From: an uncultured Bacillales bacterium
Lineage (GTDB): Bacteria; Bacillota_I; Bacilli_A; RF39; UBA660
DNA length: 64,000 nucleotides
Direction of reading: 5' to 3'
Assembly (NCBI GenBank): GCA_947648915.1
Contig: CANSPQ010000002.1
Coordinates: 50-64,049, forward strand
In this document: one piece after another, positions 1-64,000 of the stretch
How the letters are laid out: every line of letters begins with the position of its first letter
Numbering within the stretch: position 1 is the stretch's first letter
Position numbers and translations under genes: made by a program
Notes under the pieces: generated by a model
Told to the model about the DNA's origin: nothing
Database searches by the model: none
What the model saw: only the letters and a program-made list of their open reading frames with translations

Positions 1-190
1 GGAATCCGATTAAGATTCCTAATACTTAAATTATCATGGTTAGATGGATTTTACACAGAATTTTTTACACTCTCATTTTCTTTGATCTAAAAAGGAATTG
101 TACTTTTCTGTCAATTACAATTCCAACTGTTCAAACTTTAAAAACGTTTTGCGAAACGTTTTTTTGTACCGAAAACAATCTCTTTCCCTC

Positions 191-1075
191 TCATTTTCTT
201 CTTTTAATAACATCATCTTGTTTTAAATCGCCAATCAATAAACTACTATTGGAATTATGTTGACTAAAATTAGACATAACTAGGTTTTCATCATAGTTAG
301 CGTAACAATACTTACAAAAATGTTTACATGAATTATAAACACCAATATCGACCATTTCTACACATCCGCATTTTCTGGCATTCCATTTTTTATACGTTTT
401 ACCAGTGAGTTGATAAGCACAGGTTTTAGACAAGCACTCCCCTTTTACAAATCCATATTGTGTTAAATTATTTTTCTCAAAACAAGTTTGTACTGTCATT
501 CCATTTTTCTGAGCACTTTCACTAAAAGAAATTCCGATTTCCTTATAATCTTCTGTTGTAAACCCCCTTGCTTTTAAAATAGACCCGTTTTTTCTTACAT
601 TTTGATAATCATCGATGAAAGAGACAATAATGTTTTTCACAAATCCATTTAATAAAGAACACATATGACCAAATGCTTTTTTATGATAAGAAATGTCATA
701 TTGTTCACTTAGAAAAATAGGATCGTAACGGATGAATAAATGATCAATCCCAACCATAGTAGATAACTGTTTGATTGCTTCTATGATTTTTCCCTTTGGA
801 GGAACATTGGGTTCAATTTCCTTTAAATAAGGTGTTAATGTTACATGAAAAAGAATTGGTTTATCAATTGATTTTAAATGGTTTAATATTGGAATGGGAT
901 TTTTCGTACAAAACAGAATCGCATCGACATCCTCAAAATAAATCCGGCTAATTTGTTTCGGATAAAAGGGATTCCTAACGTCTACAAATCCTTCTTGATA
1001 TCGTTTCAGAAACCACTCAGAATAAAAAGCCACAATATCTGTTCTACCACTTACATTTAAAATCATATAACACAC
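191..1075 (-). CDS. DUF1848 family protein (GTG start)
   Basis: Full-length resemblance to DUF1848 proteins. The C-terminal Cys cluster CGCVE...CKHFCKYCYANYD is typical of the family. 294 aa. Confidence 0.55.
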   Translation of the reverse strand: MCYMILNVSGRTDIVAFYSEWFLKRYQEGFVDVRNPFYPKQISRIYFEDVDAILFCTKNPIPILNHLKSIDKPILFHVTLTPYLKEIEPNVPPKGKIIEAIKQLSTMVGIDHLFIRYDPIFLSEQYDISYHKKAFGHMCSLLNGFVKNIIVSFIDDYQNVRKNGSILKARGFTTEDYKEIGISFSESAQKNGMTVQTCFEKNNLTQYGFVKGECLSKTCAYQLTGKTYKKWNARKCGCVEMVDIGVYNSCKHFCKYCYANYDENLVMSNFSQHNSNSSLLIGDLKQDDVIKRRK

Positions 1076-1115
1076 TCCCTACTATATTAGAAAAACAGAT
1101 TTGGTCAAATCTGTT

Positions 1116-1421
1116 TTATTTTTTCTTTGGTTTTAACTCCTTACAAGTATCTACAATCATATTTCTTAATCGCTCAGAATCTTCTAAATCTTCTACCCAA
1201 TACATCAATTTCGCACCTTTATAAGGAAGTGCCTCTTTCAAATTGTATTTTTGATTGCTGGTTGTCTCTTTGATTAAAAATCGTTCTTCTTCATAAATTC
1301 CACCAAAATAAATATTCTGGTAATAAAATAGATAACCACCCATCATAGGACGATATGTGATAGAATCTAAACATTCTAATTTTTCTAATATATAATCTTT
1401 GTATTCTTTTGCAGTTGCCAT
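1116..1421 (-). CDS. TfoX/Sxy N-terminal domain protein
   Basis: ~100 aa with MGGYLFYY...GG core typical of the TfoX_N domain. RBS AAAAGGAG before the ATG. Confidence 0.5.
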   Translation of the reverse strand: MATAKEYKDYILEKLECLDSITYRPMMGGYLFYYQNIYFGGIYEEERFLIKETTSNQKYNLKEALPYKGAKLMYWVEDLEDSERLRNMIVDTCKELKPKKK

Positions 1422-1470
1422 AGATAACTCCTTTTATTTTGCAGTTGCCATAGATAACTCCTTTTATTTT
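1411..1470. repeat. perfect 2 x 30-bp tandem duplication spanning RBS and start codon of the TfoX_N gene
   Basis: gcagttgccatagataactccttttatttt occurs at 1411-1440 and again at 1441-1470. The second copy creates an upstream mini-ORF MATAK-stop. Confidence 0.9.
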
Positions 1471-2066
1471 GCAGAGAAAATACTATTAATAGACGGAAAT
1501 CTTCTTAAAACATCATCAATATTAGTTTCTATTTGATTCATCATCGTTTCATTATAATTTGATTTTCTTGAAAAAGAAATTTCATAAGGTCTAAAGATAA
1601 TAACAAATTCATTTTGATGTTCTGTTCCTACCTCTTCCCGATCTCTTTTAAAATTCAAATGCATCTTGATTTCTAAACTACTAATGTCTTTTAATCCTTT
1701 TTCTTGGATGGCATCTTCAAATTCCTGAAAATTTTCACAAACAATATTACTATACTGTTTTCCTCTAATTGCAATTTCAAAAAGAGATGCTCCTTTTTTA
1801 AAACTGTAATTATATTCACCATGTTGTTCTTTGTTTTTTTCTACTTCATCTGTAAGTGCAGTAAATTTTTGATATTCATCCGCACAATATTGTACTAAAT
1901 AAGTAATACATTCTCCCGTTGGGATAATTGTTGAATAATTGTGTTGATTTTGAATTCCAAATGGTGTATTTTCATCGATATAATTGTTCATAGTCCACTC
2001 CCTCTTTTCATTATTCAACCACTTCTTATTCCTTTTTACGAATTGATATTGATACATCAAACTCAT
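1464..2066 (-). CDS. hypothetical protein
   Basis: 200-aa ORF with no recognisable motifs. Same strand as the neighbouring genes. Confidence 0.35.
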   Translation of the reverse strand: MSLMYQYQFVKRNKKWLNNEKREWTMNNYIDENTPFGIQNQHNYSTIIPTGECITYLVQYCADEYQKFTALTDEVEKNKEQHGEYNYSFKKGASLFEIAIRGKQYSNIVCENFQEFEDAIQEKGLKDISSLEIKMHLNFKRDREEVGTEHQNEFVIIFRPYEISFSRKSNYNETMMNQIETNIDDVLRRFPSINSIFSAK

Positions 2067-2142
2067 AAATATATCATATCAAATAAAAAAGAAAGCTTCA
2101 ATATCTTTCTCTAAAATTATCATAATTTCTTGAAGTTTATTC

Positions 2143-3411
2143 TTATCTTATCTTTCCTTTTTCTTCTGATAATATCATTCCCAACAACTCTGATTCTGTC
2201 ACTTGGATTACCTTTCCACAACATGGTTTGAAATTTGGATTTCCATAAACAATCCAAATTACATTTTCATTTTTTAAATCTTCTTTGGGCATATTTCCTG
2301 GACCAGGGATTCCATCGGTAAATATAATTTTATTGATTTCTTTTTTTCTTGTGAAAGAACGAACGGCTAAATCCCAGTCTTCTGTCCATGCATACTTATG
2401 TGATTCTTCTGGAATCACAAAATGATCAATATCATCATTTGACTTTATTTCTACCATTTTATAATATTTTTCATTAAAACACCCTACTTTTAATTTGGAA
2501 TGATGTAATATCGGTTTGATTATCCTTAAAAAAGATTTTACTAAATTTAAACTAACTGACCCAGAAACATCAATTAAAACCTCTGTTTCCGCTTCTTCTT
2601 CTAACTCGTCTTCTTCTAATCTATATGCATAATTATTCTCAGCAATGGAACGTCGATTACTCCAAATAATCTCGTCTTTATTGACTTCTCTTCTTAAAAG
2701 AAGTAGCCAATCAATCGCATTATTTTCTTCCCCTATTGTGCCTAATTCATTTTGAATCTTATTTTTTTTCCATTCCTTTAATACTTGTTCTTTTTTCTGC
2801 TTCAAATCTTTTTTGGCTTTTGCAATGCGTTCCTCTCTATTTTCTCTAAATTCTTGTTTTTCATCAATTTTTGTATCTGGCTTTTGAACCTGATCTTCAC
2901 CTGTTTCCATTTTTTCAAAAGCTTCTTTCCAAAGACTATGGTCATCCCTCCAAGTGGATTTTGTATAATCCCCATCCTCATTTAACAATTTTTCATATAA
3001 TTGTTCTGCTGTATAGGATAACGCATCTGGATAAGTAAAATAATCTTCTTCTATCTGAAATCCATCTCTTACCAAATTGGCATTGATGATTGCATCGGTA
3101 GCTTCATTCCATACGTCTAAATCTTTCTTTTTGCCATCCTTTTTTAAACGGTACATATGAAGAAATTGCATATGCATAAGCTCATGCGCCAAGAGAAATA
3201 AACGTCCCTCAAGTTCTAAGCTTACAAAATAATCAGGGTCAATCAAAATCTTTTTTCCATCTGTTGCCCCTGTATGATACTTTAAGTGACGATGATATTC
3301 AATTGGTGTAGCTGCAAGTAAACTTGCAAAACGAGGATAGCGAATCATTAGAATATTTTTTGCTTCATTCATTAAATCCATAGACAACTCTCCTAAAATG
3401 CTACAACACAC
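2143..3411 (-). CDS. VWA-like domain protein with N-terminal putative metallopeptidase domain (DUF2201_N/DUF2201 type), partner of AAA_5 ATPase
   Basis: HExxH motif (LAHELMHMQF) in the N-terminal half. The C-terminal half is VWA-like (LIDVSGS). Last gene of the three-gene operon with the ATPase. Confidence 0.6.
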   Translation of the reverse strand: MCCSILGELSMDLMNEAKNILMIRYPRFASLLAATPIEYHRHLKYHTGATDGKKILIDPDYFVSLELEGRLFLLAHELMHMQFLHMYRLKKDGKKKDLDVWNEATDAIINANLVRDGFQIEEDYFTYPDALSYTAEQLYEKLLNEDGDYTKSTWRDDHSLWKEAFEKMETGEDQVQKPDTKIDEKQEFRENREERIAKAKKDLKQKKEQVLKEWKKNKIQNELGTIGEENNAIDWLLLLRREVNKDEIIWSNRRSIAENNYAYRLEEDELEEEAETEVLIDVSGSVSLNLVKSFLRIIKPILHHSKLKVGCFNEKYYKMVEIKSNDDIDHFVIPEESHKYAWTEDWDLAVRSFTRKKEINKIIFTDGIPGPGNMPKEDLKNENVIWIVYGNPNFKPCCGKVIQVTESELLGMILSEEKGKIR

Positions 3412-3773
3412 AATTGATAAAGATTGGGTGCAATATTTTTTAAAGATTCTTTTGATACTACTGTAAAAACAATAATGACATTGGAAGGAATTGAATACCC
3501 CATAAATTCTCTATCTTTGATGAGTCCAATATATTTTTCTTGTTGCGCCATAGTTAATGTATCTATTCTGCGAATGACAAAATACGTTGTTTTTCCATTG
3601 CTAGAAAGTTGTTCCAATTTGGATTTGAAAATGGGATTTCCATAACGAAACAAATAGGTATCTTCTATACTAGCATCCATATATGCAGTTTGTCCTAAGT
3701 TTTGATACATACAATCCAGTATAATAGCACCAGTCGCACTCCCTCGTTGTAACTCTACTAATTCCTGATTCAT
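3393..3773 (-). CDS. hypothetical small protein (operon member between ATPase and VWA protein)
   Basis: 126-aa ORF. Translationally coupled: ATGA overlap with the upstream ATPase and an overlap with the downstream VWA gene. Confidence 0.4.
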   Translation of the reverse strand: MNQELVELQRGSATGAIILDCMYQNLGQTAYMDASIEDTYLFRYGNPIFKSKLEQLSSNGKTTYFVIRRIDTLTMAQQEKYIGLIKDREFMGYSIPSNVIIVFTVVSKESLKNIAPNLYQLCVVAF

Positions 3774-5530
3774 CTACTTTTTCCAACTCCCTCTATTTGT
3801 CCCTTTTTCAGTTCTAATTGTTGTAATTCACTCATTTTCAACATCCGCATCTCATCATTTCCAACCCATAGTAAATCATATAATTCACGATATTCAGGAT
3901 CACAATATTGCTGAACAAATTCTCTACAAGTACCAACTTGATGCTCATCAGCTAACAACAATGCCACCATAGAAGCATATCGCTCATTAGTGTTTCTTGG
4001 TAAATCTGCTTGGGTATAGGTTTTATTAACGACTTGTTCTATGGTAAGTGTTGGAATATTATAATAATTCAAAAATTCTCTTGCCCAAGATTCACGCAAT
4101 TTGGTTGCGATAGACATTTGTAGTAAATGTTCTACATCTTTGCCCACATATTTGCCTTCCACTAAATTTTTTTCAAAGGCACATAGTGTATGAGAAATGG
4201 ATGTCCACCCTCTTGGATCATTTGTTCTACCACGACAACCATTACGATCTTTATCCCTTTCCCCTACCTCTGGTTCTTCATAAAAGTATCCAATCGAGGA
4301 AATATCTTCTCTTCTTTGATTTTCCATATATTTTGAAACAATATATCCAATCACAGAAGGATGTAACTGATTCGGAATTGCATATTCATAAATCCATTCT
4401 GAAACACGTGGTTCCATATCTAATATATGATCAAATCTCTTTTCTAGTGGTTCTGCTAATTCCTCGGCAACACTAGAATATTTTTGCGGATTTCCAGTTG
4501 CCACAATCACTGTATTTTCTGGCAATTTTAATCCACTTCCCGTTTCTACAATCCGATTCAAAACGAGGGTATAGACAAGTGATTGTACCACTGGTTTTAC
4601 ATTCAAAAGTTCATCTAATAATATTACAATTTTTTCATTACTTGTCTTTGATCTTTCATATATGGTATCCGCAAGGTCATATAAGCTTTGAATATTACTT
4701 GCAACCATTTTCTTTTCTTCTTCCGTCGCACAATTTAAAATCGCTTGCTTGGCAAAATTAGGCGGAATATTTTGACCTGTTTGAAAGTTACTAGAACCAA
4801 CCACCTTCTCAGGAAGCATATTGTTGGTCAATTTGAGATAGATTAAATTTGGATATAATTTACGAATACGCTCTGTCTTTCCAATTCCAGATGGCCCTCT
4901 TAATAGTACGGATTCCCCTGCTTCAATCCAATTTTGAATCATTTCGGTATATGTCATTTTTCTTCTCTCAGATGCGATTGTGGTATCTGGATTGAGATTT
5001 TGAAGTCTTGTTTTACGAATACTGGTATCGGTATCAGGTATCAGGTAATCCACTTTATTTGTCTGTATTTCTTTTGCAAAACAGTTATCCATATATTTTT
5101 TGATATCTGTCTTTGCAAAATCTCCCTTATAATTTCTAATCTGATTGAATTGCACACCTGCAAACAAAATGGTTTTAGGAAGCACAATGTCATTCTTTTT
5201 ATCTACGAACCAACGAACTTTCTCTACTTTCACCCAATATGGTTTCCCGATTTTTATTTTTGCTCCTGTTGAAAGCACCTTTCCCGCCCCATTTTTATCA
5301 CCCAAAAAGCGAATATATCTTTCTTGCATATACTCGTACTCAATAAATTCACGTGCCTGAAAAGGCATGTCATAATCATCATAAGCAACAGAATCTGTTG
5401 TATATTTGTTTCCTGTTTCCTTCATACCAATTTGGTATGTATTTTCCAATTGTCTTGCAAAATTATCTTCCACTGCAGTTTGTGGAAATTCTCCAAAATC
5501 AACTTCAAGAAGTCCACTTGCCCCTCTCAC
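3770..5530 (-). CDS. AAA+ ATPase, AAA_5 (MoxR/McrB-like) family. In frame with the upstream DGR target ORF.
   Basis: Walker A LLRGPSGIGKT. Walker B/sensor ILLDELLNVKP (DEINRAP-like). ATGNPQ arginine-finger region. The assigned start is a GTG with no convincing RBS. Confidence 0.7.
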   Translation of the reverse strand: MRGASGLLEVDFGEFPQTAVEDNFARQLENTYQIGMKETGNKYTTDSVAYDDYDMPFQAREFIEYEYMQERYIRFLGDKNGAGKVLSTGAKIKIGKPYWVKVEKVRWFVDKKNDIVLPKTILFAGVQFNQIRNYKGDFAKTDIKKYMDNCFAKEIQTNKVDYLIPDTDTSIRKTRLQNLNPDTTIASERRKMTYTEMIQNWIEAGESVLLRGPSGIGKTERIRKLYPNLIYLKLTNNMLPEKVVGSSNFQTGQNIPPNFAKQAILNCATEEEKKMVASNIQSLYDLADTIYERSKTSNEKIVILLDELLNVKPVVQSLVYTLVLNRIVETGSGLKLPENTVIVATGNPQKYSSVAEELAEPLEKRFDHILDMEPRVSEWIYEYAIPNQLHPSVIGYIVSKYMENQRREDISSIGYFYEEPEVGERDKDRNGCRGRTNDPRGWTSISHTLCAFEKNLVEGKYVGKDVEHLLQMSIATKLRESWAREFLNYYNIPTLTIEQVVNKTYTQADLPRNTNERYASMVALLLADEHQVGTCREFVQQYCDPEYRELYDLLWVGNDEMRMLKMSELQQLELKKGQIEGVGKSR

Positions 5531-5571
5531 TTCGTTCGAGGAGATGGAAGAGATAGAAGAGTATGGTAAAG

Positions 5572-5645
5572 CTGGACGGGCTCCTACATCCCGTTTCCTA
5601 ACATCATCTTAGTCCTCATAACCGTCATCATTAACGACGCGCGCG
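5572..5645 (-). repeat. DGR variable repeat (VR)
   Basis: 74 bp, 65/74 identical to the TR at 7173-7246. All 9 mismatches are at TR adenines on the minus (RT) strand. The GC-rich 3' end GGAGCCCGTCCAG is identical in both copies (IMH-like). Confidence 0.85.
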
Positions 5646-5854
5646 TCATTATCTCCATCTGAAGTTTTTGTCCACCACCAACCAGTACGGTCTTTTAATG
5701 TACTTCCTTCACTTGTATATGTACTATCTGCTACATAACCACCTAATAAAATAGCAAAATCCGAAATTGCACATTTGGTTCCATACAATTTAAATATATC
5801 TAATTGTTTATCACCAAATATTTGTTCTGTTTCTAAAAAAGTAAAATCTAACAT
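5609..5854 (-). CDS. DGR target protein (81 aa) with C-terminal VR. Its stop codon lies inside the VR.
   Basis: RBS GGTGGTGA 5 nt before the ATG. The C-terminal codons AAT GAT GAC GGT TAT GAG GAC correspond to TR AAT AAA AAC GGT AAT AAG AAC. C-terminal signature GWWWTKT...ARVVN. Confidence 0.7.
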   Translation of the reverse strand: MLDFTFLETEQIFGDKQLDIFKLYGTKCAISDFAILLGGYVADSTYTSEGSTLKDRTGWWWTKTSDGDNDARVVNDDGYED

Positions 5855-5916
5855 AGTAAATCACCACCTATATCATAACATAATTTTGCTCATTGTAGAC
5901 ACCTTTTGTCATTTTT

Positions 5917-6972
5917 TTACAGTTTATTTATATCTTTCAACAAAATTGCCTGTCTAAGAAAACACTCGCTTGTATTTTTTATATGATTGTAAAAAGCATT
6001 TTTTCGAATCAATACATAAGTTTCATCGACAATTCCCTTTTGATATAATTTATTCATTGTTTTTAAATGTTTTTTCATTCTCTGTTTCGAAGAATATCGC
6101 AATTTCATAATCAATTTCCCACTAGGTGTAACAATATGTCGATATCCTAAAAAATCAATTCCATTTTTGACCATACCAATTTGTGTTTTTTGATTGAGTT
6201 CTAATTTTAACTCATTATGGCATATGCTTTCTATTTCATTCTTGCAATATTTTAAAAACTTTTTGTCCTCATGAATTAAAATCATATCATCCATATACCT
6301 TACATAATACTTTACTTGCAGCACCTCTTTGATGTATCGGTCTACTACATTTAAATAATAAAGGGCAAACCACTGACTCGATTGATTTCCAAGAGGCAAA
6401 CCCTTATTGGCAGCATTTGGTTGCTCCTGAATTAACTTTCGAATCATCCACATTTCATCTTCTGAAAAGTCAATCTTTTCAAGTAAGGTGATTAAAATTT
6501 GATGATCAATACTTGGAAAGTATTTATGAATATCACATTTCAAAAAATAAAATTGATTATTTCTTACTTTCCTATATGTCTCTCCTAAAAATTGATGTAG
6601 CCGATTAATTGCAAACGTAGTACCTTTTCCTTTTCGGCAAGCACAATTATCATAGATCAATTTCTTTTCTATTTTTGGTTTTAAACAAACATCGCAAAAG
6701 CAGCGAATCACCACTCTGTCTTTAAACGGCAAAGCTTCTATTAAACGCTCTTTTGGTTCATAAATATAAAATATTTTATAAGAACCCAATTGATATTTAC
6801 GCTTATAAATATCTTGCATTAACTCATGTATATAAACAGCCAAATTGGTCTCAAACCGAATCACTTCTCCTTTGTGTTGTTTGGATTTTCGGCAATTTTG
6901 ATATGCTTCATATAAGTTTTCAAATGTAAAAATTTCTTTTAAATTCATAAATACTCCCCAAAAAAGAAACAC
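5917..6972 (-). CDS. DGR reverse transcriptase
   Basis: RT motifs, including YxDD (YVRYMDDMIL). Motif 4 reads GLPLGNQSSQWFALYYLN, the DGR-specific [IL]GxxxSQ form rather than the group II/retron SP form. 351 aa, the usual DGR RT size. Confidence 0.85.
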   Translation of the reverse strand: MFLFWGVFMNLKEIFTFENLYEAYQNCRKSKQHKGEVIRFETNLAVYIHELMQDIYKRKYQLGSYKIFYIYEPKERLIEALPFKDRVVIRCFCDVCLKPKIEKKLIYDNCACRKGKGTTFAINRLHQFLGETYRKVRNNQFYFLKCDIHKYFPSIDHQILITLLEKIDFSEDEMWMIRKLIQEQPNAANKGLPLGNQSSQWFALYYLNVVDRYIKEVLQVKYYVRYMDDMILIHEDKKFLKYCKNEIESICHNELKLELNQKTQIGMVKNGIDFLGYRHIVTPSGKLIMKLRYSSKQRMKKHLKTMNKLYQKGIVDETYVLIRKNAFYNHIKNTSECFLRQAILLKDINKL

Positions 6973-7172
6973 CCCATATAACGCCCAAAGAATGAATTCA
7001 TTCGTTGTTTGTGTGAGTGTTTATATATTTTTTCCATCGCATCTAAGACTTCTCTTTTAGCAATTAGAAAAGAAGAAAATTCCTTCACCTTACAATACAG
7101 GTTTATTTTACCAAAAATAAACTTCTCTCATCTGTTTTCTAGATTTTTCTTAAAATCTCTTCAAAAGTGAAT

Positions 7173-7246
7173 CTGGACGGGCTCCTACATCCCGTTTTCT
7201 AACATTATTTTAGTTCTTATTACCGTTTTTATTAACGACGCGCGCG
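7173..7246 (-). repeat. DGR template repeat (TR)
   Basis: The adenine-rich copy on the RT strand: ...AAT AAA AAC GGT AAT AAG AAC TAA AAT AAT GTT AGA AAA CGG... Located between the avd-like ORF and the RT. Confidence 0.85.
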
Positions 7247-7325
7247 AAGAAAAACAACGGGGCCTAAAATAAAAACGCACAAATGTAAATTTTCTCCTTA
7301 ATTAAAGATTTTTCAATCTAAAATC

Positions 7326-7910
7326 CTAACCTTTCTTACGCCATCTTTCATCATCACTCTTTTTCCAAGCAGCGATTAAATTAATGGCTTCTGCTAATTG
7401 AATGGATATTTGTTTATACTGTTTTTTCAAAATACAATTACAACTCTCCGCAATCATCGCAACATATCCCAATAATTTTAGCTTTACAATAGTCGCTTTT
7501 TGAAATTGTACTCTTATCATCTTATTTTCTTGAGAGTCCATTCTCGTCAAATTAGCTTGCAACAACAATTCCAATGTATCCAAACAATAGTTCTGCATTC
7601 TATTTACAAATACACCTCTAAACTTTTTAGGAGATTTTTCTGTCACTGCGATTACGTAAGCACCCAACTTCTTTACAACCGTAATTACTATTAAATCATT
7701 TGCATTAAAGGGAATCTTAGAAATTCTTTCCAATTCCTGATCTTCTATTTCTAATTTTTCCCTTAAAGCATTTATATTTATTTTTTGTTCATTTACACTC
7801 GCAAGTGCTTTTTTGATTGCAACTGCATCATCTATACTATTTACACTTGTTTCATATTGTTCTACTTGCTTTGGTATTTTTAAACTACCATTTCTATTTA
7901 CCTGCAGCAC
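7326..7910 (-). CDS. Avd-like accessory variability determinant (four-helix-bundle protein), probably with an N-terminal extension or a later non-ATG start
   Basis: The C-terminal ~120 aa align loosely with the Bordetella phage bAvd pattern (Y..A...SPKKFRGVF..., LDTLELLLQAN). Basic, helical. Immediately upstream of the TR. Confidence 0.5.
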   Translation of the reverse strand: MLQVNRNGSLKIPKQVEQYETSVNSIDDAVAIKKALASVNEQKININALREKLEIEDQELERISKIPFNANDLIVITVVKKLGAYVIAVTEKSPKKFRGVFVNRMQNYCLDTLELLLQANLTRMDSQENKMIRVQFQKATIVKLKLLGYVAMIAESCNCILKKQYKQISIQLAEAINLIAAWKKSDDERWRKKG

Positions 7911-8023
7911 TACATCACAACTCCTAGTTGGTATTATAGCACAAGTTATTATTTTTTTAAAATACCTAGATTGTTATAATTTAAAGAATAAATTTTAACA
8001 AAATATACAAAAACAATATTTAT

Positions 8024-8048
8024 TAAAAAAAAATCACATTTCTGCGAC
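8024..8048 (-). terminator. intrinsic terminator hairpin (GTCGCAGAAATGTGAT + U9) of the TCGCAGAAATGCGA family
   Basis: Stem-loop with G-U wobbles only on the minus-strand RNA, followed by T9. Confidence 0.4.
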
Positions 8049-8113
8049 AATTTTGTTACAGATTTTTAAAATCTGTAAGGTTATTTTTTTCTTTGTAAAA
8101 TAAGGTAAAATCA

Positions 8114-8142
8114 TTTACTAATAGTCCAATAAATAGTATGAT
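8114..8142 (+). promoter_or_regulatory. sigma-A-like promoter for the small peptide A mRNA
   Basis: TTTACT-17 bp-TATGAT. Confidence 0.4.
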
Positions 8143-8217
8143 GAATATAGGAATACAAGACTTTGTTGGGTTTTTGCCGAACTTCCATTCAATTGGATAG
8201 AGGGGAGGCTTGAGATT

Positions 8218-8310
8218 ATGAAAAAAAGAGTTTTTATTTTGAAAATTCTAAATAACATTATTCTCATTTTGTTCCTTCTACTTTTATTAGTAGCCGAGAT
8301 AAAGAAATAA
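8218..8310 (+). CDS. 30-aa hydrophobic peptide (type I toxin-like) MKKRVFILKILNNIILILFLLLLLVAEIKK
   Basis: Strong RBS GAGGGGAGG 7 nt upstream. Single TM-like core with a charged C-tail. A paralogous module lies at 22653. Confidence 0.45.
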   Translation: MKKRVFILKILNNIILILFLLLLLVAEIKK

Positions 8311-8411
8311 CACCCTAATTCAGTGAATTAAGGTGCAAACCAATTTGGTAAGCACTCAACTTTGCAAGAAGTCAAGTGTTCCATTTTTATTGTATGGAAT
8401 TTCTTCCATCT
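8300..8411 (-). ncRNA. putative cis-antisense sRNA (type I antitoxin-like), module A
   Basis: Transcribed from TTTACA-17-TATAAT. Begins with the hairpin ATGGAAGAAATTCCAT. Ends at the hairpin 8311-8335 plus UUAUUUCUUUAU, which overlaps the last codons of the peptide ORF. Confidence 0.45.
8311..8335 (-). terminator. 12-bp hairpin (CACCTTAATTCA/TGAATTAGGGTG) plus U-run. Terminator of the antisense sRNA overlapping the peptide ORF stop.
   Basis: Seen in sequence. The U-run is present on the minus strand only. Confidence 0.5.
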
Positions 8412-8417
8412 ACATAC

Positions 8418-8446
8418 ATTATAATATATTATTTTGACTTTGTAAA
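8418..8446 (-). promoter_or_regulatory. near-consensus sigma-A promoter (TTTACA-17-TATAAT) on the minus strand
   Basis: Plus-strand tgtaaa at 8441-8446 and attata at 8418-8423. A conserved paralog lies at 22835-22863. Confidence 0.5.
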
Positions 8447-8492
8447 CTAGTTTGCCAAATTTTTCTTATAAAATAACATGCTAAATTGGAGC

Positions 8493-8515
8493 AAAAGAAA
8501 ATCGCATTTCTGCGA
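8493..8515 (-). terminator. intrinsic terminator TCGCAGAAATGCGA + U-rich, downstream of the 8516-9148 gene
   Basis: 6-bp stem, GAAA loop, then UUUUCUUUUG. Confidence 0.5.
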
Positions 8516-9148
8516 CTAATTTAGTACCTTTTGTTTTTGATTATCTTTTATTGCACCTGCTATTGTACAATAGCAATTTTTATTACCATTATAGAAAATT
8601 CTAAATAATTGTGATATCATTTGTGGTGAAGAAATACGAGTCGTATGAATCATACCATTTTCAATTGTTTGCTTTTCCGTTATTGTAAAATTTTCAAAAT
8701 CTTGAAGTAAAAATATAAGTTCTGCTAAATAGTTGTCTATCATATTAGAACATATTTTATTAAGTTCTTTCTCTAGATATATACTAGCCTCATTTATAAA
8801 TGTCATTTGAGAAAATTCTTCATCACAACTAGAACAATCCATAACAGGTATTAAAACACTTATTCTTCCTGCTAATCTTATTAATTCTTCACGTTCCAAA
8901 CCAAACAGTTTTTTACACGCATAATTGTTCATTGGTATTTGTTTGGTTTTATAATATTTGGAAAAAATTAGGATAATATTATTTCTTAATTCTGTAATAA
9001 TCTCTGTTTCATTTTTACCAATGACACTTAATGGTTCAATTCCTGGTTGAAATAAACACATATTAACATTTAATTCTGAATTGAGTATTTCTAGTATATT
9101 TTTCAAAATTTTAGTCTGACCTATAACTTGTTCACTTATTTCTGCCAT
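8516..9148 (-). CDS. hypothetical protein
   Basis: 210-aa ORF with no recognisable motifs. Confidence 0.4.
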   Translation of the reverse strand: MAEISEQVIGQTKILKNILEILNSELNVNMCLFQPGIEPLSVIGKNETEIITELRNNIILIFSKYYKTKQIPMNNYACKKLFGLEREELIRLAGRISVLIPVMDCSSCDEEFSQMTFINEASIYLEKELNKICSNMIDNYLAELIFLLQDFENFTITEKQTIENGMIHTTRISSPQMISQLFRIFYNGNKNCYCTIAGAIKDNQKQKVLN

Positions 9149-9313
9149 AATTATAAATCCTCCTTTGCAAATATTAGTTGCTATTCTATATGAAAAATAC
9201 TAAATTGTCAAATTGATTCAATGTTAAATTAAATATTAAGTAAATAATCACCAAAAACTTTATGATGTATAGCAACCTCCCCAAGTGAATAGCAATTATA
9301 TTAACAATCATTA

Positions 9314-9389
9314 ATGGTGTTCTCGACAGGACTCGAACCCGTATCGGTCCCTTAGGAGGGGACTGCTCTATCCTGCTGAGCTACGAGAA
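9314..9389 (-). tRNA. tRNA-Arg(CCT)
   Basis: Cloverleaf: acceptor GTTCTCG/CGAGAAC; anticodon stem GTCCC/GGGAC with loop CTCCTAA; T-loop TTCGAGT; CCA encoded. Confidence 0.85.
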
Positions 9390-9438
9390 CCTGCTAATAT
9401 TGTAACACACTGAAGTGCAAAAAAAAATAGGTTTTGAC

Positions 9439-9963
9439 CTATTTTAAAATATTTAACATTAGTAATAAAGAAAAATTAAGTCCATAAGTGAATTGATATT
9501 TGAATTTACGACAAAATTCATAAGTTCCAACAAGCTTATCTACTGCGCATACAATCCAACTCTCTGCATACTTTGGAATGCGATAATCAACAGGAAACAT
9601 ATGCGTTTTAATGATATCTTCTTCCTTCTCTGTTAGCTGAAAATACTTCTTTGCATTTTCAGCTGCTACCTTAGGGTGTCCTGTTGTAAATAATACAACT
9701 TTATCCTTTGTTTTTTCATAATCGGTTGTGCGATCTAAGAAGAAATCGTGCAACAAACCAGCACGTGCTACCTGATCATAATCCAACCGTAAAGCTTTCG
9801 CAAGTTTATAAGAGTAGTAAGAAACCCTAATGGAATGATTCATTCTTGTTGTCCCATGATGTATCACTGTTTCTAACTGACTAAATTCTTTATTCTCTAA
9901 AATCGGACTCACCAATCTCATATAGTGATTGTCCCGATGATAATTGACCATTTTTACTTTCAC
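9439..9963 (-). CDS. HD domain phosphohydrolase
   Basis: H...HD motifs (HHGTTRMNHSIRV ... LHDFF). Confidence 0.55.
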   Translation of the reverse strand: MKVKMVNYHRDNHYMRLVSPILENKEFSQLETVIHHGTTRMNHSIRVSYYSYKLAKALRLDYDQVARAGLLHDFFLDRTTDYEKTKDKVVLFTTGHPKVAAENAKKYFQLTEKEEDIIKTHMFPVDYRIPKYAESWIVCAVDKLVGTYEFCRKFKYQFTYGLNFSLLLMLNILK

Positions 9964-10085
9964 CTCAAGTACTATTACATTATATCATAAAATTACGTAT
10001 TTAATCATTATTTTTGTAACATTTTTGAAATTTATTTTTTAATTTCATAATAGGCCTTGGAAAACCTATGTTTTTACACATAGGT

Positions 10086-11123
10086 TTAAGAAATCACCAC
10101 ATTTTGATAAGTTGGAAAAATTTGAATAAAAGTATTACCATCATTCACATGAATTTCAGTTCCATCTAGATAGGAATATACCGTCTGTGCGGATCTAGAA
10201 GATTTACTCCAAGTAATCGGTACAGCGTAACCATTTGTAATATAGTAGCCTGTTCCTGTTCCAACTGTATCTAAATTTTGTCTTCCATAAGAATCTAAAT
10301 TATAATTATTGACATTTGCAATAATAATATTTTTAAAATGGTATTGTTCATTCGTTACTGCATCTTTATGTATTTCATCATTTACAGAACGTAAATATAC
10401 CTTTTGTTCCGCATCATATTGATAAGAAGTTATCACATATGCAGAATATCTTAACGTAATCGTATTCGCAACCATCGCATCTTCTCTCGTCTCTAAGCCA
10501 ATTTCATCAATACTGTAACTCAGTAGTAAAGGTTGATTGGATGTAGTACGGTATCCTTTCGCCATTGCCATATTTTGAATACGTTCCATATCAGTAAATG
10601 CCGTATGTTCATATGCAACTCCTAAAGTTCGATCTCGATAAAAAGCATCATCATATAAACCATTAATATTGGAAATACCCAAAGCAGAAATATCGATCTG
10701 TGCTTGTGGGCTCCATCCATAATGTACATAAATGGCATCATGTTCTAATGCATAATCTAAAAAATTATGACGCGAACTACGAACTGATCCAAGACGTGCC
10801 GTTGTTTGATCTTTAAATACTGCCATCAAACGGGTGAGACCACCTTCTACAATCATTTCATATACCACATACGCATCTTGTAACCCTGCATGATTTTTCC
10901 TTGCTTGTGCATGGTTATTAATCATCACAGCATAAGGCCTACTGTTAGAATCTTCATTGATAATTTGCAATTTAGGAACTGGCACTTCTACTTCTGGTTC
11001 CTTTCCTTTATCTTCTTGTGATGTTGATTCTTTTCCCTTTAATAAATACATTCCACCAACAATCCCACCTGCAACAATAAGAATTACAAGTATTCCAATC
11101 AAAACTTTTTTCATATACTTCAC
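10086..11123 (-). CDS. DUF3048 (YerB-like) membrane-anchored protein
   Basis: N-terminal signal/TM segment. Family-typical ...VYEMIVEGGLTRLMAVF core. Confidence 0.5.
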   Translation of the reverse strand: MKYMKKVLIGILVILIVAGGIVGGMYLLKGKESTSQEDKGKEPEVEVPVPKLQIINEDSNSRPYAVMINNHAQARKNHAGLQDAYVVYEMIVEGGLTRLMAVFKDQTTARLGSVRSSRHNFLDYALEHDAIYVHYGWSPQAQIDISALGISNINGLYDDAFYRDRTLGVAYEHTAFTDMERIQNMAMAKGYRTTSNQPLLLSYSIDEIGLETREDAMVANTITLRYSAYVITSYQYDAEQKVYLRSVNDEIHKDAVTNEQYHFKNIIIANVNNYNLDSYGRQNLDTVGTGTGYYITNGYAVPITWSKSSRSAQTVYSYLDGTEIHVNDGNTFIQIFPTYQNVVIS

Positions 11124-11187
11124 CTAAATTCATTATAGCGAAAAAAAAGAATGATTACCACAAAAGATAATCATTTCCACATTTACT

Positions 11188-12351
11188 TTACAGTACAATA
11201 CCATGAAAAGCCATATAAACTAAGAATACTGCAAAGATAGTTGTTAAAATCCATCCGTTAATTTTTTCTGAACGAGTGGACTTATAAGGAACACCCACAG
11301 CCATGGTGAGTAAATAGCCTCCTATTAACCCACCAATATGAGCAGCATTGTCAATTCCAGAAATGGTAAATCCAACGATTAAATTGAGTACAATTAAAGG
11401 AATGACTTGCGATTTTAATACGGTTCCCAAATAAATTCGGTAATGATATCCAAAATACAACAATGCTCCAAATAGTCCAAATATGGCACCGCTTGCTCCT
11501 GCACTAATATAATCAGAAAAAACAATTGAAAGTAAATTTCCCATAATAGCACTTAATAAATAAACCAATATATATTTAAATCTTCCTAAAAAACTTTCAA
11601 TCTGTGAACCTATAATATAGAGTGCATAATTATTCATAATGAAGTGCAACAAACCAATATGGACAAAAGCACTCGTAACCAAACGATAATATTCCCCACT
11701 CCGTACCGCAGCACCATAATTTGCTCCAAAATCGACTAAAGTAGATACATCCCTACTTCCCTCTCCAAATAGATACATAGAAAGAAATACAATCGTATTA
11801 ATCGCAATCAAAAGATAAGTCATAATTGGTTTCTTTTGTTCAAATACTGCTTGTGCTTTTTTCGATTCTTCTTCATTCTTTTGACTAATATCCTTCGTAA
11901 TTTTCATAAAAAGTTCAACACCTTTTTCTTTGAAAGAGGTTTTCTTTGTAATTGTAGGAAACTCTTCTAAAATAAAAGGATATTTTTTAAGATCAGATAT
12001 TTTTTGAATATTTGCACAACTGATATTCCCAGCATGAATATAATCATCTATATGGACACTTTCTCCCAAATTGACAAACAAAGATAAAGCTTCCATATGT
12101 AAAGAACAAGTTTTCTTTTTCACTTTCTTTAATATTTGTTTGGTACGATATAAATCAAAACTCATCTGTTCGTCATTATGAATATAATTAGAAACAATGC
12201 GAACAACTGGATAAGAATTCTCTAAATTTTCTAACCAGATTTCATTTTTTGCACCATGTAATACGATTGGACTATATCCTTGTTCTGTTATGAAAAAATG
12301 TAATAATTTCATAACAAGTTCATCACTTTTTTCTAACATAATCTCTTCCAT
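11188..12351 (-). CDS. rhomboid family intramembrane serine protease (GluP-like, N-terminal cytoplasmic domain)
   Basis: GASGAIFG catalytic Ser motif and AAHIGGLIGG His motif in the C-terminal TM core. Confidence 0.7.
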   Translation of the reverse strand: MEEIMLEKSDELVMKLLHFFITEQGYSPIVLHGAKNEIWLENLENSYPVVRIVSNYIHNDEQMSFDLYRTKQILKKVKKKTCSLHMEALSLFVNLGESVHIDDYIHAGNISCANIQKISDLKKYPFILEEFPTITKKTSFKEKGVELFMKITKDISQKNEEESKKAQAVFEQKKPIMTYLLIAINTIVFLSMYLFGEGSRDVSTLVDFGANYGAAVRSGEYYRLVTSAFVHIGLLHFIMNNYALYIIGSQIESFLGRFKYILVYLLSAIMGNLLSIVFSDYISAGASGAIFGLFGALLYFGYHYRIYLGTVLKSQVIPLIVLNLIVGFTISGIDNAAHIGGLIGGYLLTMAVGVPYKSTRSEKINGWILTTIFAVFLVYMAFHGIVL

Positions 12352-12414
12352 AATTTCCTCCAGTCAGTAATAATATTGTAACTTATTTCATAGGATAAGT
12401 AAAGAGGTGCTTAC

Positions 12415-12870
12415 ATGAAAAAAATACTCAAATTTTTACTTATTTTAGCTCCATGGTTTCTAGGCGGTTTACTATTTTCTTCCAATACAGGCTTTTACCA
12501 GTCATTAAATCTTCCTTTTTTCGCACCACCTAGCTTCTTATTTCCTATTATATGGACCATTCTTTATATCTTGATTGCAATTAGTATTTATAAAGTATAT
12601 GAAATTTATCACTTTAGTACCCTAAAAAGTTATAATCAATCTTTGCTATGTAATTATATTCTAAATCAACTATTCCCATTTTTCTTCTTTACATTAGAAA
12701 ATATCTTTCTAGGTTTTGTAGACTGTGTTGCGACTTTGATTACATCTCTTTTTGTCTACTATGAAACCAAAGAAATCGACAAAAAAGCAAGTAAATTCTT
12801 GCTTCCATATATATACTGGTGTCTATTTGCTTGTATCTTATGTATTACCATTTATTTTATGAATTTGTAA
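12415..12870 (+). CDS. TspO/MBR family protein
   Basis: 5-TM, about 150 aa. PPSFLFPIIWTILYILIAIS signature. Confidence 0.55.
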   Translation: MKKILKFLLILAPWFLGGLLFSSNTGFYQSLNLPFFAPPSFLFPIIWTILYILIAISIYKVYEIYHFSTLKSYNQSLLCNYILNQLFPFFFFTLENIFLGFVDCVATLITSLFVYYETKEIDKKASKFLLPYIYWCLFACILCITIYFMNL

Positions 12871-13759
12871 GCTGATTTACAATATGTGAGAAACATTCGG
12901 GAAGTTCACATGTAAACTCCATATACTTTCCAGTTGTTGGATGAACAAACCCTAGTTCTTTCGCATGGAGGCATTGTCCTGTATCATCTATTATTTTACG
13001 GCGACCATAAACAGGATCATTGACAATTGGATATCCAATATAATTCATATGCACACGAATTTGATGTGTTCTTCCTGTTTCTAGCTGTAGTTCAATTAAA
13101 GTGCAATTGGAAAAACGTTCTAATACTTTGAAATGGGTTACTGCATGTTTACTGTTGATATCAGTCACTGCCATTTTTTTACGGTCACTGGAATCCCTTC
13201 CAATAGGAGCATCGATGGTTCCAGTATCGCTAGCAACAACGCCCCAAACGAGTGCAACATACTTACGGTGTGTTGTTTTTTCTTCTAGTTGTTTGGCCAA
13301 AGATTCATGTGCTTTGTTATTTTTCGCAACCACCAATAACCCTGTTGTATCCGCATCAATCCTATGTACAATACCAGGACGAAATTCACCATTGATATCA
13401 CTTAAACTTTTAGAATGGTATAATAACCCATTCACCAAAGTCCCACTAGGATTTCCAACTGCAGGATGGACAACAATTCCATTCGCTTTATTGACAACGA
13501 GTAAATCATCGTCTTCGTAGACAATATCCAAATCCATTTTTTCTGGTTTTAAATCCATAATTTCTTCTTGGTATTCTTCTGCAACTATTTCATCATTTTC
13601 TTTGACAAGGTAACTGCTTTTTACTTTTTTTGCATTCACCATTATTTTTTCTTCTTTTATCATGTCTTGAATTTTACTTCGACTTAAATTCAGTTGTTTT
13701 GATAAATAGGCATCAATTCGTGTATTCGAATCTACTTCTGTTACAACATACTTTTGCAC
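12857..13759 (-). CDS. rluD: 23S rRNA pseudouridine synthase RluD (RluA family). GTG start at about 13759 after GGAAGGAGGAA.
   Basis: S4 domain at the N-terminus. HRIDADTTGLLVVAKN catalytic motif. Conserved lspA-rluD order. Confidence 0.8.
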   Translation of the reverse strand: MQKYVVTEVDSNTRIDAYLSKQLNLSRSKIQDMIKEEKIMVNAKKVKSSYLVKENDEIVAEEYQEEIMDLKPEKMDLDIVYEDDDLLVVNKANGIVVHPAVGNPSGTLVNGLLYHSKSLSDINGEFRPGIVHRIDADTTGLLVVAKNNKAHESLAKQLEEKTTHRKYVALVWGVVASDTGTIDAPIGRDSSDRKKMAVTDINSKHAVTHFKVLERFSNCTLIELQLETGRTHQIRVHMNYIGYPIVNDPVYGRRKIIDDTGQCLHAKELGFVHPTTGKYMEFTCELPECFSHIVNQLTNS

Positions 13760-14241
13760 ATACGTTCCTCCTTCCACATGACAACAATGAGGAAACAAGC
13801 TCCTATTACAACAGCGATATCCGCTAAGTTAAAAATAGGAAAATCATAGCCAAATAGGTTAAAATCTAAATAATCAATGACACCTGCACGGAAAATACGA
13901 TCCATCAAATTTCCAATTATTCCACCAAATAAAAGTCCAAAAGATAGGATATTCCATCTATCTTTTTTCTGTTTCAATACCCAAATAAATAGTAGATAAA
14001 GAATAACAATCGATACTACAACAATGGGTATTTGTGATCCAGAAAATAGACTAAAAGCCACTCCTGTATTTTTAACCAATGTAAATGAAAAAAATTGGGG
14101 AATCAATTGGATGCTTTCCCCAAATGTCATAGAAGTTGTAAATAAATACTTAATAAATTGATCTAGTATCACTATAATACTAGCAATTCCCCATATTTTT
14201 TTCAAACAATCACCTCTATTATTTTTTTGAAAATTGAACAA
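13741..14241 (-). CDS. lspA: lipoprotein signal peptidase II
   Basis: NTGVAFSLF and FNLADIAVVIG motifs. 4 TM. Confidence 0.75.
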   Translation of the reverse strand: MFNFQKNNRGDCLKKIWGIASIIVILDQFIKYLFTTSMTFGESIQLIPQFFSFTLVKNTGVAFSLFSGSQIPIVVVSIVILYLLFIWVLKQKKDRWNILSFGLLFGGIIGNLMDRIFRAGVIDYLDFNLFGYDFPIFNLADIAVVIGACFLIVVMWKEERMCKSML

Positions 14242-15148
14242 CTTTATCCTTTGAAATCACTTCTGTTCCCCTAGTTTGGTATAATGAATCGAATTTTTCT
14301 TGGGATTGCTTTCTTGTTTCAGGTTCGTTTGATTCAATTTTACAACGCCTTTCATAGAACTGAAATATTTCTTGCAAAGACAATTCATTTTTTATGATAT
14401 CCTCCATTAACCAGTCATACTTTCCTTTATGATTTCCCATTCTATAGGACTGTTCTTCCAATAATAATTCTGGTAGTTCTAATCTACCCATCTTTCGGAA
14501 CAGTTTTTTACAATTATAATTATGTATTTTGATTGAAATTGCACTGATACTACTTGAAGCTGCAAATGAAATGGTAGCAAGCAATTGTGCAGAAAACTGT
14601 GGGGTTAGAAATCTTCCAAATGCACTAACACATATAATACTTAAAAATAGCCCTATCATCATCGCTACTGGCATCACAAACATTCTATCCAAAATATGTT
14701 TTCGATATTCTTGTTCTAGAGTATCCTCTGTAACTAACTTATCCATTTCTTCATACTGTTCTTCTAATTGATTTTCTAGTTTCATTTGATTTTCACCCAT
14801 ATTTGTATGGTTTTCTTCGATTGATTCTAATTTGTAATCAATTTTGTATTTTGTAGATAGATGTATAATTATTTTTTGTTCTCCTTCTAAAAAATCTATA
14901 CACTTTTTTATAATATCAATACGAGTATTCAATTTGTTTTTTTCAATTTGATATTTGGTGTTTCTTTCTATTTTATCTTTCCTTTTTTCGCCTTTTTGAT
15001 AGAACTGATGGCCACTTTCTAGATTCTCGATTCTTTCATAAAGTTTATTATACTCTTTTTGTAAGGCATTGATACTTGACTGTAAATTTACCATATTATT
15101 AGCTCCTTCTATGGGCGCTATTATAACATTGCACTTACTACTTGTCAA
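14219..15148 (-). CDS. hypothetical coiled-coil membrane protein
   Basis: Long charged coiled-coil followed by two TM segments. Confidence 0.4.
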   Translation of the reverse strand: MTSSKCNVIIAPIEGANNMVNLQSSINALQKEYNKLYERIENLESGHQFYQKGEKRKDKIERNTKYQIEKNKLNTRIDIIKKCIDFLEGEQKIIIHLSTKYKIDYKLESIEENHTNMGENQMKLENQLEEQYEEMDKLVTEDTLEQEYRKHILDRMFVMPVAMMIGLFLSIICVSAFGRFLTPQFSAQLLATISFAASSSISAISIKIHNYNCKKLFRKMGRLELPELLLEEQSYRMGNHKGKYDWLMEDIIKNELSLQEIFQFYERRCKIESNEPETRKQSQEKFDSLYQTRGTEVISKDKVVQFSKK

Positions 15149-15197
15149 ATTGTAATCTATATAATAGTCACTAGGTCAAAGGACAGTTTCTTACCTC

Positions 15198-16874
15198 TCA
15201 ATGAGACAATTGTTGTTCTATATAAGAAATAACATTGTCAATTTTAATCTCCTTTGTTTCTCCTGTTTTACGTAATTTTACTTCTACAATTCCATCACTG
15301 ATTTTCTTTCCAACTGTAATACGAATAGGAATCCCAATCAAATCCATATCATTGAATTTCACACCGGGTCTTACATTACGATCATCTAAAACAACTTCTA
15401 TTCCCTTGCTTTCTAACATGTCATGTAACTCACATGCATATCCATTTTCCACAATATCTACAATGGCAACTTGGTAAGGTGCAACAGACGTAGGAAAGCA
15501 AATACCATATTCATCATGATTCTGCTCCACAAGTGCTGCTAAAATTCTTCCAATTCCAATTCCATAACATCCCATTTGAACAGGTTGTAATTGATTACTC
15601 ATATCACTATAGTATAAACCTAAACTTTCTGAATATTTGGTTCCTAATTTAAAGGTATTTCCGATTTCAATTCCCTTTTTAAAGTATAAAGATTTTCCAC
15701 ATTTTGGACAAACATCATGCTCTTTCACATTTTTAATATCTCCTGACATTTGATACTTAAAATCTTTCGTATTTACATTTTGATAATGATAATCTGTCTC
15801 ATTGGCACCTACTACATAATTATGCATTCTCAAGACATCTTCATCTACAATAACTGGAATATCTAAGCCAATTGGACCTGCAAAGCCAATTTTTGCTTTC
15901 GTAATGCGCTCTACATCTTCAGGTTCTGCAAGTACAACTTCTTTGGCATGCAACAATTTTTGAAGTTTTGTTTCATTGAGATCACGATTTCCAGAAATCA
16001 TACAAGCATAAAAATTTCCATCCACTTGATAAATTAAAGTCTTCACAACCCTATCTTCTGAAACATTCAAATAAGATGTAATCTCTTCTATTGTCCCATG
16101 GTTTGGTGTATACACTTTCTCAAGTGGTAATAATTCTTCTTTCTCTTCCTCTTTTGGAACACATTTGCTAACCTCTATATTAGAAGCATAATCACATGAT
16201 TCACAAAGAACCAATATATCTTCTCCAATATCGGTAACCGCTTGAAATTCTTCTGACAAAAGGCCACCCATCACACCTGTATCTGCAGTTACAATCTTAT
16301 AGTCTAACCCAAGTCGGTTAAAAATGGCTTGGTAAGCTCGATACATTTTTTGATAAGATATATCCATACCCTCTAAGTCAATATCAAAACTATAAGCATC
16401 TTTCATAATAAATTCACGTACCCTGATTAATCCATATCTTGGTCTTGGTTCATCACGATATTTATTCGCCATTTGATATAAATTAAAAGGCATATCTTTA
16501 TAAGATTTTATCTTTTCTTTCGCTACTGCTACAAATAATTCTTCATGTGTTGGTCCAAGTACATAATTACGATCCATTCGATCTTTTAAAGAAAACATAC
16601 TAGATCCAAAAATATCTCTTCTTCCGCTTGCGACATAAACATCCTCAGGAAGTAAACTAGGCATTACAAGTTCTTGTGCACCTGTTTTATTCATTTCTTC
16701 TCTTACAATCGCTTCAATCTTTTGCAATACACGGTATCCAAGTGGTAAATAGGAATAAATTCCCGTACCTATTTTTTTTACCATACCACTACGTACCAAC
16801 AAATTTCCACTTATACTTTCTTCTTCTTTACTATCTTCTCTCATTGTAAAAAAGAAACTTGATTTTAATTTCAT
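15198..16874 (-). CDS. proS: proline--tRNA ligase (bacterial type with INS editing domain)
   Basis: Class II aaRS motifs. 558 aa. Collinear with ProRS. Confidence 0.9.
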   Translation of the reverse strand: MKLKSSFFFTMREDSKEEESISGNLLVRSGMVKKIGTGIYSYLPLGYRVLQKIEAIVREEMNKTGAQELVMPSLLPEDVYVASGRRDIFGSSMFSLKDRMDRNYVLGPTHEELFVAVAKEKIKSYKDMPFNLYQMANKYRDEPRPRYGLIRVREFIMKDAYSFDIDLEGMDISYQKMYRAYQAIFNRLGLDYKIVTADTGVMGGLLSEEFQAVTDIGEDILVLCESCDYASNIEVSKCVPKEEEKEELLPLEKVYTPNHGTIEEITSYLNVSEDRVVKTLIYQVDGNFYACMISGNRDLNETKLQKLLHAKEVVLAEPEDVERITKAKIGFAGPIGLDIPVIVDEDVLRMHNYVVGANETDYHYQNVNTKDFKYQMSGDIKNVKEHDVCPKCGKSLYFKKGIEIGNTFKLGTKYSESLGLYYSDMSNQLQPVQMGCYGIGIGRILAALVEQNHDEYGICFPTSVAPYQVAIVDIVENGYACELHDMLESKGIEVVLDDRNVRPGVKFNDMDLIGIPIRITVGKKISDGIVEVKLRKTGETKEIKIDNVISYIEQQLSH

Positions 16875-17325
16875 AAAATTTCCTCTTTCCTTATTCTATT
16901 TAATTCATCATATGTTACCCACAAGGGGAAATTTATTCAAATGCATAAATATCACTTCCAATACAAGTATTATATCATAACACTTGAAAAAATGTCATTT
17001 TCAGTCAATAATTTCTATATTTTTTCTTACATATATCAAAATTGATTTATAACAAATTAGAAAGAAATGATTGAATGGAACAATTACCTACTATGATTTC
17101 TACAAAAGATTTGGCTTATTTAAGTGATATTTTTGGATGGAATTTCACAGCTTCAAAAAAAACCAAAAAGACTTATTTGCACTTGCTTTTAAAAAAGGTT
17201 GGTACCCTTTAGAAAAAACAATACCAAATAAAATTGGAAAAATATAATATGTTAAAACAAAAATTACAAAATAATTCCTCTCAAGAACCAGTTATGGTTA
17301 TTTTAAGTTACAAAAAAGAATTTAC

Positions 17326-18102
17326 CTAATATAGGATAAATTCTTCTGCATCTATCTGCATTACAGCTTCTGCAAAATTATACAATGCTAATCTTTGCTT
17401 ATCTTTTAATCTCATTCCATTTGAAGTATCTAATGTTCCAAACTGATAAAATTGATAACGTGGATTTTCATTTACTTTCATAGTATCTACATATAACTGA
17501 TACTCATATCCATGCTCCACATTTGTATAAGGTTCCCCAACAATATCGTATCTTGCTCGAATTAAGCGATAAAATTGTTTACTGTCTTCATTATAAAAAG
17601 TAAGTCTTGCTTCATCATTCTGATTTACTCTTTCTAAAAATTGATTCACTAATTTCGGATTATCAATTTTACCATCTTGGATTGTCACATAATTTTTAGG
17701 AGCATCCAAATTCGCATCTTCTATGTTGCTAGAAAAGACAGTCCACCCAGTAGGTAAAATCATAGCGATTGTATTTTCGGTTTCATACTGAAATCCATAT
17801 TCACTCCCAAAATTGGATTCGTTTTCTTGACTTGGTGTTTCATTTGGAAAAACAGTGGTATGGATATAGTCATCTGGATTTCCACAACGTCCTTCAACTG
17901 TCGATAATTTACCGGTATCATAATATAGAATACCATTTACCTTTACCATTCTTGGTACTTTCTTTTCTTCCCCTAATAGATTATTTTGTTTTTGTTCCCC
18001 ATTTTCTGTTACATGTTCTTTTTCTTGAAATAATTTTGTTCCTACAAAATATCCTCCAATAACGAATACAAGTAATATTCCTAACCATATTCCCTTTTTC
18101 AT
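17326..18102 (-). CDS. hypothetical secreted/membrane-anchored protein (ECF sigma operon)
   Basis: N-terminal TM/signal segment. 4-bp overlap with the upstream gene. Confidence 0.4.
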   Translation of the reverse strand: MKKGIWLGILLVFVIGGYFVGTKLFQEKEHVTENGEQKQNNLLGEEKKVPRMVKVNGILYYDTGKLSTVEGRCGNPDDYIHTTVFPNETPSQENESNFGSEYGFQYETENTIAMILPTGWTVFSSNIEDANLDAPKNYVTIQDGKIDNPKLVNQFLERVNQNDEARLTFYNEDSKQFYRLIRARYDIVGEPYTNVEHGYEYQLYVDTMKVNENPRYQFYQFGTLDTSNGMRLKDKQRLALYNFAEAVMQIDAEEFILY

Positions 18103-18710
18103 TTGATTCCTCCTATCATTTGTTTTAATATTTTTACAAAGGAAGATTCTTCTATGCCATAACCTATAACATAATAAGAATAATCTTGATCTGTAAAACT
18201 TGCCTGATAAGAATCCCCATAATATGTAATTGTAACTGGAATTTCTTCAATCATAGAAACCTGTAGACTCTTCTCATATCGTACCAAATCTTCTTCTACC
18301 TTAGCAATCGTAACACTAAGTGTTCTATCATTCTTATGATATGTTAAGCGATACCGATGGAAATAATACTCAAGTATCCAATCTTTGATCCATGGATGAA
18401 TCAAAGGAACCTTAGTCAATAAATCATTTTTCTTATTGATTTCACACCTTATAAAACAATCTTCCAATTTAAGATAGGTTCGATCAGATGTATCACCCAA
18501 ATAAGTATGATTTATAATAATTGAATCTTCTTTTGTTAATACATTTGGAATAGAAGTTTTTTTGGGTTGATAAAACAGTGACCCTATTAGCAAAATTATT
18601 ACGAGTGGGAGACAATATTTCCAAACATGTACTTGCTTTCTTGGCTTTGGATATTTCATTGGAATTTCTAAATTTAAATTTTTATAAATCATCTTTTCTA
18701 ATTTTTTCAT
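18099..18710 (-). CDS. putative anti-sigma factor (single-pass membrane protein)
   Basis: Cytoplasmic N-terminus, then one TM segment. Overlaps the ECF sigma gene stop. Confidence 0.4.
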   Translation of the reverse strand: MKKLEKMIYKNLNLEIPMKYPKPRKQVHVWKYCLPLVIILLIGSLFYQPKKTSIPNVLTKEDSIIINHTYLGDTSDRTYLKLEDCFIRCEINKKNDLLTKVPLIHPWIKDWILEYYFHRYRLTYHKNDRTLSVTIAKVEEDLVRYEKSLQVSMIEEIPVTITYYGDSYQASFTDQDYSYYVIGYGIEESSFVKILKQMIGGIK

Positions 18711-19213
18711 TCTCGCACCTTCTTTCTTAATTTTTTTAATGCATAAGAATACTTAGAACGTACTTGGCTATGTGTCATGGATAATAGTTTTGCAATTTCC
18801 AAATGATTGAGACCACCAAATAGATGTAAGACAACAATTTGTCTTTCTAAATCATTTAAATAAGCTAAATACTCTTCTATCATAAGAGAATCTTCGTTTT
18901 GAATGAGATTGTGTTTATGGAGTTCCCTTTCCAAATCACAATCTTCATAAGATAGTTCTTTATTTTTTTCCAAAAAAGTATACGCTGTGTTTTTTCCAAT
19001 CGTATAAATCCATGTTTTTGGATTCATCCAAGGATGATAAGACTTGTAATATTTTAAAATTCGCAAAAAGACTTCTTCTGTAATATCTTCTGCATTATCA
19101 TAATTTTTGACCATACTAAGAATAAATAGAAAAAGAGGTCGTTTGATCAATTGATATACCTTTTCGATATTTTCTTGTTCATCTAAATGTATTAGCCATG
19201 TTCGCAAGTTCAT
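18707..19213 (-). CDS. RNA polymerase sigma factor, ECF subfamily (ATG at 19213 after GAAGGAA)
   Basis: Region 2 and region 4 (HTH ...LEIAKLLSMTHSQVRSKY...) are recognisable. Confidence 0.75.
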   Translation of the reverse strand: MNLRTWLIHLDEQENIEKVYQLIKRPLFLFILSMVKNYDNAEDITEEVFLRILKYYKSYHPWMNPKTWIYTIGKNTAYTFLEKNKELSYEDCDLERELHKHNLIQNEDSLMIEEYLAYLNDLERQIVVLHLFGGLNHLEIAKLLSMTHSQVRSKYSYALKKLRKKVRE

Positions 19214-19279
19214 AGTATTCCTTCTTTTGTATATATACATCTATTATACTAAAAAAAAGATGAAAGTGTGGAATCATTT

Positions 19280-21013
19280 TCATCTTCTACCCATACCATT
19301 TGGACGACCCATATCATTTGGATGATTTCCACCCATTCCTCCACCACTTCCAATAGAAGTTGTGATACTAGTGATTGTAAAGGTTTGATCAGTAGTTCCA
19401 TTCACTTGAATGGTATAGGTTTCTCCTTTTTGAAATTTTGGAGAAGCAATGACTAAAGAATTATAAGATTTATTGGATTGATAAGATAGTATCTCATTTT
19501 CTTTTGAATCGATAATAGTAATAATGGTATCTTTCGTATAATTTGTAGGAAAAACAATTTGTACATTATAAATACGGGAAGAATTGCTCACACCTTGCAT
19601 CATTCCACTTGCACCACCTGCGTATAACGTTCCACCATTTACAATAAAACCACTATCATAATCGAGAGCTCCATTGCCATTATCCGTTGGTCCATCTACT
19701 GTAACAGTTCCACCATTCATATAAGCAGTTCCATTGACATCAATGCCATCACCACTCGCACTCACATAAATCGTCCCATCATTGATTGTCAAAGTCCGAT
19801 TGGTATTACTAGAATAACGATTTTCACCGGGTCTTCCCATTGCCGAAGCATCATTTCCTCCTGCAACATTAATTCCATCATCACGAGAGAAGATAGAGAG
19901 ATTCCCACCATTAATTGTAATTTTAGTGCTTTCAATTCCTTCATAACTCTTTGCAATATCGATTGCTCCTCCATCAATAATGAGCTCTGTATTGGCATGA
20001 ATTCCATCATCCCCAGAGTGAATTATAAATGTTCCTTTCTGAATTCCAATAGAACCGTTCGAGTGAATAGCATCATCAGAAGAATCAATTGTAAAGATTC
20101 CATCTTGTATGACAAGATTACTACCAGATTTTATCCCTTTTGCACTACTAGAATCTGCTTGACTAAGATGATTACTTCCCCACATTCCCCATGATGTTTC
20201 TGTACTAGCATTACTACTACCTCCACCTGTTGTAATAGAAAAATGGCCACTTTCAATCAACAATTTTGTTTCAGCTTGAATTCCATCTAAGTCAGCATGA
20301 ATATCAAAAGTTCCATTCTCAATATAGACATATCCTTTTTCGAAATCCGTATCATTGGTGGATTTTATACCATCTCCACCACTTGTGATTTTAAATTTAC
20401 CATTTTGAATATGAACAGAGTCTTTTCCTCGAATTCCATCATCTTTAGATGTAATCTCATAAGTTCCTGAAACGATTTTTAAATCATCCTTACTCACAAT
20501 CGCATCCTCATGATTGGAAACAACAATCAAAGTTCCTTCTCCCATTAAAGTCAAATCATCATGACTAAAAATGGTGCCTATTTCATCCTCTTCATAACCA
20601 CTATAAACATTTCCATCCTCTAAATAATTTGTAGTGCCCTCTACTGTTTCAATTACGACATCACCAGCTTCTTCTACATAAATTGCAGGTCCACTGGAAT
20701 TGGTAATACTTACATGATCCAAAACCAACTTAATATTGTCACTCGTATGTATTGTAATCAAACCATCTTCAATTGTACCTGTTAGATGATAAATGCCTTC
20801 TTCTGTAAGTGTAATACTAGTCTCAAGTATATAATTGGTATCTTGATAAAAAGACCAATCAATTTTTTCGTCATCATCATCTGTATGGATATTCATAGTA
20901 ATGGAATCTGTAGTACTATGAGATAGTTTCATCTTATGATTGTCCTGTAAAATCCACCATATACTAATACCAAATAGCATTGCTAATACAAATAATACTA
21001 GTTTCTTTTTCAT
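19280..21013 (-). CDS. secreted parallel beta-helix repeat protein (Cthe_2159-like carbohydrate-binding family)
   Basis: Signal peptide. About 15 repeats of the form G/S-DDGI-x-. Gly-rich C-terminus. Confidence 0.5.
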   Translation of the reverse strand: MKKKLVLFVLAMLFGISIWWILQDNHKMKLSHSTTDSITMNIHTDDDDEKIDWSFYQDTNYILETSITLTEEGIYHLTGTIEDGLITIHTSDNIKLVLDHVSITNSSGPAIYVEEAGDVVIETVEGTTNYLEDGNVYSGYEEDEIGTIFSHDDLTLMGEGTLIVVSNHEDAIVSKDDLKIVSGTYEITSKDDGIRGKDSVHIQNGKFKITSGGDGIKSTNDTDFEKGYVYIENGTFDIHADLDGIQAETKLLIESGHFSITTGGGSSNASTETSWGMWGSNHLSQADSSSAKGIKSGSNLVIQDGIFTIDSSDDAIHSNGSIGIQKGTFIIHSGDDGIHANTELIIDGGAIDIAKSYEGIESTKITINGGNLSIFSRDDGINVAGGNDASAMGRPGENRYSSNTNRTLTINDGTIYVSASGDGIDVNGTAYMNGGTVTVDGPTDNGNGALDYDSGFIVNGGTLYAGGASGMMQGVSNSSRIYNVQIVFPTNYTKDTIITIIDSKENEILSYQSNKSYNSLVIASPKFQKGETYTIQVNGTTDQTFTITSITTSIGSGGGMGGNHPNDMGRPNGMGRR

Positions 21014-21021
21014 AGTGTCAC

Positions 21022-21690
21022 CTATATTTCCATAGTATCAATGGAATGTGTCAAGGCAACTTTTAAATTTCCATTTCGTACTCTTAAAGCATCTATAAAT
21101 TCTTTTTCATTTGTATTTTGATTTAAGATAATACGATAATGTAAATCAAATAGACTACCCATGTTTGTTGTTTTTACTTTTTCTAAGGTAACCTTTTTGA
21201 CATAGGTATCAAATACATCTTGAAACATTGTTGTATAATCCAAATCTTCTGGCACAATGATACTCAAAATCCGTTCGTTAGGATAATCAAAACATTTCAA
21301 CTGATAAAGGAAAAGAATGGATAAAATGGTTATAGATGTAATGATTCCCGCAAATACAACATGACCCATTCCAGTTGCAAGTCCTACTGTCATCGCAAAA
21401 AATATGCTTAATATTTCAATACTTGTTCCTGGTAAACTTCGGAATCTAACAAGACTAAAAGCACCGACAATCGCAACGGAAGTTCCTAAATTTCCATTGA
21501 CCATTAAAATAACTGTTTGAACCAAAAGAGGTAAAATGACCAACGTCATCAAAAAATTTTGATTTGATTTTGAAACTTTCCTATGTGTATATGCAATGGC
21601 AAATCCTAGAAGGATAGAAACAATGGAACAAATCAAAATAGAACTAAATTCGATACTACTACTGGTATTTGAAAATAAACTGTTTAACAT
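21022..21690 (-). CDS. DUF4956 domain membrane protein
   Basis: 4-5 TM segments plus a C-terminal soluble domain. Typical partner of VTC-domain proteins. Confidence 0.5.
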   Translation of the reverse strand: MLNSLFSNTSSSIEFSSILICSIVSILLGFAIAYTHRKVSKSNQNFLMTLVILPLLVQTVILMVNGNLGTSVAIVGAFSLVRFRSLPGTSIEILSIFFAMTVGLATGMGHVVFAGIITSITILSILFLYQLKCFDYPNERILSIIVPEDLDYTTMFQDVFDTYVKKVTLEKVKTTNMGSLFDLHYRIILNQNTNEKEFIDALRVRNGNLKVALTHSIDTMEI

Positions 21691-22373
21691 ACTAACATCT
21701 CCTTATCTTTTTGATAAATACTGCCATACTTTGAAAATGATGTCGGATATATTCCAGGGTCCGATAAGGAACGAACAAACCAAATTGGCATAGCTCCTAA
21801 TGTTTTCACTTCCATAATATATTTTTTTTCTTTAAAATAAAGTGTTCCCGCATCTCCCAATTCCAGTTTTAAATGCTCTTTTCGGCTTCTTAAATTTTGA
21901 TCAATCGTAATTCGAATATCTTCTTTGGTTCCTTTATAACTATGCCTATCGTAAGCAATGAAATAAGAAGGAATTAATTTATAATATTGAAATAAATAGT
22001 CAATTTCACGCATAATTTGATTTTCCTTGTCATAATGATTATTTTCCATATATTGATAAAATTCAGTTAATTGTAATTTCATTCTTCTTTTACCAACTAC
22101 CCCCTTATATTTTGATTTAATCTCTAAGAAAACATCACTTTCTAAAGAAGGCACATTATAACTCCGTAATCGAACCTTTTCTTTAAATACAGGTTTTTCT
22201 AATGAATTTACAATCAAGTCCCTATCTTTTGTGTCAAAATAAATATTACAAATTGTAGTATCAAAAAATATATCCTTTTGAATATAATGTTCAATCTTTC
22301 TCATCAAACTGGTATATTGTTCTTCTGTTAACAAATATTTTTCTTCGACACGTTTAAAATGATTTTGGTACAT
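21684..22373 (-). CDS. VTC (polyphosphate polymerase-like, CYTH fold) domain protein
   Basis: N-terminal EEKYLL (ExExK-like) tunnel motif. About 230 aa. Confidence 0.55.
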   Translation of the reverse strand: MYQNHFKRVEEKYLLTEEQYTSLMRKIEHYIQKDIFFDTTICNIYFDTKDRDLIVNSLEKPVFKEKVRLRSYNVPSLESDVFLEIKSKYKGVVGKRRMKLQLTEFYQYMENNHYDKENQIMREIDYLFQYYKLIPSYFIAYDRHSYKGTKEDIRITIDQNLRSRKEHLKLELGDAGTLYFKEKKYIMEVKTLGAMPIWFVRSLSDPGIYPTSFSKYGSIYQKDKEMLVC

Positions 22374-22483
22374 GTAAATTCTCCTTTCTAAAATTCAGTT
22401 TATTCTTTTTTTATGTCAATATTATGAGCAAATTAAGAAATTTTTGTGAAAAAGAATCTGTAAAATTTAAAAACAATGGTAAA

Positions 22484-22504
22484 CAAAAAATCGCATTTCT
22501 GCGA
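22484..22504 (-). terminator. intrinsic terminator ATCGCAGAAATGCGAT + UUUUUUGUUU
   Basis: Third copy of the conserved 14-nt hairpin. Confidence 0.45.
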
Positions 22505-22548
22505 TAGGGATACTAAGAATTTTAATTGGTATATTCTTGATTATTCTC

Positions 22549-22577
22549 TTGTTTTGATATTTCATTAATAGTATAAT
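22549..22577 (+). promoter_or_regulatory. sigma-A-like promoter (TTGTTT-17-TATAAT) for peptide B mRNA
   Basis: Seen in sequence. Confidence 0.4.
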
Positions 22578-22652
22578 ATATTTAGGAATACTTAGTTTGC
22601 TTAGGTACTATTTCCTTTCTTTTACTTTTGTAAATGAAAGGAGGCGTGTATT

Positions 22653-22730
22653 ATGAAACAATTAGAAAAAACACTTTGCTTAATCATAATCCTCCTTATT
22701 GCTGTAATTTTTATTATGACAATAAAATAG
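22653..22730 (+). CDS. 25-aa hydrophobic peptide (type I toxin-like) MKQLEKTLCLIIILLIAVIFIMTIK
   Basis: RBS AAAGGAGG. Paralog of the 8218-8310 module. Confidence 0.45.
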   Translation: MKQLEKTLCLIIILLIAVIFIMTIK

Positions 22731-22828
22731 TACCAACATATGTTGGTACAAAACCAAATAGGAAGTAGTACCTAGCCTCTTGACAACTAAGTATTCCCTT
22801 TTTTTATTGTATGAAGCTTCCTTCATCT
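22718..22828 (-). ncRNA. putative cis-antisense sRNA, module B
   Basis: Promoter TTGTAT-17-TATAAT. 5' hairpin ATGAAGGAAGCTTCAT. Terminator is the 10-bp perfect hairpin GTACCAACAT/ATGTTGGTAC plus UAUUUUAUUG overlapping the peptide stop. Confidence 0.45.
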
Positions 22829-22834
22829 ATATAC

Positions 22835-22863
22835 ATTATACTAAATTTTAGTTTAAAATACAA
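22835..22863 (-). promoter_or_regulatory. sigma-A promoter (TTGTAT-17-TATAAT) on the minus strand
   Basis: Plus-strand atacaa at 22858-22863 and attata at 22835-22840. Confidence 0.5.
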
Positions 22864-22906
22864 GTTTCTTATAAATTTTTTTGTCTGCTATTAATTTATA
22901 GAAAAA

Positions 22907-22923
22907 GACAACTAATTGTTGTC
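22907..22923 (-). terminator. tig terminator hairpin GACAACAATTAGTTGTC + U-run (overlaps the stop codon)
   Basis: Seen in sequence. Confidence 0.5.
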
Positions 22924-24171
22924 CTTTAATACTTCTAATGCTTTACGCATTTCTAAATCATATTTTACCATATCTAAACCACCAAATAGTTTTAAAAGTT
23001 CTTCTTTTTTCATACTATATTTTTCTGCTAAACTATTGGCTTCTTTTTCCGTATCTTCTTCTGTTACTTCAATTTTTTCTGCTTTGACAATTTCTTCTAA
23101 CAATAATCTTGAAGATACTCTTTTGAAAGCTTCTTCTTTCATTTGTTCTTTTAAAGCCGTTTCATCAGAATTGGTAAATTGATAAAATTGTTCTAATGTA
23201 ATTCCTTGCATCTTTAAATTTTCTTCATATTGACGCACCATACGATCTAATTCATCTGCTACCATCGCATCAGGAATATCCACTTCCATATTGGCAACTG
23301 CTTTCTCTAAAATTTCATCCATGAAATGGTCTTCCGCATGGTGCATTTTATGTGCCTCTATATTTTCCTTTAATTGACGCTCTAATGCTTCTTTGGAATC
23401 AATACCTTCCATTCCTAAATCTTCAAAGAAATCCTTATCAAATTCAGGAAGTTTTGTTTCTTTAATTTCATTTACTTTTACTTTGAATACAACTGGTTGT
23501 CCCTTTAAATCTTCGGCATGATAATCTTCAGGGAACGTAATATCAATTTCTTTTTCTTCACCCTTTTTCATACCAATTAACTGTTCTTCAAATCCAGGAA
23601 TAAAAGTTCCACTACCAATCACTAAAGAGTAGTTTTCACCCTTACCACCTTCAAAGGCAACACCATCTTTGAATCCTTCAAAATCGATAATTGCAGTATC
23701 ATCATTCTCTACACTACCATCTTTTACTACACTTTCGGCATAACGTTTTCTCGTTTCTTCTAAGGCATGTTCTACTTCTTCTTTAGAAACTTTTACTTCT
23801 TCTTTTTTGACACCTAATTTCTTATATTTTCCTAATTTTACTTCTGGTTTCGTTGTTAAGATAAATAAGAATTCAACATAATCTGCAGAAATAGATTTTA
23901 AACTTGCTTGTGGTTGCGCAACAATGATGAGATCTCCATTTTCCTCTAACATTTTGGTATATGCATCTTGTAAAACACGGTCTGCGGCATCTAACCATAA
24001 ATTTTCTTCACCATATTTTTTTAAGAACACATCCTTAGGTGCTTTTCCAGGGCGAAATCCATCAATTTTGGCTTTTTTACTTGCTTCTTTGTACGCATCT
24101 TCTTTCGCCTTTTCCCATTCTGCTCCTTCTATTTTAATTGTAATTTCATGTACATTTTTATTCTTTTCCAT
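22912..24171 (-). CDS. tig: trigger factor (ATG at 24171 after GGAGGG)
   Basis: Ribosome-binding GFRPGKAP motif, FKBP-like middle domain, C-terminal arm. Confidence 0.85.
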   Translation of the reverse strand: MEKNKNVHEITIKIEGAEWEKAKEDAYKEASKKAKIDGFRPGKAPKDVFLKKYGEENLWLDAADRVLQDAYTKMLEENGDLIIVAQPQASLKSISADYVEFLFILTTKPEVKLGKYKKLGVKKEEVKVSKEEVEHALEETRKRYAESVVKDGSVENDDTAIIDFEGFKDGVAFEGGKGENYSLVIGSGTFIPGFEEQLIGMKKGEEKEIDITFPEDYHAEDLKGQPVVFKVKVNEIKETKLPEFDKDFFEDLGMEGIDSKEALERQLKENIEAHKMHHAEDHFMDEILEKAVANMEVDIPDAMVADELDRMVRQYEENLKMQGITLEQFYQFTNSDETALKEQMKEEAFKRVSSRLLLEEIVKAEKIEVTEEDTEKEANSLAEKYSMKKEELLKLFGGLDMVKYDLEMRKALEVLKDNN

Positions 24172-24251
24172 AATTCCCTCCATCAATATATTTTAGTATA
24201 CCTGAATATGGTATTTTTTTCAAGTTTATTTCAAAAAAACACTTAAAGTGT

Positions 24252-24722
24252 TTAGTTGATTTCGACAATTTCTACTTCGTACTTTCCTTGTGGACTTTCT
24301 ACAGTTACTTTGCTTCCTACCTTTAAACCCATAATTGCTTTCGCGATTGGAGATTCATTGGAAATCTTGTTTTGAAATGGATCTGCTTCCATACTTCCAA
24401 CAATAGAATATACTTCTATTTCTCCATCCTCTACGTATTTTAGTTTGACAGTAGATCCAATGGATACTTTATCCGTAGAAGTTTCTTTAATAATGACGGC
24501 TTTTTCAATCATTGCCTCTAATTCCGTAATTCTACCTTCTACCTCCGCCTGAGCAGTACGTGCTGCATCGTATTCGGCATTTTCACTTAAGTCACCTAAA
24601 GCACGTGCATCTTTTAATGCATTTATAATTTCAGGTCTTTTTTCTAATTTTAAATAATCAAGCTCTTTTTTAATTTCATCTAAGCCTGTTTCTGTTAAAT
24701 ATATCTCTTTTGTGTTTGACAT
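24252..24722 (-). CDS. greA: transcription elongation factor GreA
   Basis: 156 aa. Coiled-coil N-terminus with acidic tip. FKBP-like C-terminus. Confidence 0.85.
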   Translation of the reverse strand: MSNTKEIYLTETGLDEIKKELDYLKLEKRPEIINALKDARALGDLSENAEYDAARTAQAEVEGRITELEAMIEKAVIIKETSTDKVSIGSTVKLKYVEDGEIEVYSIVGSMEADPFQNKISNESPIAKAIMGLKVGSKVTVESPQGKYEVEIVEIN

Positions 24723-24784
24723 AAGAACGCCTCTTCTCTCTATCTATAAAACATTACAAATGATACTATAGAATTTTTATTTTG

Positions 24785-25987
24785 TCAATCTTTTTTAATA
24801 CGAATTAGATTATTCGGATACACTCTTTCTTCTATCTTCATCTGCACAATTTGCCTTGGATGCCTTACAACGGAAATAAATTCTTTCTTTTCATCTAATA
24901 TTTCTTTCACTTCGTATGTTATTGTATGCAACTGTGGACCAAATATTTCAACGGTATCCCCCACTTTAAAATAATTTCTCTGTTCAATTGTTGCATATTT
25001 TGTTTTTTCATTATAATCTAAAATAACTCCTAAAAAATCTTGATTGGAAACTTCAACTCTACCATTATAATAGCCACAAGTAGAATCATTTTCGCCACCA
25101 AAGAATTGAGGTACAGAATCCCTGTTCGCACAATTTCTTAATATTCTTTCGTACGCTATATTATATTGATAAGATTCTGGATTGTTACAATAATCATCAA
25201 TCACTTTCCGATATACATTTAAAACGGTTGCGATATAATAAATCGAACGCATTCTTCCTTCTATTTTAAAGGAAGTAATCCCCATATCAATCATGTCAGG
25301 TAAATACTTTAGCATCGATAAATCCTTACTGCAGAACGTGAAAGGTTGTTCTCCAACGAAATGTTTCAACTGATCATTATATAAATCAAAGTCCCATCTA
25401 CAAATCTGGCTACATCCACCACGATTGGCGTCTCTTGCGGTTAAAAAGTTGGACAAGACACATCTACCACTCATAGAGGCACACATAGCGCCATGGATAA
25501 AACATTCTATTTCTAAATTTGTCTTTTCTATAATTTCTTTAATCTCTTCTTTTCTGGTTTCTCTTCCTAATACAATTCGTTTTACACCCTGTTGTTCCCA
25601 AAAACGACATGCTTCTATATTTAAAGTGGATTGTTGGGTGGATAAATGAATTTCTAAGTTTGTATTTGCTTTGGCAATTTCAATAATGGTGGGATCACTG
25701 ACAATAATGGTATCGACACCACATTGTTCCAACCGTATTAGGTAATCTTTGACCAAAGAAATTTCTTTATTATGTAAGACAATATTAACCGTTACATGAA
25801 CACGCTTGCCTCGTTCATGTGCATAATGACATCCTTCTTTGATTTCTTCAAAGGTAAAATTTTTGGCATTGGCACGAAGGCCTAGTGCAGGTCCTCCAAT
25901 ATAGACTGCATCTGCACCATATTCAATTGCCCATTTTAATCGTTCTAAATCGCCGGCTGGCGCTAATAATTCTGGTTTTTTAATCAT
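24785..25987 (-). CDS. U32 family peptidase (YrrO/TrhP-like)
   Basis: E-x-F-x-H-G-A-(L/M)-C-x-(S/A)-x-S-G-x-C motif region (FIHGAMCASMSGRC). Confidence 0.7.
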   Translation of the reverse strand: MIKKPELLAPAGDLERLKWAIEYGADAVYIGGPALGLRANAKNFTFEEIKEGCHYAHERGKRVHVTVNIVLHNKEISLVKDYLIRLEQCGVDTIIVSDPTIIEIAKANTNLEIHLSTQQSTLNIEACRFWEQQGVKRIVLGRETRKEEIKEIIEKTNLEIECFIHGAMCASMSGRCVLSNFLTARDANRGGCSQICRWDFDLYNDQLKHFVGEQPFTFCSKDLSMLKYLPDMIDMGITSFKIEGRMRSIYYIATVLNVYRKVIDDYCNNPESYQYNIAYERILRNCANRDSVPQFFGGENDSTCGYYNGRVEVSNQDFLGVILDYNEKTKYATIEQRNYFKVGDTVEIFGPQLHTITYEVKEILDEKKEFISVVRHPRQIVQMKIEERVYPNNLIRIKKD

Positions 25988-26891
25988 AATGCTTCACCTG
26001 ATATACTGTTTCTTTATAGAAAAATCCTTTATCGGTATTTCCATCTAATAAGGTATCAATTGCTTCATCACTACCATTTTGATTATGGAATAAAGTGATT
26101 ATTTTTAAAAATATATCTCGATCTATAAAATTCTCATTACATAATACGTAATCAATCCCTTTTTCCTGAAATTCTAAATATTCTTGATACCCATTTAGAA
26201 TATGACTAGCATATACAAAAGTCCCCTCTTCATTATCGACAATAGGATATCTATTTTCCTCTTTTTCCATATAGTAAACGGAAGACTGACCATTTAATTG
26301 AAAGTGATTTAAGTAGTTCTTAATTTCATGACGTTCTGATACAAACATTGGAAGATGTCCTAAAATTGGAACAATCAGTGGCATATTGGTGTGTTTTTTG
26401 ATTTCCAAAATCTCTTGTTTGGTAATTTCTCCAGATACATATGCCATATCTGCCCCATGGCGATTCCAATAATTCATGGTTGCATAATTGGTGGTTAAAT
26501 GTTCTGCACCCCAAATCAGTGGTATATCAATTTGGTATTCCTTTTTCATTTGGATCACTGCAACATCATAATATAGAATTCCATCAATCTGTAAATCCGC
26601 AAGTTTCTGCATCACTTCTTTGACAGATTCTAGTTCATTACTATGAAAATTTTTATTGAGTGCAACAAAAAGTTGTTTCTTTTTTCCTTTTAAAATGGAT
26701 AATATATGTTCAATATATTCTAAATCTACCGTAAATAAGAAATTGATACTCATACCTTTATATCCCAATAAGATAGCATCGGTTTGATCTATCAAATCAT
26801 CTATATTCGGATATGCTGGCATTGCCATTATCTTTGTCATATATTTCACCGTCTTCATTATAACATATATTTTCAAAAAAACGAAAAACAT
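25980..26891 (-). CDS. U32 family peptidase (YrrN-like)
   Basis: Paralogous U32-like fold. Adjacent to and overlapping the previous gene. Confidence 0.6.
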   Translation of the reverse strand: MFFVFLKIYVIMKTVKYMTKIMAMPAYPNIDDLIDQTDAILLGYKGMSINFLFTVDLEYIEHILSILKGKKKQLFVALNKNFHSNELESVKEVMQKLADLQIDGILYYDVAVIQMKKEYQIDIPLIWGAEHLTTNYATMNYWNRHGADMAYVSGEITKQEILEIKKHTNMPLIVPILGHLPMFVSERHEIKNYLNHFQLNGQSSVYYMEKEENRYPIVDNEEGTFVYASHILNGYQEYLEFQEKGIDYVLCNENFIDRDIFLKIITLFHNQNGSDEAIDTLLDGNTDKGFFYKETVYQVKHYD

Positions 26892-26948
26892 CCTTTTACT
26901 TATATTGTTTTATTGGAGCCATAACTTTTTCTTCATCTACTTAATTCT

Positions 26949-27422
26949 TTAAAATTTTCTGTTATTGATTTGTTCTAATGCCTTTTGTTTTTTCAAGGCA
27001 AGCACCTTATTTCTTTGAAGTATCATCGAAGGATGATTGCTCAAACATGGATTTTTACTAACTGATATTGCTTCATCATATCTTTCTTTTAAAGTCAAAA
27101 TATGCATTTTTTGTGCCTGAATGGTATAATTATTTGGATATTGATCACAAAGTAACAAGGCTTCTTCATCCTGACCAGAATCTTTCATAATTCTAATGCG
27201 CCTAGATACCATATCTATATCATTTTGGTATTCTTTCTGGCAACATATAGGAAAAATTTCATCTGCACGTCCCATGATTTGCAACAATTGGAAACGCAAA
27301 GACTGTACTGGACTCCAATGTATACATTGTGGATTTTCACAAATAGAAAGCGCACCTTCAAAGTCTTGTTGCAACATTTTTTCTTTTATTCGTTCAATTA
27401 CTTGTTTTTGATAGTCTATCAT
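26949..27422 (-). CDS. hypothetical protein
   Basis: 157-aa ORF. Confidence 0.35.
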   Translation of the reverse strand: MIDYQKQVIERIKEKMLQQDFEGALSICENPQCIHWSPVQSLRFQLLQIMGRADEIFPICCQKEYQNDIDMVSRRIRIMKDSGQDEEALLLCDQYPNNYTIQAQKMHILTLKERYDEAISVSKNPCLSNHPSMILQRNKVLALKKQKALEQINNRKF

Positions 27423-27567
27423 ATATCATACCTCTTTCCCTATACTATTAAAATACACTTACTTTTTATTTTAATATAAGAGCCAGAATCTAAATTAGTT
27501 CTTACATAAATGTTTAAATTCGTATTATTTATTATATATTCTATTATTAAAAAAGTAAAGAAAAACG

Positions 27568-28155
27568 CTAGACCTTTTTTCTAACGCTTACTCCAACGCC
27601 ATCTCCAACTGGATAAATCGTTGTTTCATAATATGGATTATTTTCTAAAAATTGAGTGTATTGGTTTAATTTACGAACCATGCCTCTTACATTACGACTT
27701 AAAGTTACTTCATCCGCATGAACCAATCCATGAAAATTAAGATTATCTGAAATAATTACTCCATGTTTACTTAAATTTTTTTCAAATTTTTTAAAAAACT
27801 TAAGATATTGACTCTTGGCTGCATCAATGAAAATTAAATCAAAAGTATCGTTTAACTCTACCTCAAATGCATCTTGGAATAACACAGTAATCCGATTTTC
27901 TAATCCGAATTTTTGAATATTACGCATCGCTTCCTCATAACGTTCTCTATCTCTTTCAATTGTGGTAACCGTTATAGCAGAATCTACCAAACACATACGA
28001 ATTGCCGAATATCCAATCGCAGTACCAAGTTCTAGTATTCTTTGAATATGGTGTTCTTTGATATAGTCTAAAAGGAAACTAATGCCATCATGCTCCATAA
28101 TCGGAACATGGTGTAAAGTGGCATACGCTTCCATTTCTTTGATTCTATGATCCAT
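27568..28155 (-). CDS. class I SAM-dependent O-methyltransferase (YrrM/TrmR-like)
   Basis: SAM-binding LELGTAIGYSA motif. Conserved position next to mltG and the U32 genes. Confidence 0.65.
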   Translation of the reverse strand: MDHRIKEMEAYATLHHVPIMEHDGISFLLDYIKEHHIQRILELGTAIGYSAIRMCLVDSAITVTTIERDRERYEEAMRNIQKFGLENRITVLFQDAFEVELNDTFDLIFIDAAKSQYLKFFKKFEKNLSKHGVIISDNLNFHGLVHADEVTLSRNVRGMVRKLNQYTQFLENNPYYETTIYPVGDGVGVSVRKKV

Positions 28156-29215
28156 ACCAATTGCCAGCTTCTCTCAATTTTTGAATAGTACTTTCATGTT
28201 CTTTTAACGTCTTTGAAAAATATACTTTCATATTTTTATCAGACGCGAAATATAGATAATCTGTATCAGATGGATGTAAAACAGCTTCTATCGCATCAAT
28301 TCCAGGATTGGAAATTGGTCCAACAGGAATTCCATCTACAACATAAGTATTGTAATCATTTTTTTTGAGATACGAATCACCAAATGCATCGCGTCCCATA
28401 ATTTTATGATCTCCATAATAAGCAGATGCACAACTTTGAAGTCTCATTTTTTTATCCAAGCGCGTTAAAAATACACTTGCCATTTTTCCAAAATCATCGA
28501 CATTATTTCCTTCTGATTGAATCATAGACGCTAATGTTATAATTTCATGTAAAGAATATTCATTTTTTTCAATATCAGTTCGAACTGTTTCTAATTTTTT
28601 ACCCATTTGATTTAACATCGTTGTAAAAATCTCTTCTACAGTTACATCTTTATTCAAAAATTGATAAGTGTCAGGAAATAAATAACCTTCAATAGGGTAA
28701 TAAGTATCCTTTTTAATACGATTATTTAAAAACCAATACTCGTCAATCAAAGAATCAATATAAACATCATCACTTGCTTTTTCAAGTACTTCTTCTTCTG
28801 TATGATTTGTATTTTGGGCTATGACTTCCGCAATTTGCTCCATATTAAGTCCTTCTCTAAAGGTAATGGTAATCACATCTGGATTATAAGTAGAACCTTG
28901 TTTTAATGTGTCTACTATTTTTTCAACACCCATATTTTCACTCAGTAGATATTTACCTGCCTCTAATCCTTTTACCTGATATAACTTAATATACAATTTA
29001 TAGAAAAATTCCGATTTGATTAGGTTTTGTTCTTTCAAATCTGCTCCAATTGTAGAAAATGTCTGTCCTGTTTTTACCTCAAATTCAACAAGTTCACTGT
29101 TATTACTCACTTTTCCTATATTTACTTTATAAATGGTACAACCAATGATAATAAGTAATGCACTAACGACAACTAAAATGCCTGCTACTATAGTAAATTT
29201 TTTCATATACATCAA
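28145..29215 (-). CDS. mltG: endolytic murein transglycosylase MltG (YceG family)
   Basis: N-terminal TM segment plus the YceG-like domain. Confidence 0.75.
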   Translation of the reverse strand: MMYMKKFTIVAGILVVVSALLIIIGCTIYKVNIGKVSNNSELVEFEVKTGQTFSTIGADLKEQNLIKSEFFYKLYIKLYQVKGLEAGKYLLSENMGVEKIVDTLKQGSTYNPDVITITFREGLNMEQIAEVIAQNTNHTEEEVLEKASDDVYIDSLIDEYWFLNNRIKKDTYYPIEGYLFPDTYQFLNKDVTVEEIFTTMLNQMGKKLETVRTDIEKNEYSLHEIITLASMIQSEGNNVDDFGKMASVFLTRLDKKMRLQSCASAYYGDHKIMGRDAFGDSYLKKNDYNTYVVDGIPVGPISNPGIDAIEAVLHPSDTDYLYFASDKNMKVYFSKTLKEHESTIQKLREAGNWYGS

Positions 29216-29224
29216 AACGAGCGA

Positions 29225-29575
29225 TTATTGCTCGTCTTCTCCATTCTTCGTTGCATTCGCAGATTCTTGTAATTCATTTAAAATGGTCTCAATAATCTTC
29301 CATTCCTTTTCTGTTTCAATTGGTTCTAATTTGGTTTCATCTTTATCTGGTTCATAAATAGATGCATATACCTTTGTATTTCCTTCTTCATCGGTTGTAT
29401 TATCTGTATATACCATATAATTTTTACCTGTTTCATCTGATTCAAATGTAAATAAAACTTCACACTCTACTTCTTTTCCTTCATCATCAAATACTTTAAA
29501 TGTCATTTTTTCTTCTTTCATAATTCTATCCTTTCTTTTTATCCAAATACGTCTGCAATATAATATTGGCAGCAA
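29225..29575 (-). CDS. DUF1292 (YrzB-like) protein
   Basis: Acidic protein, about 100 aa. FKVFDDEG...Y..Y signature. Confidence 0.55.
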   Translation of the reverse strand: MLPILYCRRIWIKRKDRIMKEEKMTFKVFDDEGKEVECEVLFTFESDETGKNYMVYTDNTTDEEGNTKVYASIYEPDKDETKLEPIETEKEWKIIETILNELQESANATKNGEDEQ

Positions 29576-29945
29576 CAGAATCTACTTTGGTCTTTCTTTT
29601 TTTTCTAGAAAGATCAGCTTCTAGTAAATAATGGGTTGCTTCCACTGTACTTAAGCGTTCATCTTGCAATACTACATCCATATTTAAATATTCTTTTAAT
29701 TTTTGTTGAAATAAAAGTGTTGTTTCTCCTCTATCTCCAACTGTGTTATTCATATTTTTGGGAAATCCAAGTACAATCAAATCTACTTCTTGTTCTTGAA
29801 CTATTTCTTTAATTTGCGGTAATAATACATTATAATCGCTATCTGGAAAACGAATCGTTATATAAGAACTTGCGATAGTTTTGGTAGAATCACTGAGAGA
29901 AATTCCCAATGTTCTTGTACCCAAATCAAGTCCCATTGCTCGCAT
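29526..29945 (-). CDS. ruvX: Holliday junction resolvase-like protein RuvX/YqgF
   Basis: GLDLGTRTLGISLSD N-terminal motif. Confidence 0.8.
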   Translation of the reverse strand: MRAMGLDLGTRTLGISLSDSTKTIASSYITIRFPDSDYNVLLPQIKEIVQEQEVDLIVLGFPKNMNNTVGDRGETTLLFQQKLKEYLNMDVVLQDERLSTVEATHYLLEADLSRKKRKTKVDSVAANIILQTYLDKKKG

Positions 29946-30184
29946 TATTTTACAACCTCTTTGACCAGCACCTCTAACAGTTTACTACGATCAAATTGCA
30001 TCATCATACTTCTCGCACCCTCATAGCTAGTAATATATCCAGGATCTCCACTCATAAAATACCCTACAATTTGATTTATGGGATTATAACCTCTTTTACG
30101 TAAGATTTCCATCACGTTTCTCATTGTCTCTAATGCAAGTGCATCATTGAACTCTACGTAATCATATACCTTGGTTTCTTCCAT
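29945..30184 (-). CDS. UPF0297/IreB family protein
   Basis: 79 aa. Conserved position upstream of ruvX. Confidence 0.55.
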   Translation of the reverse strand: MEETKVYDYVEFNDALALETMRNVMEILRKRGYNPINQIVGYFMSGDPGYITSYEGARSMMMQFDRSKLLEVLVKEVVK

Positions 30185-30306
30185 ACTATCCCCACCTTAT
30201 GAATACATGTTCATTGTATCATTTATAAATCAGTTTGGCAATCATTTTATTAGGAATAAATTCTGAAAAATGAAAAGTAAAATTTTTCAACAAAACGAAA
30301 AAATAT

Positions 30307-30795
30307 CTATTTTTTAGATATCTTTTCACCACGAGCCTCATTTTTCTTTGCACTCTTTTTTAATAAATCTCTGATTTCTTCTAGTAATAAAACTTCTTCT
30401 GACTTTACTGTTTTTACTTCTTCTATCTTCTCTTCTTCTTTTTTCTTTCCTAAATTTTCTAACGCATTCATCGATTTAATCATTAAAAATACGACAAATG
30501 CCATAATGACAAAGTTAATCACATCGGTTAGAAAAGCACCATAAGTTAGATGTAATTTCCCAATATTGAATACATAGGAACTAAAATCTACCTCACTAAA
30601 ACTTCCTAAAACAGGAGAAATTAGATTATCCGTTAAACTTTTCACAATACCTTGAAAAGCAGAACCAATTAATACCCCGACTGCCAAATCCATTACATTA
30701 CCACGTAATATGAAAGTTTTAAACTCTCCAAAAAATTTAGAGCTTTTCTTTTTCATTTGTTCTACTTCTTTTTTTACATTTTTCTTTCTTGCCAT
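30307..30795 (-). CDS. mscL: large-conductance mechanosensitive channel
   Basis: [15 protein letters not shown] motif. 2 TM. Confidence 0.8.
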
Positions 30796-30799
30796 AATA

Positions 30800-32551
30800 T
30801 CACTCCAATACTGCCTTAATTCTTCTTACTCCTGCACTGCTTGCTTCTTCCTTCTGAATACGGAAATGTCCTAATTCACTTGTATTTTTGACATGTGGAC
30901 CACCACATAATTCTTTGGAAACTTTCCCTATACTATATACTGTTACAATATCTGGATATTTATCAATAAACATACATTCCGCACCAAATTTGATGGCCTC
31001 TTCTTTTGGCATTTCTGTTACAACAACATCAAGTCCTGCCTCTATCCATTCATTGACCAAAGCTTCTGTTTTTTCCTTTTCCTCATCGGTTAACTTGTGA
31101 TCACAAGAGAAATCAAAACGCATTCTTTCTGGTGTAATATTACTTCCTTTTTGATGAACATCTTTACTAACCACAACTTTTAAAGCAGCATTTAGTAAAT
31201 GGGTAGCGGTATGATATTTGGTTTCTATTTCCCCATCTCCAGACAAACCACCTTTGAATTTTTGAACAGATCCTGCTCTCGATTTTTCTTGATGTTCTTT
31301 GAACTTCATTTGAAAACCTTCTGTATCTACAGTAATTCCTTTTTCAGATGCAAGTTCTTCTGTTAACTCAATCGGAAAACCATAGGTATCATATAAATGA
31401 AATGCTACATCTGCTGGAATTGTGTCTGTTTGTAAATGATTGATCTCTCTTTCAAATTCTTTGAGTCCCTTTTCTAAAGTACGATTGAATTTATTCTTTT
31501 CCTCTTTCAATACAGATAAAACGGTTTCTCTATTTTGTTCAATCTCATGATAATAGCTTTGATATTGATCCATTATTGTCGATGCGATTTGTTCTTCCCA
31601 ATTACTATTGATATCAATATTTAACTTTTTCGCATGGCGAATTGCTCTACGAATCAAACGTCTTAAAATATATCCTTGATCCGTATTACTTGGACGAATG
31701 CCTGCCTCATCTGCCGCAATAAAGACAGCAGTTCTAAGATGATCCGCAATAATACGCATACTCACCTTAGCATCCTGATAAGAAATGCCACTAATCTCTT
31801 CAATTTTATGAATGGTATCTTTCCAAATAGAAGTTTGATAGTTATCATCGACACCTTCTAAAATCGCAACAACTCTTTCTACACCCATTCCTGTATCCAC
31901 ATTTTTTTTGGGAAGCTCTGTTACAATTCCATCTACACTTTTATGATATTGCATAAATACATTATTCCATATTTCAACCCAACGATTATCTTCTGGATCA
32001 AAGAAATCTGGTACAGGATCTAGACTACGCCAGTAAAAAATCTCAGTATCTCCACCACAAGGACCAGATTCTCCTGCAATCCAAAAATTATCGTCTACCC
32101 CCAAATAAGCAATCTTAGATTCCCCAATACCCAATTGTCTCCAAATACCTGCACTCACTTCATCTCTTGGAATATCCTCGTTTCCCTCAAATACAGTAAC
32201 CGCAAGCCTTTCCACTGGTATTTTTAATACAGATGTCAAAAATTCAAAACTCCAAGTAATACTTTCTTCTTTAAAATAATCCCCTAAACTCCAGTTTCCA
32301 AGCATTTCAAAGAAGGTATGATGCGAACTATCTCCTACTACATCCAAATCAGTTAAACGAATGCACTTTTGATAATCGACAAGTCTTGTGCCATAAGGAT
32401 GTGGTTGTCCTAGCAAATAAGGAATTAATGGTTGCATTCCTGCGGTATTAAATAATACCGTTGGATCATTTTCTGGAACAACAGGTGCACTTGGTATTTG
32501 TTTATGACCCTTACTAATAAAAAAATTAATATATAAATCCTTTAAATTCAT
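30800..32551 (-). CDS. alaS: alanine--tRNA ligase (catalytic plus editing domains; no C-Ala domain)
   Basis: [18 protein letters not shown] class II motif. Editing-domain H..THLL and CGG.HV motifs. Ends after the editing domain at 583 aa. Confidence 0.8.
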
Positions 32552-32552
32552 A

Positions 32553-33101
32553 TTACATTACCTCTTTCATAATTGTTTCTACTTTTACTTTTAAATCTGC
32601 TAAGGTACCATCGTTGATAATTTTGTAGTCGTATTTATCAAAATGATCCAGTCCTACTTCGGTACGATGCTGTTGCTGTGTTATGGTCAATTCTGATTCC
32701 AAATTAGGACGACTTACGTAAAGCACATAGACATATTTGAACTGTTTTTGTAAAGTCGTAATTTCTTCTTCTAATCTAACATCAGAAATAATAATAACAT
32801 CATAAAAGTATGAATACACCTTGATATCTTCACACATGCGATGGATAAAGAAAAATTCATCTATTTGTTCACGAATAAGTGAAGTTCCAAGTTGTTGTAA
32901 CAATTCTCTTGGTTTGGTTTCTTCACTGCCATCCCAATCACTAATCCGTTTGGCATATTCCTTAATGTAATGGGAATATTGTAATTTAATTACTTTCTGA
33001 TTGGAATAATAATCACAAATAAAATCTCCTACTGTGTCTTTTCCATTTCTCGCTTTTCCAGCAATCAAAAATATTTTTGGTTCCTTATTTTGATATTCCA
33101 T
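32553..33101 (-). CDS. P-loop NTPase, dNMP kinase-like
   Basis: Walker A IAGKARNGKDT. Confidence 0.4.
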   Translation of the reverse strand: MEYQNKEPKIFLIAGKARNGKDTVGDFICDYYSNQKVIKLQYSHYIKEYAKRISDWDGSEETKPRELLQQLGTSLIREQIDEFFFIHRMCEDIKVYSYFYDVIIISDVRLEEEITTLQKQFKYVYVLYVSRPNLESELTITQQQHRTEVGLDHFDKYDYKIINDGTLADLKVKVETIMKEVM

Positions 33102-33310
33102 AAAATGCTCCTTTCAAAAGAAAAACCACGGGTATTTTCTAGGAACGAAAAAAACCGTGGTACCATCCTAATTGTGTCTTATTTTGGATAACGGATTTCA
33201 TCCGGTAATTACACTAGAAGATAGCTTTCAAAAATAAACTTAGATTCGTTTTCACCTACCACGAATTCTCTTCATTTCTACTTATTTTTTACTTTTTCTT
33301 CATCATCGCT

Positions 33311-34459
33311 TTAATCATTATAATTTAGTATACCATATTTTTCATCAAAAAACATAAAAATCGATTTACATACGGCAATAATTGGTGTTGAAATCGCCAT
33401 TCCTATGATACCAAAGAAATATCCAAACACGAGTAATCCAATAATAATCGTTACAGGATGTAATTTGGTAGTCTTACTCATAATGAGTGGTTGTAAGAAG
33501 TTTCCTTCTATAAATTGAATCACTGCGATTACAATGAGTGTGAGTATTCCTGTCATCGGTCCTTGAGAAAATCCGACAATTACGGCAGGAGCTCCCCCAA
33601 TATAAGGACCCGCAAAAGGGATTACATTGGTAATTCCACAGAAGAGTCCAAATAGAAGAGGTGCTTTTAATCCAACAATCCATAATCCTAAAGAGGTAAT
33701 GACAAAGATAAGTGTACAATCGATTACAGCACCCTGTACAAATCTTCTTAAAGAAGTATTGACCTCATTGAATAAATCTCTCGTATCATTCTGCATTTTC
33801 CTTGGCAATAAAGTAATTAAAACATCGCTCGCATTATCAAAACTCATAAGTAAATAGAATCCAATAATGAGACCAACTACAAAACTTCCTGCTCCAGAAA
33901 AGAAACTGCTAATAAAAGTAACAATCATTTCTGGTAAATCTTTCGTCAATCCGACACCAAAGTCTTCTATTTTTTGAAACAAATCTTCTTTTACAGCAAG
34001 GGCATCAAACCCTTCGAAATGACTTAATTGATTAAATCCTGTATCAATCCAACCTTTTACCGTTTCCACAATAGAAGGTAATGTTTTTGCAAAATCGTTG
34101 ATTTGACTTGCCAAAACAGGGATAATAGATCCTATTACAATCGCAAGTCCACCCACTAATAATACATAAGTAATAATCGTTCCATATCCTCTTCTGATTC
34201 CTTTTTTCTTTAACCATTTGACAAAAGGGTCAAAAAGCCAAGCAATAAAGAAACCAATAAAAAGTGGCGAAATTGTTTTTAATAAAATGATTATTGTATT
34301 TTTGAGTTTTAATTCTTTAAATAGCATTGTCAAAATATAGATTGCTAAAATAATTAATAATACATATACAATTCTTAAAATTTTTTCAGATGTACTAATG
34401 ACATGATTGAGTTTATGATAATCAATTTTCTCATTTGTCTTTTCTTTTTTCTGAAACAT
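33311..34459 (-). CDS. AI-2E family transporter (UPF0118/PerM)
   Basis: 8-TM topology. Family-typical length and charge pattern. Confidence 0.65.
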   Translation of the reverse strand: MFQKKEKTNEKIDYHKLNHVISTSEKILRIVYVLLIILAIYILTMLFKELKLKNTIIILLKTISPLFIGFFIAWLFDPFVKWLKKKGIRRGYGTIITYVLLVGGLAIVIGSIIPVLASQINDFAKTLPSIVETVKGWIDTGFNQLSHFEGFDALAVKEDLFQKIEDFGVGLTKDLPEMIVTFISSFFSGAGSFVVGLIIGFYLLMSFDNASDVLITLLPRKMQNDTRDLFNEVNTSLRRFVQGAVIDCTLIFVITSLGLWIVGLKAPLLFGLFCGITNVIPFAGPYIGGAPAVIVGFSQGPMTGILTLIVIAVIQFIEGNFLQPLIMSKTTKLHPVTIIIGLLVFGYFFGIIGMAISTPIIAVCKSIFMFFDEKYGILNYND

Positions 34460-34534
34460 AGGTCACCCATCCTTTCTGCATATTATACCAAATATTGGTT
34501 AAAAATACTACATAAATGAAAAAAATGACATACA

Positions 34535-34876
34535 TCATTTATTTTCTTCTATCCAATTATGAATCAACTCTTTTGGCATGTAGCCATTTTTGGTTGCGAC
34601 TGGTTTCCCATCCTTAAATAGAATCATAGTTGGGACACTCATAATACCATATGTTTTTGATAGGTTTGGGTTTTGATCCACATCAATTTTTACAATCTGA
34701 ACTTCACTTCTTTCACTTGCAATTTCTTCTAAGACAGGTCCTAACATTTTACAAGGTCCACACCAAGTAGCAAAAAAGTCTACAACTGTGATATTCCTTG
34801 CAACTAACTCATTAAAATTATCTTCATTCCCTATGATTACGCTCATTTTATTGTTCCTTTCTTTCTCTACACTCAC
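34535..34876 (-). CDS. trxA: thioredoxin
   Basis: WCGPC active site. Confidence 0.85.
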   Translation of the reverse strand: MSVEKERNNKMSVIIGNEDNFNELVARNITVVDFFATWCGPCKMLGPVLEEIASERSEVQIVKIDVDQNPNLSKTYGIMSVPTMILFKDGKPVATKNGYMPKELIHNWIEENK

Positions 34877-35597
34877 GTGCTGTATGGTTTCTATAACATT
34901 CTAACACTTCTTCTACACCATCAATTTGTAATTTATTTTTTTCAATCAATTTATCCACTGAATTTATAGTGATAATATTGTATCCTAAAAATAAGTCTAA
35001 TGTATCCTTATTAAATTCATTCGCATTTGGCGCTTGTTCATATTTTTCCTTTAAAGATGTAAATTCTTCTACTACTTTTAAAGTCTCATCTGCAAATAGA
35101 GATAAAATTGGCGTATTTTTAAGAATACTTGGTCTCATTTTAGAATCTTCTACCACACCAATATGGAAGACAGGTAAACTCAAAATATATAATACGATAA
35201 ATATCCATACAAAGGATTCCAATGCACCTATAATTGCGCCCAATATTTTAGATGGAATTCCTAAAATAATTGTAAAATTCAAAATTTTCTCGAAAATAGA
35301 ACTTGCAAATAACAATAATTTTAAAATGACAGTTAAAATCGCAACTAAAATAAGGAGTGCAATGAACTCATATAACGCGATATTTAAAACGGTTACTCCT
35401 TTTAAAACACCACCAAATTTGAAAAATGGTAAATGCTCATACATGAAAATAGAAACAGGATTTTTTAACCAAAATGCAAGCACAACGACAAGAAATACCC
35501 CTAGAAATGAAAGTACTTGCTTCGTAAATCCTCTTTTAAAACCAATCACAGCGCCTAATAATATCATTAAAATAATAATTGCATCTATTATATTCAT
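34848..35597 (-). CDS. CvpA family membrane protein
   Basis: 4 TM. CvpA-like N-terminal MNIIDAIIILMILLGAVIGFKRGF. Confidence 0.55.
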   Translation of the reverse strand: MNIIDAIIILMILLGAVIGFKRGFTKQVLSFLGVFLVVVLAFWLKNPVSIFMYEHLPFFKFGGVLKGVTVLNIALYEFIALLILVAILTVILKLLLFASSIFEKILNFTIILGIPSKILGAIIGALESFVWIFIVLYILSLPVFHIGVVEDSKMRPSILKNTPILSLFADETLKVVEEFTSLKEKYEQAPNANEFNKDTLDLFLGYNIITINSVDKLIEKNKLQIDGVEEVLECYRNHTARECRERKEQ

Positions 35598-35700
35598 ATT
35601 AGTATCATTCCCTTCTATCCTAATTATATTACAAAAAATGGAAAAAAGAAAGAAATAATCTTTGTGTTATGGTAAAATGGTAATAGATGGAGTTGATACT

Positions 35701-36660
35701 ATGACGATATCCTTTCAAATCAGTGAAAATACGAAAGAAAAAATGATTGAATATTTTGAGGATAAAAAGAGACCAAAAACACCTGCATATGCTGTTTTTC
35801 AGGCAGATGAAGCAGATACTGTAGTTACATTGTATGAATCTGGTAAAGTGGTCTTTCAAGGGGTTAGTGCCGATATTGATGCCAATCTATGGAAAGAAAC
35901 AGAGCGACATTTAAACCCACTTTCTAACATTAAAGAAAAAAATAGTGAAGACAAAAAGAAAAAGGATAAAGAAGAAATTAAGATAAACACAAAAATCTAT
36001 CAGGCTTCTACAATCGGATCGGATGAAGTGGGAACTGGTGACTATTTTGGACCAATTGTTGTAACGGGTGCTTATGTGGCAAAAGAAAACATTCCTTTTT
36101 TGGAAGAGTTAGGTGTCAAAGATTCGAAAAAATTAGATGATGCCAAAATCTTAGAAATCGTACCAAAATTAATTCAAAAAATACCTTATGCTTGTTATGT
36201 ACTATCCAATCAAGAATATAATCAGAAATACAGTGATAACATCAATATGAATAAGATCAAAGCCATATTGCATAATAAAGTATTGCTTGCGATGACAGAA
36301 CAGTATCCAAAGACAGACTATGTAGTAGTAGATGAATTTGCAAAACCTAATTTATATTTTAATTATTTAAAAGAAACACCAACCTATCGCAATATTACTT
36401 TTATGACAAAGGCAGAAAGTAAGTGTTTATCTGTTGCTTGTGCTTCTATGATTAGTCGCTATGTTTTTATTAAAGAATTTGAAAAATTAGAAAGAATAGT
36501 GAATATGCATTTACCAAAAGGTGCCAGTAACTTAGTAGACGAGACAGGAGCTAAATTGGTACAAAACTATGGATTTGATATTTTAAATAAAATAGCTAAA
36601 TTAAGTTTCAAAAATACAAATAAAATTAAAGATATAGTAAAAGAAGATTCAATAAGCTGA
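35701..36660 (+). CDS. rnhC: ribonuclease HIII
   Basis: N-terminal DUF3378-like domain, then the RNase HII-like GSDEVGTGDYFGP catalytic motif. Confidence 0.75.
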   Translation: MTISFQISENTKEKMIEYFEDKKRPKTPAYAVFQADEADTVVTLYESGKVVFQGVSADIDANLWKETERHLNPLSNIKEKNSEDKKKKDKEEIKINTKIYQASTIGSDEVGTGDYFGPIVVTGAYVAKENIPFLEELGVKDSKKLDDAKILEIVPKLIQKIPYACYVLSNQEYNQKYSDNINMNKIKAILHNKVLLAMTEQYPKTDYVVVDEFAKPNLYFNYLKETPTYRNITFMTKAESKCLSVACASMISRYVFIKEFEKLERIVNMHLPKGASNLVDETGAKLVQNYGFDILNKIAKLSFKNTNKIKDIVKEDSIS

Positions 36661-36670
36661 ATCTTCTTTT

Positions 36671-39091
36671 TTATTCAAAACCACCTTGACATGTGTTACT
36701 TCCTGTCTTACAGGCATTCCAATTGGAATTTACATAGCCACCCTGACATGTATTACTTCCCCTTATACAAGAATTCCATGTCGTATTTACATAACCACCT
36801 TTGCAAGTATTACTTCCTGTCTTACATGCATTCCATGTAGTATTAACATAACCAGGTTGACAAGTATTGCTTCCCGTTAAACATGCATTATATGTAGCAG
36901 ATGTATAATTGTATTTCCAACATAAAGAGCCATTGTCATTATATCCACTTGGGCAAGAATTAACTGTATAATGACAAACATAATATGTGCCTGTTGCCTC
37001 TTTTTGACAATTAGAACTTCCATATTTCGAACAGAAGTTTTGACAAGCAGCAGCAGTAGTACCAGCACTTTGAGTTTTTTGCGTTTTCGTATAACTTCTT
37101 GTAGAAGTTGTTCTACATTGATTTCCATTGACTAAAGTTCCACTGGTACATGAATATCCACCTTGGCAAGTATTACTTCCCGTTGCGCATTCACGATATT
37201 CTTGATTATATCCGCCTTGGCAAGTATTACTTCCAGTTGCGCATTCACGATATTCTTGGTTATAGCCACCTTGACAAGTATTACTTCCTGTTGCACAATC
37301 ACTCCATACAGAACTCTCATAACCACCCTGACAAGTATTACTTCCCGTTTTACAACTATTATACTTGTAAGTTCTTGTAGCAAGATAAGTATTTCCTGCC
37401 TTATCTTGACATTCGTAAGTTTTAGTTACATTACTTGTTCCTGACAATGTCCATGTAGTTCCTGCTTTATCAGGATGAATTTCATTATTATCTTTACAAG
37501 TAACCCCTGTCATTGAAAATTCAGCTGTTGGAGGAATATTATCTACTTTATAATTCAAACCACAGGCAATATCACTTTCAATCCCAGTTTTACTAATAAT
37601 TTTTCCACATACTTTTTGTCCTACTGTATTGTTTCCTATAGAAATATTAGTTCCAATTGATACTTCAGTCGTAGGATTACAAGTTTCATCAGAAGTAATA
37701 CAATAATACCAAGAAGCAATTCCACTTGGACCACTACTTTGCTTTTCAACTTGTAGGGATACTGACTTGTACCATCCTTCTATTCCTGCACTTACATTCG
37801 CTTCTTTTATCGTAGCAACTGGTTTCACACGATCGATATTAGAAACATTGAAGGCACTAGCACTTTTATAATTTAACCCATCACTTACTTGAGCAATGAC
37901 AGATCCATTATCTGAAAACGTTAAAGTTGGACTTGAATCTACTTGATACCATATTCCAGCTTGTAAGTTCTTTGTTTTTCCACCTTCACAAGTATAAGAT
38001 CCATTATAAACGCTACTGCATGAAATAGCATCTATATCAGATATAACATCTAAAGAAGGTTTAATCAGATATACACCATCTTTACTAAATTGAACAGTCA
38101 CATCTACATTTCCCGCAGTCCATCCAGTTGGTGTATGTGTATAAGTAGGGACTTCTAACTCTGCTACTGAAATCTGTTTTACTTCACTTTCCTTATACAA
38201 ATTATTTTCTTTTTTACTTTCTACATAAGTTCCATTATATACTCTAACTTTAACGGTATAAATAATAGGATCTAATTGAGTGAAAGTATAAGTATTACTG
38301 GACTGAATATCGGTCCACGTTGTTCCATTATCATTACTAAATTGATATCTAGCAATTCCGCTTTCAGAATCTATACCAGAAGCAATCACTGTTATACTTT
38401 TACCAGAAGTACTATAACTAAAGTCTGCATTCGTAGGAGCCGTTTTATCAATATTTATGTTAATCTCATTCTTGCCTCTTACTTCGCTAATATTTCGAAT
38501 ATAACAATAAACAGTAACAGGTACATCTCCAATTGTTTGATATTCCGCTGTTCCAATTTTTCCTACACCCTTAATAGTATAATCATAATTTTCTCTCAGT
38601 CCAATTCCATAATTTAAAGGTCCTGCCTTTACCGGCATTGTATTCATAATAACAATAGGATTGATTCCATACCATCCATTCGCACCCATCTCTTCTTTTG
38701 TTTTTAATTCGCAAGTTGGTACACTTAAATCACAATCTCCATCATATATTTCTAATGCATCCTTTTCCCCAATTGCACAATATCTTCCATCACTCACATT
38801 AGAAGCTTTTACATTACCAGACTGACCAAGAATTAATCTTCCTGAAACAAAGGTATTATTTTTAAATTCAATATCTTTTACTTCGATTCCTTCTTCTGGA
38901 ATTTCATCTAAGTTATGTTGTACTAAATAATATTGTATTTCTTGAAATGCTTGATATACACTATCTTTAAATGCATTTCTTCTAGCATTTTCAATACTAT
39001 CCATTATTGTCGGTACTGCAATAAATGCAACAATAGCTAATATAATGACGACCGCTAATAACTCTACTAATGTAAATCCTTTTTTCTTCAT
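36671..39091 (-). CDS. large (806 aa) type IV pilin-like protein with Ig-like middle region and eight C-terminal Cys-rich tandem repeats
   Basis: Class III signal peptide KKGFTLVELLAVVIILAI (cleavage at G/FTLVE). Repeats C-x-TGSNTCQGGY-x6-8, with a period of about 22 aa. Confidence 0.65.
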   Translation of the reverse strand: MKKKGFTLVELLAVVIILAIVAFIAVPTIMDSIENARRNAFKDSVYQAFQEIQYYLVQHNLDEIPEEGIEVKDIEFKNNTFVSGRLILGQSGNVKASNVSDGRYCAIGEKDALEIYDGDCDLSVPTCELKTKEEMGANGWYGINPIVIMNTMPVKAGPLNYGIGLRENYDYTIKGVGKIGTAEYQTIGDVPVTVYCYIRNISEVRGKNEININIDKTAPTNADFSYSTSGKSITVIASGIDSESGIARYQFSNDNGTTWTDIQSSNTYTFTQLDPIIYTVKVRVYNGTYVESKKENNLYKESEVKQISVAELEVPTYTHTPTGWTAGNVDVTVQFSKDGVYLIKPSLDVISDIDAISCSSVYNGSYTCEGGKTKNLQAGIWYQVDSSPTLTFSDNGSVIAQVSDGLNYKSASAFNVSNIDRVKPVATIKEANVSAGIEGWYKSVSLQVEKQSSGPSGIASWYYCITSDETCNPTTEVSIGTNISIGNNTVGQKVCGKIISKTGIESDIACGLNYKVDNIPPTAEFSMTGVTCKDNNEIHPDKAGTTWTLSGTSNVTKTYECQDKAGNTYLATRTYKYNSCKTGSNTCQGGYESSVWSDCATGSNTCQGGYNQEYRECATGSNTCQGGYNQEYRECATGSNTCQGGYSCTSGTLVNGNQCRTTSTRSYTKTQKTQSAGTTAAACQNFCSKYGSSNCQKEATGTYYVCHYTVNSCPSGYNDNGSLCWKYNYTSATYNACLTGSNTCQPGYVNTTWNACKTGSNTCKGGYVNTTWNSCIRGSNTCQGGYVNSNWNACKTGSNTCQGGFE
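36680..37330. repeat. about 66-bp tandem coding repeats (8 copies) within the pilin-like gene
   Basis: Recurrent ccttgacaagtattacttcc(c/t)gtt units in the DNA. Confidence 0.7.
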
Positions 39092-39177
39092 AATGCACTT
39101 CCTCTTCTCTATTCTATAGTTAGTATACCATTTTCCCTATTTTTCCGCAAGAAAAAAGAAATATTCAACTAATATTT

Positions 39178-40479
39178 CTACTGTGACAAAAGTTCAATTA
39201 AGCTATCTTCTAATTTCGATAAATCATTTGGACTCATAAATAAGATGACTGAGCCTTTATGTTTACCTAGCATTTTTGCATCTTCCATTGAAATGGGTTC
39301 TCCATGATTCAATCTTCCTATGATAAGCTCAGAAGTAACCTCAGGAAAATCTTCTTGTTTTTCTCTAGCAGGATGAATTTTCATAACATAAGAGTAATCC
39401 GCATGATTCATCGCATTCGCCAAATCCTCTGCAAACTCCTGTGTACGAGAAAATGTATGTGGTTGAAAAACAGTTACAATTTTTTTATTTGGATATTTTT
39501 GTTTTACCGCCTTAATTGTCGCTTTCACCTCATTTGGATGGTGCGCATAGTCATCAATGATAATGGTATCTTCGATGACTGTCTCTGAAAATCTTCTTTT
39601 TGCACCTTCAAACGTTTTAAATACTTTCGCAACTTCTTTGGCTTCCAATCGCTCATAGTAACAAGTCGCAATGGTAGCTAAAGCATCCATCAACATATGT
39701 TTTCCATAGATTGGTAAATCAAAAAATCCATAGTAGTTACCTTCCACGGTTACTTCAAAACTAGTACCTGTTTCTTTGTATTCTACGTTACTTGCAATAA
39801 TATCATTGTCATCATCTAATCCATAAAAGAAAATAGGTGGATTTACTTCTAATAAATGGGTATAAGGATCATCTCCACATGCAATAATCATTTTTTCAGC
39901 CTTGTTGGCATAACTCTGATAAGCATCAATGACATCGTTGATATCTTTAAAATAATCCACATGATCCATATCAATATTCGTAATAATCGCATATTCTGGT
40001 GTATAAGCAAGGAAGTGCCTACGATATTCACAAGATTCTAACACAAAGTATTCATTGTCAATTCCTGCATATCCTGTTCCATCCCCGATTAAATAATTGG
40101 CACCCTTAAGCTCATTGAATACATGTGCGAGCATAGAAGATGTCGTTGTTTTTCCATGACATCCTGCTACACAAATCGTTTTGAACTTTTGCGTCAAATG
40201 TCCTACCATTTCAGAATAGGTATAAATAGGTAATTCCAATGAAAGTGCTTTAGCCACTTCTGGATGTTCATCACCAAAAGAAGCGCCGCGGATAATTTTC
40301 ATGCCTTCCTTGATATTGTTTTCATCAAATGGTAACACAGGAATGCCAAGATCATGTAACCCTTGTTCGGTAAAGAACGTTTCTTCCACATCACTTCCCT
40401 GTACTTCATATCCAAGTTCGTTCATAATTTGCGCTAACGCACTCATACCTGACCCTTTTATTCCAATAAAATGATACAT
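39178..40479 (-). CDS. murC: UDP-N-acetylmuramate--L-alanine ligase
   Basis: HFIGIKGSGMSALA N-terminal motif. GKTTTSSM P-loop. DYAHHP and FQPH.FSRT motifs. Confidence 0.75.
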   Translation of the reverse strand: MYHFIGIKGSGMSALAQIMNELGYEVQGSDVEETFFTEQGLHDLGIPVLPFDENNIKEGMKIIRGASFGDEHPEVAKALSLELPIYTYSEMVGHLTQKFKTICVAGCHGKTTTSSMLAHVFNELKGANYLIGDGTGYAGIDNEYFVLESCEYRRHFLAYTPEYAIITNIDMDHVDYFKDINDVIDAYQSYANKAEKMIIACGDDPYTHLLEVNPPIFFYGLDDDNDIIASNVEYKETGTSFEVTVEGNYYGFFDLPIYGKHMLMDALATIATCYYERLEAKEVAKVFKTFEGAKRRFSETVIEDTIIIDDYAHHPNEVKATIKAVKQKYPNKKIVTVFQPHTFSRTQEFAEDLANAMNHADYSYVMKIHPAREKQEDFPEVTSELIIGRLNHGEPISMEDAKMLGKHKGSVILFMSPNDLSKLEDSLIELLSQ

Positions 40480-40490
40480 AATATTCCTCC

Positions 40491-41189
40491 TTATGATAAA
40501 ATTTGGATCACAAATGGTCCCAATATTAATAATAAAATTAATGGTACAATAAATAATACGGATATAATACTAATTTTATTTGGGATTTTTGCCATTTCCC
40601 CTTTTATCGCCAAAATTTGCTTGTCCCGCAAAAAGTCAATTTGATGATACATCGTATCAATAATACTATTTCCAAATACACTCGTCTGTGTAATATTTAA
40701 AATAATATTATTGATTGTCTCCGATGGAATTCTTTTCTTCATATGTTCTAAAGCTTCCATAAGCGATTTTCCAAATTTAATTTCAAACAATGTCTTTTTA
40801 AACTCCCGCGCGATTTCTGAATCTACATTAAATACAGTAATCTCTAACGCATTTTCTAGATTTCTGCCAGATTCTAGTGTCAGTGTCAAAATCTCAAAAA
40901 AATATAAGGCTTCTTTATCCAATTTACGTGTTCTTGCTTTAATTGGTCTTGTTAATGTCACATATCCAAATAAATAATAATAAAGAATGGTAAGCAGTGG
41001 TGCAAATAAATAACCAGATTTCATTATATATAAGATGAGACAAAAGACAAGAATAGAAGTAAGAAGACGGATGTTCATATAAGTAACTGCATCATATTTT
41101 ACTTCATCCCCAAGTAATAACAACTGGGAATCGACTTTTGCAATATCTTTTTCCGAATAAATTTTACGCGTTAAATTTCGATGGTTCAT
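40491..41189 (-). CDS. type II secretion system F domain protein (TadC-like)
   Basis: T2SSF domain. 3 TM. Confidence 0.55.
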   Translation of the reverse strand: MNHRNLTRKIYSEKDIAKVDSQLLLLGDEVKYDAVTYMNIRLLTSILVFCLILYIMKSGYLFAPLLTILYYYLFGYVTLTRPIKARTRKLDKEALYFFEILTLTLESGRNLENALEITVFNVDSEIAREFKKTLFEIKFGKSLMEALEHMKKRIPSETINNIILNITQTSVFGNSIIDTMYHQIDFLRDKQILAIKGEMAKIPNKISIISVLFIVPLILLLILGPFVIQILS

Positions 41190-41193
41190 CTTC

Positions 41194-42720
41194 TCACATC
41201 CTTACCTTCATGATCTTTCTTACTACAAAAATATAACAAATGTAAATGATTAATATAATGCCACATAAGATGAGTCCAAGTGGTGTTGAATACATTGGAA
41301 CAAAATAAGATGGATTAATGAGACTGATAAATAAGATAAATAATGGTGGAACGATAAATAATACATACACAATAATTTTAGAACTTCCTGTTAAAGAAGC
41401 AAGTTCTAATTTCAGTTTTTTCTTATTGAATAGAGATTTTTCAATAGAAGAGAATACTTGAATAATATTTCCACCCGTTCTATTTAAAATAGAAAGAGAT
41501 GCAGTTAGATAAGTAACTTCTTCTAATTGAATACGCTCTGAAAACCTTCTAAATGTTTCTTCGATAGACAGTCCATATGATAATTCTAAACTCATTTTTT
41601 TAAATTCTTCTGCCATAGAACCTTCTAACTCTTTGGTGACCAAATCTACTGCTTGAATAATACTTCTTCCCGATTTGAATGCATTATTCATAATCATAAT
41701 TGCTTGTAATAAGTCATTTTCTAATGTATTTCTATAGATTTTATATTTAGAAAAATATAGGATATCTGGGAAGAAAAAGCCAAAGAGAAATGGAATCAAT
41801 AATTCATAAGATGCAAATACATGATACTGAATTGCCATTGAAAAAATAGCAATCAATATAAATCCTACTCCACAAATTAATTTGGTTGCAACGGCATCCA
41901 TACCTGTTTGATAAAAAGGACGATATAATGGAATATATTTTTCATAACGTTTACTATACTTTCTTAAAAAAACAGATTTTCCTAATATTTTTGCAAGTCT
42001 CTGGTTCCACTTTTGACAAGCTTTTGTAAATTTTTCAAACACTGAAACAGAATGATTGCGAACACCCTGAACGCTATATTTAGAAATGCGATGTTCTAAT
42101 CGTACACTTTTTTGGTAACGATAAATACGATACACAATTACAGTAGCAAGCGTCAACAATAATAATTGTAGTCCTAATAAAGAAGTTTGATGATTCGCAA
42201 CAATCTGTAATTGGACCGTTTTCGTTGCCACATTACCTGCTTGATCAGTTACTGTATAAATTAATTCCTGTGTTCCCAATTTAGAAAGATCTAACTCTGA
42301 AGCATTTGAAACCACTTGGCTCGTCAAATCCCCATCCAATGCATCATATGCAGTAATATAATCATTGAAATCAATCGTCGTATTTTTAGTCGGTTTTTCT
42401 ATTTTGAGTAAACTTCCTGTACTGGTATCTTTCATCTGAATGATAGGGGCTTCCATATCAATATGATAGATTCCACTTTCAATTACTTCAGTTTTTCTAC
42501 CCTGATAAAGTGTTAGAACAATTTTGTATTCTCCTGTTTCCTGTAAAAGAAAATCGGTTGTTTTGGCACCTGCAACGGTACCAGTTTCAAATACCTCTTG
42601 ATCTTTCATTACCTCATAAGTGTAACGGGTAACGGAAGAAATAGGCGTATAAGAAATTTCTAGGATTTGATTGGTATAATCTACTTGTTCATACAAAGAA
42701 AAGCCATTTGTTTCTCCCAT
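41194..42720 (-). CDS. TadB-like T2SSF domain protein with N-terminal extracellular extension
   Basis: C-terminal T2SSF domain. N-terminal ~190 aa is a non-TM domain. Confidence 0.5.
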   Translation of the reverse strand: MGETNGFSLYEQVDYTNQILEISYTPISSVTRYTYEVMKDQEVFETGTVAGAKTTDFLLQETGEYKIVLTLYQGRKTEVIESGIYHIDMEAPIIQMKDTSTGSLLKIEKPTKNTTIDFNDYITAYDALDGDLTSQVVSNASELDLSKLGTQELIYTVTDQAGNVATKTVQLQIVANHQTSLLGLQLLLLTLATVIVYRIYRYQKSVRLEHRISKYSVQGVRNHSVSVFEKFTKACQKWNQRLAKILGKSVFLRKYSKRYEKYIPLYRPFYQTGMDAVATKLICGVGFILIAIFSMAIQYHVFASYELLIPFLFGFFFPDILYFSKYKIYRNTLENDLLQAIMIMNNAFKSGRSIIQAVDLVTKELEGSMAEEFKKMSLELSYGLSIEETFRRFSERIQLEEVTYLTASLSILNRTGGNIIQVFSSIEKSLFNKKKLKLELASLTGSSKIIVYVLFIVPPLFILFISLINPSYFVPMYSTPLGLILCGIILIIYICYIFVVRKIMKVRM

Positions 42721-42738
42721 TCCAACATCACCTTATTT

Positions 42739-44067
42739 CTATTCAAATATATCTTTTAATGTATCAATGCCACGACTTTTAATTTTTTCATATACCTGTG
42801 GCACATAGTCATGTAATAAAAATTCTCCAATTACCTCACCATTATCCAAAAGTCCTGTTTGTGTAAATGAGAATATTTCCTTGACAGAAATAACGTCCTG
42901 ATTAAAACCAGTTACTTCACAAATACTTGTAATTTTACGTTTTCCATCAGAAAGTCTTTGGATATGTACGACAATATCAATCGCATTTTCTATATATTCA
43001 CGGATGGCTTTGACAGGGATTTCCATTCCCGCCATTAAAATCATCGTTTCTAGCCGGTTTAGCGCATCGGCAGGTGAATTGGCATGCATCGTCGTTAAAC
43101 TTCCATTATGCCCTGTATTCATTGCCTGTAACATATCAAATGCTTCTTTTCCACGAACTTCTCCTACAATAATACGATCAGGTCGCATACGAAGGGAGTT
43201 TAAAACCAAGTCACGAATCGTAACTTCCCCTTCCCCTTCATAGTTGGTAAGACGTGTTTCTAGAGAAATGACATGCTCCTGTTCCAATTTTAATTCGGCT
43301 GCATCTTCAATCGTAATAATACGTTCTTGTTTACCAATAAAAGAAGATAACACATTGAGTAAGGTTGTCTTTCCTCCACCCGTTCCTCCACAGATGATAA
43401 TATTTAATTTGGCCTGAACACAAGCTTCTAAAAAACGCGCCATATATGGAGTGAGTGCGCCACTTCTTAAAAAGTCATCGATATTAGCAAGTTCTTCTTT
43501 GAATTTACGAATGGTTAAGACAGGTCCCTTTAAAGAAAGTGGTGGAATGACTGCATTCAAACGTGATCCATCTTCGAGTCTCGCATCCACCATAGGACTA
43601 GAAGTATCAATGGTTCTACCCAAAGGTTGAATCATTCTTTGAATCGTACGAATAATATGATCATCATTGATAAAAGATACACTATCATCCTTTACCACTT
43701 GACCATCTAATTCAATATAAATCTCATTGGTTCCATTCACCATAATTTCTGTAATTTGTTTATCATCAAGTAATTCTGTTAGAGGTCCATAACCACTAAT
43801 TTCATTGTCAATCAAATTGTAGATATAACTGCGCTCTACATTACTGAGATCATAACCTTCAATCGTTTTATCGATTTCTGCTTTGACAAATTCATCCATT
43901 GTTCCATTGGAAGTAATATTATGGTCAATCAAATTTTGAATGATTTTATTTCGCAATTCTTCTAGTAAGCCTTTATTTGGAAATGCATCATAATCTTTTA
44001 CTTCTTGAATATTTGGATTCTCTACCTTAATATCAAATTCTTCTGTAAATTTTCGCAATTCTCTCAC
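42739..44067 (-). CDS. CpaF/TadA secretion ATPase
   Basis: Walker [10 protein letters not shown]. VirB11-like family. Confidence 0.8.
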
Positions 44068-44832
44068 CTACTTTTTTTGTTCTTTTAACATAGACTCTAG
44101 CATTTTTTCAAAATGGGTAATTCCTTTTTTATGCTTTTTACGAATATGTGGATCCAATGTAAGAATTTTTCCATCTAAGACATATTTATCGATATTTTTG
44201 ATGTAAAAAGAATTCGGAATGGTATAGTCAATATTATCTTTAATGATATTTTTGATGTCGTAAAAGGAAAAATAATCTTTTTGACGATCACTCGCTTCAT
44301 TTAAAATAATCTTATAGTTTTTCTTATCCATATCTTGGTAAATAGAAACCATTGTCCGCATATTTTTTAAATCAACAGGGTCATTGGTGATAATATATAA
44401 AATCTGATCGCTATAATCTAAGTTGACCAAATTGATATCACTTAGATTATGGTTGGTATCCACTAAAATCACATCATATTTTAATTTGGCTTTGGCATAA
44501 ATTACCTGCAAATATTTACTATTTATTTTTCCTGCTGTCCTTGGATCTTTTGGAGCAGGTATGACATCAATATATTCATCATAAGTCGTAATATAGTCCT
44601 CTAAATTATGAAAACGGTTATTGTTCAAATCATCCATCAGTTGAAATAAATCATGTTCTATCTGTATATTAAGAGAAGCTGCAATTCCACCAGAATATAA
44701 ATCTAAATCAATAATCAAAGTTTTCATTTTACGCATTTTTATAATGCCTGCCAAATTGAGTACTGTGGTTGTTTTTCCAGTCCCACCTTTGACAGAGGTA
44801 ACTGTAATTACTTTTGCTTGTCTTACGGACAT
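44068..44832 (-). CDS. ParA/MinD-like ATPase (CpaE/TadZ-like)
   Basis: Deviant Walker A KGGTGKTT. Confidence 0.6.
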   Translation of the reverse strand: MSVRQAKVITVTSVKGGTGKTTTVLNLAGIIKMRKMKTLIIDLDLYSGGIAASLNIQIEHDLFQLMDDLNNNRFHNLEDYITTYDEYIDVIPAPKDPRTAGKINSKYLQVIYAKAKLKYDVILVDTNHNLSDINLVNLDYSDQILYIITNDPVDLKNMRTMVSIYQDMDKKNYKIILNEASDRQKDYFSFYDIKNIIKDNIDYTIPNSFYIKNIDKYVLDGKILTLDPHIRKKHKKGITHFEKMLESMLKEQKK

Positions 44833-44836
44833 ATTA

Positions 44837-45214
44837 TCACTCCTTTATGATTCTTTTATTTTCAAGTATACTTTTTTTCATTGTAATGACAGTATCTTTT
44901 TCTTGATATAAAAATGGAAAAATAGATTTGACTGTTTTCGTAACGGAAATGGTAATTCGATCTTCTGTAATATGAATTTCTGAATTTTCTATTGTCTTTA
45001 AATTGAGTATCAATAATTTACGAATATCAGTTTCTAATGTAGAAGACTCTCTATGCTCCATTCCATATTCTAACGCATTGATAACCGCATGGTCTACTTT
45101 ACGTTTTTCAATATGTAAATGACCAATATCAATTAAAAATCCCAGTACAAGTAGTAAAACTGGTAGTAACAAAACAAATAAAACTAATGTTTGCCCTTTA
45201 TGATTCAGTTGCAT
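44837..45214 (-). CDS. TadE-like pilus assembly protein
   Basis: N-terminal GQTLVLFVLLLPVLLLV hydrophobic segment. Confidence 0.45.
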   Translation of the reverse strand: MQLNHKGQTLVLFVLLLPVLLLVLGFLIDIGHLHIEKRKVDHAVINALEYGMEHRESSTLETDIRKLLILNLKTIENSEIHITEDRITISVTKTVKSIFPFLYQEKDTVITMKKSILENKRIIKE

Positions 45215-45545
45215 TTAGTATGGTTAAACTCTCTTTTACAGTATAAGGACTATTCAGTATTTGATTGAGTCCTGGCGTTATGATGTCTACTTTTTTTGTT
45301 AGAACAATCGTCGTATAGGTTTCTTTTAAATCATAAGAAACCGATAACTTTTTACCACTCAAATAGCGACTTAATTCTTGTTCCTGTTTCTGTACATATA
45401 AGTCTTTTACCACATCTAAGTCATTTTGTAAGCGGTATTTTTCATAGATAATAGTTCCAAAATCAATGGAAGCAAATACCAACAATAAAAAGACAGGTAA
45501 AATCATTACAAATTCGACGAGTGCTTGCCCACTTGTTTTTTTCAT
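45198..45545 (-). CDS. TadE/TadG-like pseudopilin
   Basis: GQALVEFVMILPVFLLLVF motif. Confidence 0.55.
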   Translation of the reverse strand: MKKTSGQALVEFVMILPVFLLLVFASIDFGTIIYEKYRLQNDLDVVKDLYVQKQEQELSRYLSGKKLSVSYDLKETYTTIVLTKKVDIITPGLNQILNSPYTVKESLTILNATES

Positions 45546-45625
45546 ATCATCACGCCTCTTTACCTTATACCAATTATAGCAAAAAAAAAAAGATTACTCA
45601 ACAAAAAATGATACGATGTATCATT

Positions 45626-45847
45626 TTATCTATCGACGCATTGCCCTTGTCCTGGTTTTGGCCCTTCTACATATACTTTATCTGTTAAATTACATGCGGA
45701 TTTTGTCATAGAATCTTGTAAATAACCACCTAGCAATTTTACAACAGTGACAACTACTACACTGATAACTGCAATGATTAATAAATATTCAACAAGCGCT
45801 TGTCCCCTACGATTCCATTTTGTCATAAAATCCCTCCTGCATAACAA
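45626..45847 (-). CDS. Flp/Fap family pilin
   Basis: G/XXXXEY motif (GQALVEY) plus a hydrophobic helix. 66-73 aa. Confidence 0.55.
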   Translation of the reverse strand: MLCRRDFMTKWNRRGQALVEYLLIIAVISVVVVTVVKLLGGYLQDSMTKSACNLTDKVYVEGPKPGQGQCVDR

Positions 45848-45880
45848 TCTCTATATTCATATTATACTGTTTTAAACAAT

Positions 45881-46243
45881 TTGTCAAATATTTTTTGGTA
45901 TGTTATAGTAGTTGTGGTGATTCTTATGACCATTCAAATTGGAAATCAGATTTTAAAGATAAAAGCCTGTACCACTTTCTTTTCTAGATGCTTAGGTATG
46001 ATGGGTCAGAAAAAGACACTTTCTTACGGCCTTTACTTTCCAAAATGTAAGAGTGTTCATACCTTCTTTATGCGCCAAAATATTGATATCGTTATGGTCA
46101 ACTCAAAAAACGAAATTGTTGCTTTTTATCAAAATGCGAAACCATGGCATATTTTCTATTCCAAAAAAGCCTATGCATGTTATGAATTTTCAGTTGGAGT
46201 TTTAAATGGAGTTACAATTGGAGACTTCATTATTTTAAAATAA
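45881..46243 (+). CDS. DUF192 domain protein
   Basis: Family-typical length and C-terminal GxxxGD pattern. Confidence 0.45.
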   Translation: MSNIFWYVIVVVVILMTIQIGNQILKIKACTTFFSRCLGMMGQKKTLSYGLYFPKCKSVHTFFMRQNIDIVMVNSKNEIVAFYQNAKPWHIFYSKKAYACYEFSVGVLNGVTIGDFIILK

Positions 46244-46289
46244 TAGACCTTAGGTCTTTTTTATTACAAAAAAAACGTTTGATAACGTT

Positions 46290-46991
46290 TTAATCATCAC
46301 GATTTTGAAACATCAAAATCAAACGAAGTAAATTTAAGATAGAAGAAATTAAACTTGCAACATAAGTCATAGCAGCTGCACCTAACATATTTTTGACATC
46401 CTCTTTTTCTTCTAAGTCTACTAATCCTAATTGTTCTAGCTGAATCCCTGCCCTTTTGGAAGCATCAAATTCAACCGGCAATGTAACAAGTTGGAATAAG
46501 ATGGTTGCAAGTAAAATTAAGATACCAATCATTAAATATCCAGTAATTCCTGCTAATAAGGAAATGATAATGGAAAAATAACCCAAATAACTCACTAAAT
46601 TTACAAATGGGACTAAAGCACTACGAATACGCATAAAACTATAATTTTCTTTGTCTTGAATCGCATGTCCACATTCATGTGCTGCAACGGAAATAGATGC
46701 GATAGAAGTCCCATGAAATATTTCTGTAGATAATCGTACTACTTTTCTGCTTGGGTCATAGTGATCGGTTAATGTTCCTTTGGTTTCTACAACATGGATA
46801 TCTGTAAGTCCATTTTGATCTAAAATCATACGTGCAACTTCTTGACCAGAAATTCCTTTTTTACATGTAATTACTTTACTTTTTGCATAAGCAGAATTAA
46901 TCTTCAATTGTGCAGATAAAACAATAATAAATCCAATGACTGCAAGTGCTATTGTTATGATATTTTCATAACCGAATGTTAAATAGTTCAT
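46290..46991 (-). CDS. zinc metallopeptidase (YugP/Zn_peptidase_2-like membrane protein)
   Basis: HECGHAIQ HExxH motif. TM segments. Confidence 0.6.
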   Translation of the reverse strand: MNYLTFGYENIITIALAVIGFIIVLSAQLKINSAYAKSKVITCKKGISGQEVARMILDQNGLTDIHVVETKGTLTDHYDPSRKVVRLSTEIFHGTSIASISVAAHECGHAIQDKENYSFMRIRSALVPFVNLVSYLGYFSIIISLLAGITGYLMIGILILLATILFQLVTLPVEFDASKRAGIQLEQLGLVDLEEKEDVKNMLGAAAMTYVASLISSILNLLRLILMFQNRDD

Positions 46992-46994
46992 AAA

Positions 46995-48413
46995 TTACCT
47001 CTTTTCTATTTCGTATAAAATTCCTTCTCTAGTATCTTTTAAAATAATGCCTTGCTCCAATAACTCTTGTCTGATTTGGTCTGCTAAAGCATAGTTCTTA
47101 TTTTGTTTTGCAAGTATTCTTTCTTTAATTTTCTCTTGAATATACGCTTCTAATTCCGTGTCAATGACAGTTTCTTTGCTTTCAAATAATCCTAGTGATA
47201 AAACCGTTTCAAAGTTTTCTATCAAAGCAATTTTGGTTACAGAATTCAGTTTTTCTTCTTTTAAGACATCATATAAAACGGTAAGGGCATTGGCTGTATT
47301 CAAATCCTGTTCCAAAGCTTCCTGAAAACGACGTTGGTATATCTGATATAAATCCATCTGTAATTCACCGGTTGTATCTTGTTGCAACGCTTGCACTTTC
47401 CTTACTAATTTTTCGTAAGTGGATGCAGCTCGGTCTAAATTTTCATAAGAGAAGACAAGTTGTTTTCGGTAATGCGATTCTAAACAAAACAAACGATAAG
47501 CAAGTGGGTTATATCCTTTTTCTTTTAAAAGAGATAGTGTCAAAAATTCTCCTTTGGATTTACTCATTTTTCCAGTACTATCATTTAAATGTTCTCCATG
47601 ACACCAATAATTACACCATTTATGTCCTAAATAAGCTTCACTTTGCGCAATTTCATTGGTATGATGTGGGAAAATATTATCCACACCACCACAATGGATA
47701 TCCAAATATTCTCCTAAATTAGCAATACTAATTCCAGAACATTCAATATGCCATCCTGGATAACCAGTTCCATATTTGGAATCCCATTTTAATTCTTGAT
47801 CTTCAAATTTAGACTTTGTAAACCATAACGCAAAATCGGCTTGGTTTCTTTTACAACTATCTTCTTCTACACCTTCACGAACACCAACAACCATATCATC
47901 TGCTTTATGATTGGTTAAAGCATAATAATCATCTAATTTTGTGACATCAAAATAAACATTTCCACCTGACTGATATGCATACCCTTTTTCCATTAAAACA
48001 TCTATGATTTTTAGATACATATCAATATAACCGGTTGCTTTACAAATCGTTTTAGGGCGTTTGATATGTAAATCATCCATATCCTGCAAAAAGGCTTGCG
48101 TATAAAATTCAGCAATTTCTAATACTGATTTATGTTCTCTTTGGGCTCCCTTTACCATTTTATCTTCACCAGAATCAGAATCACTACTTAAATGTCCTAC
48201 ATCTGTGATATTCATAACACGATTGACAGAATATCCAATGTAGTTTAAGGTACGTTCTAAGATATCCTCAAAAATATAAGTACGTAGATTTCCAATATGT
48301 GCATAATGATAAACCGTTGGTCCACAGGTATACATTTTGACTTCATTCACATCATATGGAACAAATTCTTCTACTTGTCTGGTTAATGTATTATATAACT
48401 TCATAGACTTCAC
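46995..48413 (-). CDS. cysS: cysteine--tRNA ligase (likely start at MKLYNTL)
   Basis: HIGN (HYAHIGNLRTY) and KMSKS motifs. Confidence 0.9.
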   Translation of the reverse strand: MKSMKLYNTLTRQVEEFVPYDVNEVKMYTCGPTVYHYAHIGNLRTYIFEDILERTLNYIGYSVNRVMNITDVGHLSSDSDSGEDKMVKGAQREHKSVLEIAEFYTQAFLQDMDDLHIKRPKTICKATGYIDMYLKIIDVLMEKGYAYQSGGNVYFDVTKLDDYYALTNHKADDMVVGVREGVEEDSCKRNQADFALWFTKSKFEDQELKWDSKYGTGYPGWHIECSGISIANLGEYLDIHCGGVDNIFPHHTNEIAQSEAYLGHKWCNYWCHGEHLNDSTGKMSKSKGEFLTLSLLKEKGYNPLAYRLFCLESHYRKQLVFSYENLDRAASTYEKLVRKVQALQQDTTGELQMDLYQIYQRRFQEALEQDLNTANALTVLYDVLKEEKLNSVTKIALIENFETVLSLGLFESKETVIDTELEAYIQEKIKERILAKQNKNYALADQIRQELLEQGIILKDTREGILYEIEKR

Positions 48414-48461
48414 CTTCCTTGTTATTATAGCATATCTATTTTGGAAAGAAAAGAAACTTTG

Positions 48462-49427
48462 TTAGTTCACACAATCTAACACAACTTGATAATCCAATAG
48501 TTCTACTTGATTAGAAATTGGTGCATCCAGCTTTTCAGAAGATGCCAAATCTGTTGTTAAATATTTTTTATTATCGTCTGGAAAAACAGTTACAATTGTT
48601 CCACCTATTTCCTCTTCTAATAAAATAGCCCCAAGCATATTGGCACCCGAAGAAATGCCAACACCAAGTCCTAACGCTCTTCCTAATTTTCTTGCCATTT
48701 CAATCGCATCTGTATCATGAATCTGAATGACTTTATGAATCATATTTTGATCCACTATTTTTGGAATAAAATCATCTCCGATTCCTTCTATTTTATGAGA
48801 GGATACTGTTCCTCCAGATAAAAGCGCCATGGTATCTGGTTCCAAAGCACATATTGTTGTATGTGGGTTTTCTTCTAAGATACGTTTGCCAATTCCCATT
48901 AGAGTTCCACCAGTTCCAATACCAGATACAAATCCATCAATCGGATGAACAGAATTTACGATTTCTTTTCCTGTTGCTTCATAATGAGCAAGTACATTAT
49001 CGGGATTGGAAAATTGATTGGCTAAAAATCCATTATGTTCCATTGCAAACTGGTTTGCTTCCTCTATACATCTAGAGAAACCGCCTTCTTCTTTGGAAAA
49101 TAAAGTTACATCTGCTCCAAACAATTTCATAATACGCAAACGTTCTACACTCACCCAATCTGGCATATAGATATGACATGGATGATGATAATAAGCAGCT
49201 AGTGCAGCCAAAGAGATACCTGTATTCCCACTAGTTGCCTCTACAATTGGCATATTTGGTTTTAATTCTCCTCTTTCTTTTGCCTTACTTAGTATATAAT
49301 AAGCAACACGGTCTTTAATACTTCCTGTTAGATTATACGATTCTAGTTTTGCATATACACTTTTTTCTTTTCCTTTGTATCGATACTTTATTTTTACCAT
49401 AGGGGTATTTCCTATCATTTCAATCAC
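48462..49427 (-). CDS. cysteine synthase/PLP-dependent CysK family
   Basis: PLP-lysine region TGSIKDR. GTGGT loop. Confidence 0.75.
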   Translation of the reverse strand: MIEMIGNTPMVKIKYRYKGKEKSVYAKLESYNLTGSIKDRVAYYILSKAKERGELKPNMPIVEATSGNTGISLAALAAYYHHPCHIYMPDWVSVERLRIMKLFGADVTLFSKEEGGFSRCIEEANQFAMEHNGFLANQFSNPDNVLAHYEATGKEIVNSVHPIDGFVSGIGTGGTLMGIGKRILEENPHTTICALEPDTMALLSGGTVSSHKIEGIGDDFIPKIVDQNMIHKVIQIHDTDAIEMARKLGRALGLGVGISSGANMLGAILLEEEIGGTIVTVFPDDNKKYLTTDLASSEKLDAPISNQVELLDYQVVLDCVN

Positions 49428-49539
49428 CTATTATACTATAAGAAAGATTGACAAAAAATTGACTTTTTTTTCGAATTTTCCTTAATTTTATTGCATAAGA
49501 TAAAGTAATATGTTATGATATAAAGGCAGTGATGCGAAT

Positions 49540-49616
49540 GGACCCTTAGCTCAGTTGGTTAGAGCATCCGGCTCATAACCGGGCGGTCGATGGTTCGAGT
49601 CCATCAGGGTCCACCA
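49540..49616 (+). tRNA. tRNA-Met (CAT anticodon; could be tRNA-Ile2 lysidine type)
   Basis: Cloverleaf with anticodon loop CTCATAA. CCA encoded. Confidence 0.85.
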
Positions 49617-49620
49617 ATAT

Positions 49621-49705
49621 GCAGGTGTGGCGAAATTGGCAGACGCGCTAGACTTAGGATCTAGTGCCTTACGGCATGGGGGTTCAAGTCCCTTCACCTG
49701 CACCA
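49621..49705 (+). tRNA. tRNA-Leu(TAG)
   Basis: Anticodon stem CTAGA/TCTAG with loop CTTAGGA. Long variable arm. CCA encoded. Confidence 0.85.
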
Positions 49706-49711
49706 TATGTT

Positions 49712-49745
49712 TATTAAGCGTTGTGAAACAACGTTTTTTTATTTA
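49712..49745 (+). terminator. intrinsic terminator AAGCGTTGTGAAACAACGTTTTTTTATTT
   Basis: Seen in sequence after the tRNA pair. Confidence 0.5.
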
Positions 49746-49859
49746 ATACAAAAAAGATAGTCTCGTTTTGACCTTGTTTTATATTGTGTTCAATTTTTCT
49801 AACAGTTTATAAAGAGTTTAAAAAAATATCCAAGTTATTATAATCAAAAAATAACCAAT

Positions 49860-50189
49860 CATTCTTTTCGCCACAGTAAAGCATTGCATTTGTTAGAAAC
49901 AGGAGTTAATCTCGTTTACATTAGAAATATATTAGGGCATAAATCAATTACTACAACTGAGATTTATGCAAAAACTAATCCTGAAATAAAACGAAAAGCA
50001 ACCGAAAACAATAGTCAAAGCATCAAAGTCAGTGATAGGTATAGTTCAAAAAATAAGAATGATTTATTAAACTGTTTAAAACCTAGTCGTCAAAAACTAG
50101 GTTTTAAACAGAAAATCATTAGTTATGAAATTTGTTTTGAATTTAAACACTATTCTGATATAAACGCTTCTCTTTTTGTAATTTTTTAA
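49860..50189 (+). pseudogene. tyrosine recombinase (phage integrase) C-terminal remnant
   Basis: HSFRHSKALHLLETGVNLVYIRNILGHKSITTTEIYAKT is integrase box II (R-H-R-Y region). There is an in-frame stop about 20 codons upstream. The N-terminal ~300 aa are absent. Confidence 0.6.
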
Positions 50190-52284
50190 CTAAGGCTTCA
50201 ACAGTTGGAGTTTTATGACTGGCATCTATACTTGCTTCTCTTATAATACTTTCTTGTTCTAAAGTATAGTTATATAATTGCAATGTACGATTTAAACCTC
50301 TTTCATATTTACTTTGTTTGTTAACCGATAAATCTTGAAAAGATGATGTTATAAATTCATGTATTTCGTTAAGTATAATTCTATTATTAAGTTCGCCTAT
50401 TGCTTCAATCTCAATCATTCTATCAGTTACTGAAATTTCATTCAAAGCATGATTAATATATTGACTATTGTCAAATGAAAGACATACTTGAACTCCATTT
50501 TTATCTAACACAACATCAGTTCTTTTTGTGCGAGAATTTAAAATCGGAAATTTTAAAATTTCTTCAAAATTTACTGCAACATTTGATTCAATCATTTTTT
50601 GTCTAAAAGTTTCAAAATTATCATCTGGTAAATTTTCTTCAATTTCACTTCTAGAAGAGTATACCTCCCCCTTTTCAAGTGGCATTTTACATGTGGCTTT
50701 TATTTTTTCTTTACCATTTTGTTCAACTTTTCGTATTCTTAATGAACCACCATTTTTATACAAATCTAAATTCATTGTATCATAGTATTCATCATTATTT
50801 TGTTTTTTTGTTGTTCTAACTACTTTAAAACCCTTTGATACAAAAACAGATATGATTTGATTCAGTAATGTGTCTTGATCTAATATATTAGATTCTTTAA
50901 AATTATCTCCTACAATATACTTTAATTCAAATTCTTCTGGCTTTTTATTTAATTCTTCTATCATCTTTCTTACCTCACCATCATATTTTTTAAAATCTTC
51001 TACATTCAACCCAAGTTCTATCCTTAATAATTCAGGATTAAAGAATATATAACTATCTTCTAATACCTCTTGTGGTCTTATCAAATTAGTACATTCTGTT
51101 AAATCCATTATTCTATTACCGTTTTGAATATTTAATTTTTGCTCTTTCTTATATAATTTAGTTTTTGTTCCAATACTTACAATTGAAAGTGTACTATCTA
51201 AGTCGATATCTCCAAATATTTCTTTTAATCTACTTTTTATTTTATCAATTGAAATATCATTATTTATTAAAATATAATCACTAATATTACTAAAATCACA
51301 TAGATATGACATAATAAAATCCAAATTTATTTTAGCTAAAATGTCAAATGATTTTTTAAAATCTTCATCTTTCATTTTAAGAAAATCATTTAAATTCCTA
51401 ACTCTTGGATCAGATGATAACGTTTTAAAACTATTTGAAACGGGTACTCTATGTAAAATGGTAGAATTCCTATATCTTTCTATTATTTTTTCGAATATAT
51501 AATCTCCCAAAACAGAAACTGGACTTAAATAAACATCTCTATACATTTGATATCTTTGTAGCAAAACATTTTCTATACCAGCTAATCCTTTTCTATTAAT
51601 TAAAAGTTCATATTCTTGATTGTTATTGACCACAACATTCAAATTTGAAATAATTCGTTTTAAATCTATTGCTGAAGCAATGCCAACATAATAAGAATCA
51701 CGAAGTAAATAATCAATTCTATCTGCATCTAACTGATAGGAAACAAGATTATTAAGTAGTTTTGTAAAACTATCTTTTCCTAATTCATCTTTATCATTAA
51801 TCTCAGCTATAAAACTTGCAATTTTTTTTACTTTTTGTTTTCCAAAAAGTTTTGTTATCACTTGATTCACTTCTGTATCTCCAAGTAATATATCTGTAGT
51901 TCTTTTTTCATGTGAATAATTTGTTACCAATTCTAATGAATGAGAAAATGGTCCATGCCCTATATCATGCAATAACATAGAACATAAAGCAATGTCTTTA
52001 TCATCTTTGCTAAGTTCTATATTATAGTTTTTTAATATTTCTTCTAATCTTTTTAAAAATAAAGACATAACATAAAAAGCACCTACACTATGACTTAATC
52101 TATCATTTTGTGATAATTCCTTAAATTCTAATTGTGAAAAACCATTTTGCGAAATACCTGATAATCGTTGCATTTCTTTTGTTAAGATTATTTCAGAAAA
52201 TGGATATGATACAATTATCTTTCCATAAATTGGATCTTCCACGATTAATGATTTATCTTTGTTTTCAATACATACAAATGCCAT
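50143..52284 (-). CDS. HD-domain (dGTPase/SAMHD1-like) phosphohydrolase fused to a C-terminal CYTH domain. Real start at 52284 after GGGAGG.
   Basis: LLHDIGHGPFSHSLE and DADRIDYLLRDS in the N-terminal half. EFELKY (ExExK) CYTH tunnel motif in the C-terminal half. Confidence 0.6.
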   Translation of the reverse strand: MAFVCIENKDKSLIVEDPIYGKIIVSYPFSEIILTKEMQRLSGISQNGFSQLEFKELSQNDRLSHSVGAFYVMSLFLKRLEEILKNYNIELSKDDKDIALCSMLLHDIGHGPFSHSLELVTNYSHEKRTTDILLGDTEVNQVITKLFGKQKVKKIASFIAEINDKDELGKDSFTKLLNNLVSYQLDADRIDYLLRDSYYVGIASAIDLKRIISNLNVVVNNNQEYELLINRKGLAGIENVLLQRYQMYRDVYLSPVSVLGDYIFEKIIERYRNSTILHRVPVSNSFKTLSSDPRVRNLNDFLKMKDEDFKKSFDILAKINLDFIMSYLCDFSNISDYILINNDISIDKIKSRLKEIFGDIDLDSTLSIVSIGTKTKLYKKEQKLNIQNGNRIMDLTECTNLIRPQEVLEDSYIFFNPELLRIELGLNVEDFKKYDGEVRKMIEELNKKPEEFELKYIVGDNFKESNILDQDTLLNQIISVFVSKGFKVVRTTKKQNNDEYYDTMNLDLYKNGGSLRIRKVEQNGKEKIKATCKMPLEKGEVYSSRSEIEENLPDDNFETFRQKMIESNVAVNFEEILKFPILNSRTKRTDVVLDKNGVQVCLSFDNSQYINHALNEISVTDRMIEIEAIGELNNRIILNEIHEFITSSFQDLSVNKQSKYERGLNRTLQLYNYTLEQESIIREASIDASHKTPTVEALVKKLQKEKRLYQNSV

Positions 52285-52607
52285 AAATAACCTCCCTAAA
52301 CAAATTATACAATAAATTGACACATTTTTAAATACCTCTTTATTACAATTCAGAATAAAAACATGAAAAATAAAACATGCATACGATAAGGTATTATAAA
52401 ATGATGGTAAAATGAGATTTTGAAATAAAAAATTGATTAACAAAATATTAAATATATTGGAAAATATAACTATATAGTTAATCATATATAAAATTAAAAT
52501 AGTATCTTGGGTGTAATAAATGAACCACCTCGCCGCAGAGCAGACGGGTATCACAAGGTTTATTATCCATAATTCGTTGCAAGCAGCGGGGAATTAAACC
52601 CCTAACA

Positions 52608-52640
52608 ATTAACAGTTCACTGAACTGTTAATTGTTTTGA
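52608..52640. repeat. perfect 16-bp-stem palindrome AACAATTAACAGTTCA-c-TGAACTGTTAATTGTT within a GC-richer structured segment
   Basis: Seen in sequence. Adjacent GGGGAATTAAACCCC hairpin. No U-run on either strand. Confidence 0.6.
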
Positions 52641-52747
52641 TTAAAAAATGGTAATTTTTATATTTTAAATTTCCAAATTGATAGTCCTACCATGCACAAA
52701 CTAGGACAGAGCGATAGTTTACAAAAATAAAAAGCGTTTTACGCTTT

Positions 52748-53167
52748 TTATTTTTGTATCATATTTAACAAATTAATTTTAAAGATGTCTTTATCAGAAT
52801 GTTCCTTAGAGACCATAACACCCTTATAAGTAATTAACTCAGATTGGTGTCCTTCTGATAATATATCAACTGGTTCCAATTTATCTAACATAATAATTTT
52901 TTCTTGTTCATATACAATATAATATAATTCGATTGCACCATGCACTTTTGCAAATAACATATCTGTAGGTAACTTTAATTTATAGGTAACTGTTCCATTT
53001 GATTTATTAGTAGAGATTACTTCTCCTAAAAATTGCCCTTCTTTTAAACTTGGATAATACTCAAAATACAGTTTTTTATACGCTAACATATTGTATTTTT
53101 TTAAGGAGCGTTCTAACTTATGAAATTCATTTTCATTGATATAATCGAATAAATAAGTTTCTTTCAT
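52748..53167 (-). CDS. hypothetical protein
   Basis: 139-aa ORF. Confidence 0.35.
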   Translation of the reverse strand: MKETYLFDYINENEFHKLERSLKKYNMLAYKKLYFEYYPSLKEGQFLGEVISTNKSNGTVTYKLKLPTDMLFAKVHGAIELYYIVYEQEKIIMLDKLEPVDILSEGHQSELITYKGVMVSKEHSDKDIFKINLLNMIQK

Positions 53168-53263
53168 ACAACGCCTCCTATTCTACTATATTCAAATTAT
53201 AGCATTCCCTACTAGAAAAGTCAAACAAAGATAACAAAAAAAGGTAGTTTACGCTACCCTATT

Positions 53264-55435
53264 TTACATTTTTACTTTTGTAGAAATATCATACATTTCA
53301 GAATCTGCTAGTAACATTTCATCATTTGGAATATGAAACATAATCGTATCTAATACTGCTCGCATTGCTCTTAACTGTAATAAATTAGATGCAACTGGTT
53401 CAAAATGTGTTTCAATTTCTATATAATCATCCTCGATAATTACTTCATCTTCCACTTCTACCCCAACTGTCGAATCATCTACCGGAACATAAGTTGTATT
53501 CTCCTCTACACTTGGCGTTGGCGTTGGAGCCGGAGTTGATTCTTGTGGTGCAGTAACATTTGTATTATCCTCTTTGTATCCTTCTTCTGAAACAGATTCC
53601 TGAGTATCTACTGTTTGATTTTCTACAGGCTCGAAATATGTTGTAGATTGGGAAGAATTGCTATTTTCAAAAGCTATTCTATCAGCATCTCCTACAGAAT
53701 ATCCTGACTCATAACCAGATAAATAATCTGTTGAAGTAGATGCTGGATTTTTTTCCCAACCATGATTTCCATGCGTATATCCAAGTTGAAATCCAGCTGT
53801 ATATTCAGCAAAAGAATCTACTACATTCCCATTTAAATCGCCGATCGTATGAGGTGCGTTTTGTTCAAATTGTTGCACAACAGCAACTTTATATTCTTCT
53901 TGAATTTGTTCTGGTGTTTTTCCAGTTGGATCAACACCTACACTTTCAATTTCCTCTACAGATACTTCAACTTCTTCTCCTGCTTCTGTTTGCATAGGAA
54001 CAGAAGGAACTATTTGTTGAGATGTACCCCTACCTACATATGATGAGAAGGTAGGATTTTCTACAAACGGATAATCTAAAATACAATCTTGTACACCATT
54101 ATAGATTTCCCACTCTACTTGGTTTCCTGTTAATATTTCTAAATCGGAAACGTTGAATAAATCTTGGTCACGATATTCTCTTGCATAAGCTAACTTATCA
54201 TCTAACATTTCGCGAAGAGAAGTTTCAGCTTGCGCTCTTTCGCTCTTATTTTTCTCTCCTGTTGGAGCAATAGCATTACAATTATATAAATCTTCACACA
54301 AGACATTTGTTAAATCATACGGTAAACCATTTGGTAATTTTTCATCAATTGCCAAGGCCATTCTACCTACCATTTCATAAGTAGCACGTGTATATAGGCG
54401 TCCATCTTCTAATTTAAAGTTGTATTCTAGAAAAGTTATAATTTCCCTTTCTAAATCTCTTTTTTCAGATGTGCTTTCCGCAACATTATATTGCGCAACC
54501 AATGACTGAATATGCATCAAAACTTCTGCACTATCTTTATCGGCAATAATCAAATCATATGGTATCATTGTATCTGGAGTTACTGTTAAAGTATCCTCTG
54601 CAAATTGATTCATACAAAATTGATAATTATCTATTATGGATTGTGATGTTTTGTTAAAATACTCCAAACGTGCATAATCCATAGGATCAATCTCTTCTAA
54701 ATTTACAACTAAATAGAAATCCATAAATTTGCGAATAGAATCTTCTGATGAGAAGTCCACACCACAAGGACGATTTTCTAATATAAAGGAAATTGACTGT
54801 GCAATCATAGCTTTATTATCATTGACATCAAATGATAGATAAGAAGGCAATATATTTTCTTGCACTGGTACTTCTTTATTGGCATTGTCTTCTATATCCT
54901 TTATCACTTCTTGATCCATGTGATGAATGTTAGAATCATCTTGATTAAAAGCCATATTTTCTTTTAGTTCAATTATTTTAAGAGATGTTGCCTTTGTTGC
55001 AAACCCAGCTATTGTAAAAGCTACAAGACTTAGACCTCCTGCAACAAGTTTAAAATGTTTTCCAGAAAACTTATTATGAAAAATCCTCTTTCCGCTTTCT
55101 TTATTGATTTGATGCATTAGCTTATCGAGTCTCTTTTTTTCTTTTGCACTCACTTCTCTTGTATCTGATTCAACTTCTTCCATTGTTTCTTGTTCTATTG
55201 TTACGTCTTTTGATTCAAACATATATACATTTTTTGAAATCGAATCAATTGTACTACATAAAGTATGTTTTTCTTGTTCAGAAACCTTACTTTTATTTAC
55301 CGTATCTTTAAGTTCCTTAGCTTGACGCTTTATTGTAGCAGGACTTAATTTCTCTGTTTCTATCTCTGATTTAAACATATTAATGAATCTCAGAAGTTCA
55401 TCATGATTAAATTCTTCTATTTTCATAAACCTCAA
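53264..55435 (-). CDS. hypothetical large protein with central TM segment and acidic, Thr/Pro-rich C-terminus
   Basis: 723-aa ORF. TM segment FKLVAGGLSLVAFTIAGFA. Confidence 0.4.
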   Translation of the reverse strand: MRFMKIEEFNHDELLRFINMFKSEIETEKLSPATIKRQAKELKDTVNKSKVSEQEKHTLCSTIDSISKNVYMFESKDVTIEQETMEEVESDTREVSAKEKKRLDKLMHQINKESGKRIFHNKFSGKHFKLVAGGLSLVAFTIAGFATKATSLKIIELKENMAFNQDDSNIHHMDQEVIKDIEDNANKEVPVQENILPSYLSFDVNDNKAMIAQSISFILENRPCGVDFSSEDSIRKFMDFYLVVNLEEIDPMDYARLEYFNKTSQSIIDNYQFCMNQFAEDTLTVTPDTMIPYDLIIADKDSAEVLMHIQSLVAQYNVAESTSEKRDLEREIITFLEYNFKLEDGRLYTRATYEMVGRMALAIDEKLPNGLPYDLTNVLCEDLYNCNAIAPTGEKNKSERAQAETSLREMLDDKLAYAREYRDQDLFNVSDLEILTGNQVEWEIYNGVQDCILDYPFVENPTFSSYVGRGTSQQIVPSVPMQTEAGEEVEVSVEEIESVGVDPTGKTPEQIQEEYKVAVVQQFEQNAPHTIGDLNGNVVDSFAEYTAGFQLGYTHGNHGWEKNPASTSTDYLSGYESGYSVGDADRIAFENSNSSQSTTYFEPVENQTVDTQESVSEEGYKEDNTNVTAPQESTPAPTPTPSVEENTTYVPVDDSTVGVEVEDEVIIEDDYIEIETHFEPVASNLLQLRAMRAVLDTIMFHIPNDEMLLADSEMYDISTKVKM

Positions 55436-55462
55436 CCCTTCCTCATTCTATATTAAAGTATA

Positions 55463-56932
55463 TTATTTTTCTCGTTTTTGACCAGAATACTCATATTTAT
55501 CATTTAATAATTTCGTATCATTATAAGTACTCCATTTTTTATCTTCTTTAATAGAAGTTACATATTTTCTTTTTTTATAACTGTAAGTTTTTACTTCTTT
55601 TGTTTCATAAACTGGTGTTTTTGTTGTAGTTGTTTCATATCCAGTAATTTTCTTTACTTCTGTTGTAAGTGGTATTGTTTGATATACTGGTTCAACACAC
55701 TTATATTCGGATAAATTTTTTGTAGATAATTTCCATACTTTATAGATTCTACCAACAGTAGAAGTACAATTGTTTGGACAACTTTCATCTACAAAACGAA
55801 CAAATTCATATTTATAACCCGCTTGATTTGGTTTTTCATAGAACGTTTGTGTTCCTACATAAACCCATTGATCTCCTGTGGCTGTTTCTCCTGTAGATAC
55901 GTAATCATATTTGTTACATGTTAAAATTGTTTCTGTCCCAATAGTCTTAACTTCAGTAGAATAAATTGGTTTAGACTTATCTGTTGCAGTTGTAACATTA
56001 TATCCTACCAAGACTTTTTGTTTAGTAGTTTTGGTACGAACAGCTGTATATTGGTCTGCTTGTACAGGTGTTGTAGAATATTCTGACCAATCACTTTCTT
56101 CCCAGTGACTGTTGTCAATTTTCTTAACATATTCCCATTCATATTCCTTTTCAGGATCTTTTGGATCCTCTGGATCAGTAGGTTTATCTGGCTTGTCTGG
56201 TTCAACTGGTTTCACAGGTGGATTAATTACCACATTGTTATTGGTTACATTATTGTTAATCGTTGTATTGTTATTGGTTACATTATTAATGGTAGTATTA
56301 TTTACAACTGGTTTTGTTTCAACTGGTTTCGTTGGATAAACAACTGGTTGTTTTACATCACTTGTTTGCTTTTCACAAATGGCTGTTTGACAGTAATCAT
56401 AACATCCCATATATACTAATAAATAGTTTTCTTGTTCAGCACATTTTAAATTAACCTTCATAACAAATTCATTTTCATGTTTTGCTACTTCAACATAAGA
56501 GTCAACTAAATCACATTGTTCCCCATCACGATCAACAAAAGGTAAAATAATCTTTTGATTTAACATTTCCCCTAATGTCATTTTAACAGTTTCTCCAACC
56601 GTTTTAGGTAATCTCTCAGTTGTATAATAAGATTTTGCTGCATCCTTCATTGCGACAACATTATTATTGAAGATTTGATCATAAAAAACAGCAACATTGT
56701 TCTCTTTATTGATTCCATTAATTGCATTCTTTAAATCACTCTTCATTGGAAATAGCCATATTAAAATAAAGATAAATAAGGCTACAAATAAGAATTGTAT
56801 CATTACATTTCTTATTGAAAAATTATTTGTTTTTTCTTCATACATATAAATTCCCCCTCCGTTTATGCCCTGTATAATAGCATAAAACCTATTATTTGTC
56901 AAATGCAAACAAAAATAACCAAAAATTAACAA
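55463..56932 (-). CDS. hypothetical membrane-anchored surface protein with Asn/Thr-rich low-complexity region
   Basis: N-terminal TM segment. NNTTINNVTNNN and PVKPVEPDKPDKP tracts. Confidence 0.4.
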   Translation of the reverse strand: MLIFGYFCLHLTNNRFYAIIQGINGGGIYMYEEKTNNFSIRNVMIQFLFVALFIFILIWLFPMKSDLKNAINGINKENNVAVFYDQIFNNNVVAMKDAAKSYYTTERLPKTVGETVKMTLGEMLNQKIILPFVDRDGEQCDLVDSYVEVAKHENEFVMKVNLKCAEQENYLLVYMGCYDYCQTAICEKQTSDVKQPVVYPTKPVETKPVVNNTTINNVTNNNTTINNNVTNNNVVINPPVKPVEPDKPDKPTDPEDPKDPEKEYEWEYVKKIDNSHWEESDWSEYSTTPVQADQYTAVRTKTTKQKVLVGYNVTTATDKSKPIYSTEVKTIGTETILTCNKYDYVSTGETATGDQWVYVGTQTFYEKPNQAGYKYEFVRFVDESCPNNCTSTVGRIYKVWKLSTKNLSEYKCVEPVYQTIPLTTEVKKITGYETTTTKTPVYETKEVKTYSYKKRKYVTSIKEDKKWSTYNDTKLLNDKYEYSGQKREK

Positions 56933-56998
56933 TTTTTTTCATTTTTCAAGCATTTTTCCTTTTCATGAATGGCTATTATATCATTATTTTTCCATTTG

Positions 56999-57265
56999 TC
57001 AAATTTTGATTTGCACAATCGTACATCCTGGATTAAAATAATGAATTTGATATTGTAATACATTTTTATTTTTCTTTAATGTCTCATGCGTTGTCTTACG
57101 AAGTATTCCACTTCCAATTCCATGAACAATCAGACATATTTCTTGTTTCATACACAAATTGTCACGAATAAAATCATCAATTGCAACTCTTGCAGTCTCT
57201 CTATCATAACCGTGTAAATCAAGTGTTGGAAAACGCTCTAAAAACAAAATACTATTTAAATTCAT
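56999..57265 (-). CDS. Smr domain protein
   Basis: LDLHG motif. 88 aa. Confidence 0.55.
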   Translation of the reverse strand: MNLNSILFLERFPTLDLHGYDRETARVAIDDFIRDNLCMKQEICLIVHGIGSGILRKTTHETLKKNKNVLQYQIHYFNPGCTIVQIKI

Positions 57266-57334
57266 TCTAATCCATCCAATCCCATCCTATTCGGAAAAAT
57301 AAATTTTATCACAACCATTGTATAGAAAAAAAGA

Positions 57335-57805
57335 TTATTGTGCAATCTTCTTTCGACGAAACCAATTATAGAAATAAATTCCTACACTAGATCCTATCAA
57401 ATCAATAAATACATCTTTTAATTGTCCTGAACGTCCTGAAACAAATACTTGATGAATCTCATCAGTACAAGCATAAATAAGACATATTAATAAAGAAAGT
57501 ATACACCATTTTTTATGAACATGGGTTGCACTTCCAACAAGTATTCCTAACACAAAATATAAAAAGAAATGTGCCATCTTTCGAACCAACACAGTAATCA
57601 TATCAAAAGAAAGACTTGGAGCCAAATAGGTAAAAAAAGATTCTACTTTCTCTACAAAAAAGGAACTTGTTTCAGTTGATTGTACTCCCGACTCATTTGA
57701 AAATAGAAATATGAGTACCATCCATGCAAATACAAGAAACCATTTGATATACTTTTTCATTTCTCCAATTTTCTTTCTAAAAATAACATAGCTGAATAGA
57801 ACCAT
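57335..57805 (-). CDS. VanZ-like family protein (probable start at MKKYIKW)
   Basis: 4 TM. TDEIHQ motif. Confidence 0.55.
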   Translation of the reverse strand: MVLFSYVIFRKKIGEMKKYIKWFLVFAWMVLIFLFSNESGVQSTETSSFFVEKVESFFTYLAPSLSFDMITVLVRKMAHFFLYFVLGILVGSATHVHKKWCILSLLICLIYACTDEIHQVFVSGRSGQLKDVFIDLIGSSVGIYFYNWFRRKKIAQ

Positions 57806-58833
57806 CTATAATAATAGTATAATCCTTTATATTTTTCATTTAATAAATAAGTAGATGTATGATAGGTGGAAATACCCATTTCTTTTAAACTAACAGGATC
57901 TGGATTTCTACGTAAATGAAAAAGCATTTCTTTTACCTCTTTTTGATTACAAATGGATTCCATATACGCTATCAATTCATATTTGTTATATCCCCCGTTT
58001 TTTCTAAGTTGATAGAATAAATAGGTAAGTTGATATAACATTTTTATGGTTGCTAAACCTTTATAATGTTTTTTATCCTTTATTCCAAAATCAGTAATTG
58101 CATTATATAGAGCATAATGTACTTGGCACATATCATTTATTTTTTTACGAAGAATCTCTATATCCATTGATTTCGTAATACCATCCATATTTTTTCTATA
58201 AATATAAAGTTCATCAGGAATAAACAAAATGGATTTCATTTCTTTATAAATCGCTAAATTACAAGCTAAATCTTCATTATATAGTAAATTGGAATTTACT
58301 GATGTAATTTTACACATTGTTTTTTTACAAATAAGTTGGCGACAAATAGAATTACAGTTATTGGTATGATATAATAAATCAAAAAACTGTGGTTCAAATT
58401 CTTCTACAGTCATTTTTACATTACGATTTAAAATATTTTTAGGTATTTTAATTTCCTTACCTTTTAATTTTTTGTATTGGCAATGTACAATATCTACTTT
58501 ATATTCTAATAAATTTTGGTACATGATTTCAACCATGTCCTTTTCAATCCAATCATCACTATCTACATACATAATATATTTTCCCTTGGCATTTTCATAT
58601 CCTTCGATACGACAAAAGCAAGTTCCTTTATTTTCGTGTGATAAAACACAAATTCGGTCATCTTTCTTAGCAAATCTTTGGATAATTGACTTTGTTTTAT
58701 CTGTGCACCCATCCAATATTATCAGTATTTCTAGATTTTGATAAGTTTGCTTGCAAATAGATTCCAAGCATTCCTTTATATATTGTTCTGTATTATAAGC
58801 AAGTACAATTATACTAATCAATTCTTGTTTCAT
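57757..58833 (-). CDS. family 2 glycosyltransferase
   Basis: N-terminal ISIIVLAYN...DGCTD...YIMYVDSDD (DxD) motifs. Confidence 0.7.
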   Translation of the reverse strand: MKQELISIIVLAYNTEQYIKECLESICKQTYQNLEILIILDGCTDKTKSIIQRFAKKDDRICVLSHENKGTCFCRIEGYENAKGKYIMYVDSDDWIEKDMVEIMYQNLLEYKVDIVHCQYKKLKGKEIKIPKNILNRNVKMTVEEFEPQFFDLLYHTNNCNSICRQLICKKTMCKITSVNSNLLYNEDLACNLAIYKEMKSILFIPDELYIYRKNMDGITKSMDIEILRKKINDMCQVHYALYNAITDFGIKDKKHYKGLATIKMLYQLTYLFYQLRKNGGYNKYELIAYMESICNQKEVKEMLFHLRRNPDPVSLKEMGISTYHTSTYLLNEKYKGLYYYYRWFYSAMLFLERKLEK

Positions 58834-59095
58834 AGTACTTCTCCTATTATTTTTTGTTGTCTTTTTTCATTATACTTGTTTTATAAAATTTGTCAACCAA
58901 ACGATACATAAATGATATGATTATCTTCTTAAAAAATAGTAGATTGAAAACCCTCTACTTTTTATCGATAATCCAAATTGTATTATAATCAATATCATGC
59001 TAATTTCCATTAGAATCTAAATAAGTTCTATTTATGAAATAAGTCATACTATTATATATAATAAATCTATAAGTATGATCTCCCTTTTCTTTCAT

Positions 59096-59707
59096 TTAAT
59101 CTATTTCAAAATGAGCAACAACCTCATTAATCATATCATCTAAGTCAGCTTTACCATCATTTATCATTACTTTAAATTTTTCTTTCCTACACTGCCTCTC
59201 TATTTCTTTAGAAAATAGAAAATCTCTCTCCATCCAATTTTGAAATGCCTTTGCTTTATCTGAACATCCACTTAGCATTTTAGGAACATATTCTCTTTTT
59301 TTATAATGAAATATTTGAAATTCTTTTGTTGGAATTATCGCTAAATACATATTATCTGCAATACCTAATTCTTTCATTAATGATGGAATATAAGCACATC
59401 CTTCCGTAATAATATTCTTATCACAATTTATCTGTTCTAATTCCCTTATTATACTATCAAATATTTCCTTGTATATACCAAATTCTTCATTTTTTTGTAT
59501 TATAGGATCTCTCATCCATATTTCTTCATTTGTCATAGATAAATTTTCTTTACACAATGATTTGCCATTTAATGCCGCCATCTTCATATATTTATCTAAA
59601 TAATCATCAACCTTAAAATAATATAAATTATATTTTTTAGCAATAATTTCACATATTGTACTTTTACCAGCACAGGGAGAACCACCTACAAAATACACTT
59701 TTTTCAT
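59096..59707 (-). CDS. P-loop kinase-like protein
   Basis: Walker A GGSPCAGKST. Confidence 0.4.
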   Translation of the reverse strand: MKKVYFVGGSPCAGKSTICEIIAKKYNLYYFKVDDYLDKYMKMAALNGKSLCKENLSMTNEEIWMRDPIIQKNEEFGIYKEIFDSIIRELEQINCDKNIITEGCAYIPSLMKELGIADNMYLAIIPTKEFQIFHYKKREYVPKMLSGCSDKAKAFQNWMERDFLFSKEIERQCRKEKFKVMINDGKADLDDMINEVVAHFEID

Positions 59708-60113
59708 ACTTCTTTTCTCCTTTAAATTATTTTTAAAAGCTTATTTTTATGCTACTAAATTGTTATTCTAAATAAATGAATAATCTTTTTTATTAAAGTA
59801 TAATAATCCATTCAATGTTATTCTTGATTCTTCATGATAAAATTTCAACTTTAGTTTAATAATAATCGCATTTTTAATACCTCATATTCCTATCATGCAA
59901 ATACAAAATAAGACTAAGATTTGCAATTATAAGCCATCTTAGTCTTTAATATTTTAACTAAAACACATTTTCACTCTTTGTGAACTATCTTATAAACTTA
60001 GAATATAATCTTTAAAATTATTTATTCATTCTTTCTTGGATAGCGGCCTGTACCACTATCCCATTCGGGATGAGTAAGAATATTAAATAACTAAAATTAC
60101 TTATATTTATCAC

Positions 60114-60620
60114 TTATTCTATTTCTTTTAACATTTGTTGTTTTAATCTATCTATATCAGTAAAAAATAAATTTGTTCCTCTTTTCTTTAATCCTAACAT
60201 ATTTTTAAATAAACTTTTTATTTCATTTTGTAGGTCAGTTGGAACCTTTAAAGGAACTCCATCTACTGTATGCACATGATCTATATATTTTTCTAATGTT
60301 GGAAATGCATTTTGAAGTAATATTGCAGCATCTTCATCAGCTATTTTTCTAATTATAATTGTATTACAAAAACCATATTTTTCTATTTTTTTATCAATTA
60401 TTTTTTGATATTTTTCTACTTTAGAACTTATGGGAATAAACCATAATATTTCCTTATCTTTAATAGTAAAATAAGTTGGTCTTTTCTTACCTTTTTCATG
60501 GTTTTGCATTAAATTCTCATCATTTACAACATCAAAATATTCATCTTTTATGTGATATAAATAGCCTGTTTTAATATCCATGTGCATCATCTCCATAATT
60601 AATATAATACCATAAAGCAA
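60114..60620 (-). CDS. type III toxin-antitoxin toxin, ToxN/AbiQ family endoribonuclease (probable start at MDIKTG)
   Basis: About 155-168 aa. KRPTYFTIKDKEILWFIPISSK matches the ToxN/AbiQ core pattern (RP.Y....I......LW..P.SS.K). Upstream architecture matches type III TA. Confidence 0.55.
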   Translation of the reverse strand: MLYGIILIMEMMHMDIKTGYLYHIKDEYFDVVNDENLMQNHEKGKKRPTYFTIKDKEILWFIPISSKVEKYQKIIDKKIEKYGFCNTIIIRKIADEDAAILLQNAFPTLEKYIDHVHTVDGVPLKVPTDLQNEIKSLFKNMLGLKKRGTNLFFTDIDRLKQQMLKEIE

Positions 60621-60650
60621 AAGAAAACTCCATCTTACGATGAAGTTGTT
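60611..60650 (-). terminator. intrinsic terminator (AACUUCAUC-GUAA-GAUGGAGUU + UUCUUUUGCUUU) between the antitoxin repeats and the toxin gene
   Basis: 9-bp stem with one G-U wobble, then a U-run, on the minus strand. Confidence 0.45.
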
Positions 60651-60668
60651 CTACATTTTCAACCAGGA

Positions 60669-60766
60669 TCATTTATTAGTCGCACCACCTGGAAGCGAAA
60701 AACATTGTCGCCTGGAATCACTTATTATTCGCACCATCCAGAAGCGAAAAACATTTTCACCACTTT
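60669..60766 (-). ncRNA. ToxI-like antitoxin RNA: 2 tandem 49-nt repeats
   Basis: tcatttattagtcgcaccacctggaagcgaaaaacattgtcgcctggaa versus tcacttattattcgcaccatccagaagcgaaaaacattttcaccacttt. Preceded by the promoter TTGACA-17-TATATT at 60782-60810. Confidence 0.5.
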
Positions 60767-60781
60767 TAAAGTAGCAATATA

Positions 60782-60810
60782 AATATACTATATTTTGCTG
60801 AAAATGTCAA
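60782..60810 (-). promoter_or_regulatory. sigma-A promoter TTGACA-17-TATATT driving repeats-terminator-toxN
   Basis: Seen in sequence. Confidence 0.45.
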
Positions 60811-60963
60811 TCTAGTATATATAGATAGTATATTCAAAAATGTTTCAGTTAATACTTATATTTATCATTTCCAATATCGATTGCTATTCAATATTAAAGA
60901 CTATTTATTTTTCTTTTTAACACTGTTTAATTTAATGGTGTTTATATATAAATTCTATACTTA

Positions 60964-62079
60964 TTAATTATCATCTATCCATATTTTTATTTTATGATTA
61001 CAATATACAGGACCATCATAAACTATTGCCACACTATCAACTGCTCTACTCAATGCTACATATATGGCATTCTTTGTAGATGACGTTTCAATTTTTTTAT
61101 TTGATTTTATATATTGTTTTAAATCAGCTGTTGGATAAATTATAGTTCTTGCAAAAGTACAGCCCTTTGAATTCTTATAATTTATACTTTTATAATAATC
61201 ATTAACTTTAGTTTTTTTATTATATCGTAATTGAATAGGTTTATATTTTGATAAGTATTTATTAAGATTTGATGTCCTAACAATAAATATGCCTTGTGAT
61301 TCTTTACTTGGAATATCGATACTTTCTAAATCCCCATATTCTGGATAAAAATCATTTAAAAAATCAACTATATATTTATGACATCTTCTACAAATATTCA
61401 AAGATGTTTGATCAATTTCAAATTTTGTTTTTTTGCATTCAGTACTTACGAATTTATCTATTTTTCCATTACTATATTTATCATACTTTGAATCGCAATG
61501 CGTGTTGTAAATATTTTGTCTTGGATCACCAACAATTATTAAATCACTATCTAAATCTGAAAATTCTTTTATTATTTCTAAATCATATCCTACCATATCT
61601 TGTACTTCATCTATAAATATTTTATTAAAGATACTTGTAATTCTTTGAAATACTAATCCTTTTGATGCTTTATTTATTCTTAAAACTAATTTTGCCAGTT
61701 TATCAGTATATATCCTATTATGATTATCAAAATAATACTTATCAAAGTCTTTCTCTCCATAATAAACTGGAAATCCACTATTACTATTAAATCTTAATCC
61801 AGATTTTCCTTCAACAAAATTAATCCCATTCACTTTTGCTATATTTAAATCTCGCTTATATGGCATTATACCATGTTCTAATAAAAAAGAAAACCATGTT
61901 TGAACTATGATATTTTTAGGAATATACCCTTTATTATCTATTATTTTGTCTTTTATTTCATCTCGACATCTAATAGTAAAAGTTGTAATTAAAACTCTAC
62001 CAGACTCTTTTAATGCTTCTTCCACTATGTAGGTTGTCTTTCCTGTACCAGCGCCAGCTAACAATAATTTATTACTCAT
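60964..62079 (-). CDS. UvrD-like helicase core (GajB-like), short form
   Basis: Walker A AGAGTGKTT. Motif II FIDEVQD. GDPRQ. VALSRA (motif VI). 4-bp overlap with the upstream OLD-family gene. Confidence 0.55.
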   Translation of the reverse strand: MSNKLLLAGAGTGKTTYIVEEALKESGRVLITTFTIRCRDEIKDKIIDNKGYIPKNIIVQTWFSFLLEHGIMPYKRDLNIAKVNGINFVEGKSGLRFNSNSGFPVYYGEKDFDKYYFDNHNRIYTDKLAKLVLRINKASKGLVFQRITSIFNKIFIDEVQDMVGYDLEIIKEFSDLDSDLIIVGDPRQNIYNTHCDSKYDKYSNGKIDKFVSTECKKTKFEIDQTSLNICRRCHKYIVDFLNDFYPEYGDLESIDIPSKESQGIFIVRTSNLNKYLSKYKPIQLRYNKKTKVNDYYKSINYKNSKGCTFARTIIYPTADLKQYIKSNKKIETSSTKNAIYVALSRAVDSVAIVYDGPVYCNHKIKIWIDDN

Positions 62080-63731
62080 TTTATTGCTTCCTCAATATAC
62101 TCTGGAAATTTTATTTTTTCTGTTGTGTCAAAAATTTTTAATGCACATTCAGTCTTATTGGAAACCATATATTTAATTAACTCATCATCAGATTCTTTAT
62201 TTAAACCTAAAATACTATTTAATGTCGCTAAGTCATTTGCTCGTAAAATACAAGGTTCTAGTGTATCGTAATTAAACTTCCCACCATTTTTAGATTTTAA
62301 GTCTCCTTGGTCAATATGTGTATTCTTATCATACTGAATTTTTACATAATGCTTCTCATTATTGCCTAAGTAATTTTCATATTTTTTGTTCAGTGCTTCT
62401 ATATCGCCATCATTATCAGTAACAACAACAGTATTCTTTTTTATCAAATCAGCAATTTCTAGAAATCTAAGAAATGATGTTCCTACAGATATAACGTCAA
62501 TTTCATCTTCTATAGGTAAATTATTATACTTATCGATATATGCTTTTTGAACAACTAATTCATCAGCATCTCCTTCGACCAAAATAGCCTTTTGACATAA
62601 CAAAAATCTTAAGGTATCATACCCTGGTTTCTTCATAAAAAAATTAAATGTTTCTTTGCTCAAAGTTGTAAATTTTGTATAATCATTTTCATTTAGTAAA
62701 ATCAAATTTTCTAAATTAAGTTTGTTTGCAACAAAACTACTATGTGTAGTTATAAAAATTTGTTTGTTTTCATTGACTTTAACTATTTCGTTTAAAAGCT
62801 TACTCATCTTAGGATATGATAAATGGTTTTCTGGTTCTTCTATTAATAAAACAGATGCCAAATCAGCATTTTTACTATTTAAAGACAACTCAATTTTAAC
62901 TGCTGATTGAATACCTTTTCCTATAAACTCAAACGGAATAGAATTTATTTTTGTTATTATACTTTTTTCCCAATCATTTGATTTTAATGATTCAACATCT
63001 ATTTGAACTGTAGTGTTTAATATATGTGTATTTTTACTAAGCTTTTCATTTATATCTTTCATTAGTTTGTTCGTAATAAAACTATCTTGAACATCACGAT
63101 ATAATTGCGAAATACCAATTACTTCAGATTTTTCTAAGTTATCTCTCACTATTTTAGATACATAAGAATCAGAACTATTTCTTAAGTTACACTCTGATGT
63201 GTCTATTATTGTTGACTTTGTTGGAGTTGTTCTTCCTGTTATATCAACACCAGCAGAATTTTTCCAACTAACTGTGTAATATTCAATTGGTAATGAGTAA
63301 ATATCACCCGTACTTATATATAATTGATACTCTTCTTCAAATTTTGAATCAAACTCTATTGTGTATGAAACACAGCCTACATTTTCACCATCACTATTTT
63401 CTTTTCCTAAAATAATTGGATCACATTCTTCAAAATACAATTCTATAAAACATTTTGGTAACTTAGTTGTCTTATCTGTTTTTATATTTTTTAAATAATC
63501 TTGAACGCTATTATTATTAAAAATATCTTGAACTAAATTGTTTTTTAAGTATTTGCCTCTAAAAAAACCAGTAAGGCATAAGTGAATAGCTTCTAATATA
63601 GTTGATTTGCCAACATCATTAATTCCAACCAAAACATTTAATTTACTATTGAATTTTATTTCATAATCACCAAAACATTTAAAATTTTTAATTTTAATTT
63701 TACTAATGTACACAAGCTCACTTCCTAACAA
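62076..63731 (-). CDS. OLD-family ATP-dependent endonuclease (ABC ATPase plus TOPRIM), GajA-like
   Basis: N-terminal Walker A GINDVGKST. ABC signature region. C-terminal TOPRIM ILVEGDADE. Confidence 0.65.
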   Translation of the reverse strand: MLGSELVYISKIKIKNFKCFGDYEIKFNSKLNVLVGINDVGKSTILEAIHLCLTGFFRGKYLKNNLVQDIFNNNSVQDYLKNIKTDKTTKLPKCFIELYFEECDPIILGKENSDGENVGCVSYTIEFDSKFEEEYQLYISTGDIYSLPIEYYTVSWKNSAGVDITGRTTPTKSTIIDTSECNLRNSSDSYVSKIVRDNLEKSEVIGISQLYRDVQDSFITNKLMKDINEKLSKNTHILNTTVQIDVESLKSNDWEKSIITKINSIPFEFIGKGIQSAVKIELSLNSKNADLASVLLIEEPENHLSYPKMSKLLNEIVKVNENKQIFITTHSSFVANKLNLENLILLNENDYTKFTTLSKETFNFFMKKPGYDTLRFLLCQKAILVEGDADELVVQKAYIDKYNNLPIEDEIDVISVGTSFLRFLEIADLIKKNTVVVTDNDGDIEALNKKYENYLGNNEKHYVKIQYDKNTHIDQGDLKSKNGGKFNYDTLEPCILRANDLATLNSILGLNKESDDELIKYMVSNKTECALKIFDTTEKIKFPEYIEEAIK

Positions 63732-63779
63732 AATAATTATAGCATTAAAAGAATACCTTTGTTAGAGAAAAAATAAATT

Positions 63780-64000
63780 TTATACTTTTTTATTATATGA
63801 TTCTAGAGCTTTTATTATATATTGTTCTATATACCTTTTATCTCTTTTTAATAATTCTTTTGGTAACACAGATTCTATCTTTTCTTTATTGAAGGATATT
63901 CTATCATTTTGATTACCTTTTTTCTCATCAAGTATTTTTTCAATTACATCAAAGGTTAATTCATGCTTCTCACTTAGCTTTCTAATCTTTATTGCTTGAG
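63780..64000 (-). CDS. 3' end of an unidentified gene (partial, runs off the window)
   Basis: Open frame ...QAIKIRKLSEKHELTFDVIEKILDEKKGNQNDR...ESYNKKV-stop. Confidence 0.3.
   Translation of the reverse strand, partial: QAIKIRKLSEKHELTFDVIEKILDEKKGNQNDRISFNKEKIESVLPKELLKRDKRYIEQYIIKALESYNKKV

What the first reader, a model, noticed from the sequence alone, without database searches (positions are those of the whole stretch)
2143..5854. DGR target is the N-terminus of an AAA_5 (MoxR/McrB-like) ATPase operon with a VWA plus HExxH metallopeptidase-like partner
Most described DGR targets are C-terminal CLec/Ig-like ligand-binding domains of phage tail or surface proteins. Here the VR domain sits in front of a three-gene module: an AAA_5 ATPase with a DEINRAP-like Walker B region, a 126-aa coupling protein, and a DUF2201-type VWA/metallopeptidase. 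That resembles NTP-dependent conflict or sensor systems in which a hypervariable recognition domain is coupled to an NTPase effector switch. The variable tail (GWWWTKT...ARVVN..G......VRKRD in the readthrough frame) resembles the C-terminal signature of DUF1566/FGE-CLec-type VRs (....VR.VR).
Basis: inference. Interest (0 to 1): 0.8.

Follow-up and report, generated by a model that had tools for sequence, protein, structure and literature searches.

The report
Hypermutated sensor fused to an ATPase
A gut bacterium uses a reverse-transcriptase "diversity generator" to rewrite the tip of a cytoplasmic ATPase that works with a protease-like partner. The likely role is a variable intracellular sensor, and in this genome the generator has itself written a stop codon that switches the gene off.

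Summary
On the minus strand lie bAvd (7910-7326), a template repeat TR (7246-7167), a DGR reverse transcriptase (6972-5917), the target (5854-3770), a 126-aa protein and a DUF2201 metallopeptidase/VWA protein.

Ten of the 11 TR/VR differences sit at TR adenines; the other is a C-to-T in the boundary motif.

The 81-aa ORF and the 586-aa AAA_5 ORF are one gene. They share a frame and are split only by a TAA inside the VR, and that TAA is templated by a TAA in the TR.

More than 100 homologues are uninterrupted proteins of about 700 aa. A conspecific allele (P0276) reads TTC at that codon.

The variable domain is a DUF6273-type, C-type-lectin-like module. It sits at the N-terminus and has no signal peptide.

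The order Avd-TR-RT-target-P126-DUF2201 recurs in 75 species-level gut and rumen Firmicutes genomes. An RT lies in cis in 33 of 56 informative loci.

Stop-prone TRs are common in the family (11 of 26). Broken targets are almost confined to loci with a cis DGR (10/29 against 1/26).

I read this as a new architectural variant of DGR-diversified, NTPase-coupled sensors. A defence role is inferred, not shown.

The parts
7326..7910 (-). bAvd-like DGR accessory gene (194 aa)
   Evidence: Pfam bAvd E 2.2e-5. NCBIfam DivGenRetAVD E 1.3e-6. Both hits are below the curated cut-offs. The gene is conserved directly upstream of the TR and RT in related loci.
7933..7961 (-). Promoter-like site upstream of avd; a possible operon promoter
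   Evidence: TTTAAA-17-TATAAT with a TG extension. This is a consensus match only, and the scan found no more sites than expected by chance.
7167..7246 (-). Template repeat (TR), non-coding, between avd and RT. Read in the VR frame it contains a TAA at 7210-7212.
   Evidence: 80-nt direct repeat of the VR. Ten of the 11 differences are at TR adenines. The TR is identical in the conspecific locus L012.
5917..6972 (-). DGR reverse transcriptase (351 aa; the likely start is the ATG at 6948)
   Evidence: RVT_1 E 1.7e-17. PADLOC RT E 6e-35. YMDD and LGNQSSQ motifs are visible in the translation.
3770..5854 (-). DGR target gene: one 694-codon reading frame (VR domain, middle domain, AAA_5 ATPase, helical C-terminal region), interrupted by one in-frame TAA
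   Evidence: translation. More than 100 uninterrupted homologues of 690-740 aa cover 98-100% of the frame. The conspecific 694-aa allele P0276 is intact. A Shine-Dalgarno-like AGGTGGTGA lies upstream of the ATG at 5854, and none lies upstream of the GTG at 5530.
5531..5854 (-). N-terminal variable-region domain (codons 1-108), DUF6273-type and lectin-like
5566..5645 (-). Variable repeat (VR), encoding ARVV-xxxGxxxxxxVxxRxxGARPAL
   Evidence: This block is hypervariable across homologues while its flanks are conserved. Three conspecific alleles differ from the TR almost exclusively at TR adenine positions; L012 also carries three non-adenine differences.
5609..5611 (-). In-frame TAA stop inside the VR, copied from the TR's TAA. 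It ends the 81-aa ORF.
   Evidence: codon alignment. The same codon reads TAG in L012 and L002, TAA in L034 and TTC (Phe) in L079/P0276.
4955..5530 (-). Middle beta-rich domain (codons 109-300) that packs against the VR domain
   Evidence: The AF2 model of residues 1-285 forms one compact unit, pTM 0.87. The 1-272 module occurs alone and fused to other C-termini. It has no Pfam hit.
4433..4909 (-). AAA_5 (MoxR/dynein-type) ATPase core
   Evidence: Pfam AAA_5 covers residues 316-474 at 26.9 bits, cut-off 22, and hits 50 of 50 homologues. Walker A GPSGIGKT, Walker B LLDE and NP...LEKRF motifs are invariant in alignment A2.
3393..3773 (-). Conserved 126-aa partner (P126). Its start overlaps the ATPase stop by 4 nt.
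   Evidence: Present in 53 of 63 informative loci. It matches no family in any library. A weak profile match to the ATPase segment just after Walker B (hhalign probability 27%, E 6.7e-4).
2143..3411 (-). DUF2201 protein: an N-terminal HExxH metallopeptidase-like domain plus a C-terminal VWA-like domain with a MIDAS motif
   Evidence: DUF2201_N E 7.6e-22. The VWA-like DUF2201 profile is matched over positions 3-122 of 123, E 0.014. HExxH, DxSGS and TDG are conserved in orthologues. It lies downstream in 59 of 63 loci.

Best explanation
This is a chromosomal diversity-generating retroelement (DGR). Its single target is the N-terminal, DUF6273-type lectin-like domain of a cytoplasmic protein of about 694 aa, and the rest of that protein is a MoxR-like AAA_5 ATPase.

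The shown steps are these. The RT and Avd copy the TR, with errors at adenines, into the VR. That rewrites about 13 codons on the surface of the N-terminal domain.

The ATPase gene is followed by two genes whose starts overlap or abut the preceding stop. One is a small protein (P126) that may be a degenerate AAA core. The other is a DUF2201 protein with an intact HExxH metallopeptidase motif and a VWA/MIDAS domain.

The rest is inferred. The hypervariable domain would bind an unpredictable intracellular ligand, most plausibly a protein of an invading phage or other mobile element. Binding would be transmitted through the AAA+ ring to the VWA-metallopeptidase partner. The partner would then cleave either the captured ligand or a cellular substrate.

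The family has an additional property. In many members the TR carries a TAA or TGA in the VR reading frame, so retrohoming writes OFF alleles (stop) as well as ON alleles (Phe, Ser, Cys, Trp and so on). This window carries an OFF allele, which is why an 81-aa ORF and a 586-aa ORF are seen instead of one gene.
For: DGR anatomy:
- TR/VR repeat with 10 of 11 differences at TR adenines.
- RT with YMDD and GNQSSQ, plus a bAvd-like gene.
- A conserved VR/TR-distinguishing 3' boundary, VR ...CCAGCTTTA against TR ...CCAGATTCA, in nearly all related loci.

One gene rather than two:
- Same reading frame.
- More than 100 uninterrupted homologues of about 700 aa with a hypervariable block exactly at the VR.
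- A Shine-Dalgarno-like sequence only before the ATG at 5854.

Activity and ON/OFF states:
- Conspecific alleles (window, L012, L079/P0276, P0278) differ from the TR almost only at TR adenines. L079 reads TTC at the TAA codon and encodes the full 694 aa.

Selection:
- dN/dS between the window and L002 is 0.20 (VR domain before the VR), 0.30 (middle domain) and 0.12 (ATPase), although all four genome-assembly members of that clade carry the stop.

Family-level linkage:
- The conserved order Avd-TR-RT-target-P126-DUF2201 occurs in 75 species-level genomes.
- An RT lies in cis in 33 of 56 informative loci, and DUF2201 lies downstream in 59 of 63.
- One TR serves two tandem targets in L007, L008, L009 and L011.

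Domain identity:
- DUF6273 is above threshold in the L047 orthologue.
- DUF6273 is described as CLec-like and as a DGR target in PMC10743442 and in bioRxiv 10.1101/2024.10.15.618418.

Cytoplasmic location:
- No hydrophobic 19-mer exceeds a Kyte-Doolittle mean of 1.65 in any of the five proteins.

Precedent for the sensor logic:
- DGR-diversified CLec domains are linked to MoxR-vWA and STAND NTPases (PMC7159879, PMC10907252).
Against: - No experiment or defence-island statistic supports a defence role. PADLOC gives only a weak generic AAA hit (DolB, E 1e-7) and nothing for P126 or DUF2201.
- Neighbouring genes are mixed. Housekeeping genes flank L001, a restriction-modification system flanks L002, and a PemK toxin and recombinases flank L080.
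- The ATPase cannot be placed specifically in MoxR. AAA_5 is only just above threshold, no PDB relative is found by sequence, and Foldseek gives only generic AAA+ matches on a model with moderate confidence in the ATPase part.
- The VWA assignment is sub-threshold in the window protein.
- In this window the target is OFF, so this locus may currently do nothing.
- About 40% of informative loci lack an RT within 8 kb.
Confidence: 0.55

Rival explanations
1. The anatomy is the same but the function is not defence. The hypervariable domain would be a substrate adaptor that lets a MoxR-VWA chaperone/protease machine engage changing cellular or environmental proteins, for example for assembly, quality control or signalling. 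This would resemble RavA-ViaA, CbbQ-CbbO or NorQ-NorD, which remodel specific client proteins.
For: Characterised MoxR-VWA pairs are chaperone-like remodelers (background summarised in PMC7159879). Several loci sit among housekeeping genes. No PADLOC system matches.
Against: A housekeeping client would not need about 13 randomised codons. Every DGR target with a known or well-argued role mediates binding to a changing partner. OFF alleles are tolerated at high frequency, so the system is dispensable for growth.
Confidence: 0.2
2. In this genome the locus is simply a dead or decaying DGR target. The TAA would be an accidental TR mutation that has inactivated the gene, and the downstream ORFs would be remnants.
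For: The window, L012, L002, L003 and L034 all carry a stop at the same VR codon, and L034 also has a frameshift. There is no ribosome-binding site before the 586-aa ORF. Wu et al. [quoted passage not shown]
Against: All segments are under purifying selection across about 30% protein divergence (dN/dS 0.12-0.30). All catalytic motifs are intact. The VR is still being rewritten within the species, and a full-length conspecific allele exists. In-frame TAA or TGA occurs in the TRs of several separate lineages, some of which have sense codons in the VR.
Confidence: 0.15
3. The module is a remnant of a phage receptor-binding or tail-assembly cassette. DUF6273 tentaclin-like proteins are phage DGR targets, and MoxR-VWA pairs take part in an archaeal virus tail assembly.
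For: Phage tentaclins carry an N-terminal DUF6273 VR domain (PMC10743442). A MoxR-vWA role in archaeal phage-tail assembly is cited in PMC7159879.
Against: There are no phage genes in the window flanks or in related loci. The IMG/VR scan found no relatives and BFVD gave no significant match. The locus is syntenic in the chromosome between the window and L002 (Rhomboid, DUF3048, HD, then the system, then TfoX).
Confidence: 0.03

Closest known systems
DGR-associated MoxR-vWA (VMAP) ternary conflict systems of cyanobacteria and gammaproteobacteria (Kaur et al. 2020, PMC7159879; Dore et al. 2024, PMC10907252)
   Same: A cellular DGR diversifies a lectin-fold domain that is genetically coupled to a MoxR-type AAA+ ATPase, a vWA/MIDAS protein and a peptidase. 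The targets are predicted to be cytoplasmic, and a sensor-plus-NTPase-switch logic has been proposed.
   Different: In those systems the FGE-type CLec domain sits at the C-terminus of the vWA protein. Kaur et al. note a strict syntax in which all other domains lie N-terminal to it. The peptidase is a trypsin or caspase on a separate VMAP protein. Here the variable domain is DUF6273-type, N-terminal and fused to the ATPase itself. The peptidase is a zincin-like HExxH domain fused to the VWA. A 126-aa protein takes the third position. No VMAP or bpMoxR Pfam family is hit. The hosts are gut and rumen Firmicutes (Bacilli and Clostridia MAGs) rather than filamentous or aggregating bacteria.
Tentaclins and other phage DUF6273 DGR targets (Baykov et al. 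2023, PMC10743442; bioRxiv 10.1101/2024.10.15.618418)
   Same: A DUF6273, CLec-like variable domain that sits at the N-terminus of the target, with the VR forming a surface beta-hairpin. N-terminal VR placement is rare among DGRs.
   Different: Tentaclins are phage structural or receptor-binding proteins with Ig-like domains downstream. Here the downstream part is an AAA+ ATPase in a chromosomal operon, and no viral relatives were found.
Generic MoxR-VWA remodeler pairs (RavA-ViaA, CbbQ-CbbO, NorQ-NorD, midasin)
   Same: An AAA_5/MoxR-like ATPase encoded next to a VWA protein with a MIDAS motif, with overlapping genes that suggest a stoichiometric complex.
   Different: None of those has a hypermutated recognition domain on the ATPase or a metallopeptidase on the VWA protein. 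Specific MoxR-clade membership could not be shown here.
CPR DGR targets with Midasin/P-loop NTPase motifs (class UVR4 of Wu et al. 2018, PMC5758913) and STAND-CLec DGR targets
   Same: A DGR target polypeptide that itself contains an NTPase domain.
   Different: Those belong to different phyla, have unclassified or C-terminal VRs, and have no reported DUF2201 partner.

Membership tests
Diversity-generating retroelement (DGR) | TR/VR repeat pair whose differences fall at TR adenines | tested here: met
   80-nt pair. Ten of the 11 differences are at TR adenines, and one C-to-T lies in the 3' boundary motif. The same pattern holds in about 29 related pairs.
Diversity-generating retroelement (DGR) | DGR-type reverse transcriptase adjacent to the TR | tested here: met
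   RVT_1 E 1.7e-17 with YMDD and the LGNQSSQ motif. PADLOC RT E 6e-35. No DGR-specific RT profile was available, so assignment to the DGR clade rests on context.
Diversity-generating retroelement (DGR) | Accessory variability determinant (Avd) | tested here: inconclusive
   bAvd E 2.2e-5 and DivGenRetAVD E 1.3e-6. Both are below the curated cut-offs, but the gene is in the canonical position and is conserved in related loci.
Diversity-generating retroelement (DGR) | Evidence of ongoing mutagenic retrohoming | tested here: met
   Conspecific VR alleles (window, L012, L079, P0278) share the same TR and differ from it almost only at its adenine positions. L012 also has three non-adenine differences.
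DUF6273 (PF19789), CLec-like DGR variable domain | Pfam match above the gathering score | tested here: inconclusive
   The window protein gives no hit at E<=0.01. Sixteen of 50 close homologues hit below threshold, best E 1.8e-4. The orthologous domain in L047 scores 38.6 bits against a cut-off of 23.5. Membership is therefore met for the family and only by homology for this copy.
DUF6273 (PF19789), CLec-like DGR variable domain | C-type-lectin-like fold with the VR on the surface | tested here: inconclusive
MoxR-VWA chaperone pair | AAA+ ATPase of the helix-2-insert/MoxR clade | tested here: inconclusive
   AAA_5 is above threshold (26.9 against 22) and hits 50 of 50 homologues. AAA_3 (MoxR proper) is sub-threshold. 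An NP...L..RF motif is present. There is no PDB relative by sequence, and Foldseek finds only generic AAA+ matches.
MoxR-VWA chaperone pair | Adjacent VWA protein with a MIDAS motif | tested here: met
   DxSGS and TDG motifs are conserved. The VWA-like DUF2201 profile is matched over 3-122 of 123 positions, although at E 0.014. The protein lies downstream in 59 of 63 loci.
VMAP ternary conflict system (Kaur et al. 2020) | VMAP protein, and a CLec/effector domain fused C-terminally to the vWA component | tested here: not met
   No VMAP or bpMoxR Pfam family was hit by the window's target, P126 or DUF2201 proteins. One distant homologue, P0129, gave a bpMoxR hit at E 0.064, far below its cut-off. 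The lectin-like domain is on the ATPase and is N-terminal. The locus works like these systems but is not a member.
Known anti-phage defence systems (PADLOC-DB v2) | Match to a system-specific protein model | tested here: not met
   Only DolB at E 1e-7 over 74 residues of the AAA core. Nothing matched P126 or DUF2201.

The most novel reading that the evidence does not exclude
The in-frame TAA or TGA kept in the TR is not damage but a built-in switch. Each retrohoming event would both randomise the binding surface and toss a coin between an OFF allele (stop) and an ON allele. At that codon the ON outcomes are the residues reachable from TNN: Phe, Leu, Ser, Tyr, Cys and Trp. A population would then hold a mostly silent reservoir of sensor variants, limiting the cost or autoimmunity of a cytoplasmic hypervariable protease-coupled receptor. 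DGRs would thereby double as phase-variation devices.
Probability: 0.25. Interest if true: 0.8.

Novelty: new variant of a known kind. Interest (0 to 1): 0.62.

Why it matters
DGR-diversified intracellular sensors have so far been argued for mainly in multicellular cyanobacteria and purple sulfur bacteria. In those, a C-terminal FGE-type lectin domain sits on the vWA protein.

This family shows the same logic built differently. The variable domain is N-terminal, DUF6273-type, and fused directly to the ATPase, with a zincin-VWA partner. It is widespread in uncultured gut and rumen Firmicutes: 75 species-level genomes and more than 1,400 proteins.

It offers a compact three-gene effector module in which the sensor-NTPase-protease hypothesis could be tested.

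It also contradicts the textbook rule that DGR templates avoid nonsense codons (PMC10907252, PMC12875486). It supplies natural ON and OFF alleles of one species for testing whether hypermutation also serves as phase variation.

Tried and rejected
- PDB sequence searches found nothing meaningful with the N-terminal profile, the full-length profile or the DUF2201 protein.
- Foldseek of the full-length model against the PDB gave only generic AAA+ and STAND hits, and the ATPase part of that model has modest confidence. It could not separate MoxR from other clades.
- BFVD and an IMG/VR scan found no viral relatives. I therefore rejected a phage-tail origin.
- The afdb50 library was unavailable.
- I considered that the N-terminal module is a circular permutation of DUF6273, with the VR-bearing C-terminal part first and the 'GEYPQ...W.V' part second. 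That motif resemblance comes from memory. The middle domain gave no DUF6273 hit even at E<=1-10, so the idea is unsupported.
- I looked for a hairpin just downstream of the VR, as in phage BPP-1. None was found.
- NCBIfam and PADLOC gave no family for P126 or DUF2201.
- A test for an excess of stops over a neutral model was not significant. With adenine retention of 0.5-0.69, a stop-free VR is expected in about 0.3-0.4 of events. One ON allele among about 8 sampled clade alleles is compatible with neutrality (my own binomial estimate, P about 0.17).
- The promoter and terminator scan found no more promoter-like sites than in shuffled sequence, and only slightly more terminator-like sites (6 against a mean of 2.6, sd 1.9).

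Full report
**Anatomy.** Every gene in the first 12 kb of the window lies on the minus strand. Reading 5' to 3' on that strand, the order is:
- a 194-aa bAvd-like gene, 7910-7326 (Pfam bAvd E 2.2e-5; NCBIfam DGR Avd E 1.3e-6);
- an 80-nt template repeat (TR), 7246-7167;
- a 351-aa reverse transcriptase, 6972-5917 (RVT_1 E 1.7e-17, with YMDD and GNQSSQ);
- an 81-aa ORF, 5854-5609;
- a 586-aa ORF, 5530-3770 (AAA_5, 26.9 bits against a cut-off of 22);
- a 126-aa ORF, 3773-3393, with no family hit;
- a 422-aa protein, 3411-2143 (DUF2201_N E 7.6e-22; HELMH; DVSGS...TDG; C-terminus matches the VWA-like DUF2201 profile end to end at E 0.014).

The variable repeat (VR, 5645-5566) differs from the TR at 11 positions. 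Ten are TR adenines. The eleventh is a C-to-T in the 3' boundary motif, where VR reads ...CCAGCTTTA and TR reads ...CCAGATTCA. Nearly all related loci show that same distinction.

**One gene, not two.** The 81-aa ORF and the 586-aa ORF are in the same frame. They are separated by a single TAA at 5609-5611 and 26 sense codons.
- A search with the joined 694-aa sequence found 1,474 proteins. More than 100 of the best are uninterrupted proteins of 690-740 aa covering 98-100% of the query at 57-66% identity.
- Their N-termini are conserved except for one block, DARVV-xxxGxxxxxxVxxRxGGARPAL, which coincides with the VR.
- A Shine-Dalgarno-like AGGTGGTGA precedes the ATG at 5854. Nothing comparable precedes the GTG at 5530.

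The DGR target is thus the N-terminal domain of the ATPase protein itself.

**The stop codon is templated.** Read in the VR frame, the TR has TAA at exactly the codon where the VR has TAA.
- The near-identical genome fragment L012 (about 95% identity, same TR) has a different VR, with TAG at that codon.
- The related species L002/L003 (70% identity in the ATPase; syntenic as Rhomboid, DUF3048, HD, the system, then TfoX) has TAA in its TR and a stop in two different VR alleles.
- L034 has TAA plus a frameshift.
- The 90% cluster of the window's ATPase also contains P0276, a 694-aa uninterrupted conspecific protein. Its VR reads TTC (Phe) at that codon and differs from the TR elsewhere only at adenines.

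The element is therefore active in this species. The same TR writes both OFF and ON alleles, and the window holds an OFF allele.

**Not a decaying pseudogene.** Between the window and L002, dN/dS is 0.20 for the 69 codons before the VR, 0.30 for the middle domain and 0.12 for the ATPase. Between the window and L012 the values are 0.12, 0.22 and 0.04. Walker A, Walker B, the NP...RF motif, HExxH and the MIDAS residues are all intact and conserved.

**Family-wide picture.** A scan of one genome per species returned 75 loci. All are from uncultured gut or rumen MAGs labelled Bacilli, Clostridia, 'Tenericutes' or Christensenella.
- The order Avd-TR-RT-[VR domain, middle domain, AAA]-P126-DUF2201 is conserved.
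- DUF2201 follows in 59 of 63 informative loci, and P126 in 53 of 63.
- An RT lies in cis in 33 of the 56 loci with at least 4 kb of upstream sequence.
- About 29 TR/VR pairs show adenine-biased mismatches. In L007, L008, L009 and L011 one TR serves two tandem paralogous targets.
- In the more distant Christensenella-type loci the target is again a single ORF (768 aa in L047) with an N-terminal VR carrying the canonical WYWLRS...GCARPAL signature.

**Stop-prone templates.** Of 26 ungapped TR/VR pairs, 11 TRs carry an in-frame TAA or TGA at one of a few recurrent codons, and 7 VRs carry a stop.
- Of 55 gene copies examined, 10 of 29 with a cis RT are broken, against 1 of 26 without (Fisher P = 0.006).
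- Counting only breaks inside the VR gives 9 of 29 against 0 of 26 (P = 0.002).
- The breaks are nonsense codons at VR codons 74-87, or 1-nt indels within the VR.
- The literature states that DGR codon usage (AAC, AAT) avoids nonsense (PMC10907252, PMC12875486).
- With the per-adenine retention reported for BPP-1 (about 0.69, PMC12875486), my calculation at a retention of 0.65 predicts that only about a third of retrohoming events on the window's TR give a stop-free VR.
- The one ON allele among about eight sampled clade alleles is compatible with that neutral expectation. I cannot claim that stops are selected for. I can say only that they are tolerated, that they recur, and that the gene stays under purifying selection.

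**The variable domain.**
- Pfam gives nothing for the window's N-terminus at E<=0.01.
- Sixteen of 50 homologues give sub-threshold DUF6273 hits, with residues 56-95 matching profile positions 127-168 of 172. Five give Fib_succ_major hits.
- The L047 orthologue matches DUF6273 above threshold (E 1.2e-9, 38.6 bits).
- An AlphaFold model of residues 1-285 of P0003 is confident (pLDDT 86, pTM 0.87). It shows the VR domain and the following beta-rich middle domain as one compact unit.
- DUF6273 has been described as a CLec-like DGR target, including the rare N-terminal placement in phage tentaclins (PMC10743442; bioRxiv 10.1101/2024.10.15.618418).

The lectin-like assignment is reasonable but rests on weak structural scores. 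The domain is DUF6273-type, not DUF1566/FGE.

The 1-272 module also occurs alone and fused to other C-termini, and the ATPase occurs with other N-termini. No viral relatives were found.

**The effector module.**
- The ATPase is AAA_5 in all 50 homologues, but it is too divergent to place more precisely.
- P126 has no family. A weak profile-profile match (probability 27%, E 6.7e-4) aligns its residues 74-118 with the ATPase segment just after Walker B (KPAVQSLVYTLVLNR...LKLPxNTVVVAT). It may therefore be a degenerate AAA core. This is a lead, not a result.
- The P126 start overlaps the ATPase stop by 4 nt, and the annotated DUF2201 ORF start overlaps the P126 end. Both overlaps suggest translational coupling.
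- None of the five proteins has a membrane-like hydrophobic segment, so the system is predicted to be cytoplasmic.

**How it most likely works.**

Shown:
- the DGR rewrites the surface of the N-terminal domain of a cytoplasmic AAA+ protein;
- this protein is conserved together with P126 and a zincin-VWA protein;
- ON and OFF alleles exist.

Inferred, by analogy with MoxR-vWA pairs and with the published DGR-MoxR-vWA and STAND systems (PMC7159879, PMC10907252):
- the variable domain captures an unpredictable cytoplasmic ligand, most plausibly from a phage or another invader;
- the AAA+ ring transduces that binding to the VWA-metallopeptidase, whose MIDAS site binds a peptide segment;
- proteolysis of the ligand or of a cellular substrate follows.

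I give the whole statement a confidence of 0.55. The anatomy alone I put at about 0.95, and the defence-sensor function at about 0.45.

**Comparison and novelty.** The locus works like the DGR-linked MoxR-vWA ternary systems, but it fails their membership tests.
- There is no VMAP protein.
- The lectin-like domain is not C-terminal on the vWA protein.
- The lectin family is different.
- The peptidase is different and is fused to the VWA.
- The hosts are different.

Full-text searches for DGR together with MoxR/vWA, AAA+ ATPase, DUF2201 or DUF6273 found no description of this architecture. I classify it as a new variant of a known kind. The nonsense-templating TR is the most unusual feature.

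Noticed in passing
TRs of L001/L037, L006, L043, L064 (codon 2 of the variable block); window, L012, L002, L034, L025, L075 (codon 8); L036: In-frame TAA or TGA codons recur in the TRs of this DGR family at a few fixed codon positions. At 'codon 8' other members have TGG, TAC or AAC, which suggests a G-to-A drift (TGG, then TGA, then TAA) that widens diversity at the price of stops.
   Followed up: partly
L034 VR 8210-8290; L071 VR 8209-8293; L008 first target copy (VR from about 2704): L034 and L071 have 1-nt indels inside the VR relative to the TR that frameshift the target. In the first L008 copy the frame also breaks just after the truncated TR/VR match. DGR retrohoming may therefore also produce indel alleles here.
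   Followed up: partly
L007, L008, L009, L011, L013, L014, L022, L026, L033, L038: Two or three tandem paralogous [VR domain, middle domain, AAA] genes sit in one locus, with P126 between copies and a single DUF2201 at the end. Where a TR is present, both VRs match it.
   Followed up: partly
P0002 (962 aa): One homologue carries two tandem copies of the whole N-terminal VR-plus-middle module before the ATPase.
   Followed up: no
window 5531-5854 compared with L002: Synonymous divergence is about three times lower in the VR domain (dS 0.36) than in the rest of the gene (dS 1.0-1.3). This could reflect nucleotide-level constraint, such as homology needed for retrohoming, or recent exchange of the cassette.
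   Followed up: no
window 5634-5645 and 7235-7246 (minus strand GACGCGCGCGTC): A GC-only stretch in a genome of about 30% GC marks the 5' edge of both VR and TR. In the VR the sequence GACGCGCGCGTC is a perfect palindrome. In the TR only CGCGCGCGTC is shared, because the two bases upstream differ.
   Followed up: no
L079, L080 and L081 contig ends: Several metagenomic contigs carrying homologues stop within 20-1,100 nt upstream of the target start. This is what VR/TR repeats or VR heterogeneity would do to an assembly.
   Followed up: no
L002 3153-5303 compared with window 7998-9300: At the syntenic position just upstream of avd, the related species carries a restriction-modification system (DNA methylase, Eco47II-type endonuclease) and an ASCH gene. 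The window has an unrelated 210-aa ORF there, so this is a variable island next to the DGR.
   Followed up: no
window 1404-1463: A near-perfect tandem duplication of 30 nt (97%) covers the ribosome-binding site and the first codons of the TfoX_N-like gene.
   Followed up: no
window 8025-8059 and 8493-8527: A 35-nt direct repeat (83%). The copy at 8493-8527 overlaps the 3' end of the 210-aa ORF and a terminator-like hairpin (8500-8517); the other lies about 460 nt downstream.
   Followed up: no
target residues about 528-555 in alignment A2 (window codons about 520-550): A nearly invariant insert, YFYEEPEVGE...NGC.GRTNDPRGW, lies in the C-terminal half of the ATPase. It is a candidate docking site for the VWA/MIDAS partner.
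   Followed up: no

Follow-up and report, generated by a model that had tools for sequence, protein, structure and literature searches.

A DGR template repeat with an in-frame stop codon and ON and OFF alleles of its AAA_5 ATPase target

Canonical DGRs, such as those of Bordetella phage BPP-1 (Mtd/Brt/Avd) and Treponema (TvpA), consist of a reverse transcriptase (RT), an Avd protein, a template repeat (TR), and a variable repeat (VR) that differs from the TR at adenines. The repeat does not vary at its 3′ end, and the variable codons are mostly AAY. The VR encodes the C-terminus of a surface or tail protein, within the C-type lectin domain recognised in Mtd and TvpA. In the DGR literature, TRs are shaped to diversify the target without truncating it, and published TRs are described as nonsense-avoiding.

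DGRs are also found in the MoxR–vWA "VMAP ternary" conflict systems (Kaur et al. 2020, PMC7159879; Dore et al. 2024, PMC10907252), which combine a MoxR-like AAA+ ATPase, a vWA-type partner, and a VMAP protein. The variable FGS/CLec domain, a proposed sensor, usually resides on the vWA protein or a STAND NTPase. The target probably resides in the cytoplasm, and the systems are those of cyanobacteria or gammaproteobacteria of multicellular habit. Their TRs are likewise reported to avoid stops (PMC7159879, PMC10907252). A further group comprises the DUF6273 DGR targets of gut phages (for example, those of the Faecalibacterium phages FP_Brigit and FP_Toutatis), which are virion proteins with TRs free of in-frame stops. 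Outside the DGRs, phase-variable loci (slipped-strand repeats, invertons, and intragenic inversions) employ programmed local mutation to make or remove a premature stop, such that ON and OFF states occur in one lineage.

The target gene and its templated stop

The window is a 64,000-nt stretch of DNA from an uncultured Bacillales bacterium. Its minus strand harbors an 81-aa ORF (5609..5854, ATG) and a 586-aa AAA_5 ATPase ORF (3770..5530, GTG) in a common frame (Table 1). Single-frame translation of 5854..3770 yields 695 codons with one internal stop (GYED, stop, DDVRKRDVGARPALPYSSISSISSNEVRGASG), a TAA that lies within the VR and alone separates the two ORFs, as the earlier note had pointed out. 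The 26 sense codons between this TAA and the GTG would remain open by chance with P ~0.12 at 30.7% GC, which is weak by itself; a more-than-chance frame is indicated by the 602 open codons 3′ of the TAA (chance ~4e-22 at the same GC content) together with continuous homologues. Among the 1474 homologues found, most of the best 120 are 690–740 aa long and cover 98–100% of the read-through sequence. They run uninterrupted across the stop column, where the residues Y (63), C (12), F (9), S (8), W (6), and L (2) in 110 homologues are those of the T-N-N codon set. Because the homologues are continuous proteins of this length, the two ORFs are best read as one gene for a ~694-aa protein, of which the window contains an interrupted (OFF) allele. 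The suggestion that a variable domain is natively fused to the N-terminus of the ATPase gains support from the same alignments, and the extent of the gene is corroborated by an uninterrupted allele of 694 aa (P0126/L152).

Table 1. Features of the DGR locus and its neighbours in the window
Feature	Coordinates	Strand	Remarks
DUF2201_N protein, 422 aa	2143..3411	-	putative metallopeptidase-like N-terminus, weak VWA-like C-terminus; conserved downstream in related loci
Conserved 126-aa ORF	3393..3773	-	ATG overlaps ATPase TGA (ATGA), the usual translational-coupling layout
Probable single DGR target gene, 694 codons, TAA-interrupted here	3770..5854	-	two DUF6273-like N-terminal beta modules, AAA_5 ATPase, helical C-terminal domain
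VR	5572..5645	-	target codons 71–95
TR-templated in-frame TAA, VR codon 12	5609..5611	-	marks OFF allele
Strong Shine-Dalgarno AGGTGGTGAT	5860..5869	-	serves ATG at 5854; read from sequence
DGR RT, 351 aa	5917..6972	-	RVT_1 E 1.7e-17; GNQSSQ motif
TR	7173..7246	-	VR-frame reading ARVVNKNGNKN, stop, NNVRKRDVGARP; in-frame TAA 7212..7210
Avd-like accessory gene, 194 aa	7326..7910	-	Avd domain ~75–185 after ~70-aa N-terminal extension

The TR (7246..7173) and VR (5645..5572) align without gaps, and 9/9 differences fall at TR adenines, a pattern also found in 24 related TR/VR pairs. Codon 12 is TAA in both repeats, in register; the TR thus encodes a stop that is carried into the target. The substitutions at adenines continue past the stop (TR AAT AAT GTT AGA, VR GAT GAT GTT AGG). 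Both the matching TAA of the TR and these downstream substitutions had been pointed out in the earlier note and are borne out by the alignment. With an RT of the DGR type and TR/VR differences at TR adenines, the locus has the defining features of a DGR, and it departs from a common, although not formally required, property in that its TR codon usage does not exclude nonsense.

The RT carries the SQ dipeptide that is a hallmark of DGR RTs (PMC3521204), and its tblastn matches include phage DGR RTs, BPP-1 Brt among them. The Avd-like protein matches PF22296 bAvd (E 2.2e-5) and NF033474 DivGenRetAVD (E 1.3e-6), both under the curated cut-offs, and a ~195-aa gene occupies the equivalent position in related loci. 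Downstream of the target, the 126-aa ORF has no family match in profile searches, while a gene of the same size lies 3′ of the target in L149–L154. The next protein belongs to DUF2201_N (PF13203, E 7.6e-22) and matches the PF09967 VWA-like profile weakly (E 0.12) over its whole length. DUF2201_N-type proteins are the usual partners of MoxR-type ATPases. PADLOC and NCBIfam returned no system-level assignment and only a weak DolB match. A scan of viral contigs gave just one irrelevant locus, so the system appears to be chromosomal rather than phage-borne.

The target protein is probably cytoplasmic. Its AAA_5 match is a weak one (26.9 bits, cut-off 22), with fold likeness of the ATPase to McrB, RavA, and RFC, all at low Z, and no profile match to DUF6273 (PF19789) exceeds the gathering score. 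In the AF2 model of P0003, the closest full-length homologue, the VR falls in an N-terminal beta module that is modelled with confidence (pLDDT ~90), and strands flank the stop position on both sides.

Alleles and stops in related loci

A close relative of the window (~95% nt identity), the TR of which is identical in L001 to that of the window, provides three alleles of codon 12 in one background: TAG in L001, TAA in L155, and TTC in L152. The last is the 694-aa ORF, the continuous frame that was to be sought among orthologues or population alleles. L001 (OFF) and L152 (ON) differ at 17 positions over 3361 nt, every one of them in a 35-nt part of the VR, and the 18 differences between L001 and L155 over 846 nt are all internal to the VR. 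Five further alleles each have their own distinct VR. The window itself has 11 mismatches with L001 within 5594..5628, compared to ~4 per 100 nt elsewhere. Isogenic contigs that differ in the VR only are the mark of recent mutagenic homing; the DGR has been recently active, and ON and OFF alleles exist in an otherwise identical background. One lineage, one site, and a dedicated mutational mechanism that gives ON and OFF alleles (L001, L155, and L152) are one mark of a contingency locus. All sequences are metagenome consensus assemblies. Assembly error as the source of the stop was rejected, as independent assemblies carry differing stop alleles.

The TR stop is not unique to the window, judging from related repeats, and recurs across the gut-Firmicute family at three different codons. 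In-frame TAA or TGA is found in 12/22 distinct TRs: TAA at VR codon 6 in L004, L024, L039, L056, and L150; at codon 12, TAA in the window/L001, L005, L107, and L149 and TGA in L019 and L071; and TAA at codon 17 in L029. The TRs of L154–L156 were inferred from relatives, since their contigs contain no TR. In a small control set of 13 phage DGRs, no in-frame stop (0/13) occurs within the variable part of the TR (Fisher p 0.0009 versus 12/22); the TR stop of control L172 is at the extreme 3′ edge of the repeat. Seven of the 82 distinct ungapped VRs contain a stop, in all seven at the TR-stop codon.

Stop frequencies can be compared with those expected from rewriting. Adenines are substituted at a rate of 0.45 each, with G accounting for 51% of substitutions, which gives an expected P(stop) of 0.55–0.65 after a rewrite. 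Stops are observed in 5/9 of an unbiased genome set, from which loci found via called proteins were left out because they bias ON/OFF counts, and in 6/8 of the window's species and its sister. Both fit the expectation. The frequencies are thus those of neutral rewriting, equally compatible with harmless null alleles, and give no direct sign of selection for the stop. The proposal that the TAA can escape to sense codons is correct, but TAG and TGA outcomes are still stops, leaving ~55–65% of rewrites OFF.

Explanations for the stop

The preferred reading, to which a probability of about 85% is assigned, is that of one gene with a DGR-diversified N-terminal module and an ATPase, in which a TR-encoded stop is re-drawn ON or OFF together with the binding site. 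A DUF6273-like N-terminal ligand-binding module would be diversified by the adjoining DGR (avd–TR–RT–target) and fused to a MoxR/McrB-type AAA_5 ATPase, followed by the 126-aa protein and the DUF2201 (VWA-like) partner. Each mutagenic retrohoming would overwrite the VR with cDNA and turn codon 12 into T-N-N. This codon would stay TAA, TAG, or TGA in ~55–65% of events and otherwise become Tyr, Phe, Trp, Cys, Ser, or Leu, which would open the full ORF. Every rewrite would therefore re-draw binding site and expression state at once, with the window as an OFF allele. OFF alleles would yield no functional protein and probably less expression of the coupled downstream genes. By analogy with MoxR–vWA conflict systems, the variable module may act as a sensor or remodeller.

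The earlier note had envisaged that the DGR toggles between a fused and a split form. The toggling of the stop is borne out by TAG, TAA, and TTC in one background; a working split form, with an 81-aa protein and an independently started ATPase of 586 aa that act jointly or each alone and with the stop allele as an alternative functional state, is improbable. In several assemblies, gene callers do report one protein of 81 aa and another of 586 aa, and GTG 5530 is near the boundary of the two N-terminal modules. However, as had been noted before, this GTG lacks a Shine-Dalgarno, being preceded by TCCATCTCCTCGAACGAA with no purine-rich match, and the genome is that of a low-GC Firmicute; the strong one precedes ATG 5854, is one mismatch away from the full anti-SD complement, and is followed by a 5-nt spacer. 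The GTG encodes an unremarkable Val of a linker and is absent from the large Clostridia clade, which has TNGESGKRAR there. The 81-aa fragment ends short of the invariant R..GARPAL segment (the conserved GARPAL strand) of its domain, the 26 codons from stop to GTG are conserved as coding, and homologues whose VR is free of stops are never annotated as two genes. Shorter calls all come from lineages in which the sequenced loci have a frameshift or stop in the VR (L001, L005, and L154) or a TR–VR deletion (L153). These sequence features make an OFF state the better interpretation of the split form. Decay of the DGR and its target, with the stop as ordinary mutational damage, is less probable still, even though the family contains many disrupted VRs and L153 and L119 have lost the RT and the 5′ end of the target. 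The dN/dS after the stop is 0.089 between the window and L001 and 0.17 between the window and L005, values from which pseudogene decay was rejected and which indicate that the sequence 3′ of the stop is under purifying selection. Further points against decay are the 602 stop-free codons at 30.7% GC, the intact state of RT, Avd, and ATPase across the loci, TR/VR mismatches that lie nearly always at adenines, and the turnover of VR alleles on an isogenic background. Least credible of all is recoding or read-through, whereby the TAA would be decoded as sense or bypassed, for which no supporting evidence was found. TAA ends 22/43 long open frames in the window, including that of the RT gene, on which ground recoding was rejected; TAG and TGA also serve as stops, and all three are interchangeable at this site among alleles. 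TAA reassignment is not known in bacteria.

Two readings address why the stop is kept. In one, assessed as quite possible at somewhat under even odds, switching is real but the TR stop is a tolerated by-product: null alleles (~60%) would be an acceptable cost for a mostly dispensable gene, with TAA retained as the sole adenine-rich codon that gives Tyr, Phe, and Trp (plus Cys, Ser, and Leu) where aromatics are preferred. This reading concerns the existence of the stop and not its effect. It agrees with the neutral stop frequencies, with the aromatic or T-N-N-coded residues at codon 12 in 100/110 homologues, and with the use of TAC or TGG at this codon by sister clades. The persistence of frameshifted VRs (L005, L156, L066, L052, and L009) and of an AAA-to-TAG stop (L045) suggests that null alleles are generally tolerated. 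However, codons 6 and 17, at which the homologues have mostly D, E, K, or N and not aromatics, carry TR stops as well. For TGA at codon 12 (L019 and L071), the sole outcomes are Cys, Trp, and stop, which is little diversity for a null rate of ~55%. TAC is one substitution away and present in neighbouring clades, yet TAA is kept across clades with only ~60% protein identity, and the literature reports strong selection against nonsense codons in TRs. The other reading, a tentative one and the least certain of the inferences made here, is that the TR stop is a selected, family-wide default-OFF latch, such that the DGR would serve as both diversifier and phase-variation engine for an intracellular AAA+ sensor/effector. 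Most cells would be silent and a random minority would express a new specificity; selection, for instance by a phage or other invader, would amplify useful ON variants, and later homing would reset the lineage to OFF. Such a latch would amount to a bet-hedging repertoire of immune receptors in which the silencing of alleles is built in.

Comparison with known systems

A literature search of incomplete coverage found neither TR-encoded stops nor DGR-driven premature VR stops, so an earlier description may exist. This gut-Firmicute family does the reverse of what TRs are described to do, more than half of its TRs having a stop. In nature, this stop reaches the target and is lost from it again, and the interrupted gene remains under purifying selection. 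Gene callers annotate such a target as two entries, an 81-aa ORF plus an "ATPase", with its variable domain overlooked. DGR survey pipelines that need an intact target ORF, or drop stop-bearing TRs, would miss such systems. If the preferred reading holds, one mechanism drives hypermutation and ON/OFF phase variation of a cytoplasmic AAA+/vWA module resembling those for which a role in conflict or defence is proposed.

The window shares with canonical DGRs the RT, a probable Avd, the TR and VR, the adenine-specific differences, the constant 3′ end of the repeat, and variable codons that are mostly AAY. It differs from them in the in-frame stop of its TR, in its gene order, in a VR that encodes an N-terminal segment of a 694-aa, probably cytoplasmic protein, and in a VR domain that appears to be DUF6273-like and not a recognised Mtd/TvpA C-type lectin domain. 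With the VMAP ternary systems, it has in common the DGR, a putative MoxR-like ATPase, a putative vWA-type partner, the probably cytoplasmic target, and a variable domain proposed as sensor. In contrast to them, the variable domain is on the N-terminus of the ATPase, no VMAP was detected in the window, where the 126-aa ORF stands without family match, and the hosts of the family are gut Bacilli and Clostridia. The gut-phage DUF6273 targets share the VR signature at the domain end, WW(L/T)(R/K)(S/T)...G(A/I/V)RPAL, and are unlike the window in their virion role and stop-free TRs. Compared to phase-variable loci, in which a premature stop is likewise made and removed, the window uses templated retrohoming; ~13 other codons would be randomised per switch, such that ON states are never identical, and OFF is the default of the template.

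Organization of the locus and its target gene

The locus is a diversity-generating retroelement (DGR), as identified by its reverse transcriptase (RT), the adenine bias between its template repeat (TR) and variable repeat (VR), and its recent activity. The ungapped alignment of TR and VR shows nine differences, all of them at TR adenines. The frame from 5854 to 3770 comprises 695 codons, the sole internal stop being the TAA at 5611..5609, and the TR harbors a TAA in register at 7212..7210. The ATG at 5854 follows a near-perfect, extended Shine-Dalgarno sequence (AGGTGGTGAT), whereas none was found on reading the sequence upstream of the GTG at 5530. The shared frame, the lone intervening stop inside the VR, its TR counterpart, and the poor ATPase start, all described in an earlier note, are thus borne out.

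Features of the DGR locus, in window coordinates
Feature	Coordinates	Strand	Remarks
Avd-like gene	7910..7326	-	First in order of the DGR operon
TR, 74 nt	7246..7173	-	After the Avd-like gene
RT	6972..5917	-	RVT_1 match and GNQSSQ motif typical of DGR RTs
81-aa ORF	5854..5609	-	5′ part of the target
VR	5645..5572	-	Overlaps the 3′ end of the 81-aa ORF and extends beyond its stop
AAA_5 ORF, 586 aa	5530..3770	-	
126-aa ORF	3773..3393	-	ATG overlaps the ATPase TGA
DUF2201_N gene	3411..2143	-	

As judged from homology, the 81-aa and 586-aa ORFs are one gene and not two. A sequence search with the read-through sequence returned 1474 homologues; the best 120 are mostly 690–740 aa long, with 98–100% query coverage, and the alignment is uninterrupted across the stop position, in keeping with the earlier proposal of a variable N-terminal domain fused to the AAA_5 ATPase. 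Residues encodable by T-N-N occupy the stop column in 100 of 110 homologues (Y 63, C 12, F 9, S 8, W 6, and L 2). The AlphaFold model of P0003, the closest full-length homologue (mean pLDDT 76; ~90 across residues 1–270), has two N-terminal beta modules, an AAA+ core, and a helical C-terminal domain. The first beta module contains the VR, before the invariant R..GARPAL strand, and therefore also the stop. The operon order avd-TR-RT-target-~128 aa-DUF2201_N is kept in related gut MAGs, beside ordinary housekeeping genes.

Sequence comparison also indicates that the coding sequence downstream of the stop is kept by selection. The 602 codons from RPALP onward give a dN/dS of 0.089 when the window is compared with L001, a close-relative strain whose allele is, like that of the window, OFF, and 0.17 when it is compared with locus L005. 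The computed chance of 602 codons staying open at 30.7% GC is ~4e-22. A pseudogene is ruled out by these ratios and the open frame. Recoding of the stop is likewise ruled out, as TAA terminates long frames in the window more often than TAG or TGA, closing 22 of 43, that of the RT gene included.

Several further features of these loci were observed. The Avd-like protein (194 aa) has its Avd domain at residues ~75–185 only, and related loci keep the length of its ~70-aa N-terminal extension (195 aa in L149 and 194 aa in L153). Upstream of its gene, a 35-nt direct repeat (AAAAnAAAATCnCATTTCTGCGAC...) at 8025-8059 and 8493-8527, 468 nt apart, is a possible regulatory or terminator-like element. 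In the homologue P0002 (962 aa), the whole N-terminal variable module is tandemly duplicated before the ATPase, and a second WYWTK...GARPAL segment is present. In many Clostridia loci, two paralogous targets lie in tandem; their VRs differ in L008, L010, L012, and L093, while the paired VRs of L006, L007, L097, and L137, ~3.0–3.1 kb apart, are identical to each other, as could result from gene conversion, a recent duplication, or collapse during assembly.

Stop codons in template and variable repeats

Pairing of TRs and VRs covered 75 loci in genomes, 72 stretches of metagenomes, and 8 contigs retrieved through their proteins. With VR codons numbered from the A of ARVV, the window stop is codon 12. 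An in-frame stop is present in 12 of 22 distinct TRs of this target family: TAA at codon 12 (window/L001, L005, L107, L149), TGA at codon 12 (L019, L071), TAA at codon 6 (L004, L024, L039, L056, L150), and TAA at codon 17 (L029). These states are dispersed over a neighbor-joining tree of the targets and are kept inside clades whose target proteins are just ~60% identical. The controls were 16 diverse phage DGR loci picked by RT similarity; none of the 13 that gave TR/VR pairs has a stop within the variable part of the TR (Fisher's exact p = 0.0009). In one control, L172 (Butyrivibrio phage Closwp03, PQ069210.1; TR ~4713-4823), a stop occurs at the extreme 3′ edge (TR ...NYGLA*T, VR ...NYGLALT), which may belong to the IMH region and not to the part that is mutagenised; counting it gives p = 0.01. 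DGR papers (including PMC7159879 and PMC10907252) describe TR adenine placement as avoiding nonsense codons, and a search of an incomplete literature collection found no account of TR-encoded stops or DGR-made premature stops in VRs.

Stops occur in 7 of 82 distinct ungapped VRs, all seven at a TR-stop codon. In lineages whose TR has a stop, the corresponding VR codon is a stop in nine (window TAA, L001 TAG, L155 TAA, L156 TAA, L005 TAA, L154 TAA, L019 TGA, L029 TAA, L056 TGA) and sense in eight (L152 TTC, L153 TGT, L149 TTA, L004 TGG, L024 TCG, L039 TGC, L150 TTG, L071 TGT). The decisive case is the strain represented by L001, L152, and L155, ~95% identical in DNA to the window locus and with an identical TR. 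L001 (OFF, TAG) and L152 (ON, TTC) differ at 17 of 3361 aligned nt, all inside 35 nt of the VR; L155 (OFF, TAA) differs from L001 at 18 of 846, all in the VR. One strain thus has both ON and OFF alleles, separated solely by DGR-type changes, and the toggling suggested earlier is supported in a background identical outside the VR. Interrupted and continuous ORFs also occur together at the protein level: fragments of 586, 81, and 89 aa share the 90%-identity cluster of the window's ATPase with one 694-aa protein, P0126, the product of the L152 allele.

Other VR lesions were observed. L036 (1-70), a relative of L019 whose own TR is off the contig, has three in-frame VR stops (TGA at codon 12, TAA at 14, TGA at 17), one matching the L019 TR stop and two at L019 TR AAA codons. 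Single-nucleotide indels, mostly at TR adenine runs, frameshift the targets of L005 (6210-6290), L156 (1230-1310), L066 (6209-6293), L052 (5167-5273), and L009 (2704-2790), in L005 and L156 on top of a kept TAA. Non-adenine TR-to-VR differences occur occasionally (L001 2546 GGT->GGG; L155 ~594 GGA->GTA, low-coverage; L153 ~4909 GGT->GTT). In L153 (4806-5001; GCA_948579045.1, the window's species) and L119, the post-avd sequence upstream of the TR is joined straight to a repeat copy that carries the flank found downstream of the VR, together with the ATPase; neither the RT gene nor the target's first ~70 codons are present. The joined repeat is mutagenised in L153 (codon 12 TGT) and an unmutated TR copy in L119. 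The junction suggests loss of the cassette through recombination between TR and VR or through aberrant homing, although it may be an assembly artefact.

Origin and role of the template stop

The stop is encoded in the template. Homing rewrites the VR such that this codon becomes T-N-N, and stop and sense outcomes both occur naturally on the same background. OFF alleles are probably null because the domain is truncated, the GTG lacks a ribosome binding site, and the downstream genes are coupled by the ATGA overlap.

The TR stop may be a selected default-OFF latch, to which we assign a probability of roughly 0.35. TR stops at three different codons, two of them at non-aromatic positions, argue for selection, as do the codon-12 TGA, which gives almost no diversity, and the retention of TAA where the stop-free TAC is one substitution away. 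Alternatively, the stop is a by-product, the tolerated cost of a T-N-N codon, an account that we also hold at less than even odds. It is favored by stop frequencies that are neutral. In 24 TR/VR pairs, substitutions affect 45% of the adenines in the variable part of the TR (G 51%, T 26%, C 23%), rates from which 55–65% stop retention per homing event is expected for TAA and TGA alike. The observed frequencies are 5/9 among genome contig matches found via the ATPase part of the target, a set unbiased by gene calling, and 6/8 among the distinct alleles of the window's species and of its sister. Both fit the expectation, so that there is neither a sign of purging of stop alleles nor positive evidence favoring them. 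That null alleles of other kinds, with a frameshifted VR or an AAA->TAG stop, are tolerated as well also speaks for the by-product.

Comparison with known systems

The target would be a module of the MoxR-vWA type, acting in the cytoplasm and combining recognition with an ATPase. The locus is similar to the DGR-linked MoxR-vWA systems (Kaur 2020, PMC7159879; Dore 2024, PMC10907252) but differs in architecture and hosts; VMAP is a defining component of those systems, and no gene of the window locus is assigned as VMAP. In contrast to standard DGRs, the VR is near the N-terminus of a predicted cytoplasmic AAA+ fusion, the genes follow the order avd-TR-RT-target, and the TR encodes a stop, contradicting the stated design rule that TRs avoid nonsense codons. 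The window locus behaves as a phase-variable locus driven by retrohoming.

Follow-up and report, generated by a model that had tools for sequence, protein, structure and literature searches.

A chromosomal diversity-generating retroelement of a gut bacterium with an in-frame stop codon in its template repeat

The diversity-generating retroelement (DGR) of Bordetella phage BPP-1 (mtd-avd-TR-brt) combines the accessory protein Avd, an AAY-rich template repeat (TR) of 134 nt and the reverse transcriptase (RT) Brt, which carries an SQ motif and YMDD. Its variable repeat (VR) lies at the 3' end of the target gene and differs from the TR specifically at adenines; both repeats have a GC-rich 3' end in common, after which the flanks diverge, and a structured RNA following the TR pairs with the TR 3' end. 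Targets with an N-terminal or internal VR are rare (3 of 372 DGRs; Wu et al. 2018, PMC5758913). Natural TRs have been found to be depleted of stop-prone codons and biased towards AAY (bioRxiv 10.1101/2025.03.24.644984, 10.1101/2024.11.15.621889). The accepted view is that TRs built from AAY codons 'can never' yield a stop upon mutagenesis. Dore et al. 2024 (PMC10907252) describe DGRs that diversify the sensors of MoxR-AAA/vWA 'ternary conflict systems' (citing Kaur et al. 2020) and also cite CLec-AAA ATPase targets of CPR bacteria.

The element described here lies in a window of 64 kb, the whole stretch of DNA that was analysed, from an uncultured Bacillales bacterium. Judged from its sequence, the avd-TR-RT element is a genuine, chromosomal and recently active DGR of a gut bacterium. 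Every DGR feature is on the minus strand, and the features of the locus are as follows.

7326..7910, minus strand: Avd-like accessory gene (194 aa; residues 75-185 form the Avd-like helical part)
7173..7246, minus strand: TR (74 nt, 28 adenines)
7210..7212, minus strand: in-frame TAA in the TR (both adenines mutable; same register as the TAA of the VR)
6960..7176, minus strand: predicted conserved structured RNA 3' of the TR, the spacer-like part of the DGR RNA (13-cassette alignment)
5917..6948, minus strand: DGR RT gene (343 aa from ATG 6948; reading frame open to GTG 6972)
3770..5854, minus strand: target gene (694 codons, interrupted at codon 82 in this genome)
5572..5645, minus strand: VR (74 nt; the portion actually seen varying is 5594-5632)
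5609..5611, minus strand: TAA in the VR, unchanged from the TR (the nonsense codon that splits the target)
3393..3773, minus strand: gene for a 126-aa protein without family match (its start overlaps the target's stop, ATGA; conserved beside the AAA gene)
2143..3411, minus strand: gene for a partner protein, DUF2201_N metallopeptidase-like (HELMH) with a VWA-like domain (Pfam)

All the BPP-1 characteristics listed above, apart from its phage-borne location, the length of its TR and the position of its VR, have a counterpart in this locus, and the complete DGR proposed in a preliminary description of this stretch (Avd-like gene, TR, DGR-type RT and a VR with adenine-specific differences) is borne out, the refuting conditions named with it having been decided in its favour. 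The class of the RT (Pfam RVT_1, 64 bits) was judged from its best solved (PDB) relatives and from motif 4, [I/L/V]GxxxSQ, together with YxDD. The best solved relative is Brt of Bordetella phage BPP-1 itself (8ub7_A; E 2.7e-38, residues 12-302), as against E 3e-9 and weaker for group II and retron RTs, which are much more distant. The LGNQSSQ and YMDD motifs reported previously align with GSLTSQ and YMDD of Brt; the 351-aa reading given for the protein is less secure, as ATG 6948, which is preceded by a GGGGAG ribosome-binding site, is a more likely start than GTG 6972.

The accessory protein, suspected from the start to be Avd-like, matches the profiles Pfam bAvd (E 2.2e-5, profile positions 5-106 of 107) and NCBIfam DivGenRetAVD (E 1.3e-6, 3-104 of 104), in both cases below the curated cut-off. 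All 13 of its orthologues match both models end to end (best E 1.8e-10), likewise below the curated cut-offs. Aligned by hhalign with the one BPP-1 Avd sequence, the Avd profile gave no significant match, and a comparison with PDB sequences likewise yielded none. Compared with BPP-1 Avd, the protein is extended at its N-terminus by about 75 conserved aa. Its gene is located directly 5' of the TR in all related cassettes, and both RT and Avd are intact throughout the related loci. For the region 3' of the TR, RNAalifold predicted 53 base pairs over 13 cassettes, 18 of them with compensatory changes. In the predicted structure the end of the TR and its adjoining flank, CCAGATTCACTT, form a helix with AAGGTGAAGG, which is followed by four hairpins and a T-run after the last of these, just 5' of the RT ribosome-binding site. 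Conservation of the TR flank CCAGATTCAC extends to every cassette. No Rfam family matches the structured RNA, and a scan of 5000-8600 gave nothing relevant.

Alignment confirms the two repeats at 7173-7246 and 5572-5645 and their nine mismatches in 74 positions, all of which are A in the TR (A to G in seven cases, A to T in two). The chance that nine randomly placed mismatches would all fall on an A, with 28 A in 74, is 6e-5. Tabulating mismatches by TR base beyond one genome, for four alleles of this same TR, places 45 of 48 at TR adenines, with 22 of the 28 adenines hit, and the adenine-only pattern recurs in about 20 related loci. The GC-rich, IMH-like end also holds: GGAGCCCGTCCAG is identical at both 3' ends, after which the TR continues with ATTCAC and the VR with CTTTAC. 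The 22-nt 3' end CGGGATGTAGGAGCCCGTCCAG occurs only twice in the 64-kb window, where none is expected by chance, and a second VR was not found elsewhere in the window. Unlike in BPP-1, no hairpin was found 3' of the VR, as the DNA fold of 5480-5600 equals that of shuffled sequence (z = 0.05). A hairpin or cruciform after the VR is not universal among DGRs.

A further difference from BPP-1 is the position of the target downstream of the RT, with the VR near the 5' end of the target gene. The gene order had earlier been called atypical, which is overstated since avd-TR-RT is the commonest DGR architecture (B1, PMC5758913). The downstream and N-terminal position of the VR is the only unusual part of the layout. 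The VR does not lie at the C-terminus of its target in a C-type-lectin fold.

The target had been taken for an 81-aa protein with the VR at its C-terminus, but this is wrong. The 81-aa ORF (5609-5854) is in frame with a 586-aa ORF (3770-5530), with a single TAA between them, and it exists only because the TR-templated TAA interrupts the VR. The target is a gene of 694 codons with an N-terminal variable domain. More than 100 listed homologs are uninterrupted single proteins of 690-740 aa, hypervariable across a DARVV-x17-GARPAL stretch of which the G-A-R-P-A-L is encoded by the IMH-like end of the VR, and an uninterrupted 694-aa allele is present in the same species. As in other DGRs with an N-terminal or internal VR (PMC5758913), VR and IMH-like end thus lie within coding sequence and are constrained. 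The protein consists of the variable domain (about 1-105), a beta-rich domain (about 116-260), an AAA_5 ATPase (about 310-480, Walker A GPSGIGKT, with both Walker A and B motifs present) and a helical C-terminal region. AF2 modelled the N-terminal domain with pLDDT >90 within the full-length protein, whereas the same domain modelled alone reached an unusable 49, suggesting that it may pack on the next domain. Profiles of the target and of its N-terminal domain had no matches among PDB sequences.

Read in the frame of the target, the TR encodes ARVVNKNGNKN*NNVRKRDVGARP. The codons had been quoted correctly as AAT AAA AAC GGT AAT AAG AAC, but the TAA that follows (continuing AAT AAT GTT AGA AAA) was missed. 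Unlike that of BPP-1, this TR thus contains an in-frame TAA besides four stop-prone codons (AAA twice, AAG and AGA), and it does not avoid nonsense. The 16 possible outcomes of mutagenesis at the TAA are serine (4), stop (3), tyrosine, cysteine, leucine and phenylalanine (2 each) and tryptophan (1). In this genome the VR has kept the TAA, and the window allele of the target is truncated and switched off. A suppressor tRNA or an altered code was considered and rejected; the window encodes tRNAs for Arg, Met and Leu only, and TAA ends 27 of its 51 large ORFs.

At the corresponding position of related cassettes the TR codon is TAA in L001, L005 and L123, TGA in L073 and L020, TAC in L006 and L067, and TGG in L004, L025 and L057; across the family this position, position 10, is occupied by TGG, TGA, TAA, TAC or AAC, and in the wider superfamily W is common at the residue. 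Since the stop is found at a Trp or aromatic site of the relatives, it reads as an adenine-substituted Trp codon. Additional cases of in-frame TR stops are L120, L123 and L154, and such stops arose in at least five different positions or lineages of the family. L154 is an unrelated DGR with TAG in the TR where its own VR has TGG, one case among about 55 unrelated DGRs sampled. An in-frame TR stop is present at 10 related genome loci, and six of their VRs are closed, each at the templated codon, whereas a stop closes none of the 12 VRs of the nine loci with a stop-free TR. The literature searched, coverage of which was incomplete, contained no description of an in-frame TR stop, and a prior mention is possible.

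Comparison of strains shows the codon in different states. Alleles of the same species read TAA (window), TAG (L001), TTC (L076) and TGT (L078) at 5609-5611, and the VRs of these four and of P0128 all differ. The TR is identical in L001, a 96%-related genome. Between L001 and L076 no difference is seen outside the VR (dS = 0), yet the VR is closed (TAG) in the former and open (TTC) in the latter; from such VR and strain differences between assemblies, recent activity of the element may be inferred. The closed alleles of the clade have TAA, TAG and TAA, with P0128 (codon not seen) as the fourth, and the open ones TTC and TGT. The gene as a whole appears to be maintained: among lineages sharing the TAA, dN/dS over the 586 to 603 codons that follow the stop is 0.09-0.18 and pN/pS is 0.13-0.32 for codons 1-74, and the TAA-bearing TR is common to cassettes with RTs that are just 80-83% identical.

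It is very probable that this chromosomal avd-TR-RT element both diversifies and intermittently truncates its 694-codon AAA+ target by means of the TR-encoded TAA. By analogy with BPP-1, the TR and the structured 3' RNA would be transcribed, the RT with Avd would make a cDNA with misincorporations opposite template adenines, and this cDNA would replace the VR about 1.6 kb downstream. The alleles show that the N-terminal domain is diversified in this way, with changes seen at as many as 22 adenine positions. A homing event that leaves TAA, TAG or TGA truncates the target at codon 82; one that changes the adenines away from a stop places Tyr, Cys, Trp, Phe, Leu or Ser there and makes a full-length protein possible. 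The stop would then represent a conserved Trp or aromatic codon with adenines substituted, by which the position can be diversified but null alleles become frequent, and the element would both diversify and toggle its target. With a per-adenine substitution of 0.33-0.5, a neutral model gives a probability of 0.42-0.60 for a stop at the TAA codon, and the frame as a whole is modelled to be open after one homing event with a probability of 0.30-0.42. The templated codon is closed in 4 of 6 alleles of the clade and in 6 of 10 genome loci family-wide. As this frequency is about neutral, selection for the on state or for the off state is not apparent, and the toggling may be a tolerated by-product.

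The purifying selection on the downstream part could also be explained without open alleles, if the gene were split but functional. The 586-aa AAA+ part would then be translated alone from GTG 5530 (26 codons past the stop) or nearby, and the stop would remove only the sensor domain, perhaps with a constitutive or dominant effect. We regard this as improbable. No Shine-Dalgarno-like sequence precedes GTG 5530, where the sequence reads TCCTCGAACGAAGTG, and the N-terminal 74 codons are under purifying selection too, which implies that full-length alleles matter; the AF2 models, in which the N-terminal domain is confident only within the full-length protein, point in the same direction.

Somewhat less probable still is decay, in which a G-to-A change made a stop out of a Trp codon in the TR and homing then killed the target, leaving a pseudogene. 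Closed alleles do form the majority in the sampled clade, VRs of some relatives have frameshifts (L005, L067, P0122), deletion has removed both the RT and the N-terminal domain in L078, which has an IS3 element nearby, and in L028, and Wu et al. 2018 (PMC5758913) discarded more than half of candidate DGRs as inactivated. Nevertheless, RT, Avd, the N-terminal domain and the remaining 586 codons are intact, under the selection described above and across RTs of 80-83% identity; the VRs are still changing at adenines, an open and a closed allele are found in two strains that do not differ elsewhere, and in-frame TR stops occur at no fewer than five positions or lineages.

That the 81-aa protein is the real target is highly improbable, for although its ORF has a good ribosome-binding site, ends inside the repeat and is listed by gene callers as a separate protein, the VR runs 37 nt beyond the TAA with three of the nine A-site differences 3' of it, the product would be without the conserved G-A-R-P-A-L domain end, and the in-frame 586-aa ORF, the single-protein homologs and the 694-aa allele all argue against it. 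Equally remote is an assembly artefact, with the TAA derived from mixing of TR and VR reads or from the consensus of a hypervariable population: TR and VR do have exact shared stretches at which metagenome assemblers can chimerize, and the hybrid contig L121 may be a chimera, but the TAA is flanked on both sides, at a distance of 3 nt, by substitutions specific to the VR, and stops at this codon occur in independent assemblies (window, L001, L077 and P0128), with a TAG in L001 that is not the TR sequence.

Truncation and diversification through the templated stop thus being the preferred reading, we may ask how such loci relate to other switches. Like slipped-strand or invertase contingency loci, the element produces on and off alleles in otherwise identical strains (L001 and L076); unlike in those loci, the switch would consist of retrohomed templated nonsense versus sense codons. 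It is conceivable, but on balance doubtful, that the TR stops are an evolved design rather than damage: a conserved Trp or aromatic codon written as TAA, TGA or TAG would be mutable at that site of the binding surface (to Tyr, Phe, Trp, Cys, Leu or Ser) while its unmutated copy is null, so that the DGR would act as a retrohoming on/off switch as well as a diversifier of a costly cytoplasmic AAA+/VWA sensor, possibly for anti-phage or other conflict, in gut Firmicutes.

The target is without signal peptide or transmembrane region and is therefore presumably cytoplasmic. The partner protein, the gene of which is found downstream in nearly all related loci, matches Pfam DUF2201_N with 78.6 bits; in its C-terminal half, a match to the DUF2201 VWA-like domain covers that domain from end to end, though below the cut-off (E 0.016), and the sequence contains a MIDAS-like DVSGSVS motif. 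Synteny of the AAA_5, DUF2201_N and VWA-like module is kept in dozens of gut and rumen Firmicutes MAGs. Target, 126-aa protein and partner probably form a cytoplasmic ligand-sensing module of the MoxR-VWA type, which is possibly a conflict or defence system. Apart from a weak DolB match, PADLOC assigned none of the three proteins to a defence family, and searches with Pfam and NCBIfam profiles found no VMAP, TIR, trypsin, caspase or cyclase effector in the operon. The MoxR-AAA/vWA systems of PMC10907252 resemble this locus in that a DGR is coupled to a MoxR-like AAA+ ATPase and to a partner of the vWA type, which is putative here, and in a target without signal peptide or transmembrane region that is presumably cytoplasmic. 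In those systems the VR is part of a CLec domain at the C-terminus, frequently that of the vWA protein, whereas in this locus the ATPase itself carries the variable domain as an N-terminal fusion; the present locus further differs in its DUF2201 peptidase-like/VWA-like partner, in having none of the VMAP, TIR, trypsin or caspase effectors, and in its unicellular gut Firmicutes hosts.

Conserved and active cassettes under purifying selection thus carry a stop in the TR, contrary to the picture of nonsense-avoiding TRs, and this stop is written into the target in most of the sampled strains. The locus provides a concrete case for testing DGRs as on/off switches, and since Trp positions are unreachable by AAY codons, it bears on how DGRs diversify such positions. 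In DGR pipelines and gene calling, targets of this type are either rejected as broken or divided between a short 'target' and an ATPase that looks unrelated, as the earlier 81-aa reading exemplifies. Finally, the link between DGRs and MoxR/VWA modules, so far seen in multicellular bacteria and CPR, would be extended to gut Firmicutes, with a rare N-terminal VR.

All features of the region lie on the minus strand and include the complete parts list of a diversity-generating retroelement (DGR):
7910-7326 (-): Avd-like ORF, 194 aa, the 5'-most of these features
7246-7173 (-): template repeat (TR), 74 nt, 3' of the 194-aa ORF
between TR and reverse-transcriptase ORF (-): non-coding stretch, ~215 nt
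6972/6948-5917 (-): reverse-transcriptase (RT) ORF
5854-5609 (-): 81-aa ORF, its end spanned by the second repeat copy
5645-5572 (-): variable repeat (VR), the second repeat copy
5530-3770 (-): 586-aa ORF
3773-3393 (-): 126-aa ORF
3411-2143 (-): 422-aa ORF

The two repeats differ at 9 of 74 positions, and all nine are an A in the upstream copy, the TR. Given 28 A in the 74 TR bases, nine mismatches placed at random would hit A every time with a probability of 6e-5. The 22-nt 3' end common to TR and VR has no other occurrence in the 64-kb window. The preliminary description of a repeat pair with adenine-only differences was therefore correct. Its expectation that the pattern would hold in more strains was borne out as well: four alleles with exactly the same TR (the window and the related loci L001, L076 and L078) show 48 mismatches to it, 45 of which are at TR adenines, and 22 of the 28 adenines have been changed at least once. 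Non-adenine differences between TR and VR were seen in L001:2519-2600 (2 of 11; GGT to GGG, AAG to AAT) and in L078 (one; GGT to GTT), which indicates low-level non-A change or point mutation after homing.

The only Pfam model matching the RT is the generic RVT_1. Among solved structures its closest relative, far ahead of the rest, is 8ub7_A (E 2.7e-38, residues 12-302), a chain of which a fragment shows 100% identity to the brt product of Bordetella phage BPP-1; group II intron and retron RTs reach E 3e-9 or weaker. LGNQSSQ and RYMDD of the window RT align opposite GSLTSQ and RYMDD of Brt, in line with the DGR-type assignment originally made from the LGNQSSQ and YMDD motifs. The proposed Avd-like nature of the ORF 5' of the TR is likewise supported: residues 75-185 match Pfam bAvd and NCBIfam DivGenRetAVD end to end with scores under the curated cut-offs, as do all 13 orthologues tested (best E 1.8e-10). 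Profile alignment of the Avd-like protein to the lone Avd sequence of BPP-1 gave no significant match. The N-terminal extension of ~75 aa (7686-7910, -) is kept in all orthologues, down to 46% identity, but is lacking in BPP-1 Avd (128 aa). The TR-RT spacer is conserved in 13 cassettes, which share a common fold of 53 predicted pairs, 18 with compensatory changes; one helix pairs the TR 3' end and flank (CCAGATTCACTT) with AAGGTGAAGG. In BPP-1 the spacer RNA positions the TR end for priming, and by analogy the structured spacer would be the corresponding DGR RNA part. The gene order had been called atypical, but its core, avd-TR-RT, is the arrangement found most often in DGRs (PMC5758913).

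The DGR target had been taken to be the 81-aa ORF with the VR at its end, a view that we could not maintain. Translation of 5854-3770 in one frame yields 694 codons interrupted just once, by the TAA at 5609-5611 within the VR. The read-through protein as query retrieved 1474 homologs, the best being 690-740 aa long with 98-100% query coverage. The N-terminal pattern common to them is ...GWWWTKT..DGDNDARVV-(17 residues)-GARPALPYSS, in which the 17-residue stretch varies even among otherwise nearly identical homologs, and three of the nine adenine-site differences are located past the TAA. It follows that the 81-aa ORF is the first part of a large gene; it is no small target carrying the VR at its C-terminus. 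The target contains an AAA_5 domain (over the Pfam cut-off; Walker A GPSGIGKT). Its AlphaFold model is confident at residues 1-100 and 116-260 and poor across the ATPase. Sub-threshold matches of the N-terminal domain are to DUF6273 (15 of 26 members) and Fib_succ_major (10 of 26). This domain belongs to a superfamily of 1091 clusters at 50% identity, one member of which exceeds the DUF6273 cut-off; it is almost always N-terminal and joined to assorted C-terminal parts. In the 422-aa protein encoded downstream, a DUF2201_N metallopeptidase-like domain scores 78.6 bits, and there is a weak VWA-like match with a DVSGSVS motif.

The stop codon is already present in the template. Read in the target register the TR encodes A R V V N K N G N K N * N N V R K R D V G A R P, the in-frame TAA being at 7210-7212. 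When TRs and VRs were paired across related loci, ten loci had a TR with an in-frame stop: TAA at variable position 10 (window, L001, L005), TGA at position 10 (L073, L020), TAA at position 4 (L004, L025, L040, L057) and TAA at position 18 (L030). The stop is passed to the VR at the same codon: the VR is closed in six of the ten loci, always exactly at the stop position of the TR, and carries TGG, TCG, TGC or TGT there in the other four. Of 12 VRs whose TR lacks a stop, not one is closed by a stop codon. Scanning metagenome contigs with a VR pattern gave 47 VRs, two with stops; one of these contigs (L120) also holds the TR, with a stop at the same position. As a terminator TAA is unexceptional, ending 27 of the 51 ORFs in the window, and no suppressor tRNA was found there.

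Position-10 TR codons across the family are TGG, TGA, TAA, TAC or AAC, and in the wider superfamily position 10 is usually Trp and position 4 usually aromatic. On the simplest reading of these sequences, the TR stops would be Trp or aromatic codons with a G to A substitution, which is the only way in which a Trp codon can become open to adenine mutagenesis; TAA can thereby become Ser, Tyr, Cys, Leu, Phe, Trp or remain a stop. Among 80 sampled IMG/VR loci with related RTs, 63 had TR/VR pairs, ~55 of them outside the window's DGR family and with a reliable frame. The sole TR stop among these ~55 was in L154, an unrelated phage-type DGR (TR 5688-5798, VR 5196-5306 of its IMG/VR contig), with TAG in the TR versus TGG in the VR at the Trp of a GGxW motif. 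TR stops thus look rare in general and common in the window's family, of which L123 is a further member (TR TAA at position 10, VR TAC).

The four alleles sharing one TR have TAA, TAG, TTC and TGT at the stop position. L001 and L076 are identical across 603 codons after the VR and 74 codons before it, and yet the VRs of these near-identical strains differ, one being closed and the other open. Truncation at codon 82, after differing residues, is also seen in P0128, a protein of the same cluster, and in L077, which is more distant. Purifying selection acts on either side of the stop (dN/dS downstream 0.09-0.18, pN/pS upstream 0.13-0.32), in ratios that include pairs of TAA-bearing cassettes whose RTs are only 80-83% identical. 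A target that had been dead ever since its TR acquired the stop would not show such low ratios. Under a neutral model with 0.33-0.5 substitution per adenine, the probability of a stop at the TAA codon is 0.42-0.60 and that of a wholly open VR 0.30-0.42, because AAA, AAG and AGA can also turn into stops. Stop alleles are about as frequent as this model predicts, and therefore neither the on nor the off state can be called favoured. One VR, L105:263-341 (-), is identical to the N-rich TR sequence (NDNGNRNNNNVNKRNGG), with zero adenines changed. Eight different human-gut contigs among L079-L119 share the VR allele DGTGSTDYRRVYNRSGG, which suggests a widespread clone or long spells without homing.

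The window is chromosomal; neighbouring genes encode prolyl-tRNA synthetase, pseudouridine synthase, a rhomboid protease and tRNA-Arg. Dozens of MAGs from gut and rumen, with the labels Bacilli, Clostridia, 'Tenericutes' or Christensenella, keep the block avd-TR-RT-[variable domain-AAA]-126 aa-DUF2201 in synteny, some loci having 2-3 tandem target paralogues. In many Clostridia MAGs (L006, L007, L008, L009, L010, L012, L027 and others) one TR serves 2-3 tandem variable-domain-AAA paralogues, and in L007 and L008 both VRs within each locus are mutually identical. A DUF1848 gene (191-1075, -; 291 bits), a conserved cassette neighbour in L001, L005 and L078, also matches the PADLOC model 'RTasDUF1848', the RT-associated DUF1848 of DRT systems. 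The 200-aa ORF between the DUF1848 and DUF2201 genes has no family match. Two intergenic regions just upstream of the cassette contain a 35-nt direct repeat (8025-8059 and 8493-8527, +; AAAATC[A/G]CATTTCTGCGAC...TAC, 83% identical), which may be a shared operator or promoter element.

Rearranged relatives were also found. In L078 (same species; GCA_948579045.1, contig shared with L082; junction at L078:4700-5010) and in the distant relative L028 (L028:5840-6100), only a junction separates Avd from the ATPase gene. In it a VR-like body stands between the TR 5' flank and the VR 3' flank; the RT and variable domain are missing. Such a structure is the product expected from direct-repeat recombination between TR and VR. 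It occurs in two unrelated lineages, and an IS3-type transposase lies nearby in L078. Recombination of this kind is a hazard built into the avd-TR-RT-target order. The reverse hybrid, L121:2824-3144, has a complete N-terminal domain in which the VR body continues into a 3' flank of TR type (ARPDS...), with an RT gene after it; it may be a duplication product or an assembly chimera via the common 25-nt repeat end.

Compared with L005 and L077, synonymous divergence is ~0.3 in the cassette and variable domain versus ~0.6 in the ATPase, which points to a mosaic history. Across 3770-7910, amino-acid identity is 90% for Avd and 80-83% for the RT, and pS is ~0.3 for the N-terminal domain; the AAA part has pS ~0.6 (dS >1), and for the 126-aa and DUF2201 proteins identity falls to 57-59%. 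The alternatives are a more recent exchange of the cassette together with the variable domain, or a much higher evolutionary rate of the ATPase module.

There is nothing unusual about finding a DGR in a gut Firmicute, but this one departs from the published descriptions found in three respects. AAY codons are said in print to be such that they "can never" yield a stop, and natural TRs to be strongly depleted of stop-prone codons, whereas here the TR has an in-frame stop; no description of such a stop was found in the literature searched, the coverage of which is incomplete, so that priority is not assured. The VR is N-terminal, as in only 3 of 372 DGRs in Wu et al. (PMC5758913), in contrast to the conserved C-terminal organisation of Roux et al. 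Finally, a MoxR/McrB-like ATPase carries the variable domain as a direct fusion and has a DUF2201 partner.

Following the BPP-1 paradigm, the avd-TR-spacer region would be transcribed, an RT-Avd complex would make adenine-mutagenised cDNA, and this cDNA would replace the VR, guided by the common GC-rich 3' end. From the alleles described here, each homing event would either leave a nonsense codon, the truncated 81-aa product being probably non-functional, or install one of six sense residues and so a full-length sensor-ATPase. Speculatively, the module may sense a cytoplasmic ligand via the variable domain and act via the AAA+/VWA pair; it would then be similar to the MoxR/vWA conflict systems linked to DGRs that have been proposed in multicellular bacteria (PMC10907252).
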